Assembly: GCF_024298765.1 (NCBI RefSeq) | Contig: NZ_CP101210.1 | Length of the DNA stretch: 64,000 bases | Strand: one strand, 5' to 3' | DNA from: Escherichia coli | GTDB lineage: Bacteria; Pseudomonadota; Gammaproteobacteria; Enterobacterales; Enterobacteriaceae | Shown here: positions 1-64,000 of the stretch, in pieces | How positions within the stretch are numbered: position 1 is the first letter of the stretch | Layout: each line of letters starts with the position of its first letter | Program-made: the position numbers and the translations under genes | The notes under the pieces: model-generated | Seen by the model: the letters and a program-made list of their open reading frames with translations, nothing else | What the model was told of the DNA's origin: nothing | Database searches by the model: none

Positions 1-1
1 T

Positions 2-286
2 GCCCCTGAAGAGCTACTCAATCACACACAGCGTATCGAATTGCAGCAAGGTCGCGTCCGTAAAGCTGAACGCTGGGGACCGCGCACGCTGGATCTCGAC
101 ATCATGCTGTTTGGTAATGAAGTAATAAATACCGAACGTCTGACCGTTCCGCACTACGATATGAAAAATCGCGGCTTTATGCTGTGGCCACTGTTTGAAA
201 TTGCGCCGGAATTGCTATTTCCTGATGGCTTATCATTAGTTGAAGCTCTACAGGCAAAAGGCTTTAATGAATTAGATAAGTGGTAA
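2..286 (+). CDS. folK: 2-amino-4-hydroxy-6-hydroxymethyldihydropteridine pyrophosphokinase (HPPK), 3' portion only; 5' end lies outside the window
   Basis: ORF 41..286 translation matches the HPPK C-terminus; reading frame is open back to the window edge; position next to the yad fimbrial operon fits the known map. Confidence 0.85.
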   Translation, partial: APEELLNHTQRIELQQGRVRKAERWGPRTLDLDIMLFGNEVINTERLTVPHYDMKNRGFMLWPLFEIAPELLFPDGLSLVEALQAKGFNELDKW

Positions 287-647
287 TTATTATTCGTGTG
301 AATATAAATATATTCTGAAAACAACCTCAAGTTATTGCCAAAACAATATCATTAAGATAAATAAAATTTTAGAAAATATAATATACCTTCCCGTAATTCT
401 CACGCCATACACTATCCCTCTTAGCTTTCAAATTTAATTTTACTAACTTTTATTTTTAGTAAAATTAAATTGCATATGCTATCACATTATGCAAAATAGC
501 CATCCCGATGATGAATGAATGTAATAGTTGGTAAACAACAGACAAACATCATTAACACAGTAACGATTTTGTTACGCAGCATTGCAGCAGACTCTTATCG
601 TCATGCGGTGCGGTTATCTCTCTATGGAATATTATTCAAGGATTTTT

Positions 648-1238
648 ATGTCTAAAAAATTAGGTTTTGCGCTGTCTGGTATTATGTTGGCAATGGCTGC
701 TGGTACTGCATTTGCTGCTAACGATATGGACGGTGGTCAGTTAAATATTAGCGGCCTGGTCGTTGATAACACCTGTGAAGCTCGTGTTGATGGCGGTAAC
801 AAAGATGGTTTGATCCTGCTGCAAACCGCTACTGTTGCTGAAATCACCGATGGTGTACTGGATACCACCGTAGGTGCTAAAGCTAAGCCATTCAGCATTA
901 CTATTGACTGCAGCAAAGCTAACCCGGCTCCGGGTACTACTGCAAAAATGACTTTCGGTTCCGTGTTCTTTAGCAATAGCAAAGGTACTCTGAATAACGA
1001 TATGTCTATCAATAATCCATCTGATGGTGTGAATATTGCCCTGCATAATATTGAAGGTTCCACTATTAAGCAGGTTCAGGTTAATAATCCGGGTGATGTT
1101 TACAGCAAAACTCTGGATGCAACGTCTAAAACTGCAACCTACGATTTTAAAGCATCCTATGTTCGTGCTGATGCAAGCAAAGCAGCAACTGCCGGTTATG
1201 TAAAAACTAACTCAGCATATACCATTACTTACCAGTAA
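648..1238 (+). CDS. yadN: fimbrial major subunit of the Yad chaperone-usher fimbriae
   Basis: ORF 582..1238 trimmed to the ATG at 648 ([11 protein letters not shown]..., signal peptide ending AFA); fimbrial-subunit C-terminus; first gene of the fimbrial operon. Confidence 0.85.
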
Positions 1239-1346
1239 ATATCAGCCACCTAAATTGATTGGGTGAATATATATAGGGAATAACATCAAACATATTTATT
1301 TTTGAACGTTATTCCCTGTTTTAATTAACTCTGTGAGGAACGGTTT

Positions 1347-2087
1347 ATGTTTTTTAATACTAAACATACCGCAGCATTGTGCTTAGCGAGCTGTATGGCT
1401 TTTAGCTCATCAGCTATTGCAGACATCGTAATTTCAGGTACTCGCGTAGTTTATAAAAGCGAACAAAAAAGCGTCAATGTGCGTCTGGAAAATAAAGGCA
1501 ATAACCCATTGCTGGTTCAGAGTTGGTTAGATACTGGAGATGACAACGCTGAACCAGGCAGTATTACTGTCCCCTTTACCGCTACGCCACCAGTATCACG
1601 TATTGATGCTAAACGTGGCCAAACAATCAAACTGATGTACACCGCCAGTAGTGCTCTGCCAAAAGACAGAGAAAGTGTGTTCTGGTTTAACGTACTGGAA
1701 GTTCCACCAAAACCCGATGCAGCAAAAGCAGCAAATCAAAGCCTGCTACAACTGGCATTTCGTACACGTATAAAACTGTTCTATCGCCCGGAAGGATTGA
1801 GTGGAATTCCATCTGATGCGCCATTGGCTCTGAAGTGGTCCTGGGCAACATCTGAAGGCAAAGCGGCATTACGCGTTGATAACCCTACGCCCTACTATGT
1901 CTCTTTTAGCAGTGGTGATTTAGAAGCCAACGGCAAACGCTATCCCCTGGATGTGAAAATGATTGCGCCGTTCAGTAACGACGTCATCAAGGTAAATGGG
2001 ATGAGTGGCAGAACAAGCTCTGCAAAAGTGCATTTTTTCGCCATTAATGATTTTGGCGGCTCTATTGAAGGCAACGCCAACCTTTAA
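1347..2087 (+). CDS. ecpD: periplasmic fimbrial chaperone (PapD-like)
   Basis: 246-aa ORF with signal peptide and chaperone-like sequence; synonym yadV. Confidence 0.9.
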   Translation: MFFNTKHTAALCLASCMAFSSSAIADIVISGTRVVYKSEQKSVNVRLENKGNNPLLVQSWLDTGDDNAEPGSITVPFTATPPVSRIDAKRGQTIKLMYTASSALPKDRESVFWFNVLEVPPKPDAAKAANQSLLQLAFRTRIKLFYRPEGLSGIPSDAPLALKWSWATSEGKAALRVDNPTPYYVSFSSGDLEANGKRYPLDVKMIAPFSNDVIKVNGMSGRTSSAKVHFFAINDFGGSIEGNANL

Positions 2088-2121
2088 TCTGGCAAGGATA
2101 TACCACAGCAGGAAGCAGAAC

Positions 2122-4722
2122 GTGACTATTAAATCCACTAAAAAATATCATAATCACCTTACCCGCATCGCCACGTTTTGCGCGCTGCTGTATAGCAACA
2201 GTGCTTTATGCGCTGAACTCGTCGAATATGACCATACATTTCTGATGGGAAAGGATGCTTCAAATATCGACCTTAGTCGGTATACAGAAGGCAACCCGAC
2301 ACTACCAGGCATTTACGATGTCAGTGTGTATGTTAACGATCAACCTATCATGAGCCAAAGCATTGCTTTTACTGTTATTGAAGGTAAAAAGAACGCTCAG
2401 GCCTGCATTACGCAGAAAAATTTATTGCAATTTCATATCAGTTCACCAGACAAGAATAGCGAAAAAGCCATTTTGCTTAAGCGAGACGAAGATCTTGGTG
2501 ATTGCCTCAATCTGGCTGAAATGATCCCTCAATCATCCATTCGTTACGATGTTAACGATCAACGCCTGGATATCGACGTCCCCCAGGCATGGATTATGAA
2601 GAATTATCAAAACTATGTTGATCCCTCTTTGTGGGAAAATGGCATTAATGCAGCCATGCTTTCCTACAACCTCAATGGATATCACAGTGAAAGTCCAGGC
2701 AGAACAAATGACAGTATCTATGCGGCATTCAACGGTGGGATAAACTTAGGCGCGTGGCGGTTACGTGCCTCAGGTAACTACAACTGGATGACCAATGTCC
2801 ATAGTGATTATGATTTTCAGAATCGCTATTTACAACGCGATCTTGCGTCACTACGTTCACAACTGGTTATTGGTGAATCTTACACGACCGGCGAGACCTT
2901 CGATTCAGTCAGCATTCGCGGTATTCGCTTATACAGTGACAGTCGAATGCTGCCTCCGGTATTAGCCAGTTTTGCGCCAATCATTCATGGCGTAGCGAAT
3001 ACCAATGCCAAAGTAACCGTTATGCAAAATGGTTATAAAATCTATGAAACGACGGTGCCGCCAGGGGCCTTTGCCATTGATGATCTTAGCCCGTCAGGTT
3101 ATGGCAGTGATCTCATTGTGACTATCGAAGAAGCTGATGGCACAAAACGGACGTTCTCCCAGCCATTTTCATCTGTTGTGCAAATGCTGCGCCCTGGCGT
3201 TGGTCGCTGGGATATTAGCGCCGGTCAGGTTTTAAAAGACAGTATCCAGGATGAGCCTAATTTATTTCAAGCCAGCTACTACTATGGTTTGAATAACTAC
3301 CTGACAGGATATACCGGTATTCAGCTAACTGATAATAACTATACCGCCGGATTGCTGGGGCTTGGTATGAATACCCCCGTGGGGGCTTTTTCTGTCGATG
3401 TTACTCACTCAAATGTCAGCATTCCGGACGATAAAACCTATCAAGGACAAAGCTACCGTATTTCCTGGAACAAGTTATTTGAAAATACCAGTACATCATT
3501 AAATATCGCGGCCTATCGCTACTCCACCCAGCATTATCTGGGCCTCAATGATGCGCTGACGCTGATTGATGAAGTAGAACATCCTGAGCAAGATCTTGAG
3601 CCTAAATCCATGCGCAATTACTCGCGCATGAAAAATCAGGTCACGGTCAGTATCAACCAACCGCTGAAATTTGAGAAAAAGGATTACGGTTCATTTTATC
3701 TCTCGGGAAGCTGGTCAGATTACTGGGCCTCCGGACAAAACAGTACTAATTACTCTATTGGTTATAGCAATAGTGCGTCCTGGGGCAGTTACAGTATCAG
3801 TGCTCAACGTTCGTTGAATGAAGATGGTCAAACCGACGATAGCATTTATCTCAGCTTCACGATTCCAATAGAAAATTTACTGGGTACGGAACACCGCAGC
3901 TCCGGCTTCCAGAGTATTGATACACAATTAAACAGCGACTTTAAGGGTAATAACCAACTCAATATCAGCAGTAGTGGTTACAGCGATACCAATCGCATCA
4001 GCTACAGCGTAAACACGGGTTATATGATGAATAAATCCAGTGATGACCTGAGTTATATCGGCGGTTATGCCAGTTATGAATCGCCGTGGGGAACTCTGTC
4101 AGGTTCAGCCTCAGCAAGCAGTGATAATAGTCGCCAATTCTCACTCAATACTGATGGTGGATTTGTGTTACATAGCGGCGGGCTGACGTTCAGTAATGAC
4201 AGTTTTAGTGATTCCGACACTCTGGCTGTCATTCAGGCGCCAGGAGCAAAAGGCGCTCGTATTAACTACGGAAACAGCACCGTAGACCGCTGGGGTTATG
4301 GTGTGACCAGCGCCCTTTCGCCATACCATGAAAACCGTATCGCACTGGACATTAACGATCTGGAAAACGATGTTGAATTGAAAAGCACCAGTACTGTCGC
4401 CGTCCCGCTCCAGGGAGCCGTCGTCTTTGCTGATTTTGAAACAGTTCAGGGACAATCGGCAATTATGAATATCGTGCGAAGCGATGGTAAAAATATTCCA
4501 TTTGCAGCGGATATTTATGATGAACAAAACAATATCATCGGCAACGTAGGTCAGGGTGGTCAGGCCTTTGTTCGCGGTATCGGGCAGGAAGGAAATATAC
4601 GAATTACCTGGATTGAAGAGGGCAAACCAGTCAGTTGTTTTGCTCATTACCAACAAAACACGACATCAGAAAAAATAGCGCAATCTATTATTCTGAACGG
4701 ACTTCGTTGTCAGATACAGTAA
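2122..4722 (+). CDS. htrE: outer-membrane fimbrial usher
   Basis: ORF 2005..4722 trimmed to the GTG at 2122, which is preceded by AGGAAG; about 866 aa, typical usher size, with a Cys pair near the C-terminus. Confidence 0.9.
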   Translation: MTIKSTKKYHNHLTRIATFCALLYSNSALCAELVEYDHTFLMGKDASNIDLSRYTEGNPTLPGIYDVSVYVNDQPIMSQSIAFTVIEGKKNAQACITQKNLLQFHISSPDKNSEKAILLKRDEDLGDCLNLAEMIPQSSIRYDVNDQRLDIDVPQAWIMKNYQNYVDPSLWENGINAAMLSYNLNGYHSESPGRTNDSIYAAFNGGINLGAWRLRASGNYNWMTNVHSDYDFQNRYLQRDLASLRSQLVIGESYTTGETFDSVSIRGIRLYSDSRMLPPVLASFAPIIHGVANTNAKVTVMQNGYKIYETTVPPGAFAIDDLSPSGYGSDLIVTIEEADGTKRTFSQPFSSVVQMLRPGVGRWDISAGQVLKDSIQDEPNLFQASYYYGLNNYLTGYTGIQLTDNNYTAGLLGLGMNTPVGAFSVDVTHSNVSIPDDKTYQGQSYRISWNKLFENTSTSLNIAAYRYSTQHYLGLNDALTLIDEVEHPEQDLEPKSMRNYSRMKNQVTVSINQPLKFEKKDYGSFYLSGSWSDYWASGQNSTNYSIGYSNSASWGSYSISAQRSLNEDGQTDDSIYLSFTIPIENLLGTEHRSSGFQSIDTQLNSDFKGNNQLNISSSGYSDTNRISYSVNTGYMMNKSSDDLSYIGGYASYESPWGTLSGSASASSDNSRQFSLNTDGGFVLHSGGLTFSNDSFSDSDTLAVIQAPGAKGARINYGNSTVDRWGYGVTSALSPYHENRIALDINDLENDVELKSTSTVAVPLQGAVVFADFETVQGQSAIMNIVRSDGKNIPFAADIYDEQNNIIGNVGQGGQAFVRGIGQEGNIRITWIEEGKPVSCFAHYQQNTTSEKIAQSIILNGLRCQIQ

Positions 4723-4738
4723 CCACAAGGGACTTCCA

Positions 4739-5311
4739 ATGATAAAAACCACACCACATAAAATAGCAATACTCATGGGGCTATTATTATCGCCATCTGT
4801 ATTTGCAACGGATGTTAATGTCGATTTTACCGCTACCGTGAAAGCGACAACATGTAACATCACCCTGACATCGCTGAATGGTTCAAACGTCGTTGATAAT
4901 GGCAATGATAGTTATACCCTGATAATCCCCAAGATGGGACTGGATAAGATAGTCAATAAAGCGTCACAATCTGAGGCCAACTTCAAATTAGTCGCCAGTG
5001 GGTGTAGCAGTGGAATTAGCTGGATTGATACCACAATGACTGGAAATCAGTCTGGTAGTACATCGCTGATTATTCCACAATCTTCTGACTCCTCCTCAAC
5101 AACCAGTAATATTGGTATGGGATTTAAAAGATTAGAGACTTCGGGCGATACGTTTCTGAAACCCAATAGCGCGGAATACATCCGCTGGAAAACCACAGAA
5201 ATTAGCACCAGTGGTCTGGAAATGACTGTCGCACTGCGCGAAACAACCCCAGGACAGGGCATACCCGGGAAATTTCGCGCACAGGCAACGTTCAATTTCA
5301 TCTATCAATAA
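4739..5311 (+). CDS. yadM: fimbrial minor subunit
   Basis: 190-aa ORF with signal peptide; fimbrial subunit-like; operon context. Confidence 0.8.
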   Translation: MIKTTPHKIAILMGLLLSPSVFATDVNVDFTATVKATTCNITLTSLNGSNVVDNGNDSYTLIIPKMGLDKIVNKASQSEANFKLVASGCSSGISWIDTTMTGNQSGSTSLIIPQSSDSSSTTSNIGMGFKRLETSGDTFLKPNSAEYIRWKTTEISTSGLEMTVALRETTPGQGIPGKFRAQATFNFIYQ

Positions 5312-5325
5312 CAAGGATGACAATG

Positions 5326-5931
5326 ATGATATTAAAAAAATTATGTTATGGATTATCGGGTAGTCTATTTCTGGCTTCATCACTGTTAACCATTTCCTCA
5401 CATGCGGCCACTGATAGTATTGGCCTGACTGTTACTACAGACATAGAAATGGGTACCTGTACATCAACGTTGACTGATGACGGTACAGCTAAACTGTCCA
5501 CCATCAATTTCGGTGATGTATATATTTCTGAAATTAATGCCGAAACTAAAATTAAAACCTTCAAATTGCAGTTCAAAGACTGTGCGGGGATTCCCGGGAA
5601 AAAGGCCAAAATAAAGTTGACCCCACGAGCCTTATGCGAAGGTAATTCTAATAACGGCCCTGGATTTGCTAACGCATCAACGGCAACAGCAAAAGCAGCG
5701 GCAGTCGCCGTTGAGGTCTGGAGTACGTCCACACCAGGTAAAAACGGCGCAAAACAATTCAGTTGCGTCACCCCCGCAACAGAAGAAGTCAGTATTGCTG
5801 GTGCGACGGGAGGTGATGTTGTCGATTACCCGATGAGTGCTGTTTTGGTGGTCGCGAAAGATAAAACCGTTACAGATGTCACCGCGGGTGATTTCACCGC
5901 TCCGGCAACATTTACTGTGACTTATAACTAA
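5326..5931 (+). CDS. yadL: fimbrial minor subunit
   Basis: ORF 5317..5931; AAGGA at 5313-5317 favours the ATG at 5323 or 5326; signal peptide; fimbrial-like. Confidence 0.8.
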   Translation: MILKKLCYGLSGSLFLASSLLTISSHAATDSIGLTVTTDIEMGTCTSTLTDDGTAKLSTINFGDVYISEINAETKIKTFKLQFKDCAGIPGKKAKIKLTPRALCEGNSNNGPGFANASTATAKAAAVAVEVWSTSTPGKNGAKQFSCVTPATEEVSIAGATGGDVVDYPMSAVLVVAKDKTVTDVTAGDFTAPATFTVTYN

Positions 5932-5957
5932 CAGGCAGACCGATTCAGGAACTAAAT

Positions 5958-6554
5958 ATGCGCCCCACTCAACGTAATCTGATGAAAAAATCAATTCTGC
6001 TTCTGTCTTTGCTATTCAGCACCACTTTCCCTGTGGTTGCAGGACAGGATGTTGACATTGTTGCAAATATAAAAAATAACACCTGCCAAAGTGGAATCAG
6101 CAACAACGGAAATATTGATTTAGGTGTCGTTGGCGTGGGCGATTTTACCGGAAACATTTCAGCCGAAAATTATCACCCCGGTGGAAAAGAGTTCACTATT
6201 ACAGTACAGGACTGCACACTTCAGGGCACAGGGAATGTGTTAAATCAGTTACATATTGATTTTCGCGCACTCAGTGGCGTAATGGCGACAGGTTCCAGTC
6301 AAATATTCGCCAATGAAGACAACACCGGGGCTAAAAATGTTGGGGTAGTTATATTCTCTATTCAGGACCCGGCAAATACCTTCAACGTTCTTGGCGTAAC
6401 TGGTAGCTCACGTTCCGTTTATCCGGTCATGTCATCAGCACTAAACAATTCATCCTGGAAATTTAGCACTCGAATGCAAAAAATCGATCCAGCGCTGAAT
6501 GTCACCTCTGGCCAACTTATAAGCCATGTGTTAGTGGATATTTACTACGAATAA
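5958..6554 (+). CDS. yadK: fimbrial minor subunit
   Basis: 198-aa ORF with signal peptide; fimbrial-like. Confidence 0.8.
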
Positions 6555-6603
6555 CAGACAAAGTGCTGCAAGCATTATCTTGCAGCATGACAATGGAGTA
6601 AAA

Positions 6604-7869
6604 ATGAAGATATTCTTCAGATACTTTCTTTTTTTAGCACTATGCTCTTGTTGTTATACAGCAAGTGCCGGCACCGATGATAACGTCAGCTATCTTGTTG
6701 GGAATGATTACGGAGTGGGTCCGGGAGACCAAAAGTGGAGAGAAACAGGCCCCAGTGCAGACATTACTGTCAAATTCAGGTATTCAACAAGCACAAATAA
6801 CTTAGTTTTTTATAAACCAACCCAACTCGGACCAACAGGTGTGTCATTATACTGGTCTCAGTTAAATAGCGCTTCAGGTGGAGGTTACCTTTACTGCAAC
6901 AGAAGTAACACTGCAAGCGGTGAGCCTATGGCAATTGAAAATCAAATGGTTGATTCGGGTAAACGTTATGGCGGGCATAAACTATTTGAAACATCTGTCC
7001 CAGGCCTGTATTATACATTAAAGATATCAAACATTTGGTCATCATACACCACAACCAATATCAGTTCATCAGGTATGTATATCGGCGATTCTCCAACTCA
7101 ATATTTTCGGTGGATCCCCGAAAGTGAAGCCACTCTATATTGGTCTTGTAACAATGCAAACTCATCTAATAAATACTGGGCCGTAGGTGGAGTTTGGCAG
7201 TCGCTCACGGTGGAATTTTATACCGATACCAACTTTGACCCCACAAAGACAAACAAGGTAACATTATCTAAGCCGGGTGGTTATCTCTACTCATTCAAAG
7301 GATATGGTCTTGGTGGCGGTATCAACGATCACAGCTATTTCCTTAAAATAGATTTTGACCTGGATAATATGACGTTATCCAACCCAACGTGTTTTACTGC
7401 TGCACTTACTGGCCCATCTGTAAGCGGTTCAACAGTTAAAATGGGAGATTATACCCCAGCGCAAATAAAAAATGGCGCAACAGCGGTTCCTTTTGATATC
7501 ACGCTACAGAACTGTATTCGTGTTCGCAATATAGAAACAAAACTTATGTCAAACAAGGTGGGCAGTGTAAGCAAAGAACTTCTGGCTAACACACTCACAG
7601 GAAATAATGCAGCAAAAGGCGTTGGTGTACTGATTGAAGGTTTAAAAAACACTAAAAGTGCACAAATGGTACTGAAACCAAATGATTCAACGTCTGTTTA
7701 TAAAGATTACGAAACAGAAGATGACACTACCGGAGGAATTTACCCGGATAAAGGAAACGGTACCTCACAACCTCTTCATTTCCAGGCTACATTAAAACAA
7801 GACGGTAATATTGCTATAGAACCGGGGGATTTTAAAGCCACCAGCACTTTTCAGGTTACCTACCCCTGA
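6604..7869 (+). CDS. yadC: fimbrial tip adhesin (two-domain; N-terminal putative lectin domain, C-terminal pilin domain)
   Basis: ORF 6580..7869 trimmed to the ATG at 6604, preceded by GGAG; about 420 aa, large for a pilin; last gene of the operon. Confidence 0.8.
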
Positions 7870-7980
7870 TAACACTATCGCACCGCCAGACAACGGCGGT
7901 GCGATACGGATAAATCATTGCCCCCACCAATGTGACTGATAAAATGCGAGACAGCACAACATCATTTATCAGGATACGCT

Positions 7981-8775
7981 ATGAAACCAACCACGATTGC
8001 TTCATTGCAGAAATGCAAGCAGGACAAAAAACGTTTCGCAACCATCACCGCTTACGACTATAGCTTCGCAAAATTGTTTGCCGAAGAAGGACTTAACGTC
8101 ATGCTGGTAGGCGATTCACTGGGCATGACGGTTCAGGGGCATGACTCCACGCTACCGGTTACCGTTGCCGATATCGCCTATCACACCGCCGCTGTGCGTC
8201 GCGGCGCGCCAAACTGCCTTCTGCTGGCTGACCTGCCATTTATGGCGTATGCCACGCCGGAACAAGCTTTTGAAAACGCCGCAACGGTAATGCGTGCCGG
8301 AGCCAACATGGTCAAAATTGAAGGCGGTGAGTGGCTGGTGGAAACCGTACAAATGCTGACCGAACGTGCCGTTCCAGTTTGTGGTCATTTAGGCCTAACC
8401 CCACAGTCAGTGAATATTTTCGGTGGCTACAAAGTCCAGGGGCGCGGCGATGAAGCGGGCGATCAACTGCTCAGCGATGCATTGGCATTAGAAGCTGCTG
8501 GGGCACAGCTGCTGGTGCTGGAATGCGTGCCGATTGAACTGGCAAAACGTATTACCGAAGCACTGGCGATCCCGGTTATTGGCATTGGCGCAGGCAACGT
8601 CACTGACGGGCAGATCCTCGTGATGCACGACGCGTTCGGCATTACCGGCGGCCACATTCCTAAATTCGCTAAAAATTTCCTCGCCGAAACGGGCGACATC
8701 CGCGCGGCTGTGCGGCAGTATATGGCTGAAGTGGAGTCCGGCGTTTACCCGGGCGAAGAACACAGTTTCCATTAA
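7981..8775 (+). CDS. panB: 3-methyl-2-oxobutanoate hydroxymethyltransferase
   Basis: 264-aa ORF recognised as PanB. Confidence 0.95.
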
Positions 8776-8786
8776 GGAGTGACGTT

Positions 8787-9638
8787 GTGTTAATTATCGA
8801 AACCCTGCCGCTGCTGCGTCAGCAAATTCGCCGCCTGCGTATGGAAGGTAAGCGCGTGGCGCTGGTGCCCACCATGGGTAACCTGCACGATGGCCATATG
8901 AAGCTGGTCGACGAAGCCAAAGCCCGCGCCGATGTGGTAGTGGTCAGTATTTTCGTTAACCCGATGCAGTTTGACCGCCCGGAAGATCTGGCACGTTATC
9001 CACGGACCTTGCAAGAGGACTGCGAAAAGCTGAACAAACGTAAAGTGGATCTAGTTTTCGCGCCTTCGGTAAAAGAGATCTACCCGAACGGTACAGAAAC
9101 CCACACCTATGTTGATGTTCCCGGTCTTTCCACCATGCTGGAAGGTGCCAGCCGTCCGGGACATTTTCGCGGCGTTTCGACTATTGTCAGCAAGCTGTTC
9201 AATCTGGTCCAGCCGGACATCGCCTGCTTCGGTGAAAAAGATTTTCAGCAACTGGCGCTGATCCGCAAAATGGTTGCTGATATGGGCTTTGATATTGAGA
9301 TTATCGGTGTGCCAATTATGCGCGCCAAAGACGGTCTGGCGCTGAGTTCCCGTAACGGTTATCTGACGGCGGAACAACGCAAAATTGCGCCCGGTCTGTA
9401 CAAAGTTTTAAGTTCAATTGCCGACAAATTGCAGGCTGGGGAACGGGATCTCGATGAAATTATTGCTATTGCCGGGCAAGAACTGAATGAAAAAGGCTTC
9501 CGCGCCGATGATATTCAGATTCGTGATGCCGACACGTTGCAGGAAGTCTCTGAAAACAGCAAACGGGCAGTGATTCTGGTAGCCGCCTGGCTTGGCGATG
9601 CTCGCCTGATCGACAACAAAATCGTCGAACTGGCGTAA
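8787..9638 (+). CDS. panC: pantoate--beta-alanine ligase
   Basis: 283-aa ORF ([18 protein letters not shown]...) with GTG start at 8787; 11-bp gap after panB. Confidence 0.95.
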
Positions 9639-9645
9639 TCCTTAT

Positions 9646-9680
9646 CTGGCGCTACGGCTGATGGCGCCAGTTATTAATTT
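9646..9680 (+). terminator. stem-loop (ctggcgc...gcgccag) followed by T-rich tract; likely panC terminator
   Basis: inverted repeat read directly from the sequence immediately after the panC stop. Confidence 0.5.
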
Positions 9681-9733
9681 ACCCCACGTCATGGCGATGA
9701 CGTCTGTAAGCGATTATTCATAACGCAGACAAC

Positions 9734-9937
9734 TTAGTTAGAGTTAATTAGCTTATCAACCTCTGTAAGAGATAAAGTTGCCATCTCTGCAACGTCTTCC
9801 CGAGACATTCCTTTACTCAGAAGACGCTGGGCCAGCCTTACCTTCCGGAGTCCCTCTTTATATCCCTTCTGAAATCCCTTCTCTTCAAACCACTGCGCCA
9901 ACGTCTGCCTGGTTTCTCTCCGTGTCTTTATTTCCAT
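9734..9937 (-). CDS. free-standing small ORF (67 aa) homologous to the C-terminal domain of RpnC/YadD; candidate RpnS-like small protein
   Basis: translation MEIKTRRETRQTLAQWFEE...LSKGMSREDVAEMATLSLTEVDKLINSN parallels the yadD C-terminus (TLAQWFEE...LSKGMSREDVAEMANLPLAEVDKLIS); AAGGGAA sits 3 nt upstream of the ATG; DNA is near-identical to the yadD 3' end at both flanks. Confidence 0.4.
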   Translation of the reverse strand: MEIKTRRETRQTLAQWFEEKGFQKGYKEGLRKVRLAQRLLSKGMSREDVAEMATLSLTEVDKLINSN

Positions 9938-10005
9938 ATGTTCCCTTAATTATCTGGTCAGTTAACAATAACAATTATCTGGCTATAACTGATAATGCAG
10001 ATAAC

Positions 10006-10206
10006 TTAGCTAATCAGCTTATCAACCTCAGCAAGAGGTAAATTTGCCATCTCTGCAACGTCTTCCCGAGACATCCCTTTACTCAGAAAACGCAGGGCGA
10101 ATTCCTGTCTTACTTCCTGTCTAACCTCTTGTATTACCTCCTGTCTTACCTCCTGCCTTTCCTCCTGTCTTCCCCTCTCTTCAAACCACTGCGCCAGCGT
10201 CATCAT
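10006..10206 (-). CDS. internal in-frame small ORF within the rpnC 3' end (66 aa, begins MMTLAQWFEE); candidate intragenic RpnS-type antitoxin
   Basis: ATGATG at 10206..10201 on the - strand, preceded by GGGAGGG with 6-nt spacing; matches the published concept of intragenic small proteins in rpn genes. Confidence 0.4.
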   Translation of the reverse strand: MMTLAQWFEERGRQEERQEVRQEVIQEVRQEVRQEFALRFLSKGMSREDVAEMANLPLAEVDKLIS

Positions 10207-21423: not shown

Positions 21424-22290
21424 ATGGCCGAAAAAAAACAGTGGCATGAAACGCTACACGACCAGTTTGGGCAGTACTTTGCGGTAGATAACGTTCTGTA
21501 TCATGAAAAGACCGATCACCAGGATCTGATCATTTTTGAGAACGCCGCATTTGGTCGCGTAATGGCGCTGGATGGCGTAGTACAAACCACCGAGCGCGAC
21601 GAGTTTATCTATCATGAGATGATGACCCATGTTCCGCTACTGGCCCACGGTCACGCGAAACATGTGCTGATTATCGGCGGCGGCGACGGTGCCATGCTGC
21701 GTGAAGTAACCCGACATAAAAACGTTGAGTCAATCACGATGGTGGAAATCGATGCGGGTGTCGTGTCGTTCTGCCGTCAGTATCTTCCCAACCATAACGC
21801 CGGTAGTTACGACGATCCACGCTTTAAACTGGTGATCGACGATGGTGTCAATTTCGTTAATCAAACCAGCCAGACCTTTGATGTCATTATCTCCGACTGC
21901 ACCGATCCTATCGGTCCCGGCGAAAGTCTGTTTACTTCTGCATTTTATGAAGGCTGCAAACGTTGCCTGAATCCTGGCGGTATCTTCGTCGCACAAAACG
22001 GCGTCTGCTTTTTACAGCAGGAAGAGGCCATCGACAGTCATCGCAAACTCAGCCATTACTTCAGCGATGTTGGCTTTTATCAGGCGGCGATCCCGACCTA
22101 TTACGGCGGCATCATGACCTTTGCATGGGCGACAGATAACGACGCCTTACGCCATCTCTCAACCGAAATTATTCAGGCGCGTTTTCTCGCTTCTGGCCTG
22201 AAATGCCGTTATTACAATCCGGCAGTCCATACGGCAGCTTTTGCCTTACCCCAGTATCTGCAAGATGCACTGGCTTCACAGCCGTCCTAA
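21424..22290 (+). CDS. speE: spermidine synthase
   Basis: 288-aa ORF recognised as SpeE. Confidence 0.95.
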
Positions 22291-22305
22291 GGAGAAGATA
22301 AGAAA

Positions 22306-23100
22306 TTGAAAAAACTGAAACTGCATGGCTTTAATAATCTGACCAAAAGTCTGAGTTTTTGTATTTACGATATCTGCTACGCCAAAACTACCGAAGAGCG
22401 CGACGGTTATATTGCTTATATCGATGAACTCTATAATGCCAACCGTCTGACCGAAATCCTGTCAGAAACCTGTTCCATTATCGGGGCCAATATTCTTAAC
22501 ATCGCCCGCCAGGATTACGAACCACAGGGTGCCAGCGTCACTATTCTGGTGAGTGAAGAACCGGTTGACCCGAAACTCATCGACAAAACAGAACACCCCG
22601 GCCCACTGCCAGAAACGGTCGTTGCCCATCTCGATAAAAGTCATATTTGCGTACATACCTACCCGGAAAGTCATCCTGAAGGCGGTTTATGTACCTTCCG
22701 CGCCGATATTGAAGTCTCTACCTGCGGCGTGATTTCTCCGCTGAAGGCGCTGAATTACCTGATCCACCAGCTTGAGTCCGATATTGTGACTATTGATTAT
22801 CGCGTGCGCGGTTTTACCCGCGACATTAACGGTATGAAGCACTTTATCGACCATGAGATTAATTCGATTCAGAACTTTATGTCCGAAGATATGAAGGCGC
22901 TGTATGACATGGTGGATGTAAACGTCTATCAGGAAAATATCTTCCATACCAAGATGTTGCTTAAAGAGTTCGACCTTAAGCACTACATGTTCCACACCAA
23001 ACCGGAAGATTTAACCGACAGCGAGCGCCAGGAAATTACCGCTGCGCTGTGGAAAGAAATGCGCGAGATTTATTACGGGCGCAATATGCCCGCTGTTTAA
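22306..23100 (+). CDS. speD: S-adenosylmethionine decarboxylase proenzyme
   Basis: 264-aa ORF recognised as SpeD; TTG start; immediately downstream of speE. Confidence 0.95.
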
Positions 23101-23104
23101 CGTC

Positions 23105-23132
23105 TCAGGCGGAGCACGGAGGCTCCGCCTGA
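23105..23132. terminator. bidirectional stem-loop between the convergent speD and yacL genes (caggcggagc...gctccgcctg)
   Basis: inverted repeat read directly from the sequence. Confidence 0.6.
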
Positions 23133-23137
23133 TTTAC

Positions 23138-23500
23138 TTACTTCTGCTGCACGAAATTACGGTAAGCCGCCACCACCTGAAGAAAATCCTCAACGCCGCA
23201 CAGCGACAAGCTCTCTTCATCGTAGTAGTTCATCCCCTCTTCCATTTCATCGCCAGCGAATTCCAGTTGATTGGCGCGAACCATCACCTCTTCACCGTCC
23301 ATCCACAGAGTGTATTCATGCCCTGCCCACTGCCAGGATCGTTCGCTACCTTTCAATGCGTGCGCCGCTTGTTCCACTTCATCAAGCAAGGCCAGGTTTT
23401 CTTTCACCTCTTCATTAAACCAGTGCCCGACCACTTCATGCCCCATGGACATACGCACCTTTACCACTCCGGTAATATCGCGCAGAAATTCGTAATCCAT
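23138..23500 (-). CDS. yacL: conserved protein of unknown function
   Basis: ORF 23138..23548 trimmed to [11 protein letters not shown] (120 aa). Confidence 0.85.
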
Positions 23501-23604
23501 AGTGTGTTCCTCTGCTCCCGGCAATGCGCCGAAATCGCATTGCGCCATTGATGTAATTATCGCAGCCTTACCGGAGAAAAACAGCGGAACGGCGATGGTT
23601 TAGA

Positions 23605-23640
23605 AATAAAAAATGCCCGGGAATCTCATTCACCGGGCAT
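23605..23640 (-). terminator. rho-independent terminator downstream of acnB (gcccggtgaatgagattcccgggc + TTTTTTATTT on the - strand)
   Basis: hairpin plus U-tract read directly from the sequence. Confidence 0.7.
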
Positions 23641-23674
23641 TGTGTCGTTTATGCGCAGCGCGTGCGCTGACTTT

Positions 23675-26272
23675 TTAAACCGCAGTCTGGAAAATCACCC
23701 CATCGGCTTTTTCGGTGTACTGAGAAAGCTGGTTGAAGTTCAGATAACGGTAAGTATCAACGGCAGTTTTATCTACTTGCGCCACGTAGGTCTGGTACTC
23801 TTCCGGCGTCGGCAGTTTGCCAATCAGCGCCGCAACAGCAGCCAGTTCCGCAGAAGCCAGGAAGACATTCGCGCCCGTCCCCAAACGGTTCGGGAAGTTA
23901 CGGGTAGAGGTGGAAACCACCGTCGCACCGTCTGCTACACGCGCCTGGTTACCCATACACAGGGAACAGCCAGGGATCTCGATACGAGCACCACTCTTAC
24001 CGAAGACGCTGTAGTAGCCTTCTTCGGTCAGCTGTGCAGCGTCCATACGCGTTGGCGGTGCCACCCACAGGCGGGTCGGCAACTGACCTTTGTGCGCATC
24101 CAGCAGTTTACCCGCAGCACGGAAGTGACCGATGTTAGTCATGCAAGAACCGATAAACACTTCGTCGATCTTCTCGCCCTGTACCGCAGACAGCGGACGA
24201 GCGTCGTCCGGGTCGTTCGGTGCACAGAGGATTGGCTCTTTAATATCCGCCAGATCGATGTCGATCACTGCCGCGTATTCCGCATCTGCATCGGCTTCCA
24301 GCAGCTCAGGATTCGCCAGCCATTTTTCCATGCCCTGAATACGACGTTCCAGGGTACGACGATCGCCGTAACCTTCCGCGATCATCCACTTCAGCAGGAC
24401 GATGTTAGAGTTCAGGTATTCGATGATCGGTTCTTTGTTCAGCTTGATGGTACAACCGGCAGCAGAACGCTCGGCAGACGCATCGGTCAGCTCAAATGCC
24501 TGCTCAACTTTCAGATCCGGCAGACCTTCAATTTCCAGAATGCGACCAGAGAAGATGTTTTTCTTGCCTTTCTTCTCAACGGTCAGCAGACCTTGTTTGA
24601 TTGCATACAGCGGAATGGCGTGAACCAGGTCGCGCAGGGTGATGCCCGGCTGCATTTTGCCTTTGAAGCGCACCAGAACGGATTCCGGCATATCCAGCGG
24701 CATTACGCCTGTTGCGGCTGCAAATGCCACCAGACCAGAACCCGCCGGGAAAGAGATACCGATCGGGAAACGGGTATGGGAGTCACCACCGGTACCGACA
24801 GTATCCGGCAGCAGCATACGGTTCAGCCAGGAGTGGATTACGCCGTCACCCGGACGCAGCGACACACCGCCACGGTTCATAATGAAGTCCGGCAGCGTGT
24901 GGTGCGTGTTAACGTCAACTGGTTTCGGATACGCCGCGGTGTGGCAGAAAGACTGCATCACCAGGTCAGCCGAGAAGCCCAGGCACGCCAGGTCTTTCAG
25001 TTCATCACGAGTCATCGGGCCGGTGGTGTCCTGGGAACCTACAGAAGTCATTTTCGGTTCACAGTACGCGCCCGGACGAATGCCTTTCACGCCACAGGCA
25101 CGGCCTACCATTTTCTGCGCCAGCGAGAAGCCGCGATCGCTCTCAGCGACATCTTTCGCCTGACGGAACACATCGCTGTGCGGCAGGCCAAGTGCTTCAC
25201 GCGCTTTGGTGGTCAGGCCACGCCCAATAATCAGCGGAATACGGCCGCCAGCACGCACTTCATCAATCAGCACGTCGGTTTTCAGTTCGAAGGTCGCCAG
25301 CAGTTCGCCGGTTTCGTGGTTACGCACTTCACCTTTGTACGGGTAAACGTCAATTACGTCGCCCATGTTCAGGTTAGAGACGTCGACTTCGATTGGCAGC
25401 GCACCCGCGTCTTCCATCGTGTTAAAGAAGATGGGTGCAATTTTACCGCCGAGGCACAAACCACCGCCGCGTTTGTTCGGCACATGTGGAATATCATCGC
25501 CCATAAACCACAGAACGGAGTTAGTGGCGGATTTACGCGATGACCCCGTACCCACAACGTCACCGACGTACGCCAGTGGGAAACCTTTCTGTTGCAGAGC
25601 TTCGATTTGCTTAATCGGACCAACAACGCCTGGCTGATCTGGCTCAATACCTTCACGGGCGTTTTTCAGCATCGCCAGCGCGTGCAGTGGGATATCCGGG
25701 CGTGACCACGCATCCGGTGCCGGAGAGAGGTCATCGGTGTTGGTTTCGCCTGTGACTTTGAAGACGGTAACGGTCAGTTTTTCAGCCAGCGCCGGGCGAT
25801 TCAGGAACCATTCGGCATCTGCCCAGGACTGCATTACCTGCTTCGCATATTCGTTGCCTGCTTTCGCTTTCTCTTCTACGTCATAGAAGTTATCGAACAT
25901 CAGCAGCGTGTGAGAAAGTGCTTTGGCAGCGATCGGTGCCAGTTTGGCATCATCCAGCGCGTCGATCAGCGGATGAATGTTGTAACCACCCTGCATGGTG
26001 CCCAGCAGTTCGATGGCTTTTTCCGGAGTCAGCAGAGGGGATTTGGCTTCGCCTTTAGCGATAGCAGCCAGGAAGCCTGCTTTTACATAGGCGGCTTCAT
26101 CGACGCCTGGGGGAACACGGTTGGTTAACAGATCTAACAGGAATTCTTCTTCGCCCGCGGGCGGGTTTTTCAGCAGCTCTACAAGCGCGGCCATTTGGTT
26201 TGCATCCAGGGGTTTGGGCGCAATCCCCTCAGCGGCACGCTCAGCTACGTGCTTACGGTATTCTTCTAGCAC
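23675..26272 (-). CDS. acnB: aconitate hydratase B (2-methylisocitrate dehydratase)
   Basis: ORF 23675..26425 trimmed to the GTG at 26272 giving [22 protein letters not shown] (865 aa). Confidence 0.95.
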
Positions 26273-26626
26273 GACGGTTCTCCTCGCTCTCATTGTCATA
26301 GTGCGGCAGGCGATTCTCTTCACGCTCCTGTGAGACAGCAGTTTGTAGGGTAAATGCCCAGTACCGCAACGGGCAGAATAGCAGGATTTTGACGATGTGT
26401 TAATCTGTTTACAAAAAAGCAACATAAAAAAGTGGCTGAATCGTTAAGGATGGTCTAGAGATTGTTTCCCTCCGTAAAAACTTCGTTAATTCGCATGGTG
26501 ATAATCACCTTTCTCAACGAATCCCAAGATTAGTCAAAATTTAAACTACCGCCTCTTTATACTCGGATTCACAGCACCTGCGGGTGGCAGTTCGCCGACC
26601 ATTGCGATTTCCTTGAGATCCGAATT

Positions 26627-28384
26627 ATGAAAATGACTTTGCCGTTTAAACCCCATGTGCTGGCGCTAATTTGCAGTGCCGGGCTTTGTGCCGCCTCTAC
26701 CGGGCTATATATAAAAAGCCGCACAGTGGAAGCGCCTGTGGAACCGCAATCGACACAACTGGCTGCGCCTGACATCTCCGCAGTTACGCTTCCTGCAACG
26801 GTTTCCGTGCCTCCTGTAACACCTGCCGTCGTCAAATCCGCATTCAGCACTGCGCAAATAGATCAATGGGTTGCACCTGTCGCGCTATACCCCGACTCTC
26901 TGCTTTCACAAGTGTTAATGGCATCAACCTATCCGGCAAACGTTGCTCAAGCAGTGCAATGGTCGCACGATAATCCACTTAAACAAGGCGATGCTGCTAT
27001 TCAGGCGGTATCTGACCAGCCCTGGGACGCCAGCGTCAAATCACTGGTGGCCTTTCCACAGTTGATGGCATTGATGGGCGAAAACCCGCAATGGGTGCAA
27101 AACCTGGGCGATGCTTTTCTGGCGCAGCCGCAGGAGGTGATGGACTCGGTACAGCGATTGCGGCAACTGGCGCAACAAACCGGCTCGCTGAAGTCATCAA
27201 CTGAACAGAAAGTTATTACCACAACGAAGAAAGCTGTACCGGTAAAACAGACAGTCACGGCTCCCGTCATACCATCCAATACCGTTTCAACTGCCAACCC
27301 TGTCATTACAGAGCCTGCAACAACCGTCATTTCCATTGAACCCACCAATCCTGATGTGGTCTATATTCCCAACTACAAGCCAACCGTGGTTTACGGGAAC
27401 TGGGCCAATACTGCGTATCCGCCGGTTTATCTGCCGCCGCCAGCCGGAGAACCGTTTGTTGACAGCTTTGTGCGCGGATTCGGCTATAGCATGGGCGTTG
27501 CTACCACGTACGCGCTATTCAGCAGCATCGACTGGGATGACGACGATCATGACCATCATCATCATGACGATGATGATTATCACCATCACGATGGCGGTCA
27601 TCGTGATGGTAATGGCTGGCAACACAATGGCGACAACATCAATATCGACGTCAACAATTTCAACCGTATCACCGGTGAGCATCTTACTGATAAGAATATG
27701 GCATGGCGGCACAATCCAAACTACCGTAATGGTGTGCCCTATCATGATCAGGATATGGCAAAGCGGTTTCATCAAACCGATGTCAACGGCGGAATGAGCG
27801 CCACGCAGCTACCTGCTCCAACACGCGACAGCCAGCGTCAGGCGGCAGCAAGTCAGTTTCAGCAACGAACACACGCCACACCCGTCATTACGCGAGATAC
27901 CCAACGTCAGGCAGCGGCACAGCGGTTTAATGAAGCTGAAAACTATGGGAGCTATGACGACTTCCGCGACTTCAGCCGTCGCCAACCACTGACCCAGCAA
28001 CAAAAGGACGCCGCTCGTCAGCGTTATCAGTCGGCCTCTCCTGAGCAGCGCCAGGCAGTCCGCGAGAAAATGCAGACTAACCCGCAGATCCAGCAGCGAA
28101 GAGAGGCAGCGCGTGAGCGCATTCAGTCTGCAACTCCCGAACAGCGCCAGGTGTTTAAGGAAAAAGTACAGCAGCGCCCACTGAATCAACAGCAACGTGA
28201 TAACGCCCGCCAGCGTGTTCAATCAGCATCACCTGAGCAACGTCAGGTTTTTCGGGAGAAAGTTCAGGAGAGCCGCCCGCAACGTCTAAACGACAGTAAC
28301 CGTACTGCCAGGCTGAATAACGAGCAACGGTCAGCAGTACGCGAACGGCTGTCTGAACGTGGAGCAAGACGGCTGGAAAGGTAA
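26627..28384 (+). CDS. yacH: DUF3300-family secreted protein of unknown function, with low-complexity His/Asp tract and Q/R-rich repeats
   Basis: 585-aa ORF with signal peptide; start uncertain. Confidence 0.8.
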   Translation: MKMTLPFKPHVLALICSAGLCAASTGLYIKSRTVEAPVEPQSTQLAAPDISAVTLPATVSVPPVTPAVVKSAFSTAQIDQWVAPVALYPDSLLSQVLMASTYPANVAQAVQWSHDNPLKQGDAAIQAVSDQPWDASVKSLVAFPQLMALMGENPQWVQNLGDAFLAQPQEVMDSVQRLRQLAQQTGSLKSSTEQKVITTTKKAVPVKQTVTAPVIPSNTVSTANPVITEPATTVISIEPTNPDVVYIPNYKPTVVYGNWANTAYPPVYLPPPAGEPFVDSFVRGFGYSMGVATTYALFSSIDWDDDDHDHHHHDDDDYHHHDGGHRDGNGWQHNGDNINIDVNNFNRITGEHLTDKNMAWRHNPNYRNGVPYHDQDMAKRFHQTDVNGGMSATQLPAPTRDSQRQAAASQFQQRTHATPVITRDTQRQAAAQRFNEAENYGSYDDFRDFSRRQPLTQQQKDAARQRYQSASPEQRQAVREKMQTNPQIQQRREAARERIQSATPEQRQVFKEKVQQRPLNQQQRDNARQRVQSASPEQRQVFREKVQESRPQRLNDSNRTARLNNEQRSAVRERLSERGARRLER

Positions 28385-28396
28385 ATTACAGGCGTA

Positions 28397-28426
28397 AAAA
28401 AAGCGGCGTGGTTAGCCGCTTTTTTA
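28397..28426. terminator. bidirectional terminator between the convergent yacH and lpd genes (aaaaaaagcggc...gccgctttttt)
   Basis: hairpin flanked by A-tract and T-tract, read directly from the sequence. Confidence 0.75.
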
Positions 28427-28454
28427 ATTGCCAGATGTCCCGGCAAACGAAAAA

Positions 28455-29879
28455 TTACTTCTTCTTCGCTTTCGGGTTCGGCAGGTCGGTAATGCTACCT
28501 TCGAACACTTCTGCCGCCAGGCCCACAGACTCGTGCAGCGTCGGGTGCGCATGGATGGTCAGTGCGATGTCTTCAGCGTCACAACCCATTTCGATTGCCA
28601 GGCCGATTTCACCCAGCAGCTCGCCGCCGTTAGTACCGACAATCGCACCACCGATCACACGGTGAGATTCTTTGTCGAAAATCAGCTTGGTCATACCGTC
28701 TGCGCAGTCGGAAGCGATAGCACGACCAGAAGCAGCCCACGGGAAGGTGGCGGTTTCATAGCTGATGCCTTTCTCTTTCGCTTCTTTCTCGGTCAGACCA
28801 ACCCATGCAACTTCTGGTTCGGTATAGGCGATGGACGGGATAACTTTCGGATCGAAGTAATGTTTTTTACCGGCGATAACTTCAGCGGCAACGTGACCTT
28901 CGTGAACACCTTTGTGTGCCAGCATCGGCTGACCGACGATATCGCCGATAGCAAAGATGTGCGGTACGTTGGTACGCAGCTGTTTGTCAACGCGGATGAA
29001 ACCACGGTCGTCAACTTCCACGCCAGCTTTGCCTGCGTCGAGGTTTTTACCGTTCGGCACACGACCAATCGCTACCAGCACGGCGTCGTAACGCTGCGGT
29101 TCAGCGGGTGCTTTTTTGCCTTCCATCGTCACATAAATGCCGTCTTCTTTCGCTTCAACGGCGGTAACTTTGGTTTCCAGCATCAGGTTGAATTTCTTGC
29201 TGATACGCTTGGTGAAGACTTTAACGATGTCTTTGTCAGCTGCCGGGATAACCTGGTCGAACATTTCAACCACATCAATCTGTGAACCCAGCGCGTGGTA
29301 TACGGTCCCCATTTCCAGACCGATGATACCGCCACCCATTACCAGCAGGCGTTCTGGTACTTCTTTCAGTTCCAGCGCGTCAGTGGAGTCCCAGATACGC
29401 GGATCTTCATGCGGAATAAACGGCAGTTGGATCGGGCGAGAACCCGCTGCAATGATCGCGTTGTCGAAGTTGATCACGGTTTTGCCGTTCTCACCTTCAA
29501 CTTCCAGGGTGTTAGCCCCGGTGAATTTACCCAGACCGTTGACCACTTTGACTTTGCGGCCTTTTGCCATACCAGCCAGACCACCGGTCAGCTGATTGAT
29601 CACTTTCTCTTTCCAGGTACGAATCTTGTCGATATCGGTTTTCGGTTCGCCGAAGACGATACCGTGTTCAGCCAGCGCTTTGGCTTCTTCGATAACTTTT
29701 GCTACGTGCAGCAGTGCTTTAGAAGGGATACAGCCGACGTTCAGGCAAACACCGCCAAGGGTGGCGTAACGTTCTACGATTACGGTTTCCAGACCTAAAT
29801 CAGCGCAACGGAAGGCAGCGGAGTAACCTGCGGGGCCTGCCCCAAGTACCACGACCTGAGTTTTGATTTCAGTACTCAT
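28455..29879 (-). CDS. lpdA: dihydrolipoyl dehydrogenase (E3)
   Basis: ORF 28455..29912 trimmed to MSTEIKTQVVVLGAGPAGY (474 aa); FAD/NAD Rossmann motifs; redox-active CLNVGCIPSK. Confidence 0.95.
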   Translation of the reverse strand: MSTEIKTQVVVLGAGPAGYSAAFRCADLGLETVIVERYATLGGVCLNVGCIPSKALLHVAKVIEEAKALAEHGIVFGEPKTDIDKIRTWKEKVINQLTGGLAGMAKGRKVKVVNGLGKFTGANTLEVEGENGKTVINFDNAIIAAGSRPIQLPFIPHEDPRIWDSTDALELKEVPERLLVMGGGIIGLEMGTVYHALGSQIDVVEMFDQVIPAADKDIVKVFTKRISKKFNLMLETKVTAVEAKEDGIYVTMEGKKAPAEPQRYDAVLVAIGRVPNGKNLDAGKAGVEVDDRGFIRVDKQLRTNVPHIFAIGDIVGQPMLAHKGVHEGHVAAEVIAGKKHYFDPKVIPSIAYTEPEVAWVGLTEKEAKEKGISYETATFPWAASGRAIASDCADGMTKLIFDKESHRVIGGAIVGTNGGELLGEIGLAIEMGCDAEDIALTIHAHPTLHESVGLAAEVFEGSITDLPNPKAKKK

Positions 29880-30171
29880 CATGACCTCTATATATTTATC
29901 TCCGGCGGTCATACCCGTCGTCTTTCAGGCCGCAGCGGCGTTAGCTTCACGCCCTCACCCCAGTCACTTACTTATGTAAGCTCCTGGGGATTCCGGCGCT
30001 TGCTACCTTGCTGCACCCAGAAATCCATAGGGTATGTGAAGTAATACCCTAACCACCACCGGGTCGTTCTATCCGTCGGTATTTTACAAAATTGTTAACA
30101 ATTTTTAAACAACAAACGGCAACCGATTTGTCTATTCGCTAATAACCTCAATACATTCATGAGATTACCAG

Positions 30172-30201
30172 AAAAAAGCCGGCCGTTGGGCCGGCTCTTT
30201 T
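30172..30201 (-). terminator. stem-loop with U-tract immediately downstream of aceF (gccggcccaacggccggc + TTTTTT on the - strand)
   Basis: read directly from the sequence. Confidence 0.6.
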
Positions 30202-30203
30202 AC

Positions 30204-32096
30204 TTACATCACCAGACGGCGAATGTCAGACAGCGTGTTGTTAATGATGGTAATGAAACGGGCACCATCAGCACCGTCGATCACGCGGTGGTCGAAGGAG
30301 AGAGAAATCGGCAGCATCAGACGCGGCACGAACTCTTTACCATTCCACACCGGCTCCATCGCGGACTTGGAAACGCCGAGGATAGCCACTTCCGGCGCGT
30401 TCACAATCGGCGCGAAGTGGGTAGTCCCCAGGCCGCCGATGCTGGAGATGGTGAAGCAACCGCCCTGCATTTCGCCCGCAGTCAGCTTACCGTCACGCGC
30501 TTTCTTAGAAATAGTCATCAGCTCGCGAGACAGCTCGATGATGCCTTTCTTGTTGACGTCTTTGAATACCGGAACAACCAGACCGTTCGGGGTATCCACC
30601 GCCACACCGATGTTGATGTATTTCTTCAGGGTCAGACGCTGACCGTCTTCCGACAACGAACTGTTGAAGCGAGGCATCTGCTCAAGAGCTGCAGCAACGG
30701 CTTTCATGATGAAGACAACTGGGGTTATCTTCACATCCAGCTTACGTTTCGCCGCTTCTTCGTTCTGCTGTTTACGGAACGCTTCCAGCTCGGTGATATC
30801 GGTTTTGTCGAAGTGGGTAACATGCGGGATCATCACCCAGTTACGGCTCAGGTTCGCACCAGAGATTTTCTGGATGCGGCCCAGTTCCACTTCTTCGATT
30901 TCACCAAACTTGCTGAAGTCTACCTTCGGCCACGGCAACATGCCCGGGATACCGCCGCCAGTCGCCGCCGGAGCCGCTTCTGCACGTTTGATAGCTTCTT
31001 TCACGTAAGCCTGAACGTCTTCGCGCAGGATACGACCTTTACGGCCAGTGCCCTTCACTTTCGCCAGGTTAACGCCAAATTCGCGTGCCAGACGGCGGAT
31101 CAGCGGAGTCGCGTGAACGTAAGCGTCGTTTTCAGCAAATTCAGATTTGCCTTCGGCTTTCGCAGCCGGAGCTGCTGCTGGAGCTTCAGCTTTTGCTGCC
31201 GGAGCCGGCGCTGCCGCTTCCTGTTTCACAGGAGCTGCCGCAGGCGCTGCGCCTTCAACTTCGAAGATCATAATCAGCGAGCCAGTTTTCACTTTATCGC
31301 CAACGTTGACTTTCAGTTCCTTCACGACGCCTGCAAACGGAGCCGGAACTTCCATAGACGCTTTATCGCCTTCTACGGTGATCAGTGACTGTTCAGCGGC
31401 AACTTTGTCGCCCACTTTCACCATCACTTCGGTCACTTCAACTTCGTCACCGCCGATATCCGGAACGTTAACTTCTTTCACGCCAGCCGCTGGTGCAGGG
31501 GCCGCTGCCGGAGCCGCTTCCTGTTTAGCCGCCGGAGCTGCCGCGCCTGCTTCACCCGCGACTTCGAAGACCATAATCAGCGAGCCGGTAGACACTTTGT
31601 CACCCACGTTCACTTTGATCTCTTTCACGGTGCCAGCAAACGGAGCCGGAACTTCCATAGAAGCCTTGTCGCCTTCTACGGTGATCAGCGACTGTTCAGC
31701 TTCAACTTTATCGCCAACTTTCACCAGGATTTCGGTCACTTCAACTTCGTCGCTGCCGATATCCGGAACATTAACGTCTTTTGCCGCGGCAGCCGCTGGT
31801 GCTGCTGCCGGAGCGGCTTCTTTCTTCTCTTCTGCCTGAGCAGGTGCAGCGTCTGCTGCACCGTCGGCGGAATCGAAAATCATAATCAGTGCGCCGGTCT
31901 GGGTTTTATCGCCAACAGAGACTTTGATCTCTTTAACGATACCCGCCTGCGGAGACGGAACTTCCATAGAGGCTTTGTCGCCTTCTACGGTGATCAGCGA
32001 CTGTTCGGCTTCAACTTTGTCGCCCACTTTGACCAGGATCTCGGTGATTTCAACTTCATCAGCCCCGATGTCCGGTACTTTGATTTCGATAGCCAT
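30204..32096 (-). CDS. aceF: pyruvate dehydrogenase E2, dihydrolipoamide acetyltransferase (three lipoyl domains)
   Basis: 630-aa ORF; three repeated lipoyl domains with Ala/Pro linkers; catalytic DHRVIDG. Confidence 0.95.
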
Positions 32097-32110
32097 TATT
32101 CTTTTACCTC

Positions 32111-34774
32111 TTACGCCAGACGCGGGTTAACTTTATCTGCATCGATGTTGAATTTGGCGATTGCGTCAGCAACCACTTTCTTATCGATTTCGCCACGTTT
32201 AGCCAGTTCGCCCAGCGCCGCAACCACGACATAAGAAGCATCAACTTCAAAGTGGTGACGCAGGTTCTCACGGCTGTCGGAACGACCGAAGCCATCAGTA
32301 CCCAGTACGCGGTAGTCGTCAGCCGGTACGTAAGTACGGACCTGCTCAGCGAACAGTTTCATATAGTCGGTAGATGCCACTGCCGGAGCGTCGTTCATCA
32401 CCTGAGCGATATACGGAACGCGCGGAGTTTCCAGCGGGTGCAGCATGTTCCAGCGTTCACAATCCTGACCATCACGCGCCAGTTCGGTGAAGGAAGTCAC
32501 GCTATAAACGTCAGAACCTACGCCGTAATCTTTCGCCAGGATCTCTGCTGCTTCACGGACGTGACGCAGGATAGAACCGGAGCCCAGCAGCTGAACTTTA
32601 CCTTTGCTACCTTCAATGGTTTCGAGTTTGTAGATACCTTTACGGATACCTTCCTCAGCACCTTCCGGCATTGCTGGCATGTGGTAGTTTTCGTTCAGCG
32701 TAGTGATGTAGTAGTAAACGTTCTCTTGTTTCTCACCGTACATACGCTCCAGACCGTCATGCATAATGACAGCAACTTCGTAAGCGTAAGCCGGGTCGTA
32801 AGAGATACAGTTCGGGATAGTCAGCGACTGAATGTGGCTGTGACCATCTTCGTGCTGCAGACCTTCGCCGTTCAGGGTGGTACGACCGGAAGTACCGCCG
32901 ATCAGGAAGCCACGCGCTTGCTGGTCACCAGCCGCCCAGCACAGATCGCCGATACGCTGGAAGCCGAACATCGAGTAATAGATGTAGAACGGAATCATCG
33001 GCAGATTGTTGGTGCTGTAAGAGGTCGCCGCTGCCAGCCAGGAACACCCAGCGCCCAGCTCGTTGATCCCTTCCTGCAGAATCTGACCTTTCTCGTCTTC
33101 TTTATAGTAAGCAACCTGCTCGCGGTCCTGCGGGGTGTACTGCTGACCGTTCGGGCTGTAAATACCAATCTGACGGAACAGACCTTCCATACCGAAAGTA
33201 CGCGCTTCGTCGGCGATGATCGGTACCAGACGATCTTTGATCGACTTGTTCTTCAGCATTACGTTCAGGGCACGAACGAAAGCGATAGTGGTAGAGATCT
33301 CTTTGCTCTGCTCTTCCAGCAGCGCGCCGAAGTCTTGCAGGCTCGGCAGCTCAAGCTTCTCGGTGAAGTTCGGCTGACGGCTTGGCAGATAACCGTGCAG
33401 TTTCTGACGCTGAGCGTGCAGATAGGTATGCTCTTCAGAACCTTCCGGGAAGGTGATGTACGGCAATTTTTCGATATCGGCATCAGACACCGGCACATTG
33501 AAACGGTCGCGGATGTGACGCACGCCGTCCATGTTCATTTTCTTAACCTGGTGCGCGATGTTTTTACCTTCAGCCGCGTCGCCCATGCCGTAACCTTTAA
33601 TGGTATGAGCAAGGATTACCGTCGCTTTGCCTTTGGTTTCCTGCGCTTTCTTAAATGCAGCGTAGATTTTCTTCGGATCGTGACCACCACGGTTCAGTGC
33701 CCAGATCTGTTCGTCAGTCCAGTCTGCAACCAGTGCTGCGGTTTCAGGATATTTACCGAAGAAGTGTTCACGAACGTACGCACCATCTTTCGATTTGAAG
33801 GTCTGGTAGTCGCCGTCAACGGTTTCGTTCATCAGCTGGATCAGTTTACCGCTGGTATCTTTACGCAGCAGTTCATCCCAACGGCTACCCCACATCACTT
33901 TGATCACGTTCCAGCCAGCACCTTCGAAGATGCCTTCCAGTTCGTTGATGATCTTGCCGTTACCGGTGACCGGGCCGTCAAGACGCTGCAGGTTACAGTT
34001 GATAACGAAAACCAGGTTATCCAGTTTTTCACGGGTAGCGATGGTGATCGCACCTTTGGATTCCGGTTCGTCCATTTCACCGTCGCCGAGGAACGCGTAA
34101 ACGGTTTGTTTAGAGGTATCTTTCAGGCCACGGTGTTCCAGATATTTCAGGAATTTAGCCTGGTAAATAGCACCAATCGGCCCCAGACCCATAGATACGG
34201 TCGGGAACTGCCAGAATTCCGGCATCAGTTTCGGGTGCGGATAGGAAGAGAGGCCATTGCCGTGAACTTCCTGACGGAAGTTATCCAGCTGCTCCTGAGT
34301 CAGACGACCTTCCAGGAAAGCACGAGCGTAAACACCCGGGGAGATGTGGCCCTGGAAGTAAACCAGGTCGCCGCCATCCTGCTCGTTGCGTGCACGGAAG
34401 AAGTGGTTAAAGCACACATCATAAATGGTTGCGGAAGACTGGAAGGACGCCATGTGGCCGCCCAGTTCGAGGTCTTTTTTCGACGCACGCAGCACCGTCA
34501 TGATGGCGTTCCAGCGGATAGCTGAACGAATACGGCGTTCCAGTTCCAGATTACCCGGATACTCCGGTTGTTCTTCAACGGGGATGGTGTTGATGTAGTT
34601 GCTGATACCGGTGCCTGCGGCTACGTTGACACCGCCTTTGCGGGCTTCAGCAAGCAGTTGGTCGATCAGATACTGAGCACGCTCAACACCTTCTTCACGG
34701 ATGACCGATTCGATCGCCTGGAGCCAGTCGCGAGTTTCGATCGGATCCACGTCATTTGGGAAACGTTCTGACAT
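32111..34774 (-). CDS. aceE: pyruvate dehydrogenase E1 component
   Basis: 887-aa ORF recognised as AceE; 14-bp gap before aceF. Confidence 0.95.
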
Positions 34775-34934
34775 GGGTTATTCCTTATCTATCTAATAAC
34801 GTTGAGTTTTCTGGAACCTGTCCCATTGAACTCTCGCCGGAAAGCTCAATAAGACAGGTTCTACGTTTAGTTGCCGCGCTTTTATATGCGCTTGATTTAC
34901 AACATCTTCTGGATAATTTTTACCAGAAAAATCA

Positions 34935-35699
34935 CTAATTCTTTCGTTGCTCCAGACGACGTAGAGAACGCTCACGGCGGCTCTCTTCACGGCTTCTGTC
35001 GAGCAAAATTTCTTCGATAAAGGCCAGATGGCGATGCGATGCTTCGCGCGCTTCTTCCGGCTTACCGGCCATAATCGCTTCAAATATGCGGGTGCGGTGA
35101 CTACTCACCAGCGGCAGCATCTCGCGACGCGAATAGAGCAATTCGAAGTTCTGGCGGACATTCTGGGCCAACATCGGCTCCATACACCTTAGCAGATGAA
35201 GCAGAACCACATTGTGGGCCGCTTCGGTGACGGCAATCTGATACTGGAGTACGGCATTTGATTCCGCGTCCAGATCGCCAGACTGCTGCGCCAGCTCTAT
35301 GGCGTGGTGGAGTTCACGGATGCGTTCCTTGTCTTCATCGGTACTACGCAGCGCGGCGTAATAAGCGGCGATACCTTCCAGGGCGTGTCGTGTTTCGAGC
35401 AAGTCATACTGTGATTCAGGATGGTCGGAGAGCAGCTCCACCAGCGGATCGCTGAAGCTTTGCCATAGGCTGCTCTGGACAAAAGTGCCGCCACCCTGGC
35501 GACGAAGCAACAAGCCCTTCGCTTCGAGACGTTGAATCGCCTCACGCAATGAGGGACGGGAGACGTCAAACTGTTTTGCCAGTTCGCGTTCCGGTGGGAG
35601 TTTTTCGCCCGGGCGGAGAGTGCCTTCGAGGATCAAAAACTCCAGTTGCTGCTCAATCACATCGGAGAGTTTTGGTTGGCGGATTTTGCTGTAGGCCAT
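34935..35699 (-). CDS. pdhR: GntR-family pyruvate-responsive transcriptional repressor
   Basis: ORF 34935..35732 trimmed to [17 protein letters not shown] (254 aa). Confidence 0.9.
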
Positions 35700-35730
35700 G
35701 AGTTCCTGTCTTAAGCCACTTGCCGAAGTC

Positions 35731-35747
35731 AATTGGTCTTACCAATT
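35731..35747. promoter_or_regulatory. PdhR operator palindrome AATTGGTcttACCAATT in the pdhR promoter/leader
   Basis: perfect palindrome read from the sequence, about 32 bp upstream of the pdhR start; matches the known PdhR box. Confidence 0.75.
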
Positions 35748-36151
35748 TCATGTCTGTGACGCTAAAGTAACAAAGTATTCACCTTATGTCCATACAGGTT
35801 TTGATTGAAATCATGAAACTGTGCACATTTTAACAACTTGACATATATAACGTTTCAAAGTTGTAACTATGCACAAATGTAGACTTTACGTAAGAAAGGG
35901 ATTTTTTAACGATTATTAAACTATAAAAATCCGAATTGAACCGATTCACTTACCAATTTATCGATTTTTAATTCAAAAATAATGAATTTATATTCATTTT
36001 GTATGTTGAGGGGATTTGAGGCTGACCTTTACAAACGGTTCCTTTTTAAGCAACTCATCTTCAACCATGCATAAAGCGGGTGCATTCGCTGCCGTATACC
36101 ATTATTCTTTATCTGACGGAAGTCCTTTTGTAACAATTCAAACGTCTTTGA

Positions 36152-36169
36152 TGTAAACAAATTAATACA
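36152..36169. promoter_or_regulatory. putative TyrR box (TGTAAA-N6-AATACA) in the aroP upstream region
   Basis: resembles the TGTAAA-N6-TTTACA consensus; aroP is a known TyrR target; exact site not verified. Confidence 0.35.
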
Positions 36170-36242
36170 AAAAACGGAATTGCAAACTTACACACGCATC
36201 ACTGCGTAGATCAAAAAAACAATCACCGCACGAGGTTTCATA

Positions 36243-37613
36243 ATGGAAGGTCAACAGCACGGCGAGCAGCTAAAGCGCGGCCTTAAAAACCGCCATATTC
36301 AGCTTATCGCGCTGGGTGGCGCGATAGGGACAGGGCTATTCCTGGGTAGCGCCTCCGTAATACAGTCCGCAGGGCCAGGGATTATCCTGGGTTACGCCAT
36401 TGCTGGTTTTATCGCCTTTCTGATCATGCGTCAGCTAGGTGAAATGGTGGTCGAAGAACCTGTCGCAGGCTCCTTTAGCCACTTTGCTTATAAATACTGG
36501 GGCAGTTTTGCCGGTTTCGCCTCTGGCTGGAACTACTGGGTACTGTACGTTTTAGTTGCCATGGCAGAGCTGACTGCCGTGGGTAAATACATTCAGTTCT
36601 GGTATCCGGAAATCCCAACCTGGGTTTCTGCCGCCGTGTTCTTTGTGGTGATCAACGCCATCAACCTGACAAACGTAAAAGTGTTTGGCGAGATGGAGTT
36701 CTGGTTTGCCATTATCAAAGTTATCGCGGTGGTAGCGATGATCATCTTCGGTGCCTGGCTGCTATTCAGCGGCAACGGCGGCCCGCAGGCGAGCGTTAGC
36801 AACCTGTGGGATCAGGGTGGTTTCCTGCCACACGGCTTCACCGGTCTGGTGATGATGATGGCGATTATCATGTTCTCTTTCGGTGGTCTGGAACTGGTGG
36901 GGATCACCGCAGCAGAAGCTGATAACCCGGAGCAAAGTATCCCGAAAGCAACTAACCAGGTTATCTACCGCATCCTGATTTTCTATATTGGTTCGTTAGC
37001 CGTTCTGCTCTCACTAATGCCGTGGACCCGCGTTACCGCCGATACCAGTCCGTTTGTGCTGATCTTCCACGAGTTAGGCGATACCTTTGTAGCGAATGCG
37101 CTGAATATCGTGGTACTGACTGCTGCGCTCTCCGTGTACAACAGCTGCGTATATTGCAACAGCCGTATGCTGTTCGGTCTGGCACAACAAGGGAACGCGC
37201 CAAAAGCGCTGGCGTCTGTCGATAAACGCGGCGTACCGGTTAACACTATTCTGGTGTCTGCGCTGGTTACGGCATTGTGCGTACTGATTAACTACCTTGC
37301 CCCAGAGTCCGCTTTCGGACTGTTAATGGCGCTGGTGGTATCTGCACTGGTCATCAACTGGGCGATGATCAGTCTGGCGCATATGAAATTCCGTCGTGCC
37401 AAGCAGGAACAAGGCGTGGTAACTCGCTTCCCTGCTCTGCTTTATCCGCTGGGTAACTGGATCTGCCTGCTGTTTATGGCGGCGGTACTGGTGATTATGC
37501 TGATGACCCCAGGAATGGCGATTTCGGTATACCTGATCCCGGTATGGCTGATCGTGTTAGGTATCGGCTATCTGTTTAAAGAGAAAACCGCCAAAGCCGT
37601 AAAAGCGCATTAA
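36243..37613 (+). CDS. aroP: aromatic amino acid:H+ symporter (APC family)
   Basis: 456-aa hydrophobic ORF recognised as AroP. Confidence 0.9.
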   Translation: MEGQQHGEQLKRGLKNRHIQLIALGGAIGTGLFLGSASVIQSAGPGIILGYAIAGFIAFLIMRQLGEMVVEEPVAGSFSHFAYKYWGSFAGFASGWNYWVLYVLVAMAELTAVGKYIQFWYPEIPTWVSAAVFFVVINAINLTNVKVFGEMEFWFAIIKVIAVVAMIIFGAWLLFSGNGGPQASVSNLWDQGGFLPHGFTGLVMMMAIIMFSFGGLELVGITAAEADNPEQSIPKATNQVIYRILIFYIGSLAVLLSLMPWTRVTADTSPFVLIFHELGDTFVANALNIVVLTAALSVYNSCVYCNSRMLFGLAQQGNAPKALASVDKRGVPVNTILVSALVTALCVLINYLAPESAFGLLMALVVSALVINWAMISLAHMKFRRAKQEQGVVTRFPALLYPLGNWICLLFMAAVLVIMLMTPGMAISVYLIPVWLIVLGIGYLFKEKTAKAVKAH

Positions 37614-37637
37614 TCTCTCTACGCCCTCACCCGTGCA
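37613..37637. terminator. bidirectional stem-loop between the convergent aroP and ampE genes (gccctcaccc...gggtgagggc)
   Basis: perfect 10-bp inverted repeat read directly from the sequence. Confidence 0.65.
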
Positions 37638-37655
37638 GGGTGAGGGCAATAATCT

Positions 37656-38510
37656 TTACACCAACGCCCCGTAAATCGTCAGTAGCGCAATTACCACCAC
37701 GACCACGAACGAGGTTTTCTTCGCCATTGAAACCGCTGCCTTTGGCGTCTCCACCTTATCGACATGCGGTTCACGCGCCAGAGAGAACTGTGCCAGACGC
37801 GTTAATACCTGATATTGCGAAGTATGGAAATCACCCAGCGAAGCAAACCAGGCCGGTAACGCTTTCTCACCATGACCGATCAAGGCATATACCACACCCG
37901 CAAGACGAACCGGCACCCAATCCAGTACATGAAGCACGGCATCAATGCCGGACTGTAAACGATGATGCGGCGTCTGGTATCGCGCCAGCCAGTATTGCCA
38001 TGCACGCAAAAACGCATACCCCATCAGCGTAACGGGTCCCCAGGTTCCCCCCACAATCAGCCAGAACAGCGGAGCAAGATAAAAACGAAAGTTAATCCAC
38101 AGCAATGCATTTTGCAGCTCACGCAAATACTCACGTTCATCGCAGCCTGCCGGGACGCCGTGAATCATGGTGAGTTCGCCAGCCATCGTGGCACGGGCAT
38201 GGCTATCATTACGTGAAGCAGCTGTCAGATAAGCATGATAATGAAGACGAACTTTACCTGCGCCAATACACAGCAAACCAATCAGCAGCCACACCAGCAG
38301 CGTGGGAACGTTGAACAATACTCCCTGCAATGCGCGTAACAGTAAAAAAGTCACGCCCATCGCAATAATGGTCATGCCTAATGTGCGCCCGAGAGAAAAA
38401 TGTTTCACCCGCCGAAAGAACGCTTCAAGACGATGATCAATCTGCCAGTGCTCGCCCAACTTAAACAGGCGCTCGAAAATTAACACCAGTAAGGTTGTAA
38501 ATAGCGTCAT
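37656..38510 (-). CDS. ampE: inner-membrane protein AmpE
   Basis: ORF 37656..38549 trimmed to [16 protein letters not shown] (284 aa); 4-nt overlap with the ampD stop. Confidence 0.9.
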
Positions 38511-39058
38511 GTTGTCTCCTTGCTGACCAGTGCACGAAACCGTGCCCAATCAAATGCAGGACCGGGATCGGTTTTCCGATCCGGCGCAATATCACAATGG
38601 CCCGTCATGTTATTAGCGATATCTGGATAGCGATCAATCAGTGCCCGCGTAACCGCCACAAGCTGTTGATACTGCGCATCGGTATACGCCAGCGTATCGG
38701 TGCCTTCCAGCTCAATCCCAATAGAAAAATCATTGCAGCGTTCGCGCCCCTGATACTGAGAGACTCCGGCATGCCAGGCACGTTTATCGAAAGGAACATA
38801 CTGGACTATTTCACCATCGCGGCGAATCAAACAGTGAGCGGAGACGCGCAAATGGGCGATCTCAGCAAAGAAAGGATGCGCCTGCGGATCAATAGTTCCA
38901 GTGAATAATGCGTCGATCCACGGACCGCCAAACTCGCCTGGCGGCAGGCTAATATTGTGCACCACCAGCAGGGTGGGTGTTTCGTCATCCGGGCGGCAAT
39001 CGTAATGTGGTGAGGGAACGCGGCGCGCGCCAACCAGCCACCCCTGTTCTAACAACAT
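38507..39058 (-). CDS. ampD: 1,6-anhydro-N-acetylmuramyl-L-alanine amidase
   Basis: 183-aa ORF recognised as AmpD. Confidence 0.95.
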
Positions 39059-39085
39059 GCAGGATCTCCTTATATGTGGTGCTAA

Positions 39086-40039
<954 letters not shown>

Positions 40040-40241
40040 TTGCTGACAGATTTATCCGCTCCATCGCGGGCGGATAATCTCCCCTTTCCCAACTTTCTTC
40101 GTAACGCCTCGCAAATTTCTTGTCTTTCGCTGCAACGTAATAAAAAACTCCGGAAGCTGCTTTCCCGTTTCGTTTTTTGCCCCTCGCTTGTGCTGATGGC
40201 GTTTGCCAAAGTAGCGCCAACCAAATCAAGGAGCGAAACAA

Positions 40242-40682
40242 ATGGACAAGCAACGCGGTTTTACACTTATCGAACTGATGGTGGTTATTGGCATCATTGC
40301 CATTTTAAGCGCCATTGGTATTCCCGCTTATCAAAACTACCTGCGCAAAGCCGCACTCACCGACATGCTACAAACCTTTGTGCCTTACCGTACCGCCGTA
40401 GAGTTGTGCGCGCTGGAACATGGTGGATTAGATACCTGCGACGGTGGCAGCAATGGCATTCCCTCGCCTACCACCACCCGCTATGTTTCAGCCATGAGTG
40501 TGGCAAAGGGCGTGGTGTCGCTGACCGGGCAAGAAAGTCTCAATGGGCTAAGCGTCGTCATGACACCGGGTTGGGATAACGCAAACGGCGTCACCGGCTG
40601 GACGCGCAACTGCAATATTCAAAGTGACAGCGCATTGCAGCAAGCCTGCGAAGATGTCTTTCGCTTTGATGACGCCAACTAA
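40242..40682 (+). CDS. ppdD: type IV prepilin (major pilin)
   Basis: 146-aa ORF with the classic prepilin leader MDKQRGFTLIELMVV. Confidence 0.9.
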   Translation: MDKQRGFTLIELMVVIGIIAILSAIGIPAYQNYLRKAALTDMLQTFVPYRTAVELCALEHGGLDTCDGGSNGIPSPTTTRYVSAMSVAKGVVSLTGQESLNGLSVVMTPGWDNANGVTGWTRNCNIQSDSALQQACEDVFRFDDAN

Positions 40683-40691
40683 GGAGCGGCA

Positions 40692-42077
40692 ATGAATATT
40701 CCACAGCTCACCGCCCTGTGTCTGCGTTATCAGGGAGTCTTGCTGGATGCCAGCGAAGAGGTGGTTCATGTTGCGGTGGTCGATGCCCCTTCGCATGAGC
40801 TACTGGACGCATTGCATTTCGCTACCACCAAACGTATTGAGATCACCTGCTGGACGCGCCAACAAATGGAAGGTCACGCCAGTCGCACCCAACAGACATT
40901 GCCCGTAGCTATTCATGAGAAGCATCAGCCCAAAGCAGAGTTGCTGACTCGAACGTTACAATCTGCGCTGGAACAACGCGCGTCTGATATTCATATCGAA
41001 CCAGCGGACAATGCCTACCGCATCCGCTTGCGTATCGACGGTGTATTGCATCCTTTACCGGATGTTTTACCGGATGCCGGAGTCGCATTAACCGCCAGAT
41101 TAAAAGTGCTGGGCAACCTGGATATTGCGGAACATCGCCTGCCGCAGGACGGGCAATTCACTGTCGAACTGGCAGGAAACGCCGTCTCATTTCGTATTGC
41201 GACCTTACCATGCCGGGGTGGTGAAAAGGTGGTATTAAGGTTGTTACAGCAGGTGAGCCAGGCACTGGATGTCAACACGCTGGGGATGCAGCCGTTACAA
41301 CTGGCGGACTTTGCTCATGCCTTGCAACAACCACAGGGACTGGTGCTGGTAACTGGCCCTACAGGCAGCGGCAAAACGGTCACGCTTTATAGTGCCCTGC
41401 AAACGCTGAATACCGCTGACATTAATATTTGTAGCGTCGAAGATCCGGTTGAGATCCCCATAGCCGGACTAAACCAGACGCAAATCCATCCGCGTGCCGG
41501 TCTTACCTTTCAGGGCGTTTTGCGTGCGTTATTGCGCCAGGACCCTGACGTCATCATGATCGGAGAGATCCGCGATGGCGAAACAGCAGAGATCGCTATT
41601 AAAGCGGCGCAAACCGGTCACCTGGTGTTGTCTACCCTACACACCAATTCCACCACTGAAACACTGGTACGTTTACAGCAAATGGGAGTCGCCCGCTGGA
41701 TGCTCTCATCGGCGCTTACGCTGGTAATAGCCCAGCGTCTGGTACGCAAACTTTGCCCACATTGCCGCCTGCAGCAAGGGGAGCCCATCCATATTCCAGA
41801 CAATGTATGGCCGTCGCCGCTGCCCCGCTGGCAAGCACCCGGTTGTGTACATTGCTACCACGGTTTTTATGGTCGCACGGCCTTATTTGAAGTTCTGCCC
41901 ATAACACCGTTCATACGTCAGCTTATTTCCGCTAATACCGACGTTGAATCGCTGGAAACGCACGCCCGACAGGCGGGTATGCGAACGCTTTTTGAAAACG
42001 GCTGCCTGGCCGTGGAGCAAGGCTTAACCACCTTTGAAGAGTTAATCCGCGTATTGGGAATGCCGCATGGCGAGTAA
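40692..42077 (+). CDS. hofB: type IV pilus assembly ATPase (GspE/PilB family)
   Basis: 461-aa ORF; Walker A GPTGSGKT; tetracysteine motif (CPHC...C..C). Confidence 0.9.
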   Translation: MNIPQLTALCLRYQGVLLDASEEVVHVAVVDAPSHELLDALHFATTKRIEITCWTRQQMEGHASRTQQTLPVAIHEKHQPKAELLTRTLQSALEQRASDIHIEPADNAYRIRLRIDGVLHPLPDVLPDAGVALTARLKVLGNLDIAEHRLPQDGQFTVELAGNAVSFRIATLPCRGGEKVVLRLLQQVSQALDVNTLGMQPLQLADFAHALQQPQGLVLVTGPTGSGKTVTLYSALQTLNTADINICSVEDPVEIPIAGLNQTQIHPRAGLTFQGVLRALLRQDPDVIMIGEIRDGETAEIAIKAAQTGHLVLSTLHTNSTTETLVRLQQMGVARWMLSSALTLVIAQRLVRKLCPHCRLQQGEPIHIPDNVWPSPLPRWQAPGCVHCYHGFYGRTALFEVLPITPFIRQLISANTDVESLETHARQAGMRTLFENGCLAVEQGLTTFEELIRVLGMPHGE

Positions 42078-43269
42078 GCAACTCTGGCGCTGGCGTGGCA
42101 TAACCGGCGGCGGCAATGCGCAAGATGGGATGCTATGGGCAGAGAGCCGTGCTTTGCTGCTCATAGCACTACAGCAACAGATGGTTACCCCACTTAGCCT
42201 GAAGCGAATCGCCATCAATTCTGCGCAGTGGCGAGGAGATAAAAGCGCGGAAGTCATTCATCAACTGGCGACGCTACTCAAAGCCGGGTTAACGCTTTCT
42301 GAAGGGCTGGCACTGCTGGCGGAACAGCATCCCAGTAAGCAATGGCAAGCGTTGCTGCAATCGCTGGCGCACGATCTCGAACAGGGCATTGCTTTTTCCA
42401 ATGCCTTATTACCCTGGTCAGAGGTATTTCCGCCGCTCTATCAGGCAATGATCCGCACGGGGGAATTGACTGGTAAGTTAGATGAATGTTGCTTTGAACT
42501 TGCTCGACAGCAAAAAGCCCAACGTCAGTTAGCCGATAAAGTGAAATCAGCGTTGCGTTATCCCATCATCATTTTAGCGATGGCAATCATGGTGGTTGTG
42601 GCAATGCTGCATTTTGTGCTGCCGGAGTTTGCTGCTATTTATAAGACCTTCAACACCCCACTACCGGTACTAACGCAGGGGATCATGACGCTGGCAGACT
42701 TTAGTGGCGAATGGGGCTGGCTGCTGGTGTTGTTCGGCTTTCTGCTGGCGATAGCCAATAAGTTGCTGATGCGCCGCCCGACCTGGCTCATCGTGAGGCA
42801 AAAATTACTGTTACGCATCCCAATTATGGGTTCACTGATGCGAGGACAAAAACTCACGCAGATCTTTACGATTCTGGCGCTGACACAAAGTGCAGGCATT
42901 ACTTTTTTACAGGGCGTAGAGAGCGTCAGAGCAACAATGCGCTGTCCGTATTGGGAGCAACTTCTGACACAAATCCAGCACGATATCAGTAACGGTCATC
43001 CCATCTGGCTGGCGCTAAAAAATGCCGGTGAGTTTAGCCCGCTCTGTTTGCAATTAGTGAGAACAGGAGAGGCATCCGGTTCGCTGGATCTCATGTTAGA
43101 CAACCTCGCCCGTCATCATCGGGATAACACCATGGCGCTGGCGGATAACCTTGCAGCCTTGCTCGAACCGGTGTTGCTGGTCATAACGGGAGGAATTATC
43201 GGTACGCTAGTGGTGGCAATGTATTTGCCAATTTTCCATTTAGGCGATGCGATGAGTGGGATGGGATAA
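42067..43269 (+). CDS. hofC: type IV pilus assembly inner-membrane platform protein (GspF/PilC family)
   Basis: 400-aa ORF; overlaps the hofB 3' end by 11 nt. Confidence 0.9.
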   Translation: MASKQLWRWRGITGGGNAQDGMLWAESRALLLIALQQQMVTPLSLKRIAINSAQWRGDKSAEVIHQLATLLKAGLTLSEGLALLAEQHPSKQWQALLQSLAHDLEQGIAFSNALLPWSEVFPPLYQAMIRTGELTGKLDECCFELARQQKAQRQLADKVKSALRYPIIILAMAIMVVVAMLHFVLPEFAAIYKTFNTPLPVLTQGIMTLADFSGEWGWLLVLFGFLLAIANKLLMRRPTWLIVRQKLLLRIPIMGSLMRGQKLTQIFTILALTQSAGITFLQGVESVRATMRCPYWEQLLTQIQHDISNGHPIWLALKNAGEFSPLCLQLVRTGEASGSLDLMLDNLARHHRDNTMALADNLAALLEPVLLVITGGIIGTLVVAMYLPIFHLGDAMSGMG

Positions 43270-43295
43270 CGCTGGCGTGTTACTCCACGCCAGCA
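43270..43295. terminator. bidirectional stem-loop between the convergent hofC and guaC genes (gctggcgtg...cacgccagc)
   Basis: inverted repeat read directly from the sequence. Confidence 0.6.
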
Positions 43296-43303
43296 TTGGG
43301 AGA

Positions 43304-44347
43304 TTACAGATTGTTGAAGATGCGGTTTTCTTGTTCCTGTACACGGATAAACGTAGTGCGCTTGGTCAGCTCTTTCAGGCGTGAAGCCCCAACGTATGTA
43401 CAAGCTGAACGCAGGCCGCCCAAAATATCACGCGCGGTATTTTCAACCGGGCCTCGCAGCGGCAGCTTAACGGTTTTACCTTCTGCTGCGCGATATTCCG
43501 CAACGCCGCCAACGTGACGTTTCATCGCAGACTCGGAGCTCATGCCGTAGAACAGCATAAATTTCTCGCCGTTCTCCTCAACGATGCGACCGCCGCTCTC
43601 TTCGTGGCCCGCCAGCATGCCGCCAAGCATGACGAAATCGGCACCGCCGCCAAAGGCTTTCGCGACATCGCCCGGCGTGGTGCAGCCACCGTCGCTGACG
43701 ATCATTCCGCCCAGACCATGCGCAGCATCGGCACATTCGATCACCGCAGAAAGTTGCGGATAACCGACGCCTGTTTTGACGCGAGTTGTACAAACAGAAC
43801 CTGGGCCAATGCCAACTTTAACGATATCAGCACCGGAGAGGATAAGCTCCTCACACATTTCACCAGTCACTACGTTGCCAGCACAAATGGTTTTGGTCGG
43901 CCACGCTTCACGCGCTTTCGCAACGAACTGCACGAAGTGTTCAGAATAACCATTCGCCACGTCAATACAAACGAAGTTTAATGCCGGGTTCAGGTCGAGA
44001 ATCTGTTTAGTTTTTTCGAAATCCGCATCAGACGTACCGGTAGAAACCATCACATGTTTCAGCACATCAGCGGAAGAATTGTTGATAAACGCTTGCCACT
44101 CTTCGACAGAATAGTGTTTATGCACAGCAGTCAGAATATCAAAAGAAGCCAGCGCAGAGGCCATAGAAAATGTGCCTACGGTGTCCATATTTGCGGCAAT
44201 AATCGGCACGCCGGACCAGCTCTGACCTGAATGTTTAAAGGTGAATTGACGTTCCAGTTCAACATCGGAACGGCTTTTAAGAGTGGAGCGTTTAGGGCGG
44301 ATGAGAACGTCTTTAAAACCTAACTTCAGATCTTCTTCAATACGCAT
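43304..44347 (-). CDS. guaC: GMP reductase
   Basis: 347-aa ORF recognised as GuaC (IMPDH/GMPR fold, active-site Cys region). Confidence 0.95.
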
Positions 44348-44571
44348 GTGCGGATTCCTGGGGTTAATGGCTATAAGGGTAAGAGCGCAACTCCAGTGAC
44401 GCTATCATACGCACTAATCAATGCGGCGCAAGACTGCGAAATTGTCTTTTTTTACGCTACAATCCCATAAATTTACCTGGTAAATAGTGAGCGAACGTTT
44501 CATCAATTTCGCTTTCGTGCGCTCATTTTTAACGTTTTGATAATCATGATGAATTCCCGGGAATATAAATT

Positions 44572-45192
44572 ATGAGGTATATAGTTGCCTTAACGGGAGG
44601 CATTGGCAGTGGCAAGAGTACCGTTGCCAATGCGTTTGCTGATCTCGGAATTAACGTCATTGATGCCGATATTATTGCGCGTCAGGTGGTTGAACCAGGT
44701 GCACCTGCGCTACATGCCATTGCTGATCACTTTGGCGCTAACATGATTGCTGCTGATGGAACATTGCAGCGCCGGGCCTTGCGCGAGCGGATTTTCGCCA
44801 ACCCGGAAGAGAAAAACTGGCTTAACGCCCTGCTGCATCCGCTGATTCAGCAAGAGACGCAACACCAGATCCAGCAAGCATCTTCCCCCTATGTACTTTG
44901 GGTTGTGCCATTGCTGGTAGAAAACTCATTGTATAAAAAAGCGAATCGAGTGCTGGTGGTGGATGTCAGCCCAGAAACGCAACTTAAACGCACCATGCAG
45001 CGCGATGATGTCACTCGCGAGCATGTTGAACAAATTCTTGCTGCTCAGGCAACGCGCGAAGCCCGCCTTGCCGTGGCAGATGACGTCATTGATAATAACG
45101 GCGCACCGGATGCTATCGCATCGGATGTTGCCCGCCTGCACGCACACTATTTGCAGCTTGCGTCGCAGTTTGTCTCACAGGAAAAACCGTAA
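44572..45192 (+). CDS. coaE: dephospho-CoA kinase
   Basis: 206-aa ORF; P-loop GGIGSGKST. Confidence 0.95.
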
Positions 45193-45935
45193 TGCAGACC
45201 CAGGTCCTTTTTGAACATCCACTAAATGAAAAAATGCGTACATGGCTGCGCATTGAGTTTTTAATTCAACAACTCACCGTAAATTTGCCCGTCGTTGACT
45301 ACGCTGGCGCTCTGCATTTCTTCCGCAATGTCAGTGAATTGCTGGATGTTTTCGAGCGCGGCGAAGTCCGCACTGAGTTGTTGAAAGAACTTGACCGGCA
45401 GCAACGTAAACTCCAGACCTGGATTGGCGTGCCTGGCGTGGACCAGAGCCGTATTGAAGCATTAATTCAGCAGTTAAAAGCGGCGGGGAGCGTATTAATT
45501 TCCGCGCCCCGTATCGGGCAATTTCTGCGTGAAGATCGTTTGATTGCCCTGGTGCGTCAGCGACTGAGCATCCCCGGCGGCTGTTGTAGCTTTGATTTAC
45601 CTACATTGCACATTTGGCTGCATCTACCCCAGGCGCAGCGCGACAGCCAGGTAGAAACCTGGATTGCCAGCCTGAACCCGCTCACCCAGGCACTTACCAT
45701 GGTGCTGGATTTAATTCGCCAGTCGGCCCCCTTCCGTAAACAAACCAGCCTGAATGGTTTTTATCAGGATAACGGTGGCGATGCCGACTTGCTGCGCCTG
45801 AATCTGTCACTCGATTCACAGCTTTATCCGCAAATTTCCGGTCATAAGAGCCGTTTTGCCATTCGTTTTATGCCGCTGGACAGTGAAAACGGACAGGTAC
45901 CGGAACGTCTGGATTTCGAACTGGCCTGTTGCTAA
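45192..45935 (+). CDS. zapD: cell division protein ZapD (Z-ring associated)
   Basis: 247-aa ORF recognised as ZapD/YacF; start overlaps the coaE stop. Confidence 0.9.
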
Positions 45936-45944
45936 GGAGTAAAA

Positions 45945-46142
45945 ATGTCAGAAACTATTACGGTGAATTGCCCAACCTGCGGGAAAACGGTGGTGTGGGG
46001 TGAAATCAGCCCGTTTCGGCCATTTTGCTCCAAACGTTGTCAGCTGATCGACCTCGGAGAATGGGCTGCTGAAGAAAAACGAATCCCCAGCAGTGGCGAT
46101 CTTTCCGAAAGCGATGACTGGAGCGAAGAGCCAAAGCAGTGA
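45945..46142 (+). CDS. yacG: DNA gyrase inhibitor YacG (zinc finger)
   Basis: 65-aa ORF with CPTC...C..C zinc-binding pattern. Confidence 0.9.
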
Positions 46143-46149
46143 CATTTTA

Positions 46150-46356
46150 TCTGATGCGACGCTGGCCTGATAAGACGCGGGCAGCGTCGCATCAGGCATC
46201 GTGTGCAAATGTCGGATGCGGCGGGAACGCCTTATCCGACCTACAAGACCTTACATATCAACATGTTAAAATTGTAGATACTGATAAGACGCGCCAGCGT
46301 CGCATCGGGCATCTTGTGCAAATGTTGGATGCGGCATAAACGCCTATCCGACATAC
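46150..46356. repeat. cluster of about four REP units (BIME) between yacG and mutT; the last unit overlaps the mutT stop
   Basis: repeated gatgcgacgctg...cagcgtcgcatc and g(t)cggatgcggcg..aacgcctatccgacctac units read from the sequence. Confidence 0.8.
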
Positions 46357-46742
46357 ACACGCTTAAGCTTCGCAAGTACCGGTTCATTGGCTGGCGGAAA
46401 ATCATCGGCATTCAGACCGACCAGCGACATCCACTCACCGGGTTGCCCTTCTTTACCCCACGGCTCCCCTTCCCAGCTTTCGACCAGCCAGAACCACAGT
46501 GTTATATGCCTGTCCGGGAATTCATATTCCAGTATTTCAAATAGCGAAAAATGTTGTGGGGTAATCCCGACTTCTTCCTGAAGTTCACGCACCACCGCCT
46601 GTTCCGGCGTTTCACCCATTTCAATTTTACCGCCGGGAAACTCCAGTTTATTCGCCATGTGCGCATCTGCGGCGCGACGCGTTATAAAGATTTTATTGTT
46701 CTCGTTGCGAATAATACCTACCGCAATTTGCAGCTTTTTCAT
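46344..46742 (-). CDS. mutT: 8-oxo-dGTP diphosphatase (Nudix)
   Basis: 132-aa ORF with Nudix box GGKIEMGETPEQAVVRELQEEVGI; last codons and stop lie inside a REP unit. Confidence 0.9.
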   Translation of the reverse strand: MKKLQIAVGIIRNENNKIFITRRAADAHMANKLEFPGGKIEMGETPEQAVVRELQEEVGITPQHFSLFEILEYEFPDRHITLWFWLVESWEGEPWGKEGQPGEWMSLVGLNADDFPPANEPVLAKLKRVYVG

Positions 46743-46756
46743 TGTCTTAAACCTAT

Positions 46757-46786
46757 AAAAAAGGCGCAGAATCCTGCGCCTTTTAC
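46757..46786 (-). terminator. stem-loop with U-tract downstream of secA (aaaaggcgcaggattctgcgcctttttt on the - strand)
   Basis: read directly from the sequence. Confidence 0.65.
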
Positions 46787-46801
46787 TTCAATTGTTAGCT
46801 T

Positions 46802-49507
46802 TTATTGCAGGCGACCATGGCACTGCTTGTATTTTTTACCAGAACCGCACGGGCAAGGATCATTACGTCCAACTTTGCGTTCACCGGTTTGTGCCGCCAG
46901 TGCAGCTGCGGCTGCAGAGTCGTCATCCTGATGGCTAAGCTGCTGCATTTGCGCTAAACGCTCGGCTTCCATACGACGCTGTTGTTCCAGCTCTTCAACC
47001 TCTTCAGGCATACGTACCTGGACTTTGCTCAGCGTGCTGATGACTTCATATTTCAGCGACTCCAGCATCGCTGCAAACATGGAGAACGATTCACGTTTGT
47101 ATTCCTGCTTCGGATCTTTCTGTGCATAGCCACGCAGGTGGATACCTTGACGCAGATAATCCATCGCCGCCAGGTGCTCTTTCCACAGGGAGTCAAGCGT
47201 TTGCAGCATGACGCCTTTCTCGAAGTGACGCATCATCTCAGCGCCAACCACTTCTTCTTTACGCTGATACACTTCGATGGACTGCGCCAGAATACGCTCA
47301 CGCAGCGTCTCTTCATGCAGTTCTGGCTCTTTGTCCAGCCACTCGGCAATCGGCAAATCGAGGTCGAAATCGTTCTTCAGACGTTCCTGCAGCCCCGGAA
47401 TATCCCACATTTCTTCCAGCGACTGTGGCGGAATGTAGGCATCAATGGTCGCTTTGAACACATCTTCACGAATGCTGTTGATGGTTTCACTCACATCGCT
47501 GACATCCAGCAGTTCGTTACGCTGGGAGTAAATGGCGCGACGCTGATCGTTAGCCACGTCATCATATTCCAGCAGTTGCTTACGAATGTCGAAGTTACGG
47601 CTTTCAACTTTACGCTGGGCGTTGGCAATCGCTTTGGTCACCCACGGGTGCTCGATGGCTTCGCCTGGTTTCATACCCAGTTTACGCATCATGCCGGAAA
47701 CACGGTCAGAAGCAAAAATACGCATCAGCGCATCTTCCATCGACAGGTAGAAACGTGAAGAACCGGCATCCCCCTGGCGCCCAGAACGACCGCGTAGCTG
47801 GTTATCGATACGACGAGATTCGTGACGTTCTGTACCGATGATATGCAGACCACCTGCAGCCAGTACCGCATCGTGACGCACCTGCCAGTCGGCTTTGATT
47901 TTTTCAATTTGCTCTGCGGTCGGATTTTCCAGCGCGGCAACTTCTGCCTGCCAGCTACCACCGAGCACAATATCTGTACCACGACCCGCCATGTTAGTCG
48001 CGATAGTCACCGCCGCCGGATAACCCGCTTGTGCAACAATCGCTGCTTCGTTAGCGTGGAATTTGGCGTTCAGAACGTTGTGTTTGATACCGGCTTTGGT
48101 CAGCTCGTTTGACACCAATTCCGATTTTTCGATGGAGATAGTACCCACCAGCACTGGCTGGCCCTTCGCAGTACGCTCTTTGATATCTTCGATGATCGCC
48201 TGGATTTTTTCTGCTTCAGTCATATAGACCAGATCTGGCAGATCTTTACGAATCATCGGACGGTTGGTTGGAACAACAACGGTATCCAGTTTGTAGATTG
48301 AGCTAAATTCGAAAGCTTCGGTATCAGCAGTACCGGTCATGCCCGCCAGTTTTTCATACAAACGGAAGTAGTTCTGGAAGGTGATCGACGCCAGCGTCTG
48401 GTTTTCGTTCTGGATCTGTACTCCTTCTTTCGCTTCCACTGCCTGATGCAGGCCATCGGACCAACGACGTCCCTGCATGGTACGACCGGTGTGTTCGTCA
48501 ACGATGATAACTTCACCATCTTTAACGATGTAGTCGACGTCTCGGGTAAACAGCGCATGAGCGCGCAGCGCCGCCGTTACGTGGTGCATCAGCATGATGT
48601 TGGCCGGAGAGTACAGAGACTCCCCTTCATCCATGATGCCTTCTTTCACCAGCAGTTCTTCAATCAGCACCAGACCACGTTCGGTCAGGTTCACCTGGCG
48701 AGATTTTTCGTCCACCGAGAAGTGGCCTTCGCCCTGGAAGGTTTCGGAGTCTTCTTTTTCCTGACGGATCAGGTGCGGAATAATTTTATTCACGCGTTTA
48801 TACATTTCCGAGCTGTCTTCTGCCGGGCCGGAAATGATCAGCGGTGTACGCGCTTCATCGATCAGGATGGAGTCCACTTCGTCCACCAGCGCATAGTGCA
48901 GTTTACGCTGTACACGTTCTTCAGGGCTGAACGCCATGTTATCGCGCAGGTAGTCAAAGCCGTATTCGTTGTTCGTACCGTAAGTGATGTCAGCTGCGTA
49001 AGCTTCGCGCTTTGCCGGTGCTGGCATGCCCGGCAGGTTGATGCCGACTGTCAGGCCGAGGAATTCAAACAACGGACGGTTGTTTTCGGCGTCACGTTGC
49101 GCCAGGTAATCGTTGACGGTAACAACGTGTACCCCCTTACCGGTTAATGCGTTCAGGTAAGCAGGCAGCGTTGCGGTCAGGGTTTTACCTTCACCGGTAC
49201 GCATTTCCGCGATGCAGCGTTCGTTAAGAACCATACCGCCGAGTAACTGAACGTCGAAGTGACGCATACCAAAGACGCGCTTACTTGCCTCACGCACCAC
49301 AGCGAAAGCTTCTGGGATCAGATTTTCCAGCACTTCGCCTTTTTCCAGACGTGCACGAAACTCTGCGGTTTTCCCTTTCAGTTCTTCGTCGGAGAGTTTT
49401 TCCATCTCCGGTTCCATGGCATTGATGATGTTGACGACTTTGCGCATCCGGCGCAGGGTGCGATCGTTACGACTACCGAAAACTTTAGTTAATAATTTGA
49501 TTAGCAT
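46802..49507 (-). CDS. secA: preprotein translocase ATPase SecA
   Basis: 901-aa ORF recognised as SecA, including the C-terminal zinc-binding [14 protein letters not shown]. Confidence 0.97.
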
Positions 49508-49568
49508 AATAAAATCTCAAACGCCCCGCGTTGCGGAGTCAATAAAATGAAGTAAAGGTTTATTGTTG

Positions 49569-50249
<681 letters not shown>

Positions 50250-50311
50250 TCATCTGGCCGGAGAGAGTGCCAGATTTGCCAGTCGAATTTTATACGACAG
50301 TATAAATGTCG

Positions 50312-51250
<939 letters not shown>

Positions 51251-51329
51251 CTATCCAACCGAAGTGTACTATACATTCGGCGGGCCAGTTTAGCACAAAG
51301 AGCCTCGAAACCCAAATTCCAGTCAATTC

Positions 51330-52481
51330 TTAATCAGCTTGCTTACGCAGGAATGCTGGGATATCCAGATAATCCGGCTCTTTCGCAGTTTGCGGTGCGT
51401 TGTCATTCACGACTTTAGCAACCGGTTTCTGCTCCTGAGTCAGCGGTGCCATCCCGTGCTGCTGGTAGCGATCCATCACTGGCTGCTGAACCTGCTTATT
51501 GGTCACCAGGGTGATTTCAGGACGTTTGTCCATACCGATACCTGTCGCAACAACGGTTACGCGCAGCTCGTCATTCATATCCGGGTCAAGAGAAGTACCG
51601 ATAACGACAGTTGCGTTGTCGGATGCAAATGCACGGATGGTGTTACCTACCGTTTCGAACTCATCCAGACGCAGGTCGAAGCCCGCCGTGATGTTAACCA
51701 GCACGCCGCGCGCGCCAGACAGATCGATATCTTCCAGCAGCGGAGAGGAGATAGCCATTTCAGCAGCTTCTTCCGCACGGTCTTCGCCGCTCGCCACACC
51801 AGAACCCATCATTGCGTAGCCCATTTCAGACATTACGGTACGTACGTCTGCAAAGTCCACGTTCATCAGGCCTGGACGAGTAATCAGTTCAGCGATACCT
51901 TGCACAGCACCTTTCAGTACATCGTTCGCTGCGCCAAATGCATCCAGCAGGGAGATACCGCGGCCCAAGACTTTCAGCAGTTTGTCGTTAGGGATAGTGA
52001 TCAGAGAGTCCACATGCTTGGACAGTTCAGTGATCCCCTGCTCAGCGAATGCCATACGCTTCTTGCCTTCAAAGTTGAAAGGCTTAGTCACGACAGCAAC
52101 GGTCAGGATCCCCAAATCTTTTGCCACTTCAGCGACAACTGGTGCTGCACCAGTACCGGTACCACCACCCATACCCGCAGCAATAAAGACCATGTCTGCA
52201 CCTTCCAGCGCCGCACGCAGTGCATCGCGATCCTCATCAGCCGCATTACGGCCAACTTCTGGATTTGCGCCAGCTCCCAGTCCTTTGGTGATACCGCTAC
52301 CGATTTGAATCGTCTGTCCAACCGCTGTTTTACGCAGCGCTTGTGCATCGGTATTTACCGCGAAGAATTCAACACCTTCAATGCGCTCGCGCACCATGTG
52401 TTCAACAGCATTACCGCCGCCGCCGCCGACGCCGATGACTTTAATCACCGCGTCATTGGTAAGTTCCATTGGTTCAAACAT
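51330..52481 (-). CDS. ftsZ: cell division GTPase FtsZ
   Basis: 383-aa ORF; tubulin signature GGGTGTG. Confidence 0.97.
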
Positions 52482-52541
52482 AGTTTCTCTCCGATTTGTG
52501 CCTGTCGCCTGAGGCCGTAATCATCGTCGGCCTCATAAAAA

Positions 52542-53804
52542 TTAAAACTCTTTTCGCAGCCAACTATTGAGTCGCTTGATCCACGAGCCAACTGATGCTG
52601 TAACACGTTTTTCTACTTCAGCTTCACCGTTAAGATGTGACTCTTTCCCATAGTGAAGCAATCCCACCGCCGTCGAATAATACGGCTCCTGAGCATAATC
52701 CGTTAAACCGGTAATGTTCAGCGGCGCGCCGATACGCACTTGCGTATGAAACACGCGCTGAGCACAGGCTGCAAGACCTTCGATCTGCGCTGCGCCACCA
52801 GTTAAAACAATGCCTGCCGCCAGGTGATGTTTAACCCCTTGTTGGCGAAGCTTTTCCTGCAACTGCAATATCTCTTCGTTGACCAGGTTGAGCAGCTCGG
52901 TATAGCGCGGCTCGATCACCTCTGCCAGGGTCTGACGTTGCAGACTCCGCGGTGGACGACCGCCTACGCTCGGCACTTCCACGCTCTCATCTTTTCCAAC
53001 GATGGAACCCAGCGCACAACCGTGGCGAACTTTAATCGCTTCGGCGTCGCTTGGCGGCGTGCCAAAGGCGTAAGCGATATCACTGGTCACGACATTGCCA
53101 GCATAAGGAATTACCTTAGTGTGGCGCAATGCCCCACCGGTATAAACGGCGATATCCATTGTACCACCACCGATATCGACGACGCAGACACCCAGTTCAC
53201 GTTCATCTTCCGTCAATACCGAATAACTTGATGCCAGTCCGGCAAATATCAGTTGGTCAACTTTCAACCCACAACGTTCAACCGCTTTGACGATGTTTTT
53301 CGCCATATCGTTGTGACATGTGATCAGGTGCACTTTTGCCTGCATCCGCACGCCCGAAAGTCCTACCGGATTCTTGATCCCTTCCTGATAGTCAATCGCA
53401 TACTCTTGCGGGATCACATGCAGCACACGATGCTCATCGCGCACACGCACCGATTTCGCGGTATGGACGACGTTTTCCACATCTTCTTGCGTCACTTCTT
53501 CTTCAGAAATAGGCACCATACCAATTTCATTCTGGCAGCTGATGTGCTTACCAGAAAGCGCCAGATATACCGAAGAGATCTGACAATCTGCCATCAATTC
53601 TGCCTGGTCAATGGCGCGTTGTACGCACTTGACCACGGATTCGAGGTCGTTCACCCCGCCTTTATCCATACCACGCGACGGGCAGCTGCCCACGCCAATG
53701 ATATTGACCATACCGTCGGGCAGAACTTCCCCTACTAAAGCGGCAACCTTCGCGGTACCAATCTCCAGTCCTACTACCAGTTTTCTGTCCGTCGCCTTGA
53801 TCAT
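52542..53804 (-). CDS. ftsA: cell division protein FtsA (actin-like ATPase)
   Basis: 420-aa ORF recognised as FtsA. Confidence 0.97.
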
Positions 53805-54631
53805 TGTTGTTCTGCCTGTGCCTGATTTTGTTGCTGAGTAGATTCCTCTGGCGGCAAGGGCGCCCAGCCTACTGCCGCTCCAGAGTCATAACGCAAATCA
53901 ACGTAGCTAATCCGTTTGCCATCGGTTTGCGCCTGCTGCTGTAAAACCGGATAAAGTTCTACAAAGCGAGCCAAACGTTTCATCGTATCGCCCCGGCCAA
54001 GATTGAGCTTAATATCGTTATTCAGCGTCAACTGCCAGGAACGCCGCGCGGTCATCGCCGCTTCCTTCAGAGTAAATCTGTCCTTTGCCAGCATCTGCCC
54101 CATTTCGCGATAGCCCTGCAACACTTCATTGGCGCTGCCTTCCGGGCCATACAGCATTGGAAGCACCTGCTTGCTGGTGCGATCTGGCGGCACGCTGAAA
54201 GTGTTTCCTTCCGCGTCTACCATATGTTGATCATTCCACCGCGCAATCGGCACATATTCAACCAGATGAATCTTCAATTCATCAGGCCACTGCTTTCTGA
54301 CGCTCACCTGCTTAATCCACGGCAGGCGTTGTTCTATTTGCGTCTGGATGATGTTGACATCCTGGGTCATAAAGGTACCTGGCTCACCCAATGCCAGGAT
54401 CGACTGCCGGATATCGTCATTACGCGTGTAATGGCGTTCACCGGTCAACACCAGCTTTGAGAGCGGCAGGCGTTGCGCATCTTCCATCCAGCCCAACACG
54501 ACCCAGCCGCTCACCAACACTGTCGTTAAAACGGTCAGCAGGAAAAGGATCCCCGCCAGACGCGTTCCATTATTGCGGCGAGAAGAAACCTCTTCTTCGC
54601 TGTTTCGCGTGTTCAGAGCAGCCTGCGACAT
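53801..54631 (-). CDS. ftsQ: cell division protein FtsQ
   Basis: 276-aa ORF; 4-nt overlap with the ftsA start. Confidence 0.95.
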
Positions 54632-54632
54632 A

Positions 54633-57021
<2,389 letters not shown>

Positions 57022-57074
57022 TCTTTACGCCATTAACTTCTTAAATTCATACGATGCAAAAGGCATCGCTACAA

Positions 57075-58142
57075 TTACGCCCGGGCAGCCCGGCTCACTT
57101 CATTTGCCACTCGCTCGGTGGCATCCGGAATGGATGCGGCGCGGGCGCGTTCTGCCATGGTTAATAAGGTTTCTCGCGACCACCCGGCCAGGGTGTTGGC
57201 GACAGCATCCACGCTAAGCTGTGGCTGCTCGATAATTTTGGCTGCGCCCGCTTTTTCCAGCGGTAGCGCATTCCAGTATTGCTGGCGGTCTTTATGTTGA
57301 AACGGCACAAACAACGCCGGTAGTCCTGCCGCGGCGATTTCACTCACCGTTAACGCACCGGAGCGGCAAACGACGACATCCGCCCACGCATACGCCGCCG
57401 CCATATCATCAATAAATTCCGTCACTTTATGCTGCGGTTGCCCCGCTTCGGCATACGCCTGTTCAACGGATTGTTGCGAACCTTTACCGCTCTGATGCCA
57501 GATAGTGACTGAATCACCCAGTTTCGCAGCAACCTGCGGCATTGTCTGGTTAAGAATGCGTGCGCCCTGGGAACCACCCACTACCAACACACGAACCGGA
57601 CCTTCACGTCCAGCCAAACGTTGCTGCGGCAACGGCAGCGCCAGCACATCGGTACGCACCGGGTTACCCACCACTTCCGCATTAGGGAAAGCGCCTGGAA
57701 ACGCCTGCATCACTTTGGTGGCAATCTTCGCCAGCCATTTATTGGTTAATCCCGCAATACCGTTTTGTTCATGAAGCACAACCGGAATACCTAACGACCA
57801 CGCGGCCAGACCACCTGGACCTGATACGTAGCCGCCCATACCGAGCACCACGTCAGGTTTGTACGCTTTCATAATCGCCCGCGCCTGACGCCAGGCGTTG
57901 AAGATACGCAGCGGGGCAGCTATCAGTGCTTTTATACCTTTTCCACGCAGACCAGAGATACGAATGAAATCAATTTCGATGCCATGTTTTGGCACTAAGT
58001 CCGCTTCCATACGGTCGGCAGTCCCCAGCCAGCGAACTTGCCAACCCTGAGCCATTAGATGGTGCGCAACCGCCAGTCCCGGGAATACATGTCCACCGGT
58101 TCCGCCTGCCATCACCATTAATCGCTTTCCTTGACCACTCAT
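57075..58142 (-). CDS. murG: UDP-GlcNAc:undecaprenyl-PP-MurNAc-pentapeptide GlcNAc transferase
   Basis: 355-aa ORF recognised as MurG. Confidence 0.95.
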
Positions 58143-59383
58143 CGTGAACCTCGTACAAACGCCTGCGCTTTCTCCAGACGCGTTTCATAATCAATACGCA
58201 ACAGCATCATGATGGCTGTCGACATAATCAATAAGCTCGAACCACCGTAACTGATCAGCGGCAATGTCAGACCTTTGGTCGGTAACATCCCCGCCGCCGC
58301 GCCTACGTTAACCAGCGCCTGGAAACTAAACCAGATACCAATAGAACAGGCGAGAAAACCGGAAAAACGGTGGTCAATTTCTAATGCTTTGCGGCCAATC
58401 GACATCGCGCGAAAAGCGACGAAGAATACCATTAAAAGTGCCAGCACCACACCGACATACCCCAGTTCTTCGCCGATAATGGCGAAAATAAAGTCAGTGT
58501 GCGCTTCCGGCAGATACTCCAGTTTTTGTACCGAGTTACCTAAACCTTGTCCCCACAGTTCACCGCGACCAAACGCCATCAACGATTGCGTTAACTGATA
58601 GCCGCTGCCAAAGGGATCTTCCCACGGATTCCAGAATGCGGTAACACGGCGGATACGGTACGGTTCGGCGAGGATCAGCAACACAACCGCTGAAATGCCC
58701 ATACCGATAATGGCAATGAACTGCCACAATTTCGCTCCCGCCAGGAACAACATCGCCAGCGTAGTCACAAACAACACCACCACCGTACCAAGGTCTGGCT
58801 GTGCCAGCAGTAACACTGCCAACACCAGAATTACGCCCATCGGTTTCAGAAAGCCGCGCAGGTTATTACGTACTTCGTCGCCTTTACGCACCAGATAGTT
58901 GGCGATATAGCAAAACAGCGACAGTTTTGTCAGCTCCGCAGGCTGAATACGCAGCAAACCGAGATCGATCCAACGCGATGCCCCTTTAACCGAGCTACCC
59001 ACTACCAGAACGATCATCAGCAGGATGATAGATCCGAGCAGCATCGTGGCACTGTAGCGTTGCCAGAACTCCATCGGCAGACGCAGCGTAATGATCGCCA
59101 GAATGAATGCCAGGATCAGATAGACGCCATCACGCTTCGCGAAGAAGAACGGATCGTTGGTTAAGCGTTGCCCTATGGGCATTGACGCCGAGGTCACCAT
59201 GATAAAGCCAATCGCCGCGAGGCCGAAGGTCAGCCACAGTAAGGTGCGATCGTACATGATCAGGCTGTCGGTATCTTTTTCCCGCGAGCCCATCACCCAG
59301 CCCTTTAGCGCCGTGGAGATCCAGACCAGAATACTGAATCCTGGCAGGCGCGGCATTTTCAGGCGAGGGAGAGATAAACGCAT
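58139..59383 (-). CDS. ftsW: peptidoglycan glycosyltransferase FtsW (SEDS family)
   Basis: ORF 58139..59386 trimmed to the ATG at 59383 ([16 protein letters not shown], 414 aa); 4-nt overlap with the murG start. Confidence 0.95.
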
Positions 59384-60699
59384 CAACCTAACTCCTTCGC
59401 CAGACGGGCAAACTCATTGCCTCGTTGTTCAAAGTTCTTGAACTGATCAAGGCTGGCACAGGCCGGGGAGAGCAGAACCATATCGCCCGGCTGAACACGC
59501 GGAGCCAGCAAGCGCATCGCCTGTTCCATGGTTTCGGTTTGTTCTGCCACTTCCGGGCGTAGCGCCGCCAGCTGCGCGCCGTCCCGACCGAAACAATACA
59601 GACGTACGTTATCGCCATTCAGGTAACGCGCCAGTGGGCTAAAATCTGCCGATTTACCATCGCCGCCCAGCAACAAATGCAGCGTGCCGTCTACGTGCAG
59701 GCCATTCAGTGCCGCTTCCGTACTGCCGACGTTGGTCGCTTTTGAATCGTTAATCCAGCGCACACCGTTATGCTCCAGCACAACTTCAAAGCGATGCGGC
59801 AGACCAGTGAATGTGGTTAATGCTTTCAGGCTGCTGGCTCGCGGCAAACCAGCGGCATCTGCCAGTGCCAGAGCTGCCAGTGCATTGGTGTAGTTATGCT
59901 GCCCGGAAAGTTTCATTTCTTTCACGTTCAGCACTTTCTCGCCTTTCACCCGCAGCCAGGTTTCACCCTGCTGATGATTCAGGTGATAGTCACCCATGTT
60001 GACGCCAAAGCTGACGCAGCGTTCATCCGCACCGCGAATCGGCATTGTTAAGGCATCATCAGCATTAACCACGCAAATTTTTGCGTTTTCGTAAATGCGC
60101 AGTTTTGCTGCACGATACTGTTGTAAACCAAACGGATAGCGATCCATATGATCTTCAGTCACGTTCAGAATGGTCGCTGCTACCGCCTGTAAACTGGAGG
60201 TGGTTTCAAGCTGGAAGCTCGACAGCTCCAGCACGTACAGTTCGCACTCATCATCCAGCAGCATCAACGCAGGCAGGCCAATATTGCCACCCACACCAAC
60301 GTTAACCCCCGCCGCTTTCGCCATTTCACCCACTAGCGTGGTGACCGTGCTTTTGCCGTTAGAACCGGTGATCGCCACAATCGGTGCTTGTGCTTCACGA
60401 CAGAACAGCTCGATATCGCCAACGATTTCGATTCCGGCATCAGCGGCAGCGCTTAAGGATGGATGCGCCAGTGCAATACCGGGACTGGCGACAATCAGAT
60501 CGGCCGCCATCAGCCATTCATCATTCAGACCGCCCGTGTGGCGTTCTACAGCTTCGGGTAATTTATCCAGGCCAGGCGGTGTCATACGCGTATCCATAAC
60601 GCGCGGCGTCACACCGCGAGCGAGGAAAAAGTCCACGCAAGAAAGCCCGGTGAGGCCCAGGCCGATAATGACGACATTTTTACCCTGGTAATCAGCCAT
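59383..60699 (-). CDS. murD: UDP-N-acetylmuramoylalanine--D-glutamate ligase
   Basis: 438-aa ORF recognised as MurD; its stop shares 1 nt with the ftsW start. Confidence 0.95.
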
Positions 60700-60701
60700 G
60701 A

Positions 60702-61784
60702 TTAACGTACCTTCAGCGTTGCCAGACCAATCAGGACCAGCATCAGCGAAATAATCCAGAAACGTACAATGACGCGCGGTTCCGGCCAGCCTTTCAGTTC
60801 ATAGTGGTGATGAATCGGTGCCATGCGGAAAATACGTTGTCCGCGCAGTTTAAAGGAGCCGACCTGCAGGATGACAGAAAGCGTTTCTACCACGAACACG
60901 CCCCCCATAATCACCAGCAGGAATTCCTGACGTAGCAGTACGGCGATAATGCCTAACGCACCACCTAACGCCAGCGAACCGACATCGCCCATAAAGACCT
61001 GCGCCGGATAGGTGTTAAACCACAGGAAGCCCAGTCCTGCCCCGACTATCGCGGTACAGACAATAACCAGTTCCCCGGCGTGTCGCAGATACGGTATGTG
61101 TAAATAGCTGGCAAAGTTCATGTTGCCGGTCGCCCACGCCACCAGCGCAAAACCACCGGCGACAAATACGGTCGGCATAATTGCCAGACCGTCAAGACCA
61201 TCGGTCAGGTTTACCGCGTTGCCAGTACCCACAATGACGAAGTAAGCCAGCAGAATGTAGAACAGCCCCAGTTGCGGCATCACATCTTTAAAAAATGGGA
61301 CCACCAGCTGCGTTGCGGGCGTGTCTTTGCCAACAAGGTACAGCGCGAAGGCGACACCCAGCGCAATGACCGACATCCAGAAATACTTCCAACGAGCGAT
61401 CAACCCTTTGGTGTCTTTACGCACTACTTTGCGATAATCATCAACAAAGCCAATAACACCGTAACCTACCAGCACTACCAACACGCACCAGACGTACGGA
61501 TTGGACGGGTAAGCCCACAGCAGTACGGAGATCACAATCGCTGTCAGGATCATAATCCCGCCCATGGTCGGCGTACCGCGCTTGCTGAAGTGTGATTCAG
61601 GACCGTCGTTACGCACCACCTGACCAAAGGAAAGTTTTTGCAAATGAGCAATCATGCGCGGGCCCATCCACAATGAGATGAACAGCGCAGTCAGCAGGCT
61701 GACGATGGCGCGAAACGTCAGATAGGAAAAGACGTTAAAGCCGGAATAATATTTGACCAAATGTTCGGCCAGCCAAACTAACAT
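60702..61784 (-). CDS. mraY: phospho-N-acetylmuramoyl-pentapeptide transferase
   Basis: 360-aa multi-TM ORF recognised as MraY. Confidence 0.95.
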
Positions 61785-63136
61785 GTCCCATTCTCCTGTA
61801 AAGCGCGTACTACCTCTTCCATGGCAGCACTACGTGAACCCTTAACTAAAATCGTAATTACCTGTTGCTCAGCAATCAGTGATTTAAGACGCGCGATAAG
61901 CGCAGTTTTATCGGAAAAATGTTCGCCAACACCGCTGGCAGTGCTGATAGCATGGCTTTGTTTGCCCACGCTTAACACGCGGTCAATACCAGCTGCTTTT
62001 GCCGCTTCGCCCACCTGTATATGGCAGGCTTCGCTTTCAGCGCCCAGTTCCGCCATATCGCCCACCACCAGCACGCGGTAGCCCGGCATTTCAGCCAGTA
62101 CCTGGACTGCTGCGGTCATTGAACCGACATTGGCGTTGTAGGAGTCGTCGAGCAGCAACTGGTTTTCCGCCAGTTGGATGGGGAACAGACGGCCTGGAAC
62201 AGCTTTCAGATTTGCCAGCCCCGCTTTGATAGCATCAAGCGTTGCGCCCACGGACATGGAGAGCGCAGCGGCTGCCAGCGCATTCGCAATATTGTGACGC
62301 CCCGGCAACGGCAGCAGAACATCCACGCTACCGGTTGGGGTTTGCAGGGTAAATTCCGTACCGTGCGAAGTCACATGGATGTTGGTGGCGGTGAAATCGC
62401 TGTTGGCGGCATTAGGTGAGAAACGCCACACTTTGCGTGAGCCAATTACGCTTTGCCAGTTCAGCCAGTCGTTGTTGTCGGCGTTCATAATGGCGATACC
62501 GTTTTCCGGCAGGCCGCTAAAGATTTCACCTTTCGCTTTCGCGACACCCGCAAGCGAGCCAAAACCTTCCAGATGCGCTGCCGCCAGGTTATTGACCAGC
62601 GCCGCTTCCGGGCGAGTCAGACTCACAGTCCAGGCAATTTCGCCCTGATGGTTCGCGCCAAGTTCAATTACTGCGTAATCGTACTCTGGCGTTAAGCGCA
62701 ACAGCGTCATCGGTACACCGATGTCGTTGTTGAGATTGCCTGCCGTATAAAGCGTGTTGCCACACTGGCTTAAAATCGCTGCCGTCATCTCTTTAACGGA
62801 GGTTTTGCCGGAGGAACCCGTCAGAGCAACCACGCGCGCCGGAACTTGCTGGCGAACCCATGCAGCCAGTTCACCAAACGCCAGACGAGTATCCTTGACG
62901 ATTACCTGCGGCAGATCGATATCCAGCGGACGGTTAACCAGTAGTGCACCCGCACCGCCAGCTTTCGCCTGGTCAGCAAAATCATGGGCATCGAAACGTT
63001 CGCCTTTCAGGGCAACAAACAGGCAACCCGGCGTCAGTTTTCGTGTGTCTGTGGTTACAGCATCAAGGGTGATATCTGCCCCTTTTAGTTCACCGTTGAG
63101 AATATCGGTAAGTTGGCTAAGGGTTACGCTAATCAT
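61778..63136 (-). CDS. murF: UDP-N-acetylmuramoyl-tripeptide--D-alanyl-D-alanine ligase
   Basis: 452-aa ORF; Mur ligase P-loop [10 protein letters not shown]; 7-nt overlap with mraY. Confidence 0.95.
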
Positions 63137-64000
63137 GCAATCACCCCCAGCAGACGCGCCACCGTGACGCGATCGGAGTAGTCCAGACGCTGATTGCCAA
63201 CAATCTGGTAATCCTCATGACCTTTGCCCGCGACCAGTACCACATCATTCTCTTTAGCCTGCATAACGGCGCAAGTCACCGCTTCAGCACGGCCTTCCAT
63301 CACTTTGGCATGTCCGGCATCTAACATTCCCGCCAGAATATCGTTGATGATGGCACGCGGTTCTTCGGTACGCGGGTTATCGTCCGTCACCACCGCCACG
63401 TCAGCAAACTCTTCAGCAATTGCGCCCATCAGTGGACGTTTGCCTTTATCACGATCGCCACCACAGCCAAAGACGCACCACAGCTTGCCCGCACAGTGCA
63501 AACGCGCCGCCTGTAAGGCTTTTTCCAGTGCATCTGGCGTATGCGCGTAATCCACCACTACCGTCGGTTTGCCTGGCGCAGTGAACACTTCCATACGTCC
63601 ACAAACCGGTTGCAGACGCGCGGCGGTTTTTAACAGATCAGCCAGCGGGTAGCCCAGCGCCAGCAGCGTCGCCAGCGCCAGCAGCAAGTTGCTGACGTTA
63701 AAAGCGCCCATCAGATGGCTTTCAATTTCGCCATCGCCCCAGCTTGAGCTAAAGCGAATCGTCGCACCGCTGTCGTGATAGTTCACTTCTGTCGCTTTCA
63801 ACCAGCGTCCGTGACAGTTCGGATTGATATGATCTTCCATTGATACCGCAACCGCGTCCGGCAGTTTTGCCAGCCAGCGGCGGCCCACTTCATCGTCGGC
63901 GTTAATAATCGCCTGACCGCAATGATGCTCAGAATAAAGCAGCCATTTCGCGGCTTCGTAGTGTTCCATATCACCATGATAATCAAGGTGATCGCGGCTT
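63133..64000 (-). CDS. murE: UDP-N-acetylmuramoyl-L-alanyl-D-glutamate--2,6-diaminopimelate ligase, 3' portion only; 5' end lies beyond the window
   Basis: ORF 63133..63969 translation matches the MurE C-terminal domain; frame stays open to the window edge; 4-nt overlap with murF. Confidence 0.9.

What the first reader, a model, noticed from the sequence alone, without database searches (positions are those of the whole stretch)
46143..46356. REP/BIME cluster whose terminal unit supplies the last codons and stop of mutT
Four REP-like units fill the yacG-mutT spacer, and the mutT reading frame (- strand) runs into the last unit, ending ...KLKRVYVG-stop with the stop at 46344..46346 inside REP sequence. 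From memory MutT is usually quoted as 129 aa, whereas this ORF is 132 aa, which suggests REP insertion or variation has remodelled the C-terminus. REP elements also modulate mRNA stability and can be mobilised by RAYT transposases, so this is a place where repeat dynamics touch a coding sequence.
Basis: partly seen in the sequence, partly recalled or inferred. Interest (0 to 1): 0.35.

Follow-up and report, generated by a model that had tools for sequence, protein, structure and literature searches.

The report
mutT stop codon inside a REP
The E. coli mutT gene ends inside a common repeated palindrome (REP), and in about a third of strains, including this one, a single-base change in the repeat removed the usual stop so the protein is three residues longer; this is an ordinary, known kind of variation.

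Summary
Window 46143-46356 is a BIME-2-type cluster between the convergent genes yacG and mutT: two z2-y REP pairs plus a half-REP remnant. The mutT ORF is 132 aa (...KRVYVG) and its stop (46344-46346) lies in the stem of the last y REP.

No REP was inserted. In five other Escherichia lineages and in K-12 the same REP already abuts mutT. There the stop of the 129-aa protein sits on the TAG position of the REP's conserved GTAG tetranucleotide. In this lineage GTAG became GTAT (TAG to Tyr), so translation runs two codons further, to the in-frame stop at the REP's 'GGATAAGG' bulge motif.

The change is not strain-specific. Allele-specific searches of 5,426 complete E. coli genomes put 132-aa junction alleles in at least 1,854 (34%), including O157:H7, ST131 and ST95. 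129-aa alleles are in at least 3,195 (59%). REP copy number (one or two pairs, or with an IS621 insertion) varies independently of the C-terminal allele.

It is already published that GTAG REPs often supply TAG stops, that BIME-2 copy number varies between strains, and that REPs within 15 nt of a stop can lower translation. This is an ordinary instance of a known kind.

The parts
45945..46142 (+). yacG (DNA gyrase inhibitor), convergent with mutT. Its TGA stop lies 8 nt before the first REP-derived hairpin.
   Evidence: ORF list; Pfam YacG 85.8 bits; RefSeq annotation; inverted repeat I1, arms 46151-46167 and 46179-46195
46151..46164 (.). Half-REP remnant (CTGATGCGACGCTG). It pairs with the 3' arm of z2 REP no. 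1 in an alternative 17-nt-arm hairpin.
   Evidence: I1, 94% complementary; alignment with MG1655, where this position reads ...GATGCCGCACGTAG
46161..46197 (+). z2-type REP no. 1. The GTAG position reads GCTG; the stem is GCCTGATAAGACGCG / GCGTCGCATCAGGC.
   Evidence: REP core pattern match 46169-46193; inverted repeat I3; type definition from PMC3333891
46198..46210 (.). Short head-to-head (S) linker of BIME pair 1
   Evidence: sequence; BIME-2 definition
46211..46244 (-). y-type REP no. 1, canonical. GTAG is intact on the - strand (CTAC at 46241-46244) and the AA/GC bulge is present.
   Evidence: pattern match 46215-46236; I4. Together with z2 no. 1 it gives the Rfam naRNA4 hit 46164-46241 at 73.5 bits, above the gathering score.
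46245..46273 (.). Tail-to-tail linker between the two BIME pairs. Its sequence is strongly diverged from the MG1655 linker.
   Evidence: alignment A1
46274..46310 (+). z2-type REP no. 2. GTAG is present (46274-46277) but the 5' stem end is altered (GTAGATACTGATAAG).
   Evidence: pattern match 46283-46306; direct repeats D1 and D2
46311..46323 (.). Short head-to-head (S) linker of BIME pair 2
   Evidence: sequence; direct repeat D1
46324..46356 (-). y-type REP no. 2, degenerate. GTAG has become GTAT, one bulge A is deleted (GGATAAGG to GGATAGG), and there are stem and loop substitutions. It overlaps mutT by 13 nt.
   Evidence: D1 and D3 repeats; fails the strict core pattern; hairpin only -12.7 kcal/mol against -19 to -21 for canonical alleles; naRNA4 hit 46278-46353 at 48.5 bits, below the gathering score
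46344..46346 (-). The mutT stop codon in use (TAG), formed from the REP bulge motif TAAGG after loss of one A. O157:H7 and ST131 alleles have TAA here.
46353..46355 (-). Codon 130, TAT (Tyr). This is the position of the ancestral stop (the TAG position of the REP GTAG) that ends the 129-aa MutT of K-12 and other Escherichia species.
   Evidence: alignment A1; junction table; outgroups
46344..46742 (-). mutT (8-oxo-dGTP diphosphatase), 132 aa. The NUDIX domain model covers residues 5-125.
   Evidence: Pfam NUDIX 81.4 bits; PDB 1mut E = 5.5e-84 over residues 1-129

Best explanation
The interval is a BIME-2-type REP cluster (z2-y pairs in tandem) in the 3' untranslated space shared by the convergent genes yacG and mutT.

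The terminal y REP has abutted mutT since before the Escherichia species diverged. Read on the mutT mRNA, the REP begins G-TAG-GTC-GGA-TAA-GGCG. The G is the last base of codon 129, and the TAG of the conserved GTAG tetranucleotide is the normal stop (129 aa). The T plus the two unpaired A's of the stem bulge form a second, in-frame stop nine bases on.

In the lineage of this window the last G of GTAG changed to T. Other strains have C there. The stop became a Tyr codon, and codon 129 changed from CTG to GTG. Translation now reads two stem codons (GTC GGA = Val-Gly) and ends at the back-up stop. Here that stop is TAG, because one bulge A was also lost. The result is a 132-aa MutT ending VYVG.

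This is a common, tolerated allele. The number of BIME pairs changes separately, by unequal exchange between the repeated pairs.

Inferred from published work rather than shown here: the cluster probably acts as a bidirectional 3'-end element (decay block and/or partial terminator) for both transcripts. Because the hairpin starts at or before the stop codon, it may also slow terminating ribosomes and lower MutT output.
For: Anatomy:
- Searches give the units and their coordinates.
- Alignment A1 and the junction table show CGT CTG TAG GTC AGA TAA in MG1655 against CGT GTG TAT GTC GGA TAG in the window. CB6837 has TAC; O157:H7 ends at TAA.

Polarity:
- E. albertii, Escherichia sp. MOD1-EC7003, sp. 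E1V33, E. whittamii and SCPM-O-B-8794 all have 129 aa, a stop at that site, and 'gtc [g/a]ga taa' in frame after it. Two of them read exactly CTG TAG.
- They carry two to at least three y-z2 pairs downstream of mutT.

Frequency (36-nt allele-specific megablast, which needs an exact 28-mer spanning both diagnostic sites):
- 132-aa alleles: 710 + 207 + 937 genomes.
- 129-aa alleles: 1,373 + 1,822 genomes.
- Total 5,049 of 5,426.
- Sampled annotations agree: 399 bp in strain 104, CB6837, C4, EC2641, PEC011, O157:H7 MB41-1, AR_0058, EC16, NC101 and an O121 strain. 390 bp in MG1655, W150, B25FEP and 7_14_47A.

Uncoupled copy number: spacers of 87-90 and 201 nt occur with 132 aa, and 99 and 215 nt with 129 aa. 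EC2641 has an MG1655-like left part and a window-like right part, which is a recombinant.

Literature:
- BIME-2 definition and inter-strain copy-number variation (PMC3333891).
- REPs fewer than 16 nt from a stop lower translation, summarising Liang et al. 2015 (PMC12306157).
- REPs act as local terminators and stabilisers, and convergent pairs with REPs are expressed more highly (bioRxiv 10.64898/2026.03.23.713779).
Against: - The functional part is not tested for this locus. No expression, 3'-end or ribosome data were available, and the primary paper (Liang et al. 2015) could not be read.
- The terminal hairpin in this window is weak (-12.7 kcal/mol), so any ribosome or exonuclease effect may be small.
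- Harris et al. found no global half-life difference for REP-terminated genes.
- The history within E. coli is unresolved. The 132-aa allele occurs in B2 and E lineages and the 129-aa allele in K-12- and O26-type lineages. Recombination, or a secondary re-gain of the stop, cannot be excluded.
- 377 genomes (7%) were not classified.
Confidence: 0.85

Rival explanations
1. A REP unit was recently inserted or mobilised, for example by a RAYT transposase, into the 3' end of mutT in this strain. It replaced the native C-terminus and stop.
For: The ORF does end in REP sequence. REP number differs between strains at this locus. TnpA_REP cleaves and recombines BIMEs in vitro (PMC3333891).
Against: The junction between mutT and the y REP is at the same nucleotide in K-12, in one-pair and two-pair strains, and in five other Escherichia lineages. 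The 129-aa and 132-aa alleles differ at the junction only by substitutions. The terminal unit has lost GTAG, which the E. coli enzyme strictly requires (PMC8266576).
Confidence: 0.03
2. The polarity is reversed within E. coli. The 132-aa form was fixed in the E. coli ancestor, and the 129-aa form of K-12-like lineages is a secondary nonsense change (TAT to TAG), or was re-imported by recombination.
For: 132-aa alleles occur in lineages usually placed as early-branching (own knowledge of the phylogeny): B2 (ST131, ST95, NC101) and E (O157:H7). They show internal diversity (TAT or TAC, VYVG or VYVE, TAA or TAG). 129-aa alleles were seen in K-12- and O26:H11-type genomes.
Against: All five outgroup lineages have the stop at codon 130, and two share the exact CTG TAG of K-12. 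A reversion would need two specific substitutions. Recombinant haplotypes across this spacer exist: EC2641, and an O121 strain with a K-12-type secA allele but a 132-aa mutT. Phylogroup distribution is therefore a weak guide.
Confidence: 0.12
3. The 3-aa tail is functionally selected. Either the extension changes MutT activity or stability, or the position of the stop inside the hairpin resets MutT translation and hence the lineage's mutation rate.
For: The allele is frequent and old enough to have diversified. The stop position relative to the stem differs between alleles, and hairpin strength ranges from -12.6 to -21.4 kcal/mol. REPs fewer than 16 nt from a stop are reported to lower translation.
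Against: Residues 126-132 lie outside the NUDIX domain model. The MutT tail after ...PVIxKL is hypervariable in length (129-135 aa) and sequence across 79 enterobacterial loci, which points to weak constraint. No experimental data were available.
Confidence: 0.08

Closest known systems
E. coli BIME-2 (tandem z2 + y REP pairs; Bachellier et al., Ton-Hoang et al. 2012, PMC3333891)
   Same: It has z2 and y units in alternating orientation with a short 13-nt head-to-head linker and a longer tail-to-tail linker. The copies are tandem, and the copy number differs between strains at the same locus.
   Different: Two of the four units have lost the GTAG tetranucleotide. The last unit is degenerate and overlaps a coding sequence by 13 nt.
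GTAG-tagged REPs that donate the TAG stop to the flanking ORF (Di Nocera, De Gregorio & Rocco 2013, PMC3733652)
   Same: In the 129-aa allele the mutT stop is exactly the TAG of the REP's GTAG. Seventeen of 79 other enterobacterial mutT loci also end in G-TAG, several of them directly followed by a different REP-type palindrome, as in Enterobacter.
   Different: In this window that stop has been lost, and a second REP-internal stop (the bulge motif) is used instead. I did not find the back-up-stop arrangement described for mutT: the one four-term search (mutT, REP, yacG, BIME) returned nothing.
REPs within 15 nt of a stop codon that stall terminating ribosomes and lower translation (Liang, Rudd & Deutscher 2015, as summarised in PMC12306157)
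   Same: The distance criterion is met in the extreme. The hairpin starts 0 nt after the stop in the 129-aa allele, and the stop lies inside the 5' arm in the 132-aa allele. On the other side, yacG has a hairpin 8 nt after its stop.
   Different: No translation, mRNA-cleavage or tmRNA data exist here for mutT. The terminal hairpin in this strain is weak.
naRNA4 / REP325 unit (Rfam RF02564; Qian et al. 2015, PMC4550694; re-evaluated by Harris et al. 2026)
   Same: Pair 1 matches the covariance model end to end, above the gathering score (73.5 bits). This reflects the same z2-y two-hairpin architecture.
   Different: It is a different locus. Pair 2 is below threshold. The proposed nucleoid role of naRNA4 is itself now disputed. 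The hit shows only that this is a BIME-2 unit.

Membership tests
REP (E. coli y / z2 palindromic units) | An imperfect palindrome of about 35 nt with the conserved stem sequence (GCC[G/T]GATGCG...CTTATC...) | tested here: met
   Three of the four units match a strict core pattern, with 0 expected by chance. All four form inverted repeats. The fourth is a recognisable diverged copy, 88% identical to unit 2 over 51 nt.
REP (E. coli y / z2 palindromic units) | A conserved GTAG tetranucleotide 5' of the stem | tested here: inconclusive
   Present in y no. 1 (CTAC at 46241-46244) and z2 no. 2 (46274-46277). Replaced by GCTG in z2 no. 1 and by GTAT in the terminal y no. 2. Met for two units and not met for two, so the latter two are decayed copies.
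REP (E. coli y / z2 palindromic units) | Extragenic location | tested here: not met
   The terminal y unit overlaps mutT by 13 nt in this strain. In K-12 the overlap is 4 nt: the last base of codon 129 plus the stop. The other three units are extragenic.
BIME-2 | z2 and y units in inverse orientation with a short S linker, in tandem copies, with copy number variable between strains | tested here: met
   There are two pairs, each with a 13-nt head-to-head linker. One pair, two pairs or at least three pairs occur in other strains and species. Definition from PMC3333891.
Substrate of the E. coli RAYT (TnpA_REP) | An intact GTAG and the AA/GC stem mismatch, both required for binding and cleavage | tested here: not met
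   For the terminal unit, GTAG is GTAT and one bulge A is deleted. The requirement comes from PMC3333891 and PMC8266576. y no. 1 retains both features. Enzyme activity itself cannot be tested here.
naRNA4 (Rfam RF02564) | A covariance-model score at or above the gathering threshold | tested here: met
   Pair 1 scores 73.5 bits against 59.5. Pair 2 scores 48.5 bits, below threshold. Expression and HU binding cannot be tested here.
Translation-modulating REPs (15 nt or less from a stop; Liang et al. 2015) | REP hairpin within 15 nt downstream of the termination codon | tested here: met
   The stop is inside the 5' arm of the hairpin in the 132-aa allele, or immediately before it in the 129-aa allele.
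Translation-modulating REPs (15 nt or less from a stop; Liang et al. 2015) | Reduced translation, mRNA cleavage and tmRNA tagging that depend on the REP | not testable with these tools
   This needs reporter fusions or tmRNA-tag assays.
MutT / NUDIX hydrolase | NUDIX domain and near-identity to characterised E. coli MutT | tested here: met
   Pfam NUDIX 81.4 bits over residues 5-125. PDB 1mut E = 5.5e-84 over residues 1-129.

The most novel reading that the evidence does not exclude
The REP-embedded pair of in-frame stops, and the position of the hairpin relative to them, act as a tuning element for MutT abundance through slowed termination and tmRNA rescue. On this reading the 129-aa allele (stop just before the stem) and the 132-aa allele (stop inside the stem) give E. 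coli lineages measurably different MutT levels, and so different A:T-to-C:G mutation rates.
Probability: 0.07. Interest if true: 0.5.

Novelty: already known. Interest (0 to 1): 0.15.

Why it matters
It matters little beyond annotation hygiene. The locus is a clean, datable example of how a REP at the very end of a gene provides a stop codon plus an in-frame spare. Losing the first stop then costs only three extra residues. It also shows that the textbook '129 aa' MutT is only the majority allele.

Practical consequences:
- MutT length differences between strains (129 vs 132 aa) should not be read as frameshifts, pseudogenes or mutator alleles.
- Statements that all E. coli REPs are extragenic are slightly too strong.
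- Recoding or amber-suppressor work on K-12 touches a REP GTAG at this gene.

If the speculative tuning reading were true, it would link a repeat polymorphism to control of the mutation rate. Nothing here supports that beyond geometry.

Tried and rejected
- The primary paper on stop-proximal REPs (Liang, Rudd & Deutscher 2015) and the 2016 review could not be retrieved by DOI or PMC id. Their result is cited second-hand from PMC12306157.
- NC_000913.3 as held shows only CDS features at this locus. I could not check whether the reference annotates the REP.
- The 95-nt variant query mixed true locus hits with other REP loci. I replaced it with 36-nt junction queries.
- The consensus terminator scan found no intrinsic terminator in the spacer. 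The one promoter-like hit is at chance level.
- My hairpin-overlap statistic across 79 outgroup loci is uninformative, because the folded segment included 12 coding nucleotides. I use only the length and stop-codon counts from that call. The overall energy difference (-18.6 against -13.9 kcal/mol for mononucleotide shuffles) is weak support at best.
- A literature search for mutT + REP + yacG + BIME found nothing.
- I considered an assembly artefact and rejected it, because hundreds of independent complete genomes share each allele.
- I did not assign phylogroups formally. Lineage statements rest on strain and serotype names in the hit lists.
- The species-representative scan did not return the E. 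coli, Shigella or E. fergusonii representatives, so those outgroups are missing.

Full report
**What is there.**
The window is Escherichia coli. Positions 45940-46760 match strain 104 (chicken, China) at 100%, and 5,424 of 5,426 complete E. coli genomes hold the locus. The genes are zapD, yacG (45945-46142, +), mutT (46344-46742, -) and secA. yacG and mutT converge on a 201-nt spacer.

Reading the sequence with the repeat finder gives these units:
- a half-REP remnant (46151-46164);
- a z2-type REP (46161-46197);
- a 13-nt head-to-head linker;
- a canonical y-type REP (46211-46244);
- a 29-nt tail-to-tail linker;
- a second z2 REP (46274-46310);
- a second 13-nt linker;
- a second, degenerate y REP (46324-46356).

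This is the architecture that Ton-Hoang et al. define as BIME-2 (PMC3333891).

The signal is far above chance:
- A strict REP core pattern hits three of the four units, with none expected in shuffles.
- The mutT-strand RNA folds 6.4 sd better than shuffles.
- Rfam's naRNA4 model, itself a z2-y unit of REP325, matches pair 1 above its gathering score and pair 2 below it.

The mutT ORF is 132 aa and ends ...KRVYVG. RefSeq annotates the same ORF.

**What differs from the reference.**
K-12 MutT is 129 aa, and all 23 PDB entries have 129 residues.

The aligned junctions read, on the mutT strand:
- K-12: CGT CTG TAG GTC AGA TAA GGCG...
- Window: CGT GTG TAT GTC GGA TAG GCG...

So the REP already abuts mutT in K-12. 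The G of the REP's conserved GTAG is the last base of codon 129, and the TAG is the stop. The window has GTAT instead, which gives Tyr130. Translation continues through two stem codons (Val-Gly) to an in-frame stop made by the REP's GGATAAGG bulge motif.

That second stop is TAA in O157:H7 and ST131-type alleles. It is TAG here because one A is missing. No insertion is involved. The change is a stop-loss substitution, cushioned by a spare stop 9 nt downstream in the same frame.

**Polarity and age.**
A scan of species-representative genomes returned five other Escherichia lineages: E. albertii, sp. MOD1-EC7003, sp. E1V33, E. whittamii and SCPM-O-B-8794. All five have a 129-aa MutT, a stop (TAG or TAA) at codon 130, 'gtc [g/a]ga taa' in frame after it, and two to at least three y-z2 pairs downstream. 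Two share the exact CTG TAG of K-12.

The REP-stop overlap and the tandem BIME array therefore predate the genus radiation. The 129-aa state is ancestral at genus level.

Within E. coli the history is not resolved. 132-aa alleles sit in B2 and E lineages and 129-aa alleles in K-12-like ones. Clear recombinants also exist: EC2641 has a K-12-like left spacer and a window-like right end, and an O121 strain has a K-12-type secA allele with a 132-aa mutT.

**How common.**
I used 36-nt junction queries in which megablast's exact 28-mer must span both diagnostic sites. The counts in 5,426 complete genomes are:

| Junction allele | MutT length | Genomes |
|---|---|---|
| TAT...VYVG (window, O157:H7) | 132 aa | 710 |
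| TAC...VYVG (CB6837) | 132 aa | 207 |
| TAT...VYVE (ST131, ST95, NC101) | 132 aa | 937 |
| W150-type | 129 aa | 1,373 |
| MG1655-type | 129 aa | 1,822 |

The queries cannot cross-hit. At least 1,854 genomes (34%) encode the 132-aa form and at least 3,195 (59%) the 129-aa form. 377 genomes are unclassified.

All fourteen annotated records I opened agree with the allele call. The extension is a major polymorphism, not a strain-specific event.

**REP copy number.**
Spacers of 87-90 nt (one pair) and 201 nt (two pairs) occur with the 132-aa allele. Spacers of 99 and 215 nt occur with the 129-aa allele. Pair number and C-terminal allele therefore vary independently, as expected for unequal exchange between 88%-identical pairs. 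Inter-strain BIME-2 copy-number variation is already published.

In two strains an IS621 element sits at the GTAG of the leftmost z2 REP.

**Mechanism and function.**
The following is shown:
- the anatomy;
- the substitution;
- the in-frame spare stop;
- the population frequency.

The following is inferred:
1. The tail is probably neutral. It lies outside the NUDIX model, which covers residues 5-125. The MutT tail is hypervariable (129-135 aa) across 79 enterobacterial loci. The allele is also carried by successful non-mutator lineages.
2. The cluster probably serves both convergent transcripts as a 3' decay block and/or partial terminator. This follows Harris et al. 2026, who found REP-containing convergent pairs to be more highly expressed. 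No intrinsic terminator is present.
3. The hairpin begins at the stop (129 aa) or the stop lies inside it (132 aa). The locus therefore falls in the class reported by Liang et al. [quoted passage not shown] This is untested for mutT. The terminal hairpin here is weak: -12.7 kcal/mol, against -19.0 (W150) and -21.4 (O157:H7).
4. The E. coli RAYT tolerates no GTAG substitution and needs the bulge (PMC3333891, PMC8266576). The terminal unit should therefore be inert to it.

**Comparison with what is known.**
Each element is already described:
- BIME-2 structure and copy-number variation are in PMC3333891.
- The effect of stop-proximal REPs on translation is published.
- The 132-aa proteins are in RefSeq.

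The same trick recurs at mutT in other genera. Several Enterobacter and Leclercia loci end in G-TAG directly followed by a different REP-type palindrome. Citrobacter L035 ends ctg TAG gccggataagg. C. amalonaticus L040 takes Gln-Ala-Gly-stop from a REP.

One small detail I did not find spelled out for this gene is the in-frame GTAG and bulge stop pair, and its use as a fallback in a third of E. coli. The single four-term search (mutT, REP, yacG, BIME) found nothing.

**Verdict.**
This is an ordinary instance of a known kind, and interest is low.

Noticed in passing
L092 (NZ_CM177971.1, strain B25FEP) and L093 (NZ_CP074839.1, strain 7_14_47A), between yacG and mutT: An IS621 (IS110-family) element is inserted in this same BIME, at the GTAG/CTAC of the leftmost z2 REP (...ccgcacgtag | IS | (ag)gcctgataag...). 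On the other strand the site reads ATCAGGC-CT-AC. As far as I recall, that fits the REP target reported for IS621. The window's own copy of this REP has GCTG instead of GTAG, so it lacks that target.
   Followed up: partly
window 46757-46826 (- strand): Rfam STnc40 (a Salmonella sRNA) matches at 83 bits, above its gathering score of 45. The hit spans the secA 3' end and the secA-mutT intergenic hairpin (aaaaggcgcagaatcctgcgcctttt, about 46760-46785). It is probably the secA terminator or 3'UTR fragment.
   Followed up: no
window 52473-52562 (-) and 34777-34890 (+): Rfam hits above the gathering score: PssrA (105.5 bits) and tp2 (103.4 bits). Both are unrelated to the finding.
   Followed up: no
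window 19098-19195: This is the only other canonical REP pair in the 64-kb window: a y-type unit at 19098-19135 and an inverted partner at 19161-19195. I did not examine its position relative to the neighbouring stop codons.
   Followed up: no
L035, L038, L040, L050, L052, L060, L070 and others (mutT 3' ends of Citrobacter, Leclercia, Enterobacter, Klebsiella): The mutT stop or last codons are REP-derived in other genera too. Enterobacter and Leclercia read '..G TAG gcctgctaagcgaagcgccagcaggc'. Citrobacter L035 reads 'ctg TAG gccggataagg'. C. amalonaticus L040 reads 'cag gcc gga TAA ggc' (Gln-Ala-Gly-stop from the REP). K. spallanzanii L052 reads 'aag gtc gga TAA'. Across the 79 loci, 24 stops are TAG and 17 of those are G-TAG. 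As far as I recall, TAG is otherwise the rarest stop codon in these genomes. Salmonella has no REP here and a 131-aa MutT.
   Followed up: partly
window 46344-46742 (MutT protein): Besides the tail, this MutT differs from K-12 at E17K, K70I, R89S and I125L. S89 recurs in five of the six other E. coli MutT sequences whose full translation was printed. L125 is shared with EC16, and about 207 genomes hit the junction query with one mismatch, which is consistent with the L125 codon. K17 and I70 were seen only in this sequence among those printed in full.
   Followed up: partly
window 46245-46273 vs MG1655 (alignment A1, columns about 130-165): The tail-to-tail linker between the two BIME pairs is almost unalignable between this strain and K-12, while the flanking REPs are conserved. 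The K-12 version resembles the linkers of the outgroup Escherichia arrays (..ctaactcattgataaatt..). The window's version does not. Its origin was not pursued.
   Followed up: no
literature: bioRxiv 10.64898/2026.03.23.713779, section 36: The preprint states that 'all REP elements are extragenic' in E. coli. At this locus the terminal REP overlaps mutT by 4 nt in K-12 and 13 nt in this strain, so the statement is not strictly true.
   Followed up: yes
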